DNA of 64,000 nucleotides from Podarcis cretensis (taxonomy: Eukaryota): assembly GCA_951804945.1 (NCBI GenBank), contig OX638158.1:40548001-40612000 (forward strand). The letters are read 5' to 3'. Numbering within the stretch: the stretch's first letter is position 1; every line of letters begins with the position of its first letter. Below the pieces are notes generated by a model, which had not been told where the DNA came from, did not search any database, and was given only the letters and a program-made list of their open reading frames with translations. The translations under genes and the position numbers were made by a program. Shown here piece by piece: positions 1 to 64,000 of the stretch.

Positions 1-52
1 ATCTTCTCCGTGCAAAGCAGAGGTGCTCTGCCAATGAGCTGAGGCCTTTCCC
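1..52 (-). mobile_element. 5' (tRNA-like) end of a squamate tRNA-derived SINE, cut by the window edge
   Basis: 'tgcaaagcagaggtgctctgccaatgagctgaggcc' resembles the head of the SINE copies at 23587-23768 and 45049-45197. Confidence 0.5.
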
Positions 53-758
53 TATAGCGCCATAAAATGAGGAATAATAACGTTCCTTTCAAAGAATTCC
101 CAGAAGTACCAGTCATTCAGATACACACACTGTCAGCTTGGGGGGAAAGAAAGATAATACCAGTGTAAAGTAACTACCCATAAAGTCAATATATATATGG
201 ATCAAAACTCCCACATTGTTCCAGCAGCCAGCAGCTTAACAGCAGTTTGGTCAAACTTTCAGTTCTGCAAAGCTGCAGCAGAAACTGAAATGACTCCTCA
301 ACAGCTGACGGAGACCTGCCTGGGTGTTCCCTTTCTTGTGGTTCCCTTGTTATCCCAAAATGGCTGGATGTCAAGGAGATCTGAAAGACTAGAAAAAAAG
401 GGAGGGGGGAGAAATAATAACAATGCTGAAATGGCCAATTATTTACATGTGTGAGAAATAGTTTTCTACTGAAAAGTGAAAGCAGAAAGGGAAACACCAT
501 CAGTGATAGGAAGGGCAGAGGAGTTCAAGGACTTTTCTCTTCAAGCATCATAAATTAAACATATGGAGAGCTGCTGCTTGGCCATTGACGGCTGGTCCCA
601 CAGCAACCTTCTTGGCAAATTCAGTTGCATTATTTTTCAAGAGTGGCTATTCATATGACTTATTAGGGGCCACCTCAAATGTCCCCCCCCCCAAAAAAAA
701 CACCCTTAAGGAAACATATTCAGTACTGTACATCATGACTTAGGACCCCTCCGGAATG

Positions 759-917
759 GGGCCACATCTACACCATATATTTAAAGGGCTTTAAACAGTA
801 ATGACTTCCCACAGAGAATTCTGGGCTGTAGTTTGTTAAGGGTACTGAGAATTGCTAGAAGACCCCTATTCCCCTCTCAGAGCTACAATCCCCAGAGTGG
901 TTTAATAATGAATCCAT
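759..917. mobile_element. Left half of a palindromic MITE (same family as 17852-18292)
   Basis: Shares 'gaat(t/c)ctggg..tgtagtttgttaaggg..ctgaga.ttg.tag.agacccctattcccc' with the arms of the element at 17852-18292. Confidence 0.7.
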
Positions 918-1132
918 GGTATTCGCCTTAGAGGTGCCAGAGCTAAGCAAAGCATTTCCTGAGAGAATGTGAGGGACTGTGTTGCTGCTTTAAAGAAGGC
1001 CATCTTCAGCAGTATATGAAGTGTGATTCTTCTCCTTTCCCTTTGACAGAAGAGGGAAATCGACCACACTCCAACTTATTGCTACAAATTCCTGCCTTTA
1101 AACTAGTGACTGTTGTAGCCACTTCATATGAG

Positions 1133-1256
1133 CATGGGCATAGCGAAGGGGAGGCATCAATAAAAAGCAATATAACTCAATACAAATCTGAGGTTCTTCC
1201 CCCCTAACAAAAACCTGCCCCTCTCCCCCACAAAAAAAATCCTGGCTATGCCCATG
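1133..1256. mobile_element. hAT-type MITE, 124 bp
   Basis: Perfect 12-bp TIRs catgggcatagc/gctatgcccatg; perfect 8-bp TSD catatgag at 1125-1132 and 1257-1264. Confidence 0.85.
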
Positions 1257-1712
1257 CATATGAGTGAACCTACAGTGTGACCTGTAGGAGATTATTCACG
1301 GGCAGTGGGAGTAGTTAAAATGCAAATACTGTTGAAATTTTGTGACATTTCTCAGGAAACGGTTGCATTATCTTTATACATCATACAAAGCTAAAGTGTG
1401 GAGCCACTTCACAGCAACATTCTCAAATGAAGCAAAACACCAGAAGAATATCTAAATAGCTGAGAAAAATAACTAAGTTTTCCCCCAACTGCATTGCTGA
1501 GACACTCCACACTCCTCTTCCTCCGCCAGTGCCTACCACTGAAGTACATCCTGACCCTTAATGCAGGTTTTTGGAGAAGGCTGCACATCTCTAACTAAAT
1601 ACAAAGAAACCAAACAAGCTAGTCATGTTGCTGGGAATTGGACAAATGTTATCCCGCCCACCCCCCACCCCCCGGGCACTTTGCAAAGCCGCTCATAAAA
1701 ATCCTCTTATCT

Positions 1713-1739
1713 AAAAAAAAAAAAAAAAAAAAAAAAAAA
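1713..1739 (+). repeat. Poly-A tract (27 nt)
   Basis: Seen directly. Confidence 0.95.
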
Positions 1740-2039
1740 GGTTTCAGGGATTATTTTATTAATAAACCCATTCCTGGATAAATTGCATCAGTGAGCAATT
1801 TTCCTCAGTAAGGATTTGCATAGCACCATGAAAGACCATACATGCAAATTCAAATTGTTGTTGTTATTATTGAGCTAGCTTGTCCAGTGCAAGTTATTCC
1901 TCGTGGAATTGCTTCAGTGAGTGCAGTACGATAGAAAAGTGTTAGTACAGCAATTATGAAAGCCCCTGGTAAACCTCCTTAATTAAAGCTGTGTTTAATT
2001 TTATAACTAATTATGCAGCTCTGGAAATAGTTCTAAAGT

Positions 2040-2041
<2 letters not shown>

Positions 2042-2073
<32 letters not shown>
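2042..2073. repeat. (GT)n microsatellite
   Basis: Seen directly. Confidence 0.95.
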
Positions 2074-2075
<2 letters not shown>

Positions 2076-2357
2076 AAAAACTGTTGCGTTCCAGCAATGT
2101 GCCAGATAATTATTGCTCATCCAGAGAATAAAGCCTTTTGGCCAAAAACTTAATATCCACATGTAGCTTATATATGCAGTTAAACATTTATATCCCACCT
2201 ATTTTATGTTAATTGCAGGTAGCTTAAAACAAACTGTGATAATCCAATCAATCAAATTGCATTTAAGCTACACCACAAATATAATTATGATAAATTTGAT
2301 AATGATGCCAACTCGTGAAGCTGATGGGAAAACAGAGAGCATTCACTACCACCACCC

Positions 2358-2552
2358 AACATATGAAACTGCATACACTTACCTGGATCTAGCTAGGCCA
2401 GGATCACCACTTACTCTGGCACTGAATCTCTGAAGTCTCAGCCAGGAGTCTCTGCCAGTTTTCCTGCCAGAGCTCCTGGAACTGGGGGTGTCCAGGATTG
2501 GACCTGAGACCTTATATATGTGAAGCGTGAGTCCTACTGCAGAACCAGGGCC
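2358..2552 (-). mobile_element. Degenerate tRNA-derived squamate SINE
   Basis: 'ccaggattggacctgagacc' is the antisense of a B-box-like head; layout matches 23587-23768. Confidence 0.5.
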
Positions 2553-3251
2553 CCAGAGAATGCTCACTTAGGATGCATTCACACAGCAATGCAACAGGAA
2601 ACATCACAACATCATTATATTCCTCCATGTGCCAAGGTCTTGATTTTTATAATTCTGCCCTCTCTAGTTTTATAACAGCAATTCATTTCATCTTCAAAAA
2701 GAAAAAGAAAAGAAAAGAACTGCATTTATTTTAGACTGAATTCACAAGCTTATCTGTTTCCCTTGATGGTTTGGGTCAATGTGATCTCTGGTGGCACTCC
2801 ACTGGTGTTAACAAGGTGTCAACACTTAACAGTGTGTCATCAAGAATATATTTAGGTCCTTGTGTTGTTTCAAAGAACAACTTTCTTCTCTGGGAAGGGC
2901 TAAGAGAGCTTTCAAATGTAAATTGGCTTCTTCACTTCCTGACGACAGGCTAGCTCACCCCAGGTGGTGATTCAGATGCATCATGTCTGATGTTTTAAGC
3001 AGAGGGAAAGTGAGTTAAGAATCAGGATTAGCTGAACATTTTGCTTGTAAAGATGCAAAACACAATTCTTTCAAAAGAAGGCACTAACAGCTCAAGTCAC
3101 CAATCTATATTTCAATAACATAATAAATGTCCTCAGCTTCTTCCAAGTGTCTGCTGGCTCGCTATTGTACTTCCCCGATTGACATTGCTTTCTATGAATC
3201 AGTTTGTCATACCTTAAGTGAAAAAGTAGAATTTCTACGAAAATTCAGCAT

Positions 3252-3368
3252 TTGGACTAGAACCCGAGAGAAGTGGGTTCAAAACTTAATGGGGTGACTG
3301 ACCTTGTCCCAGTTATTACTCTCAGCCTGCTCTACTGTACCGGGTTGTTTTGAGAATAATCAAATGAA
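3252..3368 (+). mobile_element. MIR/CORE-type SINE fragment
   Basis: 'ttggactaga...gggttcaaa...tgaccttgtcccagtt...ctctcagcct...gggttgttttgagaata' follows the head plus CORE pattern. Confidence 0.55.
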
Positions 3369-4689
3369 GGGGAGGGGGGAAAGAGAAGAACCAGGAAGAA
3401 AATTAAATGCTTAGATTTGTGTTCTCCCAGACATTTAATCTTTATCTTAGTATTACATCCTTAGACTGCATAAGCAATATGGGCTAAAAAAAGGGGAAAG
3501 AATGATAGATCAAAAAATATTTTTAACAATCTCATCAATCTCTCATAAGTAACTGAATTAAATGAAAAGCTAACATCCTAATCCTCATATAATTTCAAAC
3601 ACTAATAAAATAGAGGGGTCCTCACATCACAATGGCATAAATTACATATTTTGTTGCCTTAGTTAAGAATAATGTACGCCATTCAACCCCCATGTAGAAC
3701 AGCTTCTATTTATCCGAAGTCAGGCAGGTTCAACATTTTGTCAATATCAGAATCACACATTGTTCAATGATTTTTGAAATTAAAACAAGTGCTTTTCAGA
3801 TGTGCAGAAATCCACATTTCATCTCACTGCAATTTCAGTTCTTGGCCTGATGTTCTCCAAATAAATTCCTGTCTGCCTGTTATGTATTATTATTGTCAAA
3901 GGTGCTGAAAGCTCAGTCATAACATCTGAAGCTTGAACCAAATCCAAAACCAACCTAACCAGATAGTTTTCACCAGAGGGTTTTTAAAGTAGGGCCAAAA
4001 ACATATTTTAAAGCCACCCCACCTGATGTTAAGTGTCTTAACATCAGACCCTAATGATTCTGAAAATTCCGGCTAAACAGCATAAGATGTGTGCTTAGTA
4101 TGGAAGTTGTTCTGTTCATCATCAATTAGACAGGATTTTTGTAATGATGAAAGATGTTTAGGATATCATTCCTCCAATTCTTTACATCTGTCAGGGTAAA
4201 TCCATTGTTGACATTAATAATTACACTGGGCACCATTCAACAGTATGAAATGCTATGCACACCCACTGTATCCCAACTTGTGGAATGAAATGTGTGCAAT
4301 GACACAATACTTCAGTAAATGGAGAATCTTATCCATGACACACTTGCATCTCCTGCTGAAGAAGGTGTGTTATGTATTCAGACTGACAATTCCTTTGTCA
4401 AACTTCACATTTACAATTCAGAAGGGTGGCCTTTTGGTGTTGAACCCCCCCCCCTTTTTCCATTGCAGCCCTTCAATGGGCACCCTCAAAATTCCCCATG
4501 AGGTGGGCTTTGCCAGTATCCACACACAGTTTTACCACAGGAAACACTTCCAATCAGCCCTCTAGCAAAGCCACAAAACATGGGGAACTAGGAATGAGAG
4601 ACAAGAGTCTGCACTTCTCAAGAGACCTTTGTCATAAGCACAACATCCTAGCAAAACAATGATGAGCGTCTCTGCCACATTGTTGTTGC

Positions 4690-4742
<53 letters not shown>

Positions 4743-5045
4743 GTATTATTAGCTGCTATTATTATTTTACCAGCCAGCACCCACCCTTCACCAGCAGATC
4801 CAGGGTAGGTTTCAACACTTTAAAATTCAGTGTTAAATGCAGTGAAAGCAACTTTTACAGGAGTAGGGTGGATCCCGAAGACACACATCTCAGGTGTCAA
4901 AGAGGTATGTTTTCAGCATTCACCAAAAACTGTATAGTGGAGGTGTTAAGCACACCTCTGTGGGGAGACACAATTTAGGGGCTGCCATGGAGAATGCACT
5001 TTCTTGGGCCACCACCGCCCACAAAAAATTGAGGGTGGCAGAAGT
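4690..5045 (-). mobile_element. L2 LINE 3' fragment with (AAT)n tail
   Basis: Minus-strand translation ...ESAFSMAAPKLC-LPTEVCLTPPLYSFW*MLKTYLF resembles the L2 ORF2 C-terminal motif RAFS.AAP.LWN.LP...F...LKT.LF; (ATT)n array at 4691-4765. Confidence 0.7.
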
Positions 5046-6617
5046 ACCATGTGGGCACCCTCTGTTAGTCTTAACACCCAAGAGGCTATGTTGTGAAGGA
5101 GGGCTATGTTTTAGACCTCCACAGAAAACTAGAGGGGGGGAACCAAAGCCCAATTGCCTCCACGAGGGACCCCAAAGGATGGACTTTTGCCCCTCAGACC
5201 ATTTTTCTAGGGTCAGATTGTTAACTGGGAATTCTTCTTTAGTTCAGATTTCAATCCAAACAGGAGAAGAATCAAGTGGCTCACTAATGCATACTTTCTC
5301 TTGAAGCAAATATTCTGAAGCTAGATTCTGTTTGTCAATATCTCTACTACAGACATGCTGCTCTTAGTGATCATAGGTGGGTCAGCTTTCATGGCCCTAC
5401 GGTCTCCCTAATCCTCTCCAAAGTTGATAAACTGTGCCTTCTCCATGTCCAGGCCCACAAAACCACCATATTTTTTTATTGTGATTGGTCTACTTTTGGT
5501 CCTGCCCTTTTGCTTCTCTTTTCCCTTGCCAAATGGCAAATATCTTTTTCTGCTGCTACTACCATCAACTGTGTGCCAAGCACCTGGTAATCTCCTATAG
5601 TTCATCAGAGGATTTTCAAATGAAATTAATAAACTAGATTAATAACTAATCATGATAACAAGAAAGAGTAGGAGAACATAACTAAAACAGGGTTTTTTTT
5701 TTTTTAAAAAAAGAAATCCTAGTCTTATTCTGTGCAATGAATACATGGGTTTGCAGTATTCATCATGACCTTAATATAACCCATAAGTGCAGCAGGCAGC
5801 AGGCCAAAGCTAGCAGCTTTCAAGGCTGAACTGAATTACATTTGTGTCAGGAAGATAAAGATGCCACAAAATCCCCTCTGAATGCTTTCTTGTCATCTCT
5901 ACAGGGGGAAACTCTGTTTCTAATCCATAAAGTCTTCCCTGCATTCTTTGTTTTGAAACCAAAAAGACAAAATCCACCACTTGTCTCCATCTGCTTAAAA
6001 AAATGATTTGCCATCCTGTAACATTATATAAGATGGCAAGGGGGCTTGCTGCGGATTTGGGTGTGTGACAGGCAAAGTTATTGTTAATATTACATAGAGC
6101 ATATTCTGCCTAACATGTCATTTGTCTTGTAGGAGTTTCTCCCCTCCTGCCCTGCCTTCTTGCCTAATGTTTTCCTCTTGGCTTGTCTGTAGTGTATAAA
6201 CTCATTCCCTAACGCTTGATTTTCAAATCTGTTTCTCTTACCCTACTATCCTTTTTAAAAATAAGCCCGTTCTTTAGCTTTACTACTCAAAATTGTAGAT
6301 TGAATGATTTCACATGCTATCATACCTTATACTGTCTGCTTTTAGGAATGTGAAAAGCCTTCCCTTTTTATTTTTGTTCACCTTTCAGAGCATTGGCACG
6401 ACACGTTCAGTACACTTATTTGCAAAAGCAGATATGGCATTTTGCCACAATGGGATTTTCACAGCCCCTGAAACATTATTGTGCACTCTTGTTATATCGC
6501 CTGTCACTCAAAATCACAGATGTGGCTTATTCATTGTTCCCCATTTAAGAACAGAGACCTGTTTTTAATTATAGATTGTGACCCCATTCGAAAACACAGG
6601 GTTGCAGGGATACAGGC

Positions 6618-7043
6618 TAGGGATACAGGGCAAATTGGCCTCACTTCACATTTAAAGGTGAATCTACCTATTTCGCACTGTCTGAAATGCAGCCATTCTT
6701 TGAAATTTGCGCTTCTCCAAATTTTGTAGTGCATTTCTCCGGTCAAGTAATGTGTACAAAAATGCATATAGCAGAGTATAGTATGCACCAAAATATATCT
6801 ATTAGTTAAAATAAGTTTTCCTATTAGGGAAAATTGCTTTGCAAAAACATGTATATTAGGTAGAACTGCATACAAAAACAAGTATATTCAGAGAATTTTA
6901 CACTAAAATGCTGTTGAATGTTCATGGGTTTATTTAATTTTTTTTAAAGATGATAACTTTATGGAAATGCGGAGAACCAATATTAAGACTGGGGAAAATG
7001 AGATACCAAAAGAAGCTGAAACTAACAGATTTGCCCATCCCTT
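6618..7043. mobile_element. Non-autonomous DNA transposon (TAGGGATG-type termini, hAT-like)
   Basis: Termini tagggata.../...gcccatccctt; reverse-complement homologous to 7917-8355. Confidence 0.6.
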
Positions 7044-7916
7044 AACAATTGCATATTGTTTCCCTATCACAAAAACACAGGCCTCCGAAGTTGCCATTTT
7101 GAATCATAGCTTGCATACCTTTTTGCTGTGGACCGACAATGCTATTCCCATAAACTATTCCAGATCTGTAAAAGAGAATTGGTCATATTATTTTATTTGG
7201 GGTTGGGGGGAATCAGCTAAGTTAAATGGGGAACATACAGAACCCCAGTAATATATGGGACAAGCGAAATGACAAGCATAGCCTTAAATATTCTCAGTGG
7301 TACTTAATACCTGAAAACAATACCACTCATATATAATTATTGTATGCATGAATATAATGGCTTTGAGTGTCTACAGTGCATTATCTCATCTGTCTCAACA
7401 TCTCACATTATTTATTTTCTTGTTTTAGTCAGTATTAGACCAACACTCTTCTGTGCACTGCATTCCATGTTTATTCTTTTCTCCTGTTGATTTTTTTCCC
7501 CTTCTGCAAGGTCAAAATACAAGATGAAGGTCAAAGCAGAAATGAAGCAGTCTCAGTGAAAATAAATATATAATCATAGGTTAGGCTTTAAGGCAGGTGC
7601 TTGTAGCTGGTGGTGGAGGGGGCATTGCGGGCAACAGAATTGCAGAATTAACCCATGTTAAAGATGTGGCTTGTGGACGTATGTGTATGAAACATGGTAA
7701 CTTTATCATCATGAAAAATGCTACATAGTTTGGACAAATCTAGGCAACTACCATTTATGTGTCTGATGCCAAACATGCTGGTTCTTTCTACACTGTAAAT
7801 AACTTTGTTTCCCAGAGTGCCACCTTGTACTATTCTGTAGAAGTTGCTAGAGATTTAACACATTTGCATTCTCTCCCAGTCAGCGTGGGGGCATTTTTTA
7901 TGTCTCTGGTGCACGT

Positions 7917-8355
7917 TAGAGATGGTCAACTCTGTCAATTTGGGTTTCTCATTTTCCCAAGTTTGACTTCAGTTTGACACATCTCTGCAGCACTTTAGTT
8001 GAAAATTAAAAGTCCTCACCCCCCAAAATTGCCAGCATTTAAGCATGCATTTCTCCTGATGGAACACATTTCTGAGTGCAATTTTGCTTAAGATGCACAT
8101 TTTTACAAGCATCTTTCTCTAACGCAAGGCATTTGGCATGTTACTTTCACTAATATATGTATTTTTATCCCTGGCATGTGCACACTTTCCCTTGGCATGT
8201 GTATTTTTATACACCGGGGGAGGGGCTGGGAAATCATATTATAAAATTTGGATAAATATGAATTTTGAAAGATAGCTCTGTTTCAGTTCACATATATTTT
8301 TTTCAAAAGTGCAAAGTAGGTATCTGAATGAAACCATTTTTTCCTCCCATCCTTA
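7917..8355. mobile_element. Second copy of the same DNA-transposon family, inverted relative to 6618-7043
   Basis: Start tagagatggtcaactctgtcaattt...ctcattttccca matches the reverse complement of the end of 6618-7043. Confidence 0.6.
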
Positions 8356-8379
8356 TTGCACATGTGTCTAAATACACAC

Positions 8380-8559
8380 CATAGGGCGCCACCTCCTAGG
8401 AGCTTTGCCTCCCAATAACATATTCTGAGGGGGCTGCCCCCCCCCAAGTTGAGGGGTATTGCCATTCAAATGGTGTGTGAGCACAGCATTATGTGATCCG
8501 TTATGCAAGGCTGGGCTTACCTGTCCCCCCTCAATATTTTATTCAAGTTGGCACCCCTG
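8380..8559. mobile_element. hAT-type MITE, 180 bp
   Basis: Imperfect TIRs catagggcgcca/gttggcacccctg; perfect 8-bp TSD atacacac at 8372-8379 and 8560-8567. Confidence 0.8.
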
Positions 8560-8619
8560 ATACACACTGAAACTGGCAGAAAGACTCACTGAAGTTCTTC
8601 AGAGAAGACATAAGAATGT

Positions 8620-9014
8620 ATTTCCAGGCATCAATTCAAAGTGTTTGTGCTGACTTTTAAAGCCCTAAACAGCCTCGGTCCTGTATACCTGAAGGAGCGT
8701 CTCCACCCCATCATTCTGCCTGGACACTGAGGTCCAGCGCCGAGGGCCTTCTGGCGGTTCCCTCACTGCGAGATGTGAGGTTACAGGGAACCAAACAGAG
8801 GGCCTTCTCGGTAGTGGCGCCTGCCCTGTGGAACACATTCCTTCAGATGTGAAGGAAATAAGCAGCTATCTTCTCTTTAAAAGACATCTGAAGGCAGCCC
8901 TGTTTAGGGGAGTTTTTAATATTTAATGCTGTATTGTTTTTAACACTTGATTGGAAGCCGCCCAGAGTGGCTGGGGAAACTCAGCCAGATGGGTGGGGTA
9001 TAAATAATAAATAA

Positions 9015-9059
<45 letters not shown>

Positions 9060-9069
9060 TATTATTATT
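8620..9069 (+). mobile_element. L2 LINE 3' end (relatively young) with (TTA)n tail
   Basis: Translation FKVFVLTFKALNSLGPVYLKERLHP...RAFSVVAPALWN...FKRHLKAALFR is the L2 ORF2 C-terminus; 3' UTR 'gccgcccagagtggctgggg...gatgggtggggtataaataataa' and tail. Confidence 0.9.
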
Positions 9070-9469
9070 GAGTGCCTAGCCTTCCATTTTATTTACTACA
9101 ACTCCTGAGTTATATTTTGAACTGCTGAGAACAGGCTTTTTTTTTTTTTTTACAAACTTTCTTCTCATGGATCTTTCTAGTTGGTTTTATAATCAGCTGC
9201 TATTATAGATTAACATAATGCAGCATACGGCAAGTGGTGAAGAGACTTTCGTTTTGTATATAATACATGGGTGATGTGGGGTTATAAGAACATCTCTAAT
9301 TTATATGCAGAGAGTATGAAGAGTATGGAAGCCCAGTCAAAATTCCCAGGACATTATATTCAAATGATGCTTTTTAAAAAAGAAAAAGAAAAGTAAGAAT
9401 GAATGGAAGTATGAGCAGACAAGATGTATACTGCAACATTTACTGGGCATTTATTGGGCATTTCCACTA

Positions 9470-9721
9470 CAGTGGTACCTTGGTTTACGAACTTAATCCG
9501 TTCTGGAAGTCCGTTCTTAAACCAAAGCATTCTTAAACCAAGGCGTGCTTTCCCATAGCAGCGGGGGACTCAATTTACAAATGGAACACACTCAACAGGA
9601 AGCGGAACATGTTCTGCTTCCAAAGCAAAGTTCACAAACCAAAACACCTACTTCTGGGTTTGCAGCGTTCTTAATCCAAGTTGTTCATAAACTAAGCTGT
9701 CCTTAAACCAAAGTACCACTG
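9470..9721. mobile_element. TcMar/Tigger-type MITE, subfamily A
   Basis: TIRs cagtggtaccttggttta/taaaccaaagtaccactg; TA flanks on both sides; inverted near-identical copy at 23813-24065. Confidence 0.9.
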
Positions 9722-11366
9722 TATATCTCTTTAAAATCATTCAGCCATTCACTTTTAAACCTGTTAGCAGCTTTTAAAATCTCCAGTAAGACATGAAATA
9801 ATAGCCACTAATAACCATAACATGGCCAGGTAAGGCATTACTCTCTGTAGCTTAGTCCACATGGAGTAATTCCACATCTCTACATGATTCCAAAATGCTA
9901 AATGTGCATGAACCTTGCTCATCATATTCCCTGATTTAGAACATCCCTTTGCCATCTAGAATGAAATACTTGGTCAAATTCCAGTATAATACAATGCCAT
10001 TGATTCTGGGGTCTGTGTTTACTCAGAAACTCCTTGACAGGCATATATCCCTGCGGAGGATATGAACACATCAAGAAATACTTTCTTAATCCATGATTCA
10101 TAAACAGAATTCCCTTGAATCCTATACAATGTACTGATAAACAATTACAAGAGGGAATTTGTGTATTTGTGAAGGCAGGAATTTAGGCTATGATTATTTT
10201 GCTAGAAGTGCAGTCTAATGAGAGTTATGGAAGACAGATTTTTAAATTTTGTTAGAAAACAATAGAGAAATATAATATAATATTCAATTTGTCTCTGTTT
10301 CACAAATTGTTTACATTTCCTCTTTCAGCAGTTTTTCCCCATGAAGGTATAACTTCTTACTAGTCTGCCAATTTGATTTTCAACAGTTCTAATACTATTT
10401 CTGCTCCCAAAGTACCTGTCCAGAGCATCTGTGCCTTGCTGGCAGTTAGGGAAGTGGGTTTTCATTACCAGCACCTTAACAGCTGCTCAAAAATCCCAAA
10501 GACATGACTTGGGCCAGTGTACTGTTCAGAAAGCAAGCCCAAGCTCATAATAAAATTATATAAAATATGGCACTCACCTAAGCTTGTACAGATGTTAATA
10601 ATCACATTAACTCAATTCCAGACATGGAAATGTACATGGAATGTCCACTGTATGAGGCCACAATAAAAATGAGTAGCAACATCTGAAAACTAATATTTTG
10701 TGGGTATTTAGTGAAATCTTTCCATCAGCCAACTTCAAAATTACAATGTGTCGAATTGAAGTAAGTTGAGAATTTCACACACAGCAGGGATATTCAGCAA
10801 CAATCATCAGGACGGCAACCAGAGAAACAAAATATGATATTCATGGTAATGAGATCCTTGAAGAATTCTTTACGGTCATTAAAAGCTAGAATGCGAAGAA
10901 TAAATTTCAGCTAAGTAATACCAGTAGGGTTATTTTAAGGAGAGGAGCTATTATTGAGTCAGAAAGAATGAACAAGACAAGAAAATAAATGTTCTTACAT
11001 TTTCTAAATGAACTATTAGATGTTGCTCACTAGCTACTGAAGACTTTCCTGCTTCCCTAAGGAACTATTACCCTTATCTCATACTATGCCTGCCACTTGG
11101 GGATGTTTTCTCTAAGAAGGAGAATCACACTTTTCTAGCACCAGCAAATATTTATCACAAAGTGTTTTAGCTCACAGGTCAAGCAGTTCCAGTGGCTAAT
11201 GTGAATAACAGCCATTTGCATGATGCAAATAATTAAAATAGATTCTTGGTTCAGAAGCTATAAAAGAAAGAAACATAAAAATAAAATAAATGAGCCAAGT
11301 TCGCTTTCCAAAGTGGATTAGCCTGGAGAAATAGAAGTTAATGGCCAAATAAATTATTTCCTGGAG

Positions 11367-11467
11367 CAGAGGTAGTCATTGTAATGCCCTCCAGTTGTTA
11401 TGCATGTCAACCCTGACCATTAGTGTGGTTGTAGTCCACAACATCTGGAAGCACCATATTATCTCTG
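11367..11467. mobile_element. Old short hAT MITE
   Basis: cagagg...atctctg termini; TSD tcctggag/ttctggag; internal 'ttgtagtcc.caacatctgga' shared with the 136-bp family. Confidence 0.6.
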
Positions 11468-11555
11468 TTCTGGAGTGGCTGTCTCTCACACATCCCTATA
11501 CCCACCATTCCAGGGGCATCCCCATTCATTTCCTTCAAAGTGGATGCTCTGGACA

Positions 11556-11970
11556 CATAGAGTAATAGAATCATTAAACTGTAGAGTCAGAAGGGACCCT
11601 GCAGTACAGGAATCTCAAGTAAAGCATCCATGACAGATGACCATCCAACCTCTGCTTAAAAACTTCCAGTGAAGGAGAGGCCACCACCTTCCACAGAACA
11701 GCTCTTACCATCAGAAAGGTCTTCTTGATGTTTTGTCAGAATCTCCTTTCCTATAACTTGAAACTATTGGTTCGGGTCCTACCCTCTGGAGCAGGAAAAA
11801 ACAAGTTTGCTTTATTTTCCATGTGACAGCCCTTTAGATATTTGAAGATGCCTAAACCAATCTAACTCCCTCAACCCTTCCTCATAAAGCTTGGTTTCCA
11901 GATCATCATGGTTGTCCTACTCTGTACATGTTCCAGCTTGTCAATATCCTTCATAAATTGTGGTGTTCAG
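11556..11970 (-). mobile_element. CR1 LINE 3' fragment
   Basis: Minus translation PQFMKDIDKLEHVQSRTT...YEEGLREL is the CR1 ORF2 C-terminus; ATTCTATG-like tail; homologous to 44670-45050 and 47950-48347. Confidence 0.85.
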
Positions 11971-12042
11971 ATTTCACTTTTCAATTAAAAATGTTGCTCA
12001 TAGGATCCCAGCCACACACCATATTGATTTTCCATCCACATC

Positions 12043-12524
12043 TGTGGCGTTTGCCCTCCTAGGTGGGTCATAAGGAAAGGGTTAAATGAGTGTGAAGTGA
12101 TTGGCCAGTGGGAACCCAAGGGGAGGAGGTAGAGTTAGGATTGGAGTTGTTGGGAAGTCATTTGGGAGTTGGAGAAGGAAGAGGGAAGATAAGTCTGTGG
12201 GTTGGTCTAGTTTTGATGTGTGAGAGTGAGAGAAACTGTTAGGAGGAGTCCGATAGACAGTTGGGATAATCAGTTAAAAGTTATTAGGAAGGTATAGGCT
12301 GGTATAGGAACTAAGGATAAGAAACTGACAAGAAAAATTATCTGAAACCATAAACTTGTTCATGCTTATAAAATAAACTTGATTATTTGTTTTGATGTTA
12401 ACAACTGTCTGGTCTCAGTGTGTACCCGAGAGAAACGGGTTGGTGGCAGTGGGAAAGTGATCATAGTGGTGGCACAGGGATCAATAGACCGTCAAACGTC
12501 CGGGGACCCTGTGTGATCGCCACA
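12043..12524 (+). mobile_element. Solo LTR, 482 bp
   Basis: TG...CA ends with 7-bp inverted termini tgtggcg/cgccaca; perfect 5-bp TSD acatc at 12038-12042 and 12525-12529; AATAAA near 12372. Confidence 0.85.
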
Positions 12525-12539
12525 ACATCCATACATATA

Positions 12540-12900
12540 TGTCAGATGCTGTTGTGGTTGCTTGAGAGTAACCAGGCAGGACTCCAACCTGTCTTTTACA
12601 GGCTTTATTTTGGTGCAAACTATTTACAGTGAAGAGCGTCATAAGTTCATGTCTGGCTCAATCGCTAGCAGAATCCGGGAGTGGTCTGTTTTTGTACCTC
12701 CCCCCACATAAAAGTTTCGTCACCCCCAGCCTTTTCTGCACCTCAAACTACTCTGTGTGATGGGCGATGGCAAGGGCATGCTTCCCACCTCTCTGGTTTG
12801 CTCAGGCATGGTGTTAAGGCTCTTACTAGCATCCTCTGGTCCTTGCACCTCCTCTCCACTGGAGGTGGGGCTTTCTTCCTCGCCACAAGAGGAACTGCTT
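12540..12900 (-). mobile_element. Probable truncated LTR of a second family
   Basis: Begins TGTCAG; minus-strand AATAAA at 12604-12609; composition and CpG content differ from the flanks; no matching far end or TSD found. Confidence 0.5.
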
Positions 12901-13689
12901 CACAAGATTTTCAGAGTGTGTGCAGGTTTGTGTCATGGGCCTGTGTCCTGAGTCCTTTTAATACCTTGCAATGCCCCTGGTATTAAGCAGTAACAAATTT
13001 TGGGCTCAGTCAGTTTTGTCTTTCCATTGCATGTCTTTCCTGTAGTCCTGAATCCCTGGAGATAAGTCAAATATATTAAGAGTGTTGCTTTTGTGTAAGC
13101 AAGGCACCGAAGAGTAAATGCTTCAGTTCAATACCCCATCAAACCATCATCATCTAGCAATTGAATTTGACTAAAATATGCAAAATAAATTATGAAGTTG
13201 CAATGTGTTGAGTGAGGATAAGATAAGATAAAGAAGCCAACTCAAATTCAAGCCTTTACTTTCTGTCTTCCAGACCAGCATCTTAAAAGTATGTTTACAC
13301 CTAAACAAAGATTCATATTCATGGGATAATTCTCCCTCCAACTTTCCTGTGACAACAACATTTCCCTGCTTTCTGAATACGGAGTCAAACCCTAGAAGAG
13401 ATCTTTGCTGTTTGCTTGCTACCCCCAGTCATATCTTCTATTCTAAAACCCTGCAGAAAATCCAAAACTCTTTCTCTAACTTTCCAATGCCACCTACAGT
13501 GATCATCTGGATAGAGCCATAAATTAGAAACATGCCCTTCAAGCTCCGGGGATCCTAGGACAGAATGAAAGTGTGATGAATGTGCATTTGTAACACATAT
13601 CCTTTGCATAACCTAGGGATGTACTGCAAATAAGGGAACTGATTAGTCAGCATTCTAAGCCCTTTGATTGGCAATGGCAGTATGAAGGC

Positions 13690-13912
13690 CAGGTAACAGA
13701 CTCTACATGGACTTCTAGATGTTGTCCAACTCCAATCAGCCACCAGCTAGCATGGCCAGTGTTTATGGGTGGGAGATATAGTCTAACAACATTCAGAGCA
13801 GGCTTTCCAAAACTTGTGTCTCTATCTGTTTTTGGACTACAATTCCCATCATCCTTGACCACTAGGGATGATGGGAGGTGTAGTCCAAAAACAGATGGAG
13901 GCCCAAGGTTCT
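13690..13912. mobile_element. Two adjacent or nested hAT MITE remnants (136-bp family relatives)
   Basis: Hairpin core 'tctgtttttggactacaattcccatcatcc...ggatgatgggaggtgtagtccaaaaacaga' from 13799, preceded by an older diverged relative. Confidence 0.7.
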
Positions 13913-14587
13913 GTATTACAGGTTCTGTAACTAATCACAAGCAATATCATCATCCATAAAACTTTAGCGAGAAAGGCCCAGCTGTATATCCTTAAACAGA
14001 GGAAAGAAAGAAATTCTCAGTGCTGTTCGAAATTATTATTCAAAACTACGTTATTACCACAAAATTATATTAAAAATCAACAAAGGTAATAAGTGGAAAT
14101 GTTCACTCCACTTCAGTAGTTACACAGCCTCCACCTGGGTGACTGCATAAAATTTATTGGGAAGAAAGTTAAGGGGTTTTGCTCTACTAATGCCACTAAA
14201 ATTCTTTTTAAATTTAAAAGTTGCTTATTACCATAGGAACCCCCAAACATCTGGAGAGACCTCTATTGGCTACCTAAGCAAAGGTATCTGCCAAAATCCT
14301 TACTCTATTCTCAGAGGCAGAAATTAACAAAGCAGACGTGTCCAAGTTAAGTCATTGTATTACTCAATCTTTTTCTGTCCACAATCTTGTTCCAATTTCA
14401 GTCTAATAAAAATGACTCCTTAATGTTTGCAAAGCATATAAAGCTCCCTATAAATGACAAGTAATTAACATTTATAAACAAGCACTGAAAGGGTTGAACA
14501 GCACAAACCTACAGATACTAGGATGATTATATGTCAGGTAAAGCACAAAGTAAGAAACTGCATGTTTTCTAACATGTTTGTGTATAC

Positions 14588-14700
14588 TAGGGTTTCCCAC
14601 ACTTGGGTCTTCCATCATTCCTAGCTGGCAGGACCAATGGTCAGGGATGATGGGAATTGTAGCTCCCAAACAGCGGGAGACCCAAGTTTGGGAAACTCTA
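14588..14700. mobile_element. hAT MITE (internally deleted relative of the 136-bp family)
   Basis: TIRs tagggtttcccacacttgggtct/agacccaagtttgggaaactcta; TSD gtgtatac/gtgttgac. Confidence 0.75.
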
Positions 14701-14713
14701 GTGTTGACCAACA

Positions 14714-15133
14714 ATGGGGAACCAGTGGCCCCCTAGAACTCCCATGGATTCCAACTCCCATCAATCCCAGTCAGTGAAGACAATGGTGAGGCATGGTGGG
14801 AGTTTTAATCCCCCTTGGGGTCCATTCCCACTCTAAGATTCTATGTTTTTATATGCCTGTATAGTGGTACATCGGGTTACAGACGCTTCAGGTTAAAGAC
14901 TCCACTAAACCTGAAGCAGTACCTTGGGTTAAGAACTTTGCTTCAGACTGAGAACAGAAATTGTGCGGCGGCAGCGGGAGGCCCCATTAGCTAAAGTGGT
15001 ACCTCAGATTAAGAACAGTTTTGGGTTAAGAACGGATCTCCAGAACGAATTAAATTCTTAACCCGAGATACCAATGTAATAGTAATACATAGAAACAGTA
15101 TAACATCTGGAGGGTCAAATGTTCCCCATCCCT
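14714..15133. mobile_element. Old hAT MITE split by later insertions
   Basis: Left part tggggaacc...caactcccatca...; right part aacatctggaggg...gttccccatccct at about 15101-15133. Confidence 0.55.
14862..15076. mobile_element. TcMar/Tigger-type MITE, subfamily B
   Basis: TIRs tagtggtacatcgggtta/taacccgagataccaatg with TA flanks; inverted homologue at 62716-62941. Confidence 0.85.
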
Positions 15134-15934
15134 AGTTGGGAAGAGATGTCATTAGAGCGCCAATGTGTGGTTCCAGAGGGAGGCTGAGCTCCTATTTCTA
15201 AATTTCAGGGGAGAGTTCCTACCTTTATTTAACCAAAATGGCAGTCCTCATGCACAACAGAGGTACCTGCACAACTGATGTACTCCCAAGGTTTACAGAA
15301 GTAATTTTTTTAAAAAAATGCTTTTGGGAGGTGGGACCCTAAGGGAGGTGAAACCCCAGCAGTCCATAGAATATTGAGTAGTTGGAGATGGAATGACTGA
15401 CAAGTGGAGAAGGAACAGGAGAGAGTAAGTGGAACTGAAGGATATATTCTTTGCCACAGCAATTTCCTTGTGGTTGGGAATTTCAGTTTAGCTTCCTTAA
15501 GCAGGGTGTATAATTGGAGCACTATTGGTCCATAGGCTCTATAGATGGAAATCACTTTTTATTGCCCAGCCTCCCCCATACCTCTCAATGAATTTTTCTC
15601 ATCTCCAGTTATTTCTTCTCCCCTTCCACATTCACACTTAACTTGTACGCTATTCCTCTCCCCGAATTTCTGTTTCTTTCATCCCTCCACCCTGATCCAT
15701 TATAACATTAACTCTTCCTATAACAGCTATTCTCTTTTATCCCCTTCCATTCTATTCTCAGGTTTTAATGTTGTTATCAAAAATTAATTAATTAATTAAT
15801 GTATCTCTAATTTCCTTCAATATGTCCTCTGGCCTTTAAGCTTCAGGGCTCAAGAGAAAGGCAGACTGGTTTGTGTGGTGTTTGGGTATGAAGTGATGAT
15901 GGGGACAGAAGCTGTAGCAGTACCAGATATAAAA

Positions 15935-16085
15935 AGGTATCCTAGATTCAAATAACCACCACCCAGACATGAAATGTACTGAATGATTTTGGGCCAGTTG
16001 CTATCTCTCAACCTAATCTACCTCGCTGGGCTGTTGTGAGGATCTAATGTCAGAGACGTAAGTGCACCATAGCTCCTTGGAGGAA
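15935..16085 (+). mobile_element. MIR/Squam3-like CORE SINE fragment
   Basis: 'tgattttgggccagttgctatctctcaacctaatctacctc...gggctgttgtgaggat' CORE-like; similar to 62523-62713. Confidence 0.65.
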
Positions 16086-16227
16086 CTCTGAAATGAAAAA
16101 ATGAAACAAAAATAGCCTAATGAATTGGATAAAAAGTTCCAACTGAAACTCATATAAAAGAAGTCCTCTGTGATGTACATCATTTATAGATTGGCCCTTA
16201 GCATAACAGCCTGTCCCAAGGTGTGTG

Positions 16228-16257
16228 TATCATCATCATCATCATCATCATCATCAT
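16228..16257. repeat. (CAT)n microsatellite
   Basis: Seen directly. Confidence 0.9.
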
Positions 16258-17851
16258 TATTTGCAAAAGCCAGCTGTGCTTACCATTAGTTCATTTTCCA
16301 GGTCCCACCCCCAGACTACTGTTAATAGATCTCTAGTGCTCAGTTACTGTACATTGAAATAGATGAGCCTGCTTTTAGAGATAGGGTCTGGGGACAAGCT
16401 CCACTGTGATCTACTTGTAGATCTCTGGGTGAGATACTACAGATTTGCAAGAGTTCCAAACTCCCAATTATTGTAAGAATGGAGGGAGTCTCCCTCCCTC
16501 CTTAAATTTGGTGGCTGAAATTTAGAAAAAGAAATAGGTAAACTTTTTTGTGTGAAACGACAGTGTGTTCAATTCTGTTGCTAAAAACAAATTGCTAGGC
16601 TGAGAATGTGCTCAGGGGCAGACATTTCCTTAATCCCAACTTTGTGTCAATTGCACTTGGCTCTGGTTCGTAGATCTTGGGGTTCTAGTAAAAAAAAAAA
16701 AAGGAAATCTGACAAGCCTGACCTCTGGCTCCCCCTATTTTAAAACATCCAACTCTCTGCTGGATAGCAGCTAACTTATTCTTCTGTGAATTCCTTTTCC
16801 TGCTTTACTTAAATGTACTTTGGTAAACAACTAATATGTTCTTGCATACATACCCTTCCCTAGTCTGCAACTGCAGCACTTTGAAAATTGTTTGTTTAAG
16901 TAGATGTTCTGAAGTAAGCAAGTATTTCTGTTCTCTTCAGTTTGCATTTCCCCTTGGAACAAGCCAAACAAATATCTTAGATGAAAATGCTATAGTTGTA
17001 CAAACAAGACAGACAGACAGACAAGAGAGAGAGAGTGAGAGAGAGAGAGAGAGAGCCATGCATAATGTTAACATTTGCCAGTCTTGTTTTACAAATGAAA
17101 CCAAATTATTTAAATAGGTTTCTTGAAATCTTGAGGAAAAATATCCTTTTCAACAAATGAAAAGTTACAAGTTGGCAGCTACAGCTGCATTGGAGCAGTA
17201 TGTCATCAGACATGGCTCCTCTGAGATAACTCAAACACATGTGTTGCTTGAGGTCACTGTAAAGAAGCTGCTATTTTTAAAAACCATCCAGCAGTGCTAC
17301 TACATGAAGGTCTGCTTCACTAAATACACCCCTTGGCAACAAAGGACTCCAGTAAAATATTTATGAACCTTCCACATTTGGGTTGCAAACCACAAAGACC
17401 CACTCATGAGGTCATCTACAGAGCCTGTGCCAGGGTCTCCGACTGCAATGGTCTTTATACTGCATTATCTAAAAACTCCAGTCTGTTAAGATTCTTAAGA
17501 GCTAATAGCCCAGGTTTTCTGCCATCTACTCCTTAAAAAATATATATCTAAGAACATGTGCTTTAGACTCCAAGTTGAAACTTTTCAACATTCACACAAA
17601 CAACATCCTTTATAAACATGGCTCTTGAATGTGATACATGGGTATGTGGGAATTCATGTGTATGTGCACTTCACAAGGGATCCTTGAATATTTTTGCTAG
17701 TGAGACAGAAATCTTTTACCTGGGTCCACTGTGCTCTGCCCTGAGCATGTGCCTAGCAGGTTTCATCCAGGGGGACAACACAAAGAATAAGCAACATTCA
17801 TTTTGGGGATAGAACTATGAAACTAGAAGAGAGTCCATGCAAAAACTTCTA

Positions 17852-18292
17852 GACCCCATCTGCATTGCACCTTTAAATACTCCCCCCTAAGAATCCTGGG
17901 ATCTGCAGCTTGATAACAGTGCTGGGAGTTGTTAGGTCAGGCATAGGAAAACTTGGCCCTCCAGATGTTTTGGGACTACAACTCCCATCATCCCTATCTA
18001 ACAGGACCAGTGGTCATGGATGATGGGAATTGTAGTCTCAAAACATCTGGAGGGCTGAGTTTGCCTATGCCTGTGTTAGGTGACTCCCACTCCCTCCACA
18101 GGGTTCCCTGGAGTGACTTGGGAAGAGGAATTGATTGTTCAACCACACTGGAAACCATAGCTTTGTAAGGGGAATATGGGTCTCCTAACAACTCTTAGCA
18201 TCCTTAACAAACCACAGTTCCCAGGATTCTTTAGGGGAAGCCATGACTGTTGTGGTATCATGGTGCTTTAAATGTCAGGTGTGGATTGGGCC
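17852..18292. mobile_element. Palindromic MITE interrupted by a hAT MITE
   Basis: Arms such as 'ccctaagaatcctggg'/'cccaggattctttagggg' and 'gttgttagg'/'cctaacaac' are reverse complements; the sequence is continuous once 17938-18081 is removed. Confidence 0.75.
17938..18073. mobile_element. hAT (Charlie-like) MITE, 136-bp family
   Basis: TIRs caggcatagg/cctatgcctg with a near-fully palindromic body; perfect TSD tgttaggt at 17930-17937 and 18074-18081. Confidence 0.9.
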
Positions 18293-19756
18293 ATAGTTCT
18301 GTTGATGTTTGCTATTCCTACTTGGGAGACACTCTTCTAGTGTTAACTTCCTACATGTCTGATATTGTTGAAAAGTGGACATTTTGTGTAGATTCCTAAC
18401 GACCACTATCCCTGAAAAGTTCTCATTACCCTACACAATATTTTATGTTAAATGCATTTCTTGCTGACTATGCATTGTACTGTGAATTCTGGAAAAAATA
18501 TTGTTTCAGGCTTGCTAAATAACACACCCTCTTAATTTCCCTCTCCCCCGATTATTGTGTAACTGAAAATAAATCTGTGGCAGCCATATTGTTTCAATCC
18601 ATTGGAAAGTTATGGCATTAACAGTTTTCTTTGCTCACTTAGTAATTGATTCCAGAGAGACAGAAAGAGGACAAATACGTTACTGAATATTTTCTAGGTT
18701 GCTGTATAGTCCATATGGCTAGCACTGCAGTATATGCAATATCCATTAAAGTCAATAAGCACACATGAACACAAAAATAAAAGGTTACAGAGCCAGGAAC
18801 AAGTTTAGTGTTATATGACTTTTCCTCTTTGATAGAAAACATTATTTTTCAGAGTATGAAGTGATGGGCAAACTGAAGCAAATGTTAGAAGTGCTTTTAT
18901 AAACATCAAACCTCCAGCTGCTGAACTGCATCCCATCTATCTGAAAGCATGTGATAAACCACAGCTGGAGTTTAATCTCACAAAAGTGGTTTTGTCTACA
19001 GTATCTCAGCTTTTCTGCTTCCTGTTCTGGCCAGGACGAGAATGTGTGAAAGAACAAAATATAAAGTGTGTCTTCTTGCTTCAAGATGCATAGATTGGGC
19101 TAGTTTTCAGGCTTGAAAACAGCCTGGTTTATTAGAGCAACTGCCAGTGGATTGCAGGAGCCCCCAAGCAGTAAAAAGAAAAGAAAGAGTAGAGGGGGAG
19201 AAGTCTGATCACACAAATGGGCACTGAACATTTTAAAGAATTACAGCAGAAGCCAACAGGAAAATGAGGCAGAAACGAATTCCTTGGACATTCCCACTAT
19301 TCCTGTTGTGTGCTAAAAGCCAATACACATAATGATTTAATTTCCTACAACAGTTCGGTTTTTCAATCTCAAACTTTTTCCTTGTGTGACAGAAAGTTAT
19401 ATGAATGTCCAAAGATAGAACAAGTTCCTGGCTAAGAAAATGTGGAAGAGCAGTGGTAGGAACTAAGAACGAGTTCACACATGCATCAGTCATTACTCGG
19501 TGACTTTAAGATTATGTGATGACCTGCATAAATAAAGCAACCATTACATATAAAGCTCCACAGACAGATACAATCCTAATTCACTTCCAGCGCCCTCCAA
19601 CTAACATGTAGGTGTGAATCAGTTCAAAGACATTCAAAATCAGGGCTGTAATTGTACATACAGTTACATAGTGGAAAAACCCACTGAACTCAGTGGGGTT
19701 TATAATTCAATAAACATTCTTAAGAGTAGGTTTACGAAACACAATTCATTAATGGT

Positions 19757-19928
19757 GAGGGCTGCCATATGCTTGGATTTTCCCAGACATTACCAGGATT
19801 TCAAAGCTGGAATTGATGCCCGGAGGGAATTTCTGTCCTGGATCTTATCGAAAAATCACATTTCTGTAAAAAAAAAAAAAAAGCAAGCTCATCAACAAGG
19901 TTTTACTTTAAGAAATATGGCAACCTTA
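19757..19928. mobile_element. hAT-type MITE (TAGGGTTGCCA-like termini)
   Basis: TIRs agggctgccatat/atatggcaacct; TSD ttaatggt/ttagtggc (6/8). Confidence 0.65.
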
Positions 19929-20534
19929 TTAGTGGCTCAACCCCCACCCAAGGAAACTAGGTGCCTCTATTTGTATGTCTGGGCAAATGCATGAGTCACA
20001 CACGGGGGTGTAACGAAAAAAAATCACATGTTTCATCTCATACAAATAAAAGAAAGGCAACATGAAAAACTACCTGTTTTATCAAACACAAGCATTTCAC
20101 AAGTTTCAGTAAAGAAGTTTTGCTGAAAATACCAGGAGCACAAATGAAAATCTATGCCTCAAGTCCTGCTCACAGATCCTCTTGAATGCAGTTGCTATAA
20201 ATTGGACTATGTACTTACTTGTCTTATGAGCTGATTTCCAACTTGGAATCATTCTTATTTTTCAGGATACAACTGGCCTCACACAGCAGCTAGCTTGTCA
20301 GCTGTCGTATATTTAATGCATCTTTAAGTGGCCTGCAATGGAGCAGTCCACTTTCTCGACTGATGCTGGATTGATGCCCCACTAGGCATAGCTTTCATTT
20401 ACTCTGTCTTTCTTTGGGAGCTGCTTTGCCTTGCTGCGAAAGTGTTGCATTTCTATGTGTTGTTCCTAATAAAGAGGAAGCTGTTGAAAAATCTTGCTTC
20501 TGCTGAAGGCAGACCTGAAGCTGAACCTTGAGTG

Positions 20535-20805
20535 CAGGAGTAACCAAAGTGGTACCTACAGGCATCAGTATAGTGCCCACAAAAGGTGACAATAAACAAC
20601 CCCTCAAAAATTGACAAGGCATGAAAGGCCACTTGCTCTTACTTCATAGGTCCTGCTTACATAACTCAGCCTCCTCTACACGCTACCATGGCAACCACTG
20701 TGTGTTATGCCACACTCCCATGGCCGCCATTTACTTACTGGCACTCATGACACTTTCTCAAAATTCAAAATATGCCTACTGGCCCAAAATGTTTGGTGAC
20801 CTCTG
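20535..20805. mobile_element. Old hAT-type non-autonomous element
   Basis: TIRs caggagtaaccaaa/tttggtgacctctg (11/14); flanks cttgagtg/ctttagag only weakly similar. Confidence 0.55.
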
Positions 20806-20884
20806 CTTTAGAGGCAGGGAAGCCTAAGTACTCCACCCATGACATCCATAGGGGAAGTGGAACTATTATCAGTCAATGATTCAA

Positions 20885-21055
20885 GAGCGGTTTGTAGCTC
20901 AGTTACAGAGCAGCTGCTTTGAATACAAAACACTCCAGGTTCAAGCCTTTGCATTTCCACTTAAAAGAAGACTGGAAGCCTCTGCCATTCTTAGTAAACA
21001 AAAACTGGACTAGATTGATAGACTCTTCTAGTATATGGCAGATTTCTACATGCTC
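20885..21055 (+). mobile_element. Degenerate tRNA-derived squamate SINE
   Basis: A-box-like 'tagctcagttacagagca' and B-box-like 'ggttcaagcc'; tail resembles the 23587-23768 family. Confidence 0.55.
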
Positions 21056-21304
21056 TCTATGGTTTTATGGATTAGATCCCCCCACCCAGCAAAGAATCTC
21101 AATCAAGATCCTAAAGTAAAGGGGAACTGAATAGTAAAATTTCAGCCTAGTAATACTCAAGTAATTATGCAGTAATACTGTAGCAGTAGCATCTTCTCCT
21201 TTCACCAGTTAACTTGTTAACAAACAGCAGGTTATCTGTAATAATAGTTTCTTCTTCAAACAAGTATAGGTCTTCTTAGAACAAAGTTATAATAAGAAAA
21301 GGGG

Positions 21305-21655
21305 GAAGAAGCTGAATAAGTTTAGTCTACAGAAGAAAGAAGTTAGAGGTGATAGGATATCCTTCTTCAAATATTTGAAGGAATGTCTCAAAGATGATGG
21401 AGTAATTTTGTTGCTGTTCCAGAAGGTAGGACCTGAAGCAATTGGTTCAAATTACAAGGAAAGAAGGGGTTAGTAGACTAACTATTAAGAAGAGTTTCCT
21501 GACAATATGAGCCATTCAACAGCTGAACAGAAAAGCGCTAGAGGCTTTAAGAAGAGGCTGATAGTCACCTATCAAGAATGTTGTAAAAGATTTCCTACAT
21601 AGGCAGGAAGGAAGAACTGATGATATTTGAGATTCCTTCCAATGTTTACAACTTT
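21305..21655 (+). mobile_element. Old CR1 LINE 3' fragment
   Basis: FSLQKKEVRGDRISFFKYLK resembles CR1 [17 protein letters not shown]; colinear with 44670-45050. Confidence 0.8.
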
Positions 21656-21879
21656 CTTTCTCAGATTCTGCCAGGACCATTATAAATTAGGGCAAATAAG
21701 GGCCAAGGAAACTAGAGTTTGCAACTTCTGTGTCTGATAGTTTAGGCACACACTCAAGAATTACAGACAAGATTGTTGCTTCCTCAAATGCCTGACCAGC
21801 CCTACATTTCAAAAAAGTAACTAAACATGCAAATAAGTCCCACCTCAGCTATTTGAATTCTCTGTGGCATCAGTTTGCA

Positions 21880-21919
21880 GGCAGTGTCTATTTCCCACCA
21901 CAAGGTGGCTGCCATTTTG
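21880..21919 (+). promoter_or_regulatory. Candidate CTCF site with upstream motif, overlapping a YY1-like motif
   Basis: Core ccacaaggtggctg (21898-21911), upstream ggcagtgtc (21880-21888), minus-strand caaaatggcagcc; motif match only. Confidence 0.45.
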
Positions 21920-23586
21920 AGGCATTTCCTAAGGGTTTACGCTAGAGCGGTATTTAAATCTCAGATCATTTATGCTGATGTAGTTTCACTGTTTTCAATG
22001 GCACTAAATCAAATAGAGATTAGTGGTCTCAGCTGTTTTTTGATTATAAAGACCAACTGTAGCATAATGCCTTTTTCCTGCTGTAATCTCAAACAAACCT
22101 AAACAACCCAGCTCAAAATGTACATCTTATTACATTCAAAGTGTGACAAAGGAGCTCTTCTTTCTCCAATGTCTTTTATTTAAATCACCCTAAAGGAAGA
22201 AAACAGCTTTTTAAAGCACAATATCGGCAGCACGCCAAATTAGAACTGTTTGGTTTCAGTCAGTAGCAAATCTTCCAAGTTGCATTCAGATTCTGTTTAC
22301 TGACTAGATTCATAGATACATAAGAAGTTTAGCTGAATTAATAGAATTATTTCACAGTAAGCAAAGCTGCGGGCACTGGTGTGCATAACAATATAAAGAA
22401 AAGAAAGCAAAAGGGTGTATCCAACAGTGGATTAAATGAAGGTTTGTATGTGGGAAAACTCTGACTGGCTGGCCTCATGAAAATGGTATGGTGAAATAAA
22501 GGAAGAATGGGGGAGGCTTTGACATTTTGGCTGATTTTGTCCTTATTTTTTTCTGACTGTATTTTGCATTTGCAATAGTTTGTAAATCAGGCAGAGGGCT
22601 TTAGCCAGTGGGCAATGCACAACAACAAATACAACAGAAATAAATAAATAAATAAATAAATAAAATTCCATGGAATAGTGATGGCACCCAGTAGCCACAA
22701 GACTCAGTTTTCCATCTGTGAAATAGGTGTGTGGCCTATCTCACAATGGTAAGTACATATTTAATAAACATTTCCCACACTGAGTTGTGGAATAAATATC
22801 TACAGCTAAATATCTTGGCTATAATCTTGCACCATATATATATATGCGCACACTGCTCTGATATTTTGTAATATGAACAGTTTATAAATATTTTTAAAGG
22901 AAAACAAATAAAAAAGAATGTAGCCATTCCATCCTGTCTCCCGTGTCCATGTAAAAATGCTTAGTTATCATTAGTATTAACGGTGCTTAATCATGCATCA
23001 TGGAGCCTAATTGCAGCTTGTACCAGTTGTATAAGCATGAAAGGGAACATCTCTTTCCTGACACTGGAAAGACAGTTTTTTTCTGTGGCTTATTTTCTCT
23101 CTGCCTTTATATTTCTCCGTGGCAAGATATTTCATTTCACACTTTCTGTTTCATTTCCCCCCACTTCATGTCCATTAGATTTTTCTTCCTGGCTCTTTTT
23201 ATCAAAGCTTCTCCTTAGAGGAACAAAACTCTAATAACTCAAGCTTCAGTTGACATTTCACACACAAGATGTTCAACTGGGTTCAAAATTAGATAAAATG
23301 AATTCACCCATCCCTGCCCAATAGCAATCTTTTTCAATGCTCCATAAGTCATTTCCCTCAGTCCCACTGGAATTGCACTGTGCTCTTTAGCTTAGGTGTA
23401 AAGCACGAGGCAATTCCTAGAATCACAGAATTGTCCTATTGGAAGGGACCCTGAGGGAAACTTATTTATTTCTTCATATTTAAAACAGTTCACCCCAGCA
23501 TTCTTATTGGCTACTTAATCTTTTGTGCTTTGTGCTGTCCGAAGCTTTGTATAGAGCTCAGTAGCTTATGCTCATTTCTTTGAAAA

Positions 23587-23768
23587 ACAGGGAGCTGCCT
23601 TATACCAAATCAGACCATTTGCCCATTTACCTCAGTATCATCTACTCTGAGTGTCAGCAGCAATCCAAGATTTCAGTCAGGGAAGTTTCTCAGCCCTATC
23701 AAGTGATGCCAGGAATTGAACCTGTAACCTTAAGCGAGGAAACAATGTGCTCTACCACCAAGCTATAG
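23587..23768 (-). mobile_element. tRNA-derived squamate SINE
   Basis: Antisense head 'ccaggaattgaacct...tgctctaccaccaagctat' (B and A boxes) and tail 'agctgccttatacc..tcagaccatt'. Confidence 0.7.
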
Positions 23769-23812
23769 TTCTCATACTCATTCCCGCCCCCCCTTGTTTC
23801 AGCAGAGTTGTA

Positions 23813-24065
23813 CAGTTTCGTACCTTGGTTTAAGAACAGTTTAGTTTATGAACAACTTGGATTAAGAACGCTGCAAACCCGGAAGTAGGTGTTTTGGTTT
23901 GTGAACTTTGCCTAGGAAGCAGAATATGTTCCGCTTCCTGTTGAGTGTGTTCTATTTGTAAACTGAGTCCCCCGCTGCTATGGGAAAGCACACCTTGGTT
24001 TAAGAACACTTTGGTTTAAGAACGGACTTCCGAACAGATTAAGTTCGTAAACCAAGGTACCACTC
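23813..24065. mobile_element. TcMar/Tigger-type MITE, subfamily A (inverted relative to 9470-9721)
   Basis: Reverse complement aligns end to end with 9470-9721; TA flanks. Confidence 0.9.
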
Positions 24066-25162
24066 TATTCACTTTGATGAGGGGAAAATATATTCCCCAA
24101 AAGGCAATGCTTCTGGGAAAAGGTAACAATTTGGGTGTGTGCGTTCGTGATGTTGCAGATTTGTTTGCCTTCTCTTAACTGAAGAAAGGTTGCTTTATCA
24201 ATCCTTTCATTCCTAGCTCGCCCTTCATCATAAGATTTCAGTGCATGGGATACTGCAGGTTACAATTCCTAAAACATGAGACTCTGAGGACTTTCTACAT
24301 TATCAATTACCCCCCCCCCACCATTCAACCCTTAATATACCTAAAACTGGCAACTTACTTCCACATATAAGCACTAGTATCCTGCAAATCTTCAGACAAA
24401 CAAATGGTACAAAAATAGTCTCCATAGCAGACACATGGGAGGATATCATAAATGGCGTGCCACCTTAGAGAATACCTTTTCCCAAGTCACCTATTTAGAT
24501 CACACAGGAGTCACCTAAGCTAGTGTGGTGATAGCCACCAACCTAGATGGTGATGATGTTTTACAAAAATTAGACAAAATGGAACTCTCAGTGTGATATA
24601 GGGAGCCTTTTCTTATCTAGCAATAATCTCCACCATACTCTCCCATGAACCAATTAATGCAGCATGGCATTTCTTGAATTCTGTTTTACTGGAGGTGGCT
24701 ATTAGTCATTTTGGCCCATTGGTTATCTGTCCTTGGCACTTGTGAATGTGGCTTTCCCCACAGATCAGCACATTGATCAATGGCATTCCCGACTGCTTCA
24801 GTGATCAAACACAGCAAGTATTGGCCATAAAAATCCATATGTTGAAGCTGAAAAAGCCTATAAAAGTAGACCGAGAGCTGGAAGATAGAATAACTGGGCT
24901 ATGGAGGCTGAACAAACTCTTAAGATATACTCTGTCAACCATGTTATTGAGCATCTGAAGTAAATTGAGCTTATAAAAATGCAGATATGGTCCCAAACAA
25001 AAATTGCAAATGATACTTGATGAAATGAGCCAATGGTTCATTGATTGCAGAAGTGCTTCCAACCAGGAGCCCCTAGTTTTAATGCAACATATAAGACAAC
25101 AGGTTTGATTTGTTGCAGCTGTTAACTAGTGTGATTGATTAAGTTAAATTGGTAAGACTTAT

Positions 25163-25178
25163 TTGCCCCCTAGTGCAG
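25163..25178 (-). promoter_or_regulatory. Candidate CTCF core motif
   Basis: Minus strand ctgcactagggggcaa versus consensus CCASYAGRKGGCRS; motif only. Confidence 0.35.
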
Positions 25179-25994
25179 TAACTTGCTTTAACTGGGACAC
25201 CTGACTGTTATTAAGGGTCTGCACAGCATAAGCAACCCGGATAGGAGTGTTTATATAAACTGACAGGAGGCTTTTCTCTATAATGATGTAGAATGTTCAG
25301 TACAAATCCAAATTCCCCATTATCATTTTTTACATCATCATTATTCAAGCAGGAACCCATGAAACTTTGCAGGGACATTTTTTTCTAATTGGTCAGTTTC
25401 CCTTCCATTGTTGTGGTATGGAATAGAATGGTTACCTATTTTCCCATTCATTATATACTTGGCTCAGTGATGCAGACCTAAAATTCACATATCATGTTGC
25501 GGCAATTAACAAATGTGTCAGATTACATTTTATTCCTGCCAAGAATGCTTTTCAACTCCAAATGGAGTCTTGATGCATTAAAATTATGTTATATATTACT
25601 TAAGATACACTAAAGTTACATGTAAAAAAAAATGATAGTTGACCCCTCACAGGCAAATCATAGTTGGGACACTAATTACCAGCTTCCTCTATGAAACCTT
25701 TTAAAAAATTGTTTAAATTGGGTCATGTTGTTTTGCACCTTGTGGGCTGTTGCAATGCCAAGTGAAAACTCTAAGGCAGGGGAAAGCAGCAGCACATAGC
25801 TTGAGCATCTAGACAATGTTTCCTTTTCAAATTTCATATCATCTGCAGTACAACCAATCAGATGGCAGCCTAGATTGCATTGCTGAAGCCCTTCTCTGTG
25901 TGCCACCATTATCAGAAGTGAGGTGGGTGTCAACAAGAGAAACACAGGAAGCTATCTCAGATCTTTGGCCCATCTAGTTCCATATTAACTACAC

Positions 25995-26575
25995 CAGGAA
26001 AGGGTAATCTTTTTTCTCTCTGTTATCAGGATTGGCCTTGCAGGCCAAATTTGACAGGAGGTTGGGGCTGCCCACCTGTTACATCCCATGTGCACCTTGA
26101 CAAGTCTACCCCAACCCACTCCTCCTTTAAATACCTCATCTCAGAGGTTTAAAAGGAGAGATAAGAGAGGCTTGCAAATGCTTTTATGCAACCCCTGCAT
26201 TCCCATTTTGGTCTCTGAAGGCTGAAACAGGAGCACAACGGCCACTTTAAAGTGCTTTGCAAAAGAACTCTTTGAAGCAGCTCACATTTCTCCTTTAAGT
26301 GAGTGGCTGCCCTCCCACTCAGTTAAAAGAGAAGCTCAAACAGCATTTTTGCACAGCGCACACCCATCAGTTGACAAGTGGTGATTAAATACTGCATGAT
26401 CCTGTTTCATTCTAGGGAACAAGACACAAAGCCAATGTGGGATAAAATCCTACCCTCCTGCCCATCAGCTAATGTCATGGGTGTGAGGGCCTGGTTTGGG
26501 GAAATGGCTTCATGAGCCAAACTGGACCCTTGGTAAGACAAGACCAGCCTATGAGCTGAAGGTTCCCCACTCTTG
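25995..26575. mobile_element. hAT (Charlie-like) non-autonomous element inserted in a tRNA-derived SINE (SINE pieces about 25944-25994 and 26576-26625)
   Basis: Termini caggaaagggtaatct/aggttccccactcttg; TSD aactacac/gtctacac; the flanks join into the 23587-type SINE tail. Confidence 0.6.
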
Positions 26576-26932
26576 GTCTACACCGATTGATTCTCCAAGA
26601 TTTCAGATGGGAAGGGTCTTTTCAGCAGTGGTGCTTTGAAAACAGAAAGCAATCTCCAAGGATGCTGGTCCAGCTTTCTTTTAGATGCTAGGCAGAATCT
26701 TTCTTATTTACTCCGGCTTTTGAATTCTGTTATTCAATTATTTAAATTGTTCTTGTGCATTATATCCCCCACCTGCCACTCTTAAATATTGATGAAAGGC
26801 AATGTGATTAAATTAAGACAAATTCTAGCCAAACACATTCTCTTCTTCCCCCTCCTTGTACAGTTATTCAGCCTGATGCCTGAAATTCCAGCAAGAAGCA
26901 CCATCAGCATACAAAAAAATAACACTTTAAAT

Positions 26933-27068
26933 CAGGCTTCCTCAAACGCAGCCCTCCAGATGTTTTGAGGCTACAGTTCACATCATCCCTGACCACTGGT
27001 CCTGCTAGCTAGAGATCATGGGAGTTGTAGGCCAAAAACATCTGGACGGCCTAGTTTGAGGAAGCCTG
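26933..27068. mobile_element. hAT MITE, 136-bp family
   Basis: TIRs caggcttcctcaaac/gtttgaggaagcctg; TSD ctttaaat/ctttcaat. Confidence 0.9.
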
Positions 27069-27719
27069 CTTTCAATGGTCTCTGCTCAAATGCCCCTAAT
27101 CAGGACTGATTCTGCAAGAGCTCTCACCTCCTACTTGTCCCACTCCAAGACTTAGTAACTTACTTTAAGGGCAGAACAAGGCAGCACTATAATAACTAGA
27201 TTTTTAAAGCCTCATCTTTGACCTGCCATCTCTGCTGCATTTGGTCCAAGGCTCCACCCCACATACAATAAATTAAGGAGAGGAATGCCAACTTGGCCCT
27301 GCAACCATGGGTGCCTGGGGCCATGGGTGCCATGTAAGTGCATAGCCCTGGCACTGAAATTTGTGGGTGCCCACAATGTTAAGTTTGGATGGCATGACTG
27401 TATGTGGTGTGACAAAGCCAAAATATATAAGACCTTCTCCAATCATGTGACTAGGAAAAATCTAAACAGAGTTTGGGGAAAACGTAAGTAGTTACTTGAA
27501 AGGGGGACACCTTTGTGGCTGTTGCCAATAGAAGTGACAGTGAGGAAGAAGATAAATAAGGAAAATCAGTGGGGTACTAATAGAGACTTGGTGGACTTTA
27601 CAGGGGGAGAACCAAAACTGAAAAAAAATAAAAGAACTCAAAGACCAAGTGAAAGACTGACTAAATTACCCTCAACTCAATGCTAGGTTTAACATAGATT
27701 TTGAGGGGGGGGGGTTGCA

Positions 27720-28670
27720 GACCAGAGATCACAGTTTGAAATGAATTTATTAGGTTGCAAGGTTAAAATTCTTTCTAAAATGTACAAACTATTACTGGAT
27801 AGGAAATGATGGAGGAGTTGGTCAAGTCATCAATGATTTAGTTGGGCTAGGGATATGGAACACAATATTAATTTAAACTTATGGGAACATCTATGGACAA
27901 ACAACTTCAAATTCATGGCATGCTATACTTTAAAGAAAAATCATCTAAAGATGGTCCACAGGTGGTATTTAACACCAAATAGGCTGGCAAAGATGTTTAA
28001 ATCATAGAGTGATAAATGCTAGAAGTGTAAGTGTAAAAAACACACCAATAGGAACATTTTACCACATGTGTTGATCTTGCAGTGTGATTAAAGAATATTG
28101 AGAAACAATTTGATTGTTCTTTAAAAGCCCCAAGTTATTCCTCCTAGGCATAACAACATCTGAAGTCCCAAAGAACCAAATGAGTCTGATGCTGTATGCA
28201 ACCACAGCTGATTGGATTTTACTGGCACAAAAGTGGAAAACGGACGCAGTGCCAAAAAAAGATGAGTGGCATCACAAATTGTTGGAATATGTAGAGTTTG
28301 CAGCTATGACAAATAGAACAAGAAAAGAGGTGACAAAAGCTTAAGTGTGGTGTAGTGGTGTAGTGTTAAGAGCGGTATACTCGTAATCTGGTGAACCGGG
28401 TTTGCATCCCTGCTCCTCCACATGCTGCTGCTGGGTGATCTTGGGCCAGTCACACTTCTTTGAAGTCTCTCAGCCCCACTCACCTCACAGAGTGTTTGTT
28501 GTGGGGGGAGGAAGGGAAAGGAGAATGTTAGCCACTTTGAGACTCCTTCAGGTAGTGATAAAGCAGGATATCAAATCCAAACTCTTCTTCTTAAGGAAGA
28601 ATGAAAGTTATATATGGAATATATGAAATAACATTGTAACAAGATAATTAACCTGGCAGGATGTGAGTAG
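27720..28670 (+). mobile_element. L1 LINE ORF2 C-terminal fossil, interrupted by a SINE
   Basis: Broken translation KILSKMYKLLL...LWEHLW...KMVHRWYLTPNRLAKMF...KC*KC...GTFYHMC*SC (CCHC knuckle) ...LFLLGI...LAQKWK...EW; ORF 28114-28344 is part of it. Confidence 0.85.
28346..28589 (+). mobile_element. Squam3-like (MIR/Ther1-derived) SINE
   Basis: tRNA-like head tgtggtgtagtg..ttaagagc, CORE 'gggtgatcttgggccagtcac', L2-like tail ending (CTT)n; TSD cttaag at 28340-28345 and 28590-28595. Confidence 0.8.
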
Positions 28671-29784
28671 CTCAGCTCATACTGTATATTTTTTCATGAT
28701 GTTGAAAAGATGCAGATGACTGTGAAGAGAGCCTACTGAAGCCACCAAGGAACATGAGCTTGCATATTCAGATTGGTCTATTATTCACTGCTGCGATTCC
28801 TAGCCAGGAAGGCGGATGTGTTTGTGTCTTCCAGCACCGTCCTAGGTGAAAGAGTGTAGATTCCCCAAACAGAAGCAGTTTCTTTCCCATCACCCCGCCT
28901 CTGAGCTTTCCACAGCACCTTGTACCAGTGAAGTGGGTTCAGGTGCAGAAGGCAGATGTATTCACAGGCACAGCTACTTTACAAGCATGAAATATTATAT
29001 AGATAAGTTCCTTGCTCTGCTCCCCACGTTATTGAATAATAGGTTTGAAGAGATTGCTATAAATTTGGTTTTGGCAGTAAATAACTGGCTGCAGAGATAT
29101 CAGACAATTTGCTGAGCTTTAAATTTATACATAGAATGTGCCTTTTTCACAGCAGAGTCAATTTGTTTTTGTAAGCACTGAAGAATGCCTAGATTATGGC
29201 ACCCAGGCATCGACTCTGACCAGGAAACAAGTTGAACGGAACGTTTTTGTGAGTTAGAATTGGCATATTTAGCAATACAGCCTGGCTCATATTTCATTGT
29301 GGATATCGAGCGTTTGCCACCTTCGCTTGCAAGAACTTTACAGGCTAATAAGGACTTTTGAAATAATTCATCGTCTCCAAATTATATTATTCTTTAGCAC
29401 TTCTACAGTACTCTCAGCTGTTTGATAGCTGAAATAGGGAGCTTCTGCATATGTTTTCAGCAGCATTGAACAGTGCTTGTCATTTAGTAATTTTTCATAA
29501 GTTGCTGTATAGGGTGTGAAAGTGTTCCCCCAACAAAGTGAAGGTAATGAGGAACAGGACATATTGAGGTCATTATCCATTGGCTTTGCTTGCCCTCTGT
29601 GATGTCATCACATAACAATTTTGACAACTGCAGAGCTAAGCATGACAAGAGGCACTTGCAGCATTTTGATTTTATCACATCGCTGATAGACTGGATCATA
29701 ATGTGAAGGATGAAGCTGTAAATGGGAGATGGGGAGAGAATGGCAACCAAAAAATAGCAAATTAATGGAGTAATGGCTGTGAAG

Positions 29785-29786
<2 letters not shown>

Positions 29787-29817
<31 letters not shown>
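29787..29817. repeat. (CA)n microsatellite
   Basis: Seen directly. Confidence 0.95.
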
Positions 29818-29819
<2 letters not shown>

Positions 29820-30358
29820 TTATTTTGCCAGGCTTTTGGCAAACTGTAGTATGCATGAGCACAGTTGTGTGTTGTACCGTCCGTTCTCTTATTTTATCAG
29901 TTGCTTTTAGTTTATTCTGTTTATTTTGTATTTACGTTTTAATGAGAGTTAGGATAAGTACTGAGGTGTTTTAATATGTTGTTCTCTTCCCTGGAGAAGT
30001 ATGGTACAGCATATAGACTTACTTAAAAAGATGAACCTGTTCAGAGGTGATCTCAGTTTCTCAGAAAGCACTTGTTTTTCCTTAATGAAACTACTGAATA
30101 TTTGTAGCTCTACTGGACATGCCTAAAAGCAAACACCTGTTTATTTGTTAATTTAACAAAAGTTGCATACAAGTTAACTGCAAATAAAACTTCTAAGGCT
30201 GCAATTCCATTTTGGGAAGTCTCTGGAGAAAGATAAGGCTGGTATTAAGTGACAGGGAACCCACCCAAATCCACTCATCCAGTAATGCATACTAGCTGCA
30301 TAAACTTATGTCAATTCAAGAGTTTATCCAGATCCAACTGAACCTCTAGGCCTTGTCA

Positions 30359-30632
30359 ACTGTTTGTGAGGACTGTACAACGCTAGTGTGCTTTAAAGAA
30401 GCTTTGTGAAAATACAAGGAATATTGTTAGTAAGCAAATAAGGTCAGAAATATAGTGTTTAATGGCAATATTAAAATTAAGGAATGTGAAGATAGGATTC
30501 GAATTACGAATGATTGTCAGAGAAGTTGAGGGAGGTCCAATAAGCTAAAATATGTGATGTGTAAACTGATATGACTGGAGTTTTTCATGAAAATTTTTTT
30601 AATAAAAATTTAAAATAATAATAATAAAAAAA
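30359..30632 (+). mobile_element. 5'-truncated L1-type 3' end with A-rich tail
   Basis: Perfect 19-bp TSD gaacctctaggccttgtca at 30340-30358 and 30633-30651; AATAAA and A/(AAT) tail. Confidence 0.85.
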
Positions 30633-30869
30633 GAACCTCTAGGCCTTGTCACATGAGGATGTACCTTCACCCTAATGTGCTATCAGACTTTGTCATGATG
30701 CTAACATGTGAATACTCTTCTTACCATCCCATTTTGTGCCATTTACTAGAAGTAACAGGAGGGAGATTTCCATTCTCTCTGAAAGTGGTAGATAACTATA
30801 TAGAACAATATATATATGATTAAATACTAAATGAAGTATTTTACCATTTTCAACACTATTATTAGCAGT

Positions 30870-32240
30870 TTTTAATTCCTGGCTGCTCCCCGCACCTTGA
30901 TAATCAGCAGAATTAAATACTGGATACTGTTATAGCTATATTATGATGGATCGATTAAAAGGAAAAGCCTAAAGAGATTCTCTAATAAATACAATCCAGT
31001 TCTATAATGAAATCTCCATGGGGGATCTATTCCTCATGTTTTCTTGATAAGAATTTTAAAAATTCTAATTAATCCAAAAATTATATTAAGCAGTATAAAT
31101 ATTGCTCCCCTCATACTTTTCTCTGCCTTTTACATTTATTCTCATCCTCTTCATTCTGCTGGTTCGATATGGCGTGTAAAACCCTGACTTTTCTGTTCTT
31201 TCCTTAACTTATCAAGTTTTCATTGTGATATCTTACCTATGAATTCTCCTCCCCTGATATCCATACTGATTCATCTATTTCCACTTCCAAAAGAACTTGT
31301 TGAAACATACATATTGTTGTTGTTTAGTCATTCAGTCGTGTCCGACTCTTCGTGACCCCATGGACCAGAGCACGCCAGGCACTCCTGTCTTCCACTGCCT
31401 CTCACAGTTTGGTCAAACTCATGCTGGTAGCTTCGAGAACACTATCCAACCATCTCATCCTCTGTCGTCCCCTTCTCCTTGTGCCCTCCATCTTACCCAG
31501 CATCAGGGCTGATTTCCTTCAGAATGGATAGGTTTGATCTTCTTGCAGTCCATGGGACTCTCAAGAGTCTCCTCCAGCACCATAATTCAAAAGCATCAAT
31601 TCTTTGGCAATCAGCCTTCTTTATGGTTCAGCTCTCACTTCCATACATCACTACTGGGAAAACCATAGCTTTAACTATACGGACCTTTGTTGGCAAGGTG
31701 ATGTCTCTGCTTTTTAAGATGCTGCCTAGGTTTGTCATTGCTTTTCTCCCAAGAAGCAGGCTTCTTTTAATTTCGTGGCTACTGTCACCATCTGCAGTGA
31801 TCATGGAGCCCAAGAAAGTAAAATCTCTCACTGCCTCCATTTCTTCCCCTTCTATCTGCCAAGAGGTGATGGGACCAGTGGCCATGATCTTCGGTTTTTT
31901 GATGTTGAGCTTCAGACCATATTTTGCACTCTCCTGTTTCACCCTCATTAAAAGGTTCTCTATTTTCCCCCTAATATTGGATGGAATGAAATCTTTGATA
32001 GTATCTGCAAGAGGCTTTTTTCCTGCAGAGTACAGTGATCAATTGGGTGTATAAAGGATGATATAAACTTCTAGGTATCCTAGTCCTAAACTAAGATTTC
32101 TTTAACTATTGTGTACTAATGTTGAATATATTTTCAACTTGTAAAATAAAAACTAAAGTTTAAAACATTTACATCTTCCTCTCTTAAAAATATTGTTTTC
32201 TTCCTCCATTTCCTCTGAACCATCCAGCTCTTCATCTCCT
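30870..32240 (-). mobile_element. Highly decayed L1 ORF2 C-terminal fossil split by BovB
   Basis: Minus-strand remnants ILSKI, LEVEIDESVW, YRT...RM...NKCKR are colinear with the 27720-28670 L1; heavily frameshifted. Confidence 0.45.
31314..31959 (-). mobile_element. RTE-BovB LINE, 5'-truncated, with internal deletion
   Basis: ORF 31628-31948 (GLKLNIKK.KIMATGPITSWQIEGEEME.V.DF.FLGS...VFPVVMYG.ES) is the BovB RT C-terminus, followed by RIDAFELWCWRRLLRVPWTARRSN; (CAA)n tail at 31314. Confidence 0.95.
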
Positions 32241-32862
32241 ATTTTGCATTTCCTCATTCCTGTCCTCTTTCTGTGCAATGTCTATGTAATTGTTCAGTGT
32301 TTAGTTACTGAAGGTGCTGGTAGTGATGATGATCCCTTCTTTTGCTTTGCAGATGACCTTTAAATAATTATTACTCTGGTTGCATTTCGTTAAATTAACC
32401 TGATATAATCTTTAGCTTCATATTTTTAGATAATTGAGCAAAAGTCACATTGCTGAAAGAAATATATTTGAAGAGATAATTAGTAAACCAGCAAATTAAA
32501 CATCAGCCAAGGTCAAATCCTGCCAAGTAATAAGGGCTAATATTCTTAGGCCTTTCCCACCCTGCCATTGACTGTGTGTTTGGAGCTGTTTGCTTTCCTA
32601 TTAAATTTGTGTAGTCCACATCACATCACCCTCAAACCCTAATCTTGAAGCTTTCCCCCTGTAAATCTGGATTTACCCAAGCAGGCTCCAAAATGTTCCA
32701 CTTGGGGTCGCAGATGCTTTGTTTTGGTATTTTAGAGTGGGTGGATCAATTGTCACTTTCTGCTACTCTGCTTTCCATGCCCACTGCTTCCTCAATTCTT
32801 TCATTCCTTTTTCAGCTGTGCTCATAGCGATGTCTGATGCACTCTTGAATGGAAGAATAAGT

Positions 32863-32908
32863 CTTCTTCTTCTTCTTCTTCTTCTTCTTCTTCTTCTTCT
32901 TCTTCTTC
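32863..32908. repeat. (CTT)n microsatellite
   Basis: Seen directly; explains the poly-Leu in ORF 32719-33009. Confidence 0.95.
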
Positions 32909-33443
32909 ATCTCTCAGATTTGCACAAAACCAGAAAACTACACAAGCAAACCACAATCCAAATTTCTACACCAGAAACATTGGGAAGCAATCTGAAAAGT
33001 GTGTGCTGAGAATTTACAGTTGCTTTCATTCCTTTGCTAACCTGCTAATTAAGGCATATCAAGAGCTTAGCAATATATATTTCTTTTGATCGGATTAATG
33101 CAAAACCAGAAAACTGCACAAGCAGATTTACAATCACCTGAGTGCTTTTGCACAATTCTCGGGCAGGGAATTTATTTTTCAAAAACAAAGTACATGCACA
33201 TCTTTTTGCACACCTGCCATGTCAGTATTTCATTGGCATAATAGAATTAACAGATTAGAAGGCAGGGACAAACACAAGAGGGCATGCCCACTAGTATGAA
33301 CAGGAAAGACCAAAGTTGATCCTCATATACATATAAATCCAAATATGTGTGGGTGTAGGACTTACTCTGGCCTAATTCAAGAGGGAGAAAAGTGGATCAA
33401 AAGCTAAATAATGCTGAAATGTGGGCAAGTCCTTGGTAGCAAG

Positions 33444-33761
33444 CAATGCCGAATTTACGTATAAGCTAAACAAGCTATAACTTAGGGCCCCACTCCCTTG
33501 GGGGCCCCAAAAATATTTAAAGGAAAAAAATCTGGATGTACATTTCCAAAATATAAGATAAAAAACAAATAAAATAAAACCTACATACAGCAACAGTGTT
33601 TTTTGTTGTGTATGGACCTATTAGATCCATAAATTACCATATAGCATATATTCAACACAAAAAACAGCAACAATTTGTTGTTGATAAAGGACAGCTGGAC
33701 ATATAAAGGCCCCCATTACCTTCAGTAGCTTAGGGCCTCATCAAACCTAAATCTGGCCCTG
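33444..33761. mobile_element. hAT (Tip100-like) MITE, 318 bp
   Basis: TIRs caatgccgaattta/taaatctggccctg; perfect TSD gtagcaag at 33436-33443 and 33762-33769. Confidence 0.85.
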
Positions 33762-34399
33762 GTAGCAAGCAGCAAATCTGAACACACACACATACACATT
33801 GCCACACTTTCCAGTTACTGATAATATTGCCCTCCCCAAAAAACACATTTCCTTTCCATCTCACCTCCCAAGAGAACTAAATAACACATGTTACAATATG
33901 GCAAAATTAATACAAACAAAATGATGCAGTATAGCACTGGAAATGGAAGTAGTAGATGCCTTAAGTCCCATGGCAGTTTTGGGCAAATTTCATATTAATT
34001 CACAAGGGCCTTGGAGCTCTCATATGTACACTCAAGTCTCTGTTACCATCATTAATTCTTCTCTATATGATGAAAAATGAAAGCAAAGCAGCTTCAGAGA
34101 TGCATCTCTAAAATGAATCAGACTCATAAACATCTCTTCTGTAAATTCTTGGTATCTCAATACAGTGGAATCCCAATCCTCTTAAGGATTCCACTGCCAA
34201 CAATAATTTCAGCAAAACCACATCTGTCTGGGCCCTGGCAAATCTGTTAATAATATATAGTCCTTGCTCATTTGCTAAGCCTTATGTGGCAACATAGTTG
34301 GACTACATTGTGAGGTTGTGCAGAAAAATGTATCTTGCCAGACACCAATAAAGAGTCCAGTTTTATCAAACATTTATCAAACAGATATTTTTGAGTCTG

Positions 34400-34730
34400 A
34401 CAGACGCTTTTGTCCCTGCAACTTCTGTAAGCCAGTGTATTGGTCCTATCAATTTGCCTTGATTGTGTGGCCTCTGTCTACTCTTTGTTTTCCTGACTGC
34501 TATCTTAGATGGAGATCCCTGCCTGCCTTTGACCTTGCATGTGTTTTTGGCTCCTTCAACCCTCCATTGCTCCCTCAGAATGCCTGCTTTGCCCTGTGCT
34601 TGCTCTTTGAGCATCATCTGCCAGATCTGGTGCCTGACCTCCTGCTCATCTGGGACTACATGCACTGCCCTCCTGATCTGCATCTGCTTGAACCTGAACT
34701 GGACCCCAGGTACATCCAGTCTTGAGCAGC
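34400..34730 (+). mobile_element. Possible decayed Gypsy-type LTR fragment
   Basis: Pyrimidine-skewed 'cctgcctgcctttgaccttg...cctgacctcctg' low-complexity pattern typical of vertebrate LTR R/U5 regions; no termini identified. Confidence 0.3.
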
Positions 34731-35221
34731 CAGAGGTATTGATTCTGAGTAGAAAGATATGAAAGCAATTTACACATCTACAAACATAACAGAGCACTCT
34801 CATGTCTGCTTTTTCAGACTTCCATCAATAGAAAGCAATTGTAATACCCAACGAGGTGTCAAAACAGACAAGTTGGTAATCATACCAATGGATGCTGTGC
34901 TGTGCAAACATGTCAATTTGTCATGACTTTGAGCACCATTAATATGCTGAAGAAACACACATTGCATCTCTTGATACACTGCACTCCATACATCCTATAC
35001 TTGCTTATGAAGGAAATCTGAGAAAAATCTGCCGACACTGAGTAACAGAGGGGAGGCTTCTGCCATTCTATAGAACAAAATGAAATTGTCTCATGGTACT
35101 ATATTTTTCTTAGTGTGACACAGCATATATTACAGAAAATGTCCCAAATTTGGTAAATATTGACATACATATTTGAAATTTGACATTTTCAGATAGTTTG
35201 TGAATGTATAAAAATGAATGT

Positions 35222-35370
35222 TAAAGGTAAAGGGACCCCTGACCATTAGGTCCAGTCGTGACCGACTCTGGGGTTGCAGCGCTCATCTCGCCTTATTGTC
35301 CGAGGGAACCGGCGTTTGTCCGCAGACAGCTTCCAGGTCATGTGGTCAGCATGACTAAGCTGCTTCTGGC
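35222..35370 (-). mobile_element. Sauria SINE, 5'-truncated
   Basis: (ACCTTT)-type tail and BovB-like 3' end 'ccagtcgtgaccgactctggggttgc'; aligns to 52472-52620. Confidence 0.92.
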
Positions 35371-35449
35371 TTATTATCAAAATGCAATAGGCACCATTCC
35401 TTCCCTACAGTATGCATTTTTGGTCTGCTTCTCATTGTTGTGCATGGGG

Positions 35450-35767
35450 TGATGAGAAGGCCTTCTCTTCATTGGCCCCCAGAGTGTGCAATGAGCTCAC
35501 CTCTGAGGTGCACCTCGTGAAATCATTGTATGCTTTTCATCAATTGCTCAAGGCCTTGACTGGGTAAATGTTTTTGCTGTTGCTGCATTGCTCGTCTCTG
35601 CTCAAGCTTTGCTAATTTTATTCTTCTGTGCTCTTGGTTGGCTAATTTTGTTATTGGTTAGTTTAATGGTTTTCTTTCATGATGCCATTATAATTTGTAC
35701 TTTTAAATTATGACACTTTGTAAGTCATGGGAACGTTCAGTTAAGGGTGGCCTATAACAACAACAAA
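35450..35767 (+). mobile_element. Old L2 3' fragment
   Basis: EKAFSSLAPRVCNELTSEVHL..SL.AFHQLLK motif followed by a T-rich 3' UTR. Confidence 0.6.
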
Positions 35768-35839
35768 CTGCTGGTAGCTGTGTTCACAAACTGCCCATCT
35801 AATGAGGCAATGCATGGCATTCTGAGAAAAAGGTTTCCT

Positions 35840-35937
35840 TCCACCAGTTTAACTAGTATCTGAAGAAGTGTGCATGTACACAAAAGCTTATACCAAGAAT
35901 AAATTTAGTTGGTCTCTTAGGTGCTACTGGACAATTA
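35840..35937 (+). mobile_element. Penelope-like element terminal fragment carrying a decayed hammerhead motif
   Basis: 'gtatctgaagaagtgtgcatgtacacaaaagcttatacc...ttagttggtctcttaggtgctactgga' resembles reptile Penelope pseudo-LTR ends. Confidence 0.7.
35854..35895 (+). ncRNA. Degenerate minimal type-I hammerhead ribozyme (probably inactive)
   Basis: Stem I tagtat/atacca, CUGAAGA at 35860-35866, stem II gtgtgc/gtacac, AAAA in place of GAAA, palindromic AGCU stem III. Confidence 0.6.
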
Positions 35938-36192
35938 TATATCAACAACAAGCAAGCAAGCAAAATGCTGCCCTAAACTATGTGTCTGATATGCATTTCC
36001 CCCATAAAACACACGTTTTTGTGAACTATTTTTGAACAAAAACTTCATTGCAAAAGTTGGAGAACCGTAATCCAACTGATAACTGTGCACAAGTGTCCGA
36101 CGAGTGAATTGGGTTGGCTAGCTTCAGAAGGTGGACTGAAGTAATCATTCCTCCATTCCTAGCTGGTGTATGTCTGAAAAGTGATGCATATC

Positions 36193-36342
36193 CAGTTTTT
36201 TTTTCTATATTAAAAAAAATGTTTAGGGGTACTCTCATTTTCCTACTCATATTGAAATACTGTCCCTCAATGAGGCCAAACTCAGATTGACAAAATGTTT
36301 AGGGGTATGCGTACCCCTGCATCCCCCCAGAAAAAAGCACTG
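36193..36342. mobile_element. hAT-type MITE, 150 bp
   Basis: TIRs cagtttttttttct/agaaaaaagcactg; TSD tgcatatc/tgtatatc; internal repeat aaaatgtttaggggta twice. Confidence 0.8.
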
Positions 36343-37708
36343 TGTATATCCATTTCCAGGCAGTCACAAACTTCATCTGGAAATGCAAGCAATCAGTGGT
36401 GAATATCAGCATTCACCAAATTCCAGACATTTACTGTAACAATTGTACTGTATCTTAAATTAGTGTTACCGGCCACACCAATTTCTGTCAAGTGGCAGCA
36501 AGAAAGTCCAGAGAACATGGCACTTAACCAGGGCTTGTGGTTCTTTGGCAAAAATTAGGTACAGTCGAGTCTACGCTGTCACACATATTTTCACCTGAGT
36601 TTTATGGAGGGAGAGTTTGCAGCATTTACATTTAGTTGTCCTTGTGTTCTTGTTGACATTGCTGTCAGTGATCTCCTGAACAGCCTGTATTTTTTCACTG
36701 GTCTGGCATCTTCTCTTCATATTCCAAAAATCAGCTAAATTCTACCCCTTTACCAAATTTAGAATTATGGAGAGTCTGCCCACCCCACCCCACCCCCAAT
36801 TTCATAACATTATAATAACAAGTTTTTTTCAATTGCATCATAATACTGTGTAATGTATTAAATGACAGTTTAGTCATTGATATTAGCAAGAATTAAATCA
36901 CCTCATCAGATAACATAAAGAAATAAGTTATCAACCTATAAAAGAAGCACACCTATTACTATTGAGGGTGCATTTTAAAGGTGATTGATCACACAAGCAA
37001 CCTCATTGTATCTGAAGTTTCCTAGAGTGCACGCTCCTTAACGTCACATCTAATCCAGTCAAAGTATGGGACAAAAGCATTTTAACCATACATAAACCAC
37101 TCCAATAGAAAACCGAAGCAAACTTGAACGACTTGATGTTTCATTTTCTTAGCCAATTTATTTTAAAATATAGTTGGCTGTAAACTTTGCCAGCATTGCA
37201 TTTAAAACCACATAAGTCTTTTCAACCTTCGTTCTGGCATAAAATATTTCCTGACAGTAATTAAGCAGCAGACATATACGAGGTGTCAGCTAATGAGTAG
37301 AGCCATTTATTTACATATCCCCCATACATATGCACACTATAATTTCATGAATTTAATTATAAGCAATGATAACTACTTTCACTATTTTGTTTTTGTTTAA
37401 AAAGTTTTCTGCCAGTTGGAACCATGGAGGAAGGGGCATAACATTCTACGTGGGTAGTAAGAGCCCCTAGATTTTATTGCTTTATCCATCTTAATAGCCT
37501 TCATTTTATCTTATTTTTATCACACTTTTATTCCACCCCTTTCTCAAAGCAGCTTAGTAAAATGTGTATATGTGGAGCTATCCACTTTTGTGCTCTTGGC
37601 TGACATAAATCATCAAATCTAGAGACCAGAAAATTAGACCTGTAAACATGGTGTGTCCATCACCACAGAGTTGGAGTAAGTGGCTATAAGAAAAGCTTGC
37701 ATGTATGG

Positions 37709-37840
37709 CAGGCATGGGGAATTGTGACCTCCCAGATATTATTGGATTAGAACCTCTGTTATCCCAGGACATTGGCCACGCTGGCTGGGACTGATGAAAG
37801 TTGGAGCAATATCTGGAATGCCAAAGGTTCCCCATCCCTG
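37709..37840. mobile_element. Old hAT MITE (relative of the 136-bp family)
   Basis: TIRs caggcatggggaa/ttccccatccctg; TSD no longer recognisable. Confidence 0.65.
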
Positions 37841-37939
37841 ATTGGCTTGAACTGAATTGCATAGGTTGCACTCTCCTCACTTGAGATTCACAGGGACTTG
37901 TATTCATACGGATTCAGCCTCCATTGAATGGAGACAGAA

Positions 37940-38105
37940 CATGGCCATTATGGCTAGCAACCATTCATATCCTTATCTCCTGTGAATTTGTCTAAGCCTC
38001 TTTTAAAGCCATCCAAGTTGAGGACCAACACTTTCTCTTGTGGGAATCAATTCCATAGTTTAACAATGTCTTGTGTGAAGGAGAGCTTTGCTTTATCCTG
38101 AATCT
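37940..38105 (-). mobile_element. Old CR1 3' fragment
   Basis: 'tgaatttgtctaagcctcttttaaagccatccaagtt...aattccatagtttaac' is the antisense of CR1 ...VKLWN.....LDGFKRGLDKF. Confidence 0.7.
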
Positions 38106-38607
38106 TCACACAATAGGTCCCTATGCAAGGTACTTTGTTTTTTGAAGGTTGGTGCTCCTCCAACCCTGCCAAGCATCAAAACTAGAACACCCCAGTAGCA
38201 CAGGGAACACCTCAGCAGAACGGATTTTGAAAAATAAAAATTGACAAATTATTGGGAGCAGGGGTAAAAGCTATTGGGGCAGCGGTAAAAGCTCTCTTAC
38301 ATGCCACGGGTTAGTCATTCCTGTTCTATATAACCAACCCCATTTTCATGACAGATAAGCTGGAAGGAGGCAAAGTGGTCACATCTATGTAATGGGGGGC
38401 ACTTTGAGGAGATTGTAGTGTAGCTTGCCAAATGAAACAATAAGGCTTCTTTGTGTCATGGGAATTACATGCAGAATTACATGTGAGGCAAGTCATGTAA
38501 TTCCCAAAACATGAAGAAGCCACCATAGGGAATGAAAGCCATTTCAGCTGGTCCTCTTGTGCCTGATACATAGCTGTCAACTTACAGATTTGAAAATAAG
38601 GGACCAG

Positions 38608-39040
38608 AGGGACTTCCGGGTTGGCGCCATCGCCGAATGGCGGACTCCCTCCGAGCTCCGGAGGGAGCCTGCTCGGCAGGGGCTGGGTCCTACCGCACCG
38701 GCGACGCGGGGACCCTCAAAAACCATGGGCGCTGAAACCCATGGACATGGTGACTCGGCTGGCACCTTTTGCGCCCCCCCGACCCGCGAAGGAGCCTTTT
38801 TAAAGGCTGCGGAGCGGGTGACGGGGGGTGGTGCTTTGAGTCCTTCGCTTCCCCTGCCGAGCGAAGCCGCATGCCATTCAACGGAGAGCGCTGACTTCTT
38901 CTATTGAAAATCTGGACTCAAAAGAATAACCCGTGAGTAATCGGAACCTGGACTAAAAAGGGGGATAATTTTTTTAAAAAAAATTTGGAGCGAGCGGGGG
39001 AGGCGCAAAAAGGAAGTCACCCCCCCCCCCGTTGTAGAAG
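38608..39040 (+). promoter_or_regulatory. CpG-island-like internal promoter region of the retroposon
   Basis: Roughly 25-30 CpGs in the first ~280 bp by hand count in an otherwise CpG-poor window; ETS motif acttccgg; YY1-like atggcgg; splice-donor-like gtgagt at 38933. Confidence 0.6.
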
Positions 39041-40263
39041 AGTTAAAGCAAAGGATTTGACAACTAAGATCGAGTGCAACCCTATTTTGACAAAGTTATT
39101 AACTTCGCGAGGGAAAATCATAAGACTGAGCTGGAGGAGAAAGGTGGAATTGAATTAAAAAGCAACCCCCCCCGGAACCCTGGGAGCGATTTGTGAGAGC
39201 GCCGGGAGAAGAGAAATAGAGGTTTTGACAGCTGTCAAAGAGCTGTCAAAGCGGAAGAATAAAATAGAGATCTTTGTTACGAGGACTTTGCCGGTTACAT
39301 TTGTTATAAATTGGATACAAATTGTTACAAACAAGGAATAACAAGTTATTTTGACTGGTGGACGTGATCTGGAAGGGAATTTAGTTATTGCAATCCACCT
39401 AGAGGAGCCGAGGGACATTACAAGTATTGTTGGCGTGGAATTTGACCAGAACTTTCTATCTCCTGGGAAACTGCAGAAATGGAACACTATTTTGTCTACA
39501 GAGGTCTACGCACTAAAGGAGACAATAGATTTATCTATTGAAGAATGAAAAGGACTTGACGTAATGTTTTGTTCTTGAATAACAAGCCTCTGCAGAGGAA
39601 TTAGAAGCTTTTGGAATTGGAACATTTGTGCAGGAGAGCAGGGAAAAAGAAAAAAAAAGGAGTGAGATCAACAAGAACAACAAAAATAATAAGAATTGGA
39701 CAAAGTTGGAAGTGGGAACATTTGGGACATCCAGATTTGACAGGTTTAAAGGAATAAAATTGGAGCTTACACCCCTAGATATAAAAATCTGGATGGAAGA
39801 AATGGGCCTTTTTTGAGACAGACTCCTTCCAAGATTGGACATTCGAAACTAAAGATGACTGGGAAAGGACTATGGTTTAGAGAGATGTGGGAACTCCAGG
39901 AAGATATCAGACGTCGAGGAACATTGGGAACGCAACCGGGAAAGGGGGGAGGGAAATTTGGAATCCAAAGGGCGTAAAATTATTTTTTTTATTTTTCTTC
40001 TATTGTAATCTGTATTGCATATTAAAGGGGGGAACTCGCGGAAGGGAATAGGTCGATTTTAGGGGATGGGAAAATATTTCTAAAATTGAGTCAATGATAA
40101 TAAGTTTAAATTTGGGATAAGAACTTGTTGAAATTCTTTTTTGTTTATTTGTAAGAATTGGAATACAGGAGGGGGAGGGGAGGGGAAGTCCTGAAAAGAT
40201 GTTATTGGGAAAAAGGTTTTATGGAAAATCTTAATAAATATCATTAAAAAAAAAAGAAAGAAA
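38608..40263 (+). mobile_element. Full-length non-autonomous L1-like retroposon (1656 bp)
   Basis: 16-bp TSD gaaaataagggaccag (38592-38607, 40264-40279); CpG-rich 5' end starting gggacttccgg...atggcgg; A-rich sense strand; G-tract 40168-40185; AATAAA 40233; A10 tail 40246-40255; no long ORF. Confidence 0.8.
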
Positions 40264-43094
40264 GAAAATAAGGGACCAGCAGCCTTGAAAATAAGGGATC
40301 AGCAGCCAAAATAAGGGATTTTCCAAACACAGGTATGTTCAACCTCTGAGCCCCTCCAAGCCAAAGGCAGAAAGCCCAACCAGCAGCCAAACAAAGCCTC
40401 AAGCCTCAAGGAAAACCACCGTCACCTCTCCGCTGGGAAGCGCTGAGCAAAGGCAAGTCCCCAGGCAACGCAGCCGATTTGATCAGCACAAGGCAAGCAA
40501 GCTCCACCCCCCAGTCGTTCTTAGACTTCTTATTAGGTGAGCAGCGCAGCCAAGCAACACAGTTGGAGCCACCCTCCCCCCTGGCCGGCAGGGAGGGAGG
40601 GAGAGGAGCTGCTTCCTTTGAAACCTGGGAAATTTAAGGGACATCATCAATAAGTGACAGCAGTGGGACATGGCTCTGGGATTTGTCCCGCCAAATAAGG
40701 GACACTTGACAGCTATGGCCTGGTATAACATGTTGGCTGGCCCTAATTTGCCTTGGATCAGATTAAGCAGATGGAATTAGTGCAGAGGCTGTCACTCCAA
40801 GATGATGATGATGATAATGTTCAAGTAATAGGATCATACTAGGAAATTCTTGAGTGAATTTTTTGCATTTTGACAGCATGTATATGCATCAATATGGTGC
40901 AAGATAATACAAATGATGCAAATCAGATCTTGAAGGCCATTGTATTGGCTAGATTGAGGACTATATTTGAGAATTTTAAGAGCGCCCTTTTGCACACTCA
41001 AATATGTGAGTATATATTTGTCAGGGAAGCCATCTGGGACTGATTTTGGTCATGGAATAGTACTTAAAAGTGAACTAATGCAAACAAGGAAAGGGAATAG
41101 AGGCAGGTGATGTAATGTACAGCCCTCTAAAGGGGTGCATTAAAGCATGATTTATGTAGCACCTACTAAGCCTTATTGTTTTATTTTGCAAGCCACACTA
41201 CAGTGTCTTAACAGTGCCCTCCACTACATAGATGCAACCGCTCTACATGCTTACAGCTTTTTTGTCATGAAAATGGAGTAGAAGATGTAACTGCAAAAGT
41301 GGGATGATCTAGATTAGGGATGGCTAGTCTGTAGCCTATAGGCCAAATCTGGTCCATAATGGGATTTTTACACCCCATCCCCAAGATTCCCAATAATTTG
41401 TCAAATTTAATTTCTCACCAAAAAATTTTCTGCTGAGGTTTTCTCCACTGTGGTGCTGGGGTGTTCCAGCTGTGATGCTGGGGGGAGGGGAGGGGACCAG
41501 CCTTCCACAAACCAGGTGTCTCTGCTTCATTTTACCTTGCAAACGCACCTCTTGTCTGAAGATTCAGGACAAAAGAAAGTACTTCTTCCCACTATGAAAT
41601 GCACTCCCACAAGACACAATATCGGTCCCCAACTTAGATGGCTTTAAAAGAGGCTTGGTGTGTTAAAAATGGTCTTTTGAATTAATTTCCTGTCCCTGTC
41701 AGTGAAAATTCCTTCTGAAATGCACATTTATTTTATTATTGAGTCTGTATTGGGTAAGTAAGCCAAATATGAAAGGAGATGGAAACGGGGTTGTGCCAAC
41801 AACAGAATTAGTCACCGGCACAGCATAACCTGCCCTTCTGATGTCAGCTTTCCTGAGGGACGCATGTTGGAACTGAAAGGAGACCAAGGCCTACTATGAG
41901 AGAGATCTGGCTGTGCCACTGAACTCAGCCGGTTTTACTTGAGACATGTTTCTTGACTGGGTCTCAGTCAAAATGTTGTGGAATAATACAGACGATTAGT
42001 AATAAATTTGTACCTCATTATCACACCCCTGTTACAACATGGAACATTATTTTAATGCTACATGGAATAATATCAAATTGGGTTCATAGAAGCAAAGTTG
42101 GAAGGGGTCTAATGCCCTTTGTGAAGACCAGCTGAAATAGCTTCCATTCCATATGGTGGCTTCTTCAGACTGCAGAACTTGTATCACATGGAGAATCTGC
42201 AAGTTGCCTTCAAAGCTACCAAAAGCTTCTGATAGTTGTGCAGAGACTCCAGATCCTCCTCTGGTGGTGTTGGTGACAAGGATGAATTGCATGGTCAGCA
42301 ATGCTTCACAGCATGTCAAGAGAAAGGTGGGGTTGCTCCACATGTGTTTGAAGTAACTTCCATGCAAGTCTGGACCTCACTTTCCAACTTTTGGCAGGGG
42401 ATTTGAACATAAAGGCATACCTTCCCATCCCTGAGACTCCATTTACAGCTGGGTGACCCAAGTACAAAATATATTGTGTTCCATGCCAGTTGTGAAAGGT
42501 ACATCTGCACATTTAGAAGGACAAATGGTGGATACATATGTGTTCCCTTCAAAGCTCTAACTGCTACTGAACAATCATAAATGCATTTAATGTGTGGGAT
42601 TGAACATTATCTCCACTCAACCATACTAGTTTCAGTGCACAAATGCATCTTATACTGAAGAATGCAGACCCACATAGCAGAAATAAAAGGAAGGGAAGAT
42701 TGCACCCCAACATAAAAAATATACATGGCTGTGATACTACACAGACTGGTAAGTGCTTTCTCAGTGTAACAACATCTTGTTACTGAAAAAATTCAATGCT
42801 TTCTCATTGCCAATATGATTAACATAATAAATTCAAAATTATACATACAATAAGTCCGATAAAAATAATTGATTAATACAGTAGGTTATATACAATATAG
42901 CAGATGTTTATAAATATAACATAATGTTAATTACTTATGATTGATAGAGTAAGAAATTTATTTTCAGGATTACATATATGTACACCATTATATTCAATAT
43001 TTCAACTTATTATGTCTGTTTTGCAGCTTATATGTAGTATATTTTCTAATTAAAAAACCCCAAAAGAACACTTTACCACCTCATCCATTTAGGG

Positions 43095-43230
43095 CAGGCT
43101 TCCTCATCCTCAGCCCTCCAGATGTTTTTGGCCTACAACTCCCATGATCCCTAGCTAGCAGGACCAGTGGTCAGTGATAATGGGAATTGTAGTCTCAAAA
43201 GATCTGGAGGGCTGAGGTTGAGGAAGCCTG
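43095..43230. mobile_element. hAT MITE, 136-bp family
   Basis: TIRs caggcttcctca/tgaggaagcctg; TSD atttaggg/gtttaggg; inverted relative to 26933-27068. Confidence 0.9.
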
Positions 43231-43424
43231 GTTTAGGGCAGGTGGCAGCTCCCACCCAGGCAGGCAAGGAAGGGACCCTTCCCCCTTGTCAACCATTTGA
43301 AAAACTTTGTATAGAGGTTGTCAGACACCCTGACTCAGAATGCTGACAACCTCAAGATGAAGCTTTGAAGAAAGCTTAGTAAAGACAATTCGCTTACCAA
43401 CTACCTGGTATGAAGAGGAAACAA

Positions 43425-43529
43425 AGCCCTGTTTAGGGAAGCTTTCAATGTTTGATGCATTAATGTATTTTAATATTTTGTTGGAAGCTGCCCAGAGTGG
43501 TTGAGGAAGCCCAGCCAGATGGGTGGGGT

Positions 43530-43566
<37 letters not shown>

Positions 43567-43567
43567 T
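43425..43567 (+). mobile_element. Short L2 3' end with (AAT)n tail
   Basis: Aligns to about 8897-9010 of the L2 copy at 8620-9069. Confidence 0.85.
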
Positions 43568-44669
43568 TGATAATGCTTGGGGGGGAAACCACAAATTACC
43601 CAATCCCTCCTTTATTCCCAGGACAGTAAGTTTGTGGAGTTGGGACAGAATGGAACACTTTCCCCTTCCCCCACTTATTAGATAGAAAGGGAGACTTGTT
43701 CTCCCCCCTCCTGCCCTTTACCACAATGTTAAGTGGGGGTGGGAGAGAGAGAGAGAGACCCAGCATACATTTTCTCTGGGCTACCCTGAAACCTCCAAGT
43801 GCACTTTACTCTTCTTCACCCCTGCAATTTCCCCTTTCCCTACCAATTTTGTCACGGCAAACAGGTTGGCCCAAATGGGTGTCTAGGTGTGCTTTCTACA
43901 ATCCCAGCTCCATCACCTCCTTTCCCATTCAAAAATCCAATTCTCCAGCTTGGTAGTGCAAGCACATTATCTTTGAGAGAAGCAGTGAAGAAAATATTTG
44001 CATGTTAATAAGGCATCCCAGCTCCCTGATGTATGGAATCTCCTGCGGTGAAAGCAACTGAGGAGCTCGGCCTATTAATCTTCATAAACAAACATGGAGG
44101 GCAAGCACAAGTTCCGGGTGCATTCATTATTCATCAGCCATGATCAATGCGCTCAGTCTGGGAATACAACTCTTGTTTTATCGCAGCCCTTTCCTTATTC
44201 CACCTAGACCAAAGAACTTAAGATGCCACATGATGCATATGTGATAAATTACAACTGTTCGGCTCATTGTTGTATGGTTATCTCAGCTACAGATTATGTG
44301 AAACTGTCACAGAGAATCGCACTGTATCTCTCACCCTAATCTTTCTCCTTTCTCAAAAGAGCAATTGTTCTTACTAGATGTAGTGATAAATTACTTTTAA
44401 AAGTATTCATGTTCTGTTTTGGAGTAAAAAGTTATTTACCATGTAGAGAAGGAATTTCCTCAGAGGCTCATAGATTTCGGAAACTGCAATGAGAATGAGA
44501 ACCCTTAGAAAGTCTCCAGTGTGAGAGTGCTTGTGTGTACTAGTAGGGCACATGTTGTCTTTCCAATGGGGAGACCTGGTTGCAAGTCCCACCTCTCTCA
44601 TGGACCTGTCTCCAATCTATACAACACTGAGACCCATCTGTGGCGAGTGAAAATGCCAGGAAGACAGCA

Positions 44670-45050
44670 CTAGGAAAATAGGTATGTTTAGCCTGGAAAA
44701 GAGGAGACTGAGAGGAGATACGATAGCCATCTTCAAATATCTTGAGGGCTGTCACATGGAAGATGGAGCAAGCTTGCTTTCTCCTGCTCTGGTGGGTAGG
44801 ACTCAAACCAATGGCTTTAAGTTACAAGAAAGGAGATTCTGAATAAAAACATTGGGAAGAACTTTATGACAGTAAGAGCTGTTCAACAGTGGAACAGTCT
44901 TCATTGGGAGGTTGTGGACTCTCTTCCTTGGTGGTTTTCCAGCAGCGGTTGGATGGCCATCTGTCAAGGATGCTTTAGCTGAGGTTCCTGGATGGCAGGG
45001 GGTTGGATTAGATGACACTAGGGATCCCTTCCAGCTTTGCACTTCTATGA
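44670..45050 (+). mobile_element. CR1 LINE 3' fragment
   Basis: [25 protein letters not shown]...GRTQTNGFKLQERRF...RAVQQWNSL; ends 'cccttccagc...ttctatga'. Confidence 0.9.
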
Positions 45051-45197
45051 AGCTGCTTTATGCTGAGTCAGATATTGGTCCATATAATTCAGCATTGCCT
45101 TTACTGACTAGCAACAGTTCTCCAGGACATTCCCAGCCCTATCTGAAGATGCTGGGCATTGAAACTGGGACCCCATGCATGCAAGGCATGTGCTGTA
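45049..45197 (-). mobile_element. tRNA-derived squamate SINE abutting the CR1 tail
   Basis: Aligns to 23587-23768. Confidence 0.7.
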
Positions 45198-46099
45198 TTT
45201 ATATGAAAATGGCAGTGTTGGCTCTCATTGCTGCTTCTATGTAAATGCCAAGTGAATTGACAAAGGGATAAGAATATGAAATCTTTCTATGAACACTCAC
45301 ATCACTACCCTGTGTCATATGCTAGAAAGGGGATTCTTTCCATGTGATTTAGTCTTCCAAAGGTTAACAGGCAGGTTCTATTATTGCATCCTGCATGCAA
45401 AAAAAAAAAGGGGGGGGAGTTAAGAATATACTTATACTTATTGTCCGCAATATACTTTTTCCAAAGTTACTAAATGCTGGTTAATAACCATATGAAAAAT
45501 GTATGTGATAATTTTGCTACTTTCATAATTGGCTAGAATATCCCAATTGCACAGATGCATGTCGAAATATGCATTTGTGCTTATTATGTATGATAGTGTA
45601 TGCACAGTTTCCCTACATGGAACGGTAGGAAATTATTGAGAAACCCAAATTCTATCAAATCAGCCATCAGTCAGATTTAATCAGTGGAAAAAAGACAGTC
45701 AGATTTAGGCCTTCTCCCAACCTTCCCTACAAGATATCTGTGGCAGTGACTTGCATCCAGAACATCTCTCTTTTCTATATACTGTACAGTGGGATTCTCT
45801 CAAGTACCAATCATGGTATTGTGTTGGTCCCTTCATATTATTGATGCCTGGCAGACAGATTGGTCAGTTATTGTGAAAAATCCTTTTTTATTTCCCCACA
45901 GTGATTTGTGTAGTGGGCCATCTCCTTATATTGCAAGTCTATAAAGTACATATTTTCCCAAAGCACAGCACAAATGATTTGCAAGACTTCTCTCTGAAGG
46001 AAGAAGATGAAAGTGCAAATACTGCAGATATTACACAGAAAAAGTGGAAAGCCCAACACCTTTCAATTGTAAAGTTTCAGCAATCCAAAAAAAGAGAGA

Positions 46100-46325
46100 T
46101 TTGGTGAATCAGACCAAAGGCTAGGTCCAGTATACTTTTCCCCACATTGGTCAAACATGTGTCCATGGAAAGCCCGCAAAAATGTCATGAAGGCAAGAAC
46201 CCACTGTCTCATTGGTATTCAGAGACATAGTGCCTCCGTTCCTTGAGATCGCATTTAGCCATCATGATTCATAGCTATTGATACCCTTACTCTACATGAA
46301 TGTCTAATCCTCTTTTAAAGATACA
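46100..46325 (-). mobile_element. Old CR1 3' UTR fragment
   Basis: 'tcagaccaaagg...tccag...atgaatgtctaatcctcttttaaag' overlaps in sequence with 37940-38105. Confidence 0.6.
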
Positions 46326-46354
46326 ATTGCCAAGTATATCATCTTGCTAGATTG

Positions 46355-46530
46355 TAGTCTTGCTAAAGAAGAATCAGCATAGGTTTACCCTGGTCTAAAT
46401 AACCTTCAGTGTCAGTAAGAAGATGCCTAGGTGTGAACCAGTAGTTCTTTTCCACTTGGAATTTGAAAAAGCTTTAGGAAAACCTCTTCACCAAAGATTC
46501 ATGAGTAAGCTTAGTGACCATAGCATAAGT
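46355..46530 (+). mobile_element. CR1 reverse-transcriptase domain fossil
   Basis: LLKKNQHRF ... EPV..FHLEFEKALGKPLHQRFMSKLSDHSI resembles CR1 RT 'QHGF...VD.VYLDF.KAFDKVPHQRLL.KL..HGI'. Confidence 0.7.
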
Positions 46531-47949
46531 AAAGCCTAAGCTAACACTCCTGCTAGCTAGGTTTGCGCTGTAGCCCTTGTCAACGTAGCTATAGATTAGT
46601 TTATATCCCCTTTGCAAAACTGGCTTAATCTAGATTTCTGCAGCCTGTCAAGGATTCACTGTTGCAGCAGAGATGAAAAAAATAAGTTTCTACATAAGTA
46701 GTTCCTGCTTCCAAGGATTCAGTTCCAGAGCTGTATGTTTTTACATTCTGATTCCTACATATCCTAGCTGTGCTCTTGTTTCTGATTGTTGATCAATTTA
46801 ATATATAGGTAATATTTTCTTTTCACACAGGTGCTTAACTTGGCTGTCTTCTTACTTGCTAAACATAATGTTTTGCCACTGGGGCTCAGGTGCTTTGTCA
46901 GTGGGTTGTCTCCTGTAGCTCATAGAACAAAAACAGGAGATGTGCATAAGAGGAGAACATTTGGAGACAGAATAGGCTTTTTTAAAACTACAGGATTAGA
47001 GGCAGGTGATATAAGGCCCTTGGTAAATTCTGTTTCTTAAACCAAGGTGCAACTCTTTCACTTTATGCTGTAATAATATGGAAAGCAGAAAATAGCATGT
47101 GTGTAATGGGACTGTGAGTGTATTTCCTCAAAACGCTCTCCTGCTCTCTACCACCAGATATTTAGTATTGTACACTGAGTAACCAGCCAGCTTGTTTGAC
47201 TGTATTGTTTCCACATGTTCAAATAGTAGGAAGCATCCACAAAACCTTATCTTCAATTTACAGAGGGAGAAAATCCATAAACCTTCTAACCTTCTTTCAT
47301 CTGGGCAACCATCACAATCTAGTTTGCCTTTCAGAGAACACATCATTTTTCATTCTGGCATCCAAAGAAACATCTTCTGCCTTTCTCATATAGTTCATTT
47401 GAATCTGGAAGCCTAATAATATTTTGGTTGAAGTTTCTGAATAAAGGGGAGAATAAGGGTGAACTATGTCCAGCTTTAATCTTCTGTAGATGACCTAAGA
47501 GTGCCAATAAAAATGATATATATGAAGGAAAACATTCCAAGTGCCATGGATTCTCTGCCTTGCAGACCATCTAGGCAAGGCTTCTTTCATAACCCATAAA
47601 TACTTTCTAAGGACTTAATTGACAAATGCAGAGAGAAATGGGTAACAGCTGGAACCTTGGCAGCAGAGGCTGTTTCATTCACCTGGCTTGATATATTATC
47701 ACCTAGATGAAAAGTATTTTGAGGCATTCAAGAAAGAATAGCTGCAATAGGTTTTCACAGATTATTCATTCATTTGCTACCTTCATTTATTATTGCAGTC
47801 AATAAATATAAAGTTAGTTAAGATTAACTGTCAGATATGACTACAGTATTACAACACTAGCTATTCATTGTATAGATACATAAACTCTGTTTATATTGCA
47901 TTCTTTATTCTTACTATTGCTGCTCTTTGGTACATGGAACCCATACTGA

Positions 47950-48347
47950 CATACAGAATCATAGAAGTGTAGAATTGGAAGGATCCCTGAGAATTATGTA
48001 GTCCAACCCTTGCAATGCAGGGATCTCGGCTAAAGCATCTATGACATATGGCCATCCAACCTGTTTAAAAACCACCAATGAAGGAGAGTCCACAATCTCC
48101 TAAGGGAGTCCATTCCACTGACAAACAGCTCTTACTCTCATAAAGTTCTTTCTGATGTTTTATCAGAATCTCCTTTCTTGTAACTTGAAGCCTTTGGTTT
48201 AGGTCCTAGCTTCTAGAGCAGGAGAAACCAGGTTTGCTCCACCCTCTATCCTTGTTTAGATATTTGAAGATGGCTATCATACCACCTCTCAGTCTCCTCT
48301 TTTCTAGGCTAAATATACTCAGTTCCCTCAACTGTTCCTCATAAGGG
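47950..48347 (-). mobile_element. CR1 LINE 3' fragment
   Basis: Reverse complement aligns with 44670-45050; ATTCT(A/G)TG-like tail near 47950. Confidence 0.9.
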
Positions 48348-49049
48348 CACCAGCACTGAATTTAATATTACTAAAAAGACCATATTAAGTTTTAGTTAAA
48401 TGCAGAAGAAAACATTAGCACCTCAACATTCTATGGCACATGGGTTGTTGTTGTTTTATAAAAAAATGAGATCACTTACACTACATCCTTAGACAAAGCC
48501 AATAACCAAAAGCCAGACCCAGAAGTTCCCTTTTCAGTAAAATATACAACATATTGGACATTCTTTTCTTTACCTTGTGAATTTGGTCTAACATTTCCTA
48601 CCCTTTGAACAATATACTACAGAAACAGAGCTTTAATAAGAAAGTGTTTGGGGGGAGGGAATCAAGACTACCATGAAGTGAAATCTATACCCTATGACAC
48701 ATTGAACATACCTCAAAACATCAGTGCTAGGATGATATGATTTCAGAAAAATCTGTTAAGGAAGGTGGTGGAGGAAAGGACAGGATGCTAACAGGTTCTG
48801 GGGAAAAACCCCACAACAAGCACATTAAACTCCAAATGAAAAGGCACAGAGGTTTTCCCAAATAAATCTAAGGCTAACAAAATGAGACTTTATTATTTCC
48901 TTCCTTTTAAGGTTCACAAGCAGATGTGTTGAATCCCATGTGGTATTAGCCTACTTGAAAGCAGAATAGTGAACACCTGTTCAATCGAGCAATAATGAAG
49001 CACTTCTAAGTCTTCTTGATTTCAGTGGGGAAGCATGAAACCTGATGGG

Positions 49050-49378
49050 ACCATGTGTTACTGAACTTGAAAGTGGTGCACTGGCAGCCAGTGATTTACC
49101 AGGCCCAATTCAAGGTTTCAATACCAGCATATAAATTCCTACATGGCACAGGACCCAAGTATCTAAAAGATCATCTCCCCCAATATCAACCTACGATAGA
49201 CAGGTGAGGCCTTGTTGGAGGTGATGCCACTGAGGCCTGCCTGTTTGGTGTTGACCCATGACAGGGCCTTTTCAGTAGTGGTTCCCCATTTGTGTAATGC
49301 CCTCTCTGGTGAGATGTGTCTGCTTACCTCATTATTGACTTTCAGAAGAAATTTTAAAGCATTCATCTTCACTCAGCT
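49050..49378 (+). mobile_element. Old L2 ORF2 C-terminal fragment
   Basis: HWQPVIYQAQFKV...YKFLHGTGPKYLKDHL...DRAFSVVVPHLCNAL...FRRNFKAFIF. Confidence 0.8.
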
Positions 49379-51997
49379 ATAAACTGAAGGGAAGTGACAT
49401 GCTAGAAGGGACAGGACCTGACAGTCCATTCCTGTTTCCCCTCAAAAGTTTACTTATATGCAAAAAGAATGCCTGAATAGGGCTATTCTGCAAGCCAATC
49501 TGTGCTTAAAACTACACTTCAGCATTCATATGCATGCATGCACAACACATCCTTGCTCGATTTGCCTGTATGCATGAAAAGCACTACCAATAAAATGTCA
49601 TCACTGAAATAATGCTTCCAGCGATACTAAGACACAATGAATATCAATATCTCTTTTTAACTGGTTTAACATTCAAACAAGTCTCAGTTCACTGGTGATA
49701 GCATAACATTTTGTACTGCACACAACCCAAAGATTTAATTATTGGCTCTAGCTTTGCACATTTATCAAGAGCATGCAACTTGCTAAATCCTGCTCATAAT
49801 CCTTTGGTTAATTATTGTCTCAACCCAAAAGTGCAGTTATGATACTATTGGAATTTACTCTGCATATGAATGTCCCATTTCTGAAAGAAAAGTGTATTGA
49901 AATGGTTTGTGGGATACATGGAGGCAGCAATAGTAGAACTTGATTCTAGGGAAGAAGAGGACCAGTACACACAAATAAACCCAGGGATGCTATAATGTTC
50001 AGTGCTGAGGCATGGTGTATCATGTCAATGGAGACTGGCCTCTCCAGTACCTTGAGCAAGGAGGCAGGTTTATCTCTCTCCATAGTGGGGTTCCTATAAT
50101 CCAGTATTGTGAACTGAGTTGTACCTTGTCATTTTCAAAACCTCTCTAAAATTCCCTCCCCCAGTGAACTTTGATGCATAAATAGAATGATAGAACTGTA
50201 TGGTTAGCAATTTTGCAGTTCAAAAGGAGCTCCCTGTGAAATAATTCACCCTAAATGTATGAGCACAAGACCAAAACTAATGTACACACATGGAGAGTTT
50301 TCCAAGAGGCCAACCAATCACAGCCATGCAATGACATTTCGTGCCCTCACCATGTGTACTTCCAGTCGGACTGGGAGCATCACATACTCCTAGCTTCCTA
50401 CACCCATTTTTAAAAATCCAGTTTCACAGTTTGCCTGCCTCTCCCACTATTCATTCTATCCATATCCAGTTCAGCAGTTTCTGAATTTGGAATGTGAGGT
50501 GGTTCAGGAAACTGTTCAGGATCCTAGCAGTTCCTTCCACTTTTGAAAAAAGAAAGAAAAATAATAGAAATACAAATAAAACCAAATTCTGAAAGCTTTA
50601 CTACAAGTTTCTAAAAACAAAACCCCAAAACACCATCTTTATCTTTATATTCATCATTTATACCCCAGCTTTCTGTGGGAGTGTTATGCTATTTTAAGCT
50701 AGTGCTAAAATAAAACACAACATGGCATTGAGGACATTAGGATCCTCCTTTATAAAAACAAAAACAAAAAATGCCAGTTGAAAAGGATTGGGGCTGCCTA
50801 CTGAAACATGAACATGAATGTTGTACTTCCTTTGATTGAGCATTGTAACATCACTACAAGAAAAGCCCATTGAAATATTGATAGTGTCCCCTGTACACTG
50901 AATGTACCTAATGAAAAACTTTGATTTAATGAACAGATCCTCCATATTGTATCCATAGTTCAGGAAAATGAAAGAGAGCCACCAGTCTCTATTATCTTTC
51001 CTTTGAGACATCTTTTGATGGCCAAGACATTACAAACACTAGGCTCCATTGCCCCCTGAGCATGGACTCACACCAAACACTAAGTGTTGCTTTGGAAACT
51101 TTAGAATGCAAGTTCAATATTTCTGGCACAATGGCAAGCGGTACAAGGAGGAAAATCAGATCCCGATGACTCTACTAAAGTTTCTTCCTTCTAGAAACAT
51201 CTGTGAGGAGAGACCTTTAAAGAGTTTGGGGAAAGGGTTCTGGCCAATTTTGGCAGTTGCCGTCAATTTCTAAGTACAGCAATAAAGAAAAAATGAAAAT
51301 AAAGACTGCTTAAGTGATTGCTTGCTGTTTGGTTTCATATGCATGTAATCGCAAAACGCTTTATTAGAGCACCTGTGCTTCCTGCTTTATTTAGCTCATC
51401 CCCCCCCAAAAAAAAATAGGGGTTTCATGCTATTTTTTAATATTCCTTTGCCTCTTTCATGATGAAATTTAAGGAATTATATTGGCCAAAGGAGAGAAAT
51501 TTCAGAACTTTAATATCCAGTTAAATTGCACTCTTCCTTCCATTTGTTCAGATCTTTTTTTCTTTTTTATCCTCCTTCCCCAAGACCATTAACTGTCCAA
51601 TGGTCCAAAATTTGCTAGTCCATCTAAAATGTGCCAGTTATTATTATTCTCATAGTCTTCCCCTCTGTGGCACAATGCCCAAGTTCATGATGTTGCAATG
51701 TCAATCTGATGTTCTTGGCCCTCACTATCCAATGGAGCAGAAAAGAGCTATTGACATTGCTGTTCCAGGAACTCCTTTTCTCCCCTCCTCAGATTTTTTC
51801 TCTTGCCAGAGATATTCGCCAAACTCAAGGAAGGATCATTTTTAAAAAATATGTTGAATCGGATAAAGTCCAGGAAAGAAGATGAAAGGCATCTTATAAT
51901 CACAAACAAGCAATAATCTCTCATCTATATATTTATAGTAACCAAATCTACATCTATATCCATATCTAATCCAATCTAAAAAAATAAACATAAACAT

Positions 51998-52022
51998 ACA
52001 CACACACACACACACACACACA
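51998..52022. repeat. (CA)n microsatellite
   Basis: Seen directly. Confidence 0.9.
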
Positions 52023-52471
52023 ATCGTGGGAATAAGATACATTTCTTCTTCACATGAGCAGATACCATTGACTGGAGGTGGGTCAATGGTAAATCAAGAT
52101 CTGCTGGGGGTTTGCAGCAGATCAGCAAGGATTTCTGACTTCCAATAGTTTAATATCACTGCAAGTAAAAAAAAAGGGGGGGGGGATTTCTGCCATGGCT
52201 GGCATTCTACTAATCACTTCTTTTTCACCCTCTATTTCCTCACTTGTTGTCTTTCACCAGGTCACCATGCATGTTGGCCAGTTTTAGAGTTTTAAGTGAA
52301 AATCCCTGATTTTTATTCATTCATGTGTTGATTTATACTCATATAGGAAAGGGGTCACAATCTATGGCTCATGGAGTGCAGTAGGTACCCCATTTGGTTG
52401 TATGCCTACCACAAGGAGCTAACACTTCATAAATGACCCTTTCCCCTCACACTAAGGCTGTATCCAGACAC

Positions 52472-52807
52472 TAAAGGTAAACGACCCCTGACAGTTAAGT
52501 CTAGTCGCAGACGACTCTGGGGTTGCGGCACTCATCTCACTTTACTGGCTGAGGAAGCCAATGTTTGTCCGCCGAAAGTTTTTCCAGGTTATATGGCCAG
52601 CATGACTAAGCCGCTTCTGGCGAAACCAGAGCAGTGCACGGAAACGCCGCTTACCTTCCCACCGGAGTGGTACCTATTTATCTACTTGCACTTTGACGTG
52701 CTTTCAAACTGCTCGGTTGGCAGGAGCTGGGACCGAGCAATGGGAGCTCATCCCGTCGTGGGGATTCGAACCGCCGACCTTCTGATCAGCAAGCCCTAGG
52801 CTCAGTG
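52472..52807 (-). mobile_element. Sauria SINE, near full length
   Basis: tRNA-like head with B box (minus strand ggttcgaatcc), conserved core 'ccttcccaccggagtggtacctatttatctact', BovB-like tail ending in ACCTTT repeats. Confidence 0.93.
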
Positions 52808-55800
52808 CATGTTTTATGTGAAATTTCACATGACATAAAAACCACTTCTGGAAATCTAGCAGAAACTAAATCTAGCTGAAAGCAATTTCATGTTAATTGC
52901 TTTCAGAGAAAAACAATGGTTGCAATCCCACTAACCTGAAAAATCACAGGAGTTTTGCTCTGTACTTTTCATGAATCCTGCCACCACTGCTCACCAATGA
53001 AATTTGGGGTGGTATTCCAGCATACAGTTATTTACTACTACTTTTGTTGGAGACCAATGGGAGAACAGAAATGCACAGAGACATAATGTATGACATCATG
53101 TTGTGGTTGTGTTGTGAAAAGCCCTGAGACCTCCAGGTATTGGATGGTGTGTAAGTTGAATTAAGAAGATGAAGAAGTCCGATTACATTCACTGTTTTGT
53201 CACACCAGGCCCACTGGCTTGAATGAAATTCAGCACAACATGGTAGCATATCAGTCCAAAAGCCACAGTTTTGATAATGTAACAGGCAATACAGTATAAA
53301 AGGTACATTAGAAATGAGACAAAACTCTAGCATTAAAACCAGGAAAACAAATGCAGTAACGAATGCCCTCTAAGTTAAAACTAAATGCAATGAATCTCAT
53401 TAATTTGAACTATGTGTCACTAATGCGTATCTGTAGAGGTAAATTATTTACAAGAGTCTATTATTTATAAAAGCCATATAAGAAATGCCAAAGGGACTCT
53501 TCTTTTTTAACAATAACATGAGCCTACTATTCTCATTGTAAATTAAGATGTTGTGGTTGCACACTGGTTAACTACTTTACTTTCCTAACATTTTTTTAAA
53601 AATGTTAAGACCATGCACTATTCTGAATTAGACAGAATTTATTGTCTTTATGTATTATTTCATATGCATTATTAAAACACCTGCAACCTGGGCAATTCCC
53701 TGAAAGAAATGAAATTTTTAATGCTGTTTGAGCATGAGTCAATGTTCATGTGCTGAACCAATGTGTCGAAGAAATTGTCTCAGGCAGCAGTTTTAAATGC
53801 TTGATAGAACTTTTGGAAATCGCCCAACTAATTTCCTGAAGAGCTGAAGGAGTGAGGAAATCAATATGCTTGGAGAACATAATGGCTCCCAGTGGACAGT
53901 GGTACAACATCTAGTCCACCCTTGCTTACCAGTACAACCCATCTATCACAGCTGTCATAAAAGGGCTATCTCATTTGAACTGGGCTTCCTTTCATCACAA
54001 CGGTTGCAGGAACTGACCGAAGCAAACTTGTCAAACTACATGATGAAGTTGTAGGCATCACTATATCTTTCTTTCTTTCATTTTATTTTTAAAAGGCAAA
54101 GGAAGAATGCGTTCCTTTACAGAAAAGCATAACAAGCTATAATTTCCCCGGCACTTTTTAGTATACAAAGTTATTTATATTCTGTATTACTTTTACCTCT
54201 TGGGATTATTTTAGTTTTTCAAATTGATCACTGAGGCAGTGGAAGTGTGTGATAACAAAGCAAGAACAGGGGGAAGAGACACAAACTTTAAAAAAAAAAA
54301 ATCTACCTTTTTTGTTTTATACAAGAAGTTCAAGATAAAGCCAGGTGCCAAGCTGTGGTTTAGGGAGGTCAGAGCAGACATATTTATATTTAAAGGACAA
54401 GGTATATTTGAGCACATGTTTAGTTGGGGGATTACTTTTCAATATCAGAACTGAGCTCGTGATCTTTTCATCAAAACAACTACCACCTCCTGCTTTCCTC
54501 CCTTCTTTCTTTGCTTAAGCACCCTTATTTAGAAGAATAAATAAATAAGGTTATTGGTTATTGCTGTCATTTAAAACAATTGTGAGACAATACACCAATC
54601 TACTGTATATAACCCAGAGATCTATTTCCTGCTCATTCTGGAACTAGAATGACCAGTGATATCTGTTCTGACACTCTGTGCTCAGAGTTTTAGAAAATTT
54701 TGAAAGGTCTTGGAGAAGATTAAACGACATTTCATTATTAGTAACATCAAAAATTGTAATTGCCTTGAAATTTTACAAATACTGTGCTATAAACTCAGGT
54801 GACAGTTTCACCATTTCAGATCTTGAAAAACTTACTCTGTTGAGAAAACATCATTTTTTCTGAAGTAACGTTTTTGTTTCGAAATGTATAGAGGTTTTTT
54901 ATGCTGAGTAAAATATATGGGTAAATGGCTCTGTAAACTTTACTGTGTTTCTGTGAGGAGCTGTAAAGATACAGTTCACCCGATGGAGACCACTGGGCCA
55001 CCTGGGTGATAGTTAAACTATTCTTTACATTGTTTCAAACAAGAGATGGTTATGTCAGTGAATTTTCTGTCTTCAGATACAGAAGCAAAGGCATCGAAAG
55101 CCAGTAAAATTGTAAAATTGTAATTGTAATTGTAAAATTGTCAATAAGAGGAATGAATTCCACCAAATTGAAATTATTTAGCCACTGGATGTGTCTGCAT
55201 GTGTGAACATGGCTTGAGAGGATAAATGGCCAGGCTGTGGTCATGGGGAGCAGTGATGTGGCTGCTGGTCAGCTGAAGGGATAGCTGGAATTAGGCAATG
55301 GGCATTCATGGCTTTAAGAAGTGGCCGAGAGAATGGAACTGAAACATTTTTAAATGCCAGAGATTATGCAGTATAATGTCTCCTTTTAATCTCCTCCCTT
55401 CTTTCAATGGATGTTTTGCCTCACACTTGAAGAAATAGCATATTTCTTAAAACAGCTCCTTCCCAAATTTACAACTCCCTAAAACATCTTCATTGGGCTG
55501 AAGGCAAAACTCCCCAGAAGTGATCAGGTGGTTCCTGTGGTTTGTTCTTCCCCTTGCCTGCCTGCTTTCTCAAGAGATATTTGGTTGTTCACTGGGAGAT
55601 ACCTTAATTGTTTCTGAATGTGCTGTACCTGTGCCAGCAGCAGCTTGTGTTTCTCAGCCTTGCCAAGTCCTTCATTTCAATTTAGAACTCCTGACTTCTG
55701 AAAAGCACACAGCAAGGAGCCAAACTGTCATTGCTATCTTCTGCAGATGTCTTTAAAATCTTGGTGCTGATCCAGGTTTGCTCCAATGAAGAACTGTGAA

Positions 55801-57689
55801 ACAACTGAAGCTTTACAATGAAGTGTGTCATATTGGTGAGGGGGAAAGTAAAGAATTATTCCTGTGCTGGTCCTTGGGAGTAAGAAACATAAAGTGTTAG
55901 AGCAATATATGCGTATACTTAATGGAACCAGCTTCTATGCTATTAAAGGGAATAGAACTTGAGTTCGAAGATCATAGTGTTTGAACATGACATTTTGCAT
56001 TTCCCATCTCTGACAGAAGTTGATTAATTTAAAAAAATCTTGAAATGAATGTGACATATTAACCTCGATGGCTAAGGCTGCATTTTTGTAAACTGCTTTC
56101 AGGAGAGCTTTTTAGCACTGAAAGGTGGTATGAAAATGTTTTATTAAATGAATACATTTGGACCTTCTTGACAATACTGGTATCCCATTAAAGAAGTGTC
56201 TCAAACCCCATTTTGGAACCAGATTAAGACATATGTATATAGCCATGGAAACAATAATCTAATTCTTCAGCCATCTTCTTCCCTGCCTTGCTAGCTGTTC
56301 CTCATCAACCTTGTCCATGCAATATTCTAAAGTAATTTCCTTGTTCCTATCTGTTTACCCCATAAATTGTCAAGTATAGCCCACTTCTAATGGATTAATA
56401 AATGCATGTGGATGGAGCTGCTGCAGGAATTCAGGTCCTTGGACCTTCATTTTGATCATTTTAGCAATGCTCCCCCCCAAAAAAAAAAACTGATTTCAAA
56501 ATAGCTTTCATTCCATTTATGTCTAAGTGCCCTGTGTTTATGTTTTCCTATTAATAAAATGGGTTATTCTGTTTCACTGTGTTATTATTCCTATGGATTT
56601 AAAAATCTGTCAAGCTAAACAACTCTGTTGTGTTCCTTCTTATTGATAGATTCGGTGCAATTGAAAATATACTCCCAATCTGTCTCCAAATAGGGCTTGT
56701 ATATAGGCAGATATTACTACTGTTCTGATGAGCAACTGAATTTTAAAGAAAATTTAACTGGGAACTGGATAAGAGTACCACAATAATAATAATACAAATA
56801 TCCTTAATGAAGGGTTTTTGTGCAACCCTTTTTGTGTATTTTGCTTTCTTTTCCAGCATGCTCATAAATTAAAGAGACAACTATACACTATTGAAGTATC
56901 CATCTGAGTGCCATAATAGCTGCCGCAGTTACATGTAGTGCAACTTCTAAGGCACAAATGCTTGCTATTAAGGACCAAGCCACTCGGTGCAAGTTGCTTT
57001 TGGCACTGTGGATAGAAAATCCTATACTGATCAACACTTATTTTATTTATATGCAAAGTATAATACTGAACATCAAACTGAAAGGTGTGTAGACTTTAGT
57101 TTGAATGTTCTATCCAAGTGAAGTTCAAAGCATAACATATTTGCAAGGCAAAAGAAAAGAAAAGAAAAACTTTGGTAGCTATCTTAGCAAATAGGACTTT
57201 CAGAAGGCTTTTACCGTATGCAGTAAAGTATATGCAGTAAAGCTGTTGTTTTTAAAAAGCCTTAGTTTTATACTTTGATCTCAGGATTCATCCCTATTGT
57301 ATTGCCTTTCATTTTCAGACACAGTGGGGCAGATCAAATTACTCATAAATGGGCAAGGAAAAGCTTGCCAGTATTGTCTGCATGTTTCACCTGTATTCTG
57401 GCTATACAATGAATTTTTCAACACCATTTCATGTAAAATGGAGGTTACATCAGTCAATTAATGATTGTACAGTTGTTTCTGTCAGGTTCAAAGACTTCCT
57501 ATTTTTGATAGATGCTGGTGCCATTATGCTACATAAATGATTTACAGTGGAATGCAACAAAATAGCTTCTGGTATCAATTGTCTTGAGTTATGACAACAA
57601 TTCAATAGCCACTTAGCTTTGGGACCAAACAAGTAGACCTTTCCTAGAGGATTCCATACTTGGGATGTGCCCATTGGCTTCCATTCACT

Positions 57690-57940
57690 TGGTTGGATCA
57701 TTTAAGCTTTTTGCCAGCCGTTCTAAAAACATTCTTGTTTTGGCAAGCCTACCTGATGCTCAGAAAGTTGATGTGAATGTTTTAGTGTTTTATCTTTTTG
57801 TATGTTTTAAAGTATTGCTGTCTTTCCCCCCTTGATTTTATTGTTTAATCTTTTTGTATACTGCTTTGAGGGGTGTTTTTTTAAAATAAAAATAAAAACA
57901 CCACCACTAATCAAGTGGTGTATAAATTTTATGAAATAAA
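57690..57940 (+). mobile_element. Old L2 3' fragment
   Basis: LKTFLFWQAY terminal motif followed by a T-rich UTR. Confidence 0.5.
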
Positions 57941-59737
57941 AAAATAAAAAAAAATATATAACCACATTTACTTTTTTGAATTACATAGGAATGATGCTGC
58001 TGTGTTAGAAGATATAGAATAACAGCACAGTGAAGGAAAATGGAGTGCTGCCTCCAGTGTGGCAAAAAGTTTAAAACCACAAAACACATTTAAAACCAAA
58101 ACAGGAAAACATCTCAATATTAAAAGTGCAATATAAAAGCAAGTAGCCCATTGTTTCCTCGTCAATGTGCCTCTGACCTGGCCCTAGATATTTGACTGTC
58201 TGAGGCCAAATACAATATGGCAGACATATCACAAGTACAACATTCAACCACATTGACAGTTGAGCTTTACTTTAACTATAGGACAGCATCTTCCACCACA
58301 TCTGAGGGCAACAGACTAGTTTAGGGAGCACTAAGTTAGGGTGAAAGTTCAGAAGGGTGGTTTCCACCACCCAACTCCTCGAAACCTCCTGCCTTAGGGT
58401 GCCACCTACTTAATAGTAGGTCCTACCCACCTGGTCTGGCTATAAATGTTTCAAGATCATGGTTGGGCCTTTGGCCTAGTGAGCAGCCAAATAAAGTTTT
58501 GCCTTCATGCTTCCTATCATATTTCCTTGTACTTTTCCTTGCCTGTTTTCCACCCATCTCAGTCTGCCAGCTTACTTGCCATTTGTGGACCTGCTTGCCT
58601 GTCTTTCTGCCTGCACCCTCATTCTAGTCCTTCTTGGGACAGACGTCTCTGCTCAGCCTCAGCCCATATTTGACCCTGCTTCCAGTTTGAGCCTCACATG
58701 CACCTGTACAATCAGCACACTATCAAATGGGCGCGATTCATATCTCCGCTCCCATAAGTTTGGTAACATGCTACCCAAGGCTGACAGGTAGAACTGAAAA
58801 AAAAAAAGATGGATCAAAGAATAGATGTTGTTTTCAGTGTCAAACAAGTTGCCCATCCCTAGATTAAATGTATACAAAGGATGGTGAATTAAATGAGGAA
58901 AGAAGCATTGGGAAAGATACATTGCTATCTGATTCTTGAAATATATTCAGTTACAATAATGAGTGGCACTTTTTTGACACCAAAATGCCAGTTGGGAATG
59001 GATTTTCCCGTTACATACTTAGTTTGGATCAATGTTTCTAGCCTTACCAAACTCAAATGAGCCAATCAATCTTTCCGAATTTTGACCCTTTAAGTTGCCT
59101 GTCCAATCATGTGAGAAAAAGAGTCTACACTAAAATGCAATTACAGGGACACCTCATTCTTATGTCAGGCCCAGTGGGAATTAAAATCCCTGAAAAGTGC
59201 CATTAAGCAATCAATTATTTAAGCAGTGGATGACACTGTGCAAGTATTTATGATTTTATTGGTGCCTGTAAACTAAAGGGCAGCTGCAGTTACTACCTAC
59301 TATCATGTTAGTATCTTTTCCTGACAATGCCCTGGTGAAGCTGAAGTGAGATTTTTAAAATATTTAATCTGAATTTAAGGCTTGTTGTTTATTTATTTCC
59401 TAGCATAGTTTCCCATGCTTTTTCAAGCTCAGAAATACACAGCGATACTCTAGTTGTCAAAAGAGCTGTCACCGTATATGATATATGGGTAGAATTAGGC
59501 ATTAGATCTGAGGGAAAATATCAACTGTGACTGCATTTGTTATATATGCAAAAGGACATTTGTACTACACAGTGACTGAAGTGACAGGGAACAGAGAAGC
59601 TTGTTTATTATTCCAAGAGTGACTGAGGAGTGAAATGCCATGCAGTGACATGGTCCAACACTGTGCTGAGGCTTAGCTGAGCTAAGAATTTTTTTCTGCC
59701 ACACAGCTCGGGGTCTGTTCACATGGCCATGTTGGAG

Positions 59738-59798
59738 CACAATAGCCCTGGGAAAATCATATATATCACATATATATGATTTTCCCAGGGCTATTGTG
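59738..59798. repeat. Perfect 29-bp inverted repeat with 3-nt spacer
   Basis: cacaatagccctgggaaaatcatatatat-cac-atatatatgattttcccagggctattgtg. Confidence 0.95.
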
Positions 59799-60978
59799 GT
59801 CTGCCAATCATATGTTTGCTGACAGTCAGCAAGAATCAACTTTGGAACACCATGGCCAACAATTTATTTGGTGGAATTTCAGAAGGTGAATCCTGAGAAT
59901 GGTGACAGTAATGCATGATCAGCAGGCCACAAACTGAACATTTTCTTTATATAACTCGGAGGGAGGAGGATGAGGACAATACCAGAATTAGCTGGGTCAG
60001 TTCTGGCACCACCTTCTGTTGGGTTCCTTGCTTTTTTGCCCCAACAGTCCTCACAGATTGCTACATTTTCTAAGGAACTGGCAGATTTTAAACCACAAGT
60101 GTACTCTGTATCAATGAGTTTGACTCTGCTGAATGCAATAGTCCTTCTCCCCATGTTTATTTTTAAAAAATAAGTACACATGTGACAATAAACTGTGGAC
60201 TGCAAGTAGAAGTAAAACAAGAGTCAAAACAGAGTTATCTTGCAGTTTCTTGTATTTTGAATATGCTTCCAGAAATATATGAGGATCCCTGCTTTTCCTA
60301 ATGAAGAGATGCTTCAGGAGGAAGTGCTACTGAGTTGGTCTTTGGCCAGAGATCACTGGTTACTTACAGTTTATTTTTAGGTCATATTCAGTTTATTTAC
60401 AAATCTTCAGATATAGAAGACACTTGGGATACTTTTATGAGAAGGCAAGCCGATGGCTGCCAAGAGCGGCTCACGTAGTGGAGCAGAGCCACAAGGTTAG
60501 CTTTCTGGCATCAAAAGGAAGGATGAGGTGGTAGGGAAGTTGGGTCTGTGCCAGCTTGCCCTCCAGTTAACCAGCAGCAGCATTGGTGCCAGGAAGCCAA
60601 GATTGTAGCTCTGCCCCACCTGGTGAACAACGGCTGGTGGAAACCAAGTACCTAAAGATCTGCAAAGAGAATGAAGACGGTATATTTTACTTGATAACTG
60701 AAAGTGCTATCTGAAAGACCATATTTCCTCACAGGAATTTGCCCTGGTTTTTAGCTGTCTTTATTTTTATCTTTAAGCTGCCTCAGGGAAAAAGGGAAGT
60801 GTATAAATAAAATACTAATAATGATGATGTGCTCTCTATATTAGGTGTTTCATGTGATTTTTTAAAATAGTACAATGTATTTATGTTTTCAGATGTGTTT
60901 GGAGATGTTTGTGTAAGAACACTGTGCTACCATGGCTGGGGCAATCCTACTCATCAATATGTGAGGCAAATGCAAGCA

Positions 60979-61033
60979 GCTAACTGAATTGATCAGCAAA
61001 AAACTGAAATGCTAACTGAATTGATCAGCAAAA
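60979..61033. repeat. Exact 23-bp direct duplication
   Basis: gctaactgaattgatcagcaaaa at 60979-61001 and 61011-61033. Confidence 0.95.
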
Positions 61034-61110
61034 TACGTTTCAGGAAATACTCGTGGGTAAGAACTCATTAATTGGCGGTGCTTGAATATAGGGAAATGAT
61101 TCCATTGCAT

Positions 61111-61154
61111 TGTGTGTGTGTGCGTGTGTGCGCGCGCGCGCGCGCATGTGTGTG
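61111..61154. repeat. Compound (TG)n(CG)n alternating purine-pyrimidine tract
   Basis: Seen directly, includes (CG)7. Confidence 0.95.
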
Positions 61155-62522
61155 TTCCCCTCTCTTTTTCTTTTTCTTTTTCTTTTGTTTTTTCTTTCTT
61201 TCTTGCTATCTTTCCTTTTTATTCTGGAAAATTTTTAATAAATATTATTAAAAAATAAATAAAAATAAAATCTTCCACAGAACAAAGCACAGAAGGATGC
61301 TGTGGAAGGTTGCTTGGAATTTATCGCTTGCCGAGTACAGAGATGTTCTTCTCTGTTGCTGCCAGACACCATTAATGCACACGCTGTTTGTTTTAACGTG
61401 ATACACAATGGTTGCATTTTGGTGAGGACTGTTGATGTGCCTGGAAGTCTCAAGAAATAACAGCTTTTTTCATTTAAAAAATGAACAGGTTTGTTTTTTT
61501 AATCTCGATGTTTCTGAAAGTTTTGAAGCACATTTTATTTTATTTTTTATTTTTAAAAAATATTTATATATGACTGTATCATACATCACAGCAGTTTACA
61601 ACAATATAAAAACATAAAACCAAACAAAAGAATCACAAAAAGTTTTTTAAAAAAGCAAGAAGAAATTAAAACCAAACACCAATGGACCATTGTGGGGGAT
61701 GTACTGTGAATTGCCTGCACAGGCCTGACATGGGAAGTCATTATGAACAAGAGAGCATGTACAGAGTACATTTTCCTCACTGACAAATCAAGGGTCGCTC
61801 CCCACCCACCTTCTAACAGTTGCATTCAAGCAGCAGGCCTTCCCCTCTCTTTTTCTGTGGCATTGACTGAGTGCTCACAGCTGCCTGCCTCTTCTGCCTT
61901 TTATCTTAGGGCAGAGGAAGCTTTCAGGTAACCTGTTGCCTGATCAGAGCACATTTCCTCCTCTGGGTCATGTGTAGAAGTAGGTGTCATGCTGCTTTTG
62001 TAAACAGCCTCATGAAGTCATAAGGGATGTGAGAAACAGTACGCGCTGCTGCAGCTGCTTCTCCTACAATTGTTTTCTCTTTGATATTTCCAGCTCTGGT
62101 GCCAAGAGGTTTGTCCGTGTTGACCAAGCTGCTTTGTGCTATGCTTCAGCTAGAGGCTGAAAGGAAACAGCTCCAAGCCATGGTTGATATCAGTAACATG
62201 TTACCCGAGTCCAATTATAATTAGACTTTCCCCAGGATGAACCTCCAAATCCTTTGCTGTCTTCCCCCTTCCCCGCACTTCCCTCGTGTTGAAAGGGGGA
62301 TGCAAGATTTACAAAGAAAAACAATTGGTACTGTCTGATGCCTCTGCACCTTCTGTGCTGGCCATGGGAAATCCCTTCTATCATTCTGTTCAGCTGAATC
62401 TGGAATGCATACTTTCTGGATGATAATCCTGGAATCGAAAACCAGTCAAAGAGCCAAACATTAAACTAATGTGCATGCAGTGTAAAGAAGCAGGCCGGCC
62501 CTTTCAGCAGCAACCCTATACT

Positions 62523-62713
62523 GAGAGCCAATGTGGTGTAGTGTGGTTTGAGTGCCAGACTAAGTTCAAACAAAGCCATGAAGCTCACTGGATGACCTTG
62601 GGCCAATCACTGATTCCCAGACTAACCTACCTCACAGGGTAGTTGTGGAGATTAAATGGGGAAGGGGAGAACCATGCCCACCACACTGAGAATGACACAG
62701 GATATAAATAAAA
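62523..62713 (+). mobile_element. MIR/Squam3-like CORE SINE
   Basis: 'gccaatgtggtgtagtg...tgaccttgggccaatcac...ctaacctacctcacagggtagttgtggagatta...ggatataaat'. Confidence 0.7.
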
Positions 62714-62715
62714 TA

Positions 62716-62941
62716 CAGTGGTACCTCAGGTTAAGTACTTAATTCGTTCCAGAGATCTGTACTTAACCTGAAACTGTGCTTAACCTGAAGCACCACTTTA
62801 GCTAATGGGGCCTCCTGCTGCCGCTGTGCCGCCGGAACCTGATTTCTGTTCTTATCCTGATGCAAAGTTCTTAGCCTGAAGCACTATTTCTGGGTTAGCG
62901 GAGTCTGTAACCTGAAGCGTATGTAACCTAAGGTACCACTG
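62716..62941. mobile_element. TcMar/Tigger-type MITE, subfamily B
   Basis: TIRs cagtggtacctcaggtta/taacctaaggtaccactg; TA flanks on both sides; inserted at the SINE tail. Confidence 0.9.
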
Positions 62942-63167
62942 TATACTGTTGCGAGCTGGAGGGGAAGTAGGCTGCATGTCTGAGTTCCTTTCAGTGCCTG
63001 GATCTAGCAAGGATTCAATTGCTGAAATAGCCAAGCAAGGGTCAGAATTGCCCCCTAAGTATGGGTAATTAAGGCAAAAAAAGAGAAGTGGCTCTGGGCC
63101 AGAGGAAAAATGGGTGGGGCCGCCCTCTCTCAACCTGGCTAGTAGTTAAAATCCAGAGCCAGAAAGG

Positions 63168-63180
63168 GTGTGTGCGCGCA

Positions 63181-63223
<43 letters not shown>
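63168..63223. repeat. (GT)/(CG)/(CA)n alternating tract
   Basis: Seen directly. Confidence 0.9.
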
Positions 63224-63226
<3 letters not shown>

Positions 63227-64000
63227 AACACTAGAAGCAGGCTACAGGCTGGGCAGCAGATTTCTTCTGGAATCCAAGGCTGTGGCTGTGAGAGAAGCAA
63301 GACCTTGTTGGGATGTTAATGCTCTGAGTCTCTCCATCAAAGGGACCATAGTCTCCACTGTCCCTCATTTCGAGGAAACCAAACTCTGGGTAAGCAACTG
63401 GAACCCCCGGAATCTTGCACGACTCGGAGATTGGGGTGGCATGCAACAATATGCTTTCTTGAGAGTAAACCCTCTTGATTTACTTCCAAAAATGAGTAGC
63501 ATTGGAAGGACTTCCATCTAGAGTGGGGGATATTTTTTATTTTATTTTATGTATTTTAAAAATGTATTAAAAGTATTAATGAGTTGCCCTCTAATAGAGT
63601 TCGCCGAATGGCCCACAGCAAGAAATAAAACCAATTTTAAATTCATTAATAGTGAGAACAGCAATAAATGCATAAAAAGCATAAAAAACCACATTCATGT
63701 GGAGCTTCAACAACTGAAAACTAAAACAGATTTAGGGTTGCAATACTGTGGTCATTGTGAAGGCATCTCTGGGGCCACAGGACCCATCAGATCTCCCTTT
63801 CTGAGGGGGTAGAAAAAGGAGCAACCTCATGGAGGTTGTGTGAGGCTGCAGAAAAGTCCACAGCTGGCTCCTCTAATGTCAGAGCAGGAAAAGAGAGGGT
63901 ATTCAGGGGGTGGGTAGCAGGAAACACTGCAGAACGTCAGGATTCACCCATTCTCAGGAGTGCCCTCATTACTGAATGTTGTACAAACTATGCCTGCAAC

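Follow-up and report, generated by a model that had tools for sequence, protein, structure and literature searches.

A young ORF-less retroposon with L1-type ends in the Podarcis cretensis genome, and its short HAL1-like relatives

The 64,000-nucleotide stretch of the Podarcis cretensis genome analysed here (contig OX638158.1, positions 40,548,001 to 40,612,000; hereafter the window) carries a 1656-bp insert at 38608-40263, which lies inside a non-autonomous DNA transposon and is flanked by an exact 16-bp duplication, GAAAATAAGGGACCAG. The features of the locus, in window coordinates, are as follows.

38569..40717, no strand assigned: non-autonomous DNA transposon that hosts the insert, 477 bp long once the latter is subtracted, with a 12-bp terminal inverted repeat and an 8-bp duplication
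38592..38607, plus strand: left target-site duplication, 16 bp, identical to 40264-40279 and single in other host-repeat copies
38608..40263, plus strand: the whole ORF-less L1-derived retroposon, full-length, 1656 bp, with near-full-length copies at 94-98%
38611..38643, plus strand: L1 head, GACTTCCGG then AATGGCGG, resembling the lizard clade-1 L1 consensus
38608..39425, plus strand: L1-type 5' UTR with a CpG island, from identity to L1 5' UTRs and the CpG observed/expected ratio
39426..39904, plus strand: dead, shortened ORF1, aligned to ORF-bearing sisters at 64%
39905..40020, ends approximate, plus strand: likely ORF2 relic, the eroded last ~44 codons, aligned through intermediates only
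40021..40245, plus strand: L1-type 3' UTR, with weak similarity to L1 3' UTRs and a motif conserved across sublineages
40246..40263, plus strand: A-rich tail, read from the sequence
40264..40279, plus strand: right target-site duplication, identical to 38592-38607

The first 300 bp of the insert have a GC content of 0.65 and a CpG observed/expected ratio of 0.88, and over the first 500 bp (38608-39107) this ratio reaches 0.93, as compared to 0.19 for the whole window. The head motifs start at 38611 (GACTTCCGG) and 38636 (AATGGCGG); we take them to be ETS-like and YY1-like, respectively. The head is likely to be a transcription-start module, and the region 38608-39425 is predicted to function as an internal Pol II promoter. 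Towards the 3' end, a G-tract begins at 40160 and is followed by AATAAA (40233-40238) and the A-rich tail. The insert length, the exact direct repeat, the CpG-dense start and the 3'-terminal signals all agree with what the earlier note had described. The longest sense stop-to-stop frame wholly within the insert is shorter than 80 aa, and a Pfam search of the 58 window frames of at least 88 aa detected no host exon, although short exons would escape such a search. A splice-donor-like element, CCCGTGAGTA (38930-38939), is invariant in 12 sublineage representatives and is found too in one autonomous L1 5' UTR; it may point to an intron in the 5' UTR or to a binding site.

The host transposon, which we assume to be of hAT type from the length of its duplication (38561-38568 and 40718-40725, matching at 7/8 positions), is a MITE that is high-copy in contigs, and both insert junctions fall inside it. 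A caveat had been raised that the 16-bp motif might simply be a subterminal repeat unit of this MITE, but all that the host units share with the 16-mer is a 10-bp core, AAATAAGGGA. In contigs of other host-repeat copies position 38607 runs directly into 40280-type sequence (3 runs), and the 16-mer is single in contigs of uninterrupted copies. Since other host copies cross the site with one 16-mer, the duplication around the insert is real. The MITE and its insert are themselves surrounded by older inverted repeats, one pair at 37994-38448 and 41168-41656 (66%) and a second at 38512-38556 and 42123-42167 (91%). Elsewhere in the window we found an 81-bp 3' stub of the ORF-less family (61184-61264, 96% to the L051 sublineage), a decayed 3' fragment of an L1 ORF2 (27351-28323, 38-41% to a local ORF2) and a 207-aa frame (31431-32051) that presumably resembles the antisense of an RTE-type LINE.

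A genome search with the insert returned 3775 candidates, of which 40 were scored: all 40, the window copy included, are near full length, with the other 39 matching at 94-98%. The exact 21-nt 5' head occurs 630 times in the genome and the 3' motif of the family has 1097 matches, with none in either control. A target-site duplication was recovered in 79/97 head-bearing copies tested, and all 79 duplications differ; they measure 10-24 bp (mode 17 bp), and T or C precedes them in 67 of the 79 copies. The head is kept in 49/58 consecutive 3'-motif rows on one contig, 3 of the others being nearly complete and 6 truncated, in a count that misses stubs below about 150 bp. The earlier note had anticipated a recurrent structure of about 1.65 kb with distinct duplications, and such a structure does recur. 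Of the outcomes that it had named as refuting, neither a single copy, nor a host mRNA match, nor a one-off deletion of a full L1 occurred.

Aligning 34 further copies with the window copy revealed at least 10 sublineages that are 75-95% alike, with 96-99% identity within a sublineage where more than one copy was sampled. The window copy differs by 0.67% from the majority of its subfamily, in keeping with the young insertion proposed before, and its 30 closest copies mostly lie within about 1% of that majority (maximum 2.3%). In the six short-element lineages sampled, the median distance from the lineage's own majority is 0.6-1.7%, as compared to 1.1% for L1, in samples that are best-hit sets biased towards young copies except for the L037, L058 and L051 groups. 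Judged by these divergences, the insert's family is young. Two pairs of loci, L006/L007 (C2, 20 kb apart) and L213/L216, share flanks or frames and are likely segmental duplications and not separate insertions. Contigs of the element occur also in runs that carry other organism labels; in one run, guessed to be RNA, they cover 18/30 bins, which is not evidence of expression.

Three simpler readings of the insert were rejected. A single event is incompatible with the family of near-full-length copies, and a processed pseudogene of a host mRNA with the multi-copy family and its L1-type ends. A Pol III-transcribed SINE was dismissed for want of a tRNA, 7SL or 5S RNA head: Rfam gave no match to any of these at E<=1, and its 3 weak, unrelated matches were far below cut-off.

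Both ends of the insert point to L1. Over its first ~330-450 nt it matches the 5' UTR of 20/20 autonomous L1 loci at 63-71% identity, and its 5' UTR is 74% identical to that of the ORF-bearing sister L187. The 3' end resembles L1 3' UTRs weakly, at about 60-80% in short blocks. L1-type ends without endonuclease or reverse transcriptase (RT), as surmised from the letters of the insert, are what we find. In lizard clade-1 L1 the head consensus is GACTTCCGGTGN8ATGGCG (PMC5381506), and such elements, as described there, share with the insert this head, a long CpG-bearing 5' UTR and an A/T-rich 3' UTR. The CpG count is also alike (58 in the insert, an average of 56 in the L1s), whereas the insert measures 1.66 kb and has no ORFs, as compared to about 6.4 kb for the L1s (PMC5381506).

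A relaxed head pattern matched 4544 genome sites, as compared to 4 for controls. No 6-kb L1 was found among 38 head-anchored or 40 tail-anchored family loci, and among only 20 L1 loci compared no close partner emerged, the best 5' identity being the 71% given above. An intact L1 is present locally, with an ORF2 of 1247 aa that includes endonuclease and RT, and intact young L1s are possible helpers for the ORF-less family. We considered whether another LINE clade mobilises the family, since none of the 20 loci offered an L1 partner with a matching 3' end and the flanks of copies contain frames resembling other LINEs, which we take to be RTE/BovB, L2 and CR1. These LINEs usually need their own 3' tail, and a tail of that type is absent from the family. 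The poly-A tail, the 10-24-bp duplications, the T|A-rich sites and the L1-derived ends also speak against another clade, and we judge its involvement very unlikely.

The earlier note had listed short ORFs in the insert; aligned to ORF-bearing sisters, they prove to be remnants of a dead ORF1 and not chance frames. Profile matches to this ORF1 fall on 3 sense frames and on no antisense frame. The lesions in 39426-39904 comprise the change of the ATG to ATT, a 14-bp and a 1-bp deletion, a deletion of ~170 bp and further frameshifts, and a TGA stop lies at 39546-39548. Direct tblastn of the ORF1 and ORF2 of one L1 against the family gave nothing significant; homology became visible only by way of intermediates. 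The suggested check with the Pfam model Transposase_22 gave no genome match, and its control was blank too; since the model missed intact local L1 ORF1s, this test is uninformative here.

The 14-bp and 1-bp deletions are common to 29/30 closest copies (1 was unscored), and since these lesions are shared, the source copy was already broken, as had been inferred before. Among the 110 copies examined more widely, 73 have both deletions, 28 lack them and are disrupted in other ways, and a further 9 went unscored. Within the ORF span, indel lengths are multiples of 3 in 13/13 cases in three ORF-bearing sisters, which were chosen for open frames and share some indels, versus 3/15 in the window copy. 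One could suppose that the family consists of normal HAL1 elements in which the ORF broke down once they had inserted, given their descent from ORF1-bearing short elements and the individual breakage seen in some copies of ORF-bearing lineages. Yet the same deletions recur in copies mostly within about 1% of their majority, and the ancestral long frame is absent from all family copies examined; the shared lesions refute post-insertion decay, to which we give next to no probability.

To place the family among its relatives, we took a census of the first 47 heads matching the relaxed pattern on one contig, of which 7 belong to the window family by hand count and the other 40 were fetched. The latter comprise 23 short elements, 13 autonomous-type L1s and 4 others. 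With the window family included, short elements thus account for 30/47 consecutive L1-type heads, as compared to 13/47 for autonomous-type L1s, and, going by this sample, they may outnumber every other source of mobile CpG-island promoters in the genome. The 23 short elements are about 1.5-2.5 kb long (longer with a nested element) and have the layout of the window element, and in 19 of them an ATG frame of 154-216 aa lies at the same place. Across the loci L183-L222 and L223-L262 (G000 C1) there is a wide radiation of L1-headed elements of 1.5-2.5 kb with an ORF1 shortened to 154-261 aa, and this radiation is HAL1-like.

The protein of the short elements is related to ORF1 (profile against profile 92.6%, E 4.6e-7). 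It begins ~50 residues into ORF1 and is missing ~44 residues from the RRM and ~17 from the CTD, positions that were taken from a weak match to human ORF1p (E 0.04). The longest form, the 261-aa ORF of L225, is 42% identical to the ORF1 of the autonomous L1 L197 (E 7e-66) and belongs to the multi-copy L189/L225 lineage of ~2.2 kb, in which most of 20 fetched copies have shorter or broken frames. A 216-aa form is free of stops in about 123 of the 150 genomic matches listed (hand count, in a ranking that favours open frames). Protein databases hold three relatives, all unnamed, and a protein atlas yielded no match of at least 0.9. The structure predicted for the L187 protein has a mean pLDDT of 45.6, with helix 3-48 alone partly confident. 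One further locus, L183 (G000:C1:859509-860484), is a duplication-bounded element of ~1.0 kb made of an L1 5' UTR, the last ORF2 codons and a 3' UTR; it was rejected as a second ORF-less family, since the 40 candidates scored included no other copy that spans its junction.

For the short ORF, dN/dS is 0.2-0.9, mostly 0.3-0.6, as compared to about 0.1 for ORF1. The value is 0.53 in ORF-bearing lineages and 0.45 in ORF-less ones, so the groups are not separated, and neutral simulation gave medians of 0.62-0.71 with a range reaching 0.43-0.48. With the ORF-less control at its level and these neutral medians, we no longer take dN/dS to prove that the short ORF is under selection. The same figures bear on the idea that the clade still produces a fragment of the ORF1 coiled coil, 37-55 residues long, that aids entry into L1 particles. 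The dead-frame value lies below the neutral medians, but the neutral range makes it borderline. An ATG-started frame of 47-55 codons is kept in the L051, L037, L041 and L065 sublineages, the 14-bp and 1-bp deletions total 15, and the sister-protein model is confident only in the N-terminal helix. Against this, the window subfamily has the ATG in 1/30 copies (otherwise GTG) and its frame is only 37 codons long, the ATG is absent from the L058 group, and L035 has a stop after 15 codons; the window and L058 groups are expanding despite the missing ATG. We consider such a peptide, the main rival reading, unlikely.

Trees of the ORF DNA and of the 5' UTR both recover the ORF-less clade with support of 100/100. 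In the ORF-DNA tree, short and ORF-less elements together separate from L1 (100/100) and form a ladder from the 261-aa form through a 214-aa form and forms of 174-216 aa to the ORF-less clade. In the 5' UTR tree the short elements fall in two clades with L1s between them, a topology that suggests UTR exchange or a second origin. The ORF tree has very short end branches at its base (L225 0.012), as compared to about 1.8 changes per site on the path to the window copy, and yet young copies exist in every lineage of the ladder; this contrast may come from source lineages that coexist but evolve at widely differing rates, or from distances inflated by the alignment.

The short elements also share a junction. 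L189 maps on L197 as 5' UTR, ORF1, ORF2 end and 3' UTR, and 11/11 aligned short elements have the same passage from the ORF1 end into the last ~44 ORF2 codons. The identity of this ORF2 end decays from 83% to undetectable in the window copy, where the ORF2-end profile has no direct match; aligned via the intermediates L189, L211, L220, L221, L190, L206 and L187, the segment at 39905-40020 is likely the eroded end of ORF2. In one local ORF2 an AG lies beside the ancestral junction, which would allow a splice as the founding event, and one may ask whether living L1s recurrently yield spliced or deleted products that are dead ends, similar to SpIREs, with no self-propagating lineage. However, there are at least 10 sublineages, with near-identical young copies wherever more than one was sampled, none of the 20 L1 loci compared exceeds 71% identity, and the true one-off deletion, L183, has no second copy among the 40 candidates scored. 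Recurrent products of this kind are highly improbable.

We hold it very probable that the insert belongs, as a recent copy, to an ORF-less retroposon family of several lineages, composed of an L1 5' UTR, a dead, shortened ORF1 and an L1 3' end, likely transcribed from its own CpG promoter and likely copied in trans by the ORF2 enzyme of autonomous L1s in the same genome. According to the proposed history, one internal deletion would have joined the ORF1 end to the last ~44 ORF2 codons and produced a HAL1-like element; ORF1 would then have shrunk in steps (261, ~214 and 174-216 aa), with loss of RRM and CTD parts, until it was lost altogether. As for mobilisation, we infer that L1 ORF2p acts in trans: the RNA would be transcribed by Pol II from the internal CpG promoter and polyadenylated, ORF2p would be captured through the A-tail and 3' end of this short RNA, and target-primed reverse transcription would take place at pyrimidine|A-rich sites. 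With so short an RNA, the promoter would be retained in most new copies; these could then act as sources in turn, and the large number of young sublineages existing in parallel would be accounted for. ORF-bearing relatives may join L1 particles via their retained coiled coil, the window lineage apparently without one.

How does the family compare with known elements? HAL1 is, like it, a multi-copy, non-autonomous L1 derivative with a 5' UTR, a 3' end and no ORF2 (PMC5753468, PMC5786205), and its origins are placed in mammals in the account of PMC5753468. The HAL1 type fits the basal relatives found here, the L189/L225 lineage with its 261-aa ORF1. HAL1 encodes ORF1p, which PMC5786205 presents as a proposed route of half-L1 elements into helper particles, whereas the window family has lost it, with the ATG gone and shared frameshifts and stops; most short relatives, unlike HAL1, encode the N-terminally and internally shortened protein described above. 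Of the earlier guess of a HAL1-like element, descent from an ORF1-bearing HAL1-like radiation thus stands, and the ORF1p of such elements does not extend to the window family. SpIREs of human L1 are likewise internally shortened L1 retrocopies flanked by target-site duplications, but they are missing parts of the promoter or of ORF1, retain ORF2 and are described as dead ends (PMC5860796), whereas the window family keeps the promoter, has no ORF2, forms its own branching lineages and has no near-identical parent among the 20 L1 loci compared.

On its sequence features, the window family best fits a SIDE of the L1 clade. SIDEs (R2 SIDEs, PMC3414825; Persaeus from CR1, PMC6740152; RIME, NARTc, Vingi-N and Bov-A, PMC5786205) resemble it in having both LINE ends, many copies and their own duplications. 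Retention of the parental 5' and 3' ends, origin by internal deletion and amplification as a family of its own are all found here. SIDEs encode no protein; the window family, for its part, has no long frame, only the GTG-started 37-codon relic and the 47-55-codon frames in sisters. The family differs from SIDEs in its length of 1.6-2.0 kb, in the ORF1-coding stage of its origin and in its identity of 71% or less to any L1 sampled. An L1-derived SIDE was called unobserved in a 2012 paper, which explains by cis preference why internally deleted parasites without ORFs do not arise from L1 (PMC3414825). The 2018 account in PMC5786205 traces ORF-absent bipartite LINEs only to RTE, Ingi, Vingi and R2. 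In the literature covered, neither a lizard HAL1 nor an L1 SIDE is described, though a Repbase or Dfam catalogue entry may exist. We lean, with less assurance than for the reading of the insert itself, towards an undescribed L1-clade SIDE that is gene-less and overcomes cis preference. It would stand at the end of a half-L1 radiation outside mammals, in which the intermediates still alive would record the shrinking of ORF1 to a coiled-coil stub and then its vanishing, and whose full-length copies would exceed full-length L1 about two to one.

Young ORF-bearing and ORF-less forms occur here side by side, with graded intermediates between them, which makes the ideas of cis preference and of entry through ORF1p directly testable with natural variants. 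If this reading is true, the purpose of ORF1p and of cis preference could be studied in lizard L1 as a natural system. A previous L1 survey filtered on ORF2 or on an ORF1 of 800 bp or more, according to PMC5203782, and surveys filtering in this manner would miss the short elements.

Nested insertions are frequent in the short elements (L066, L186, L206, L221, L050, L054, L035, L133 and L067). L066 contains a whole L1, L206 and L221 contain 3' L1 pieces that are 95-97% like L185, and L050 contains a second family copy; other repeats are nested in short elements as well.
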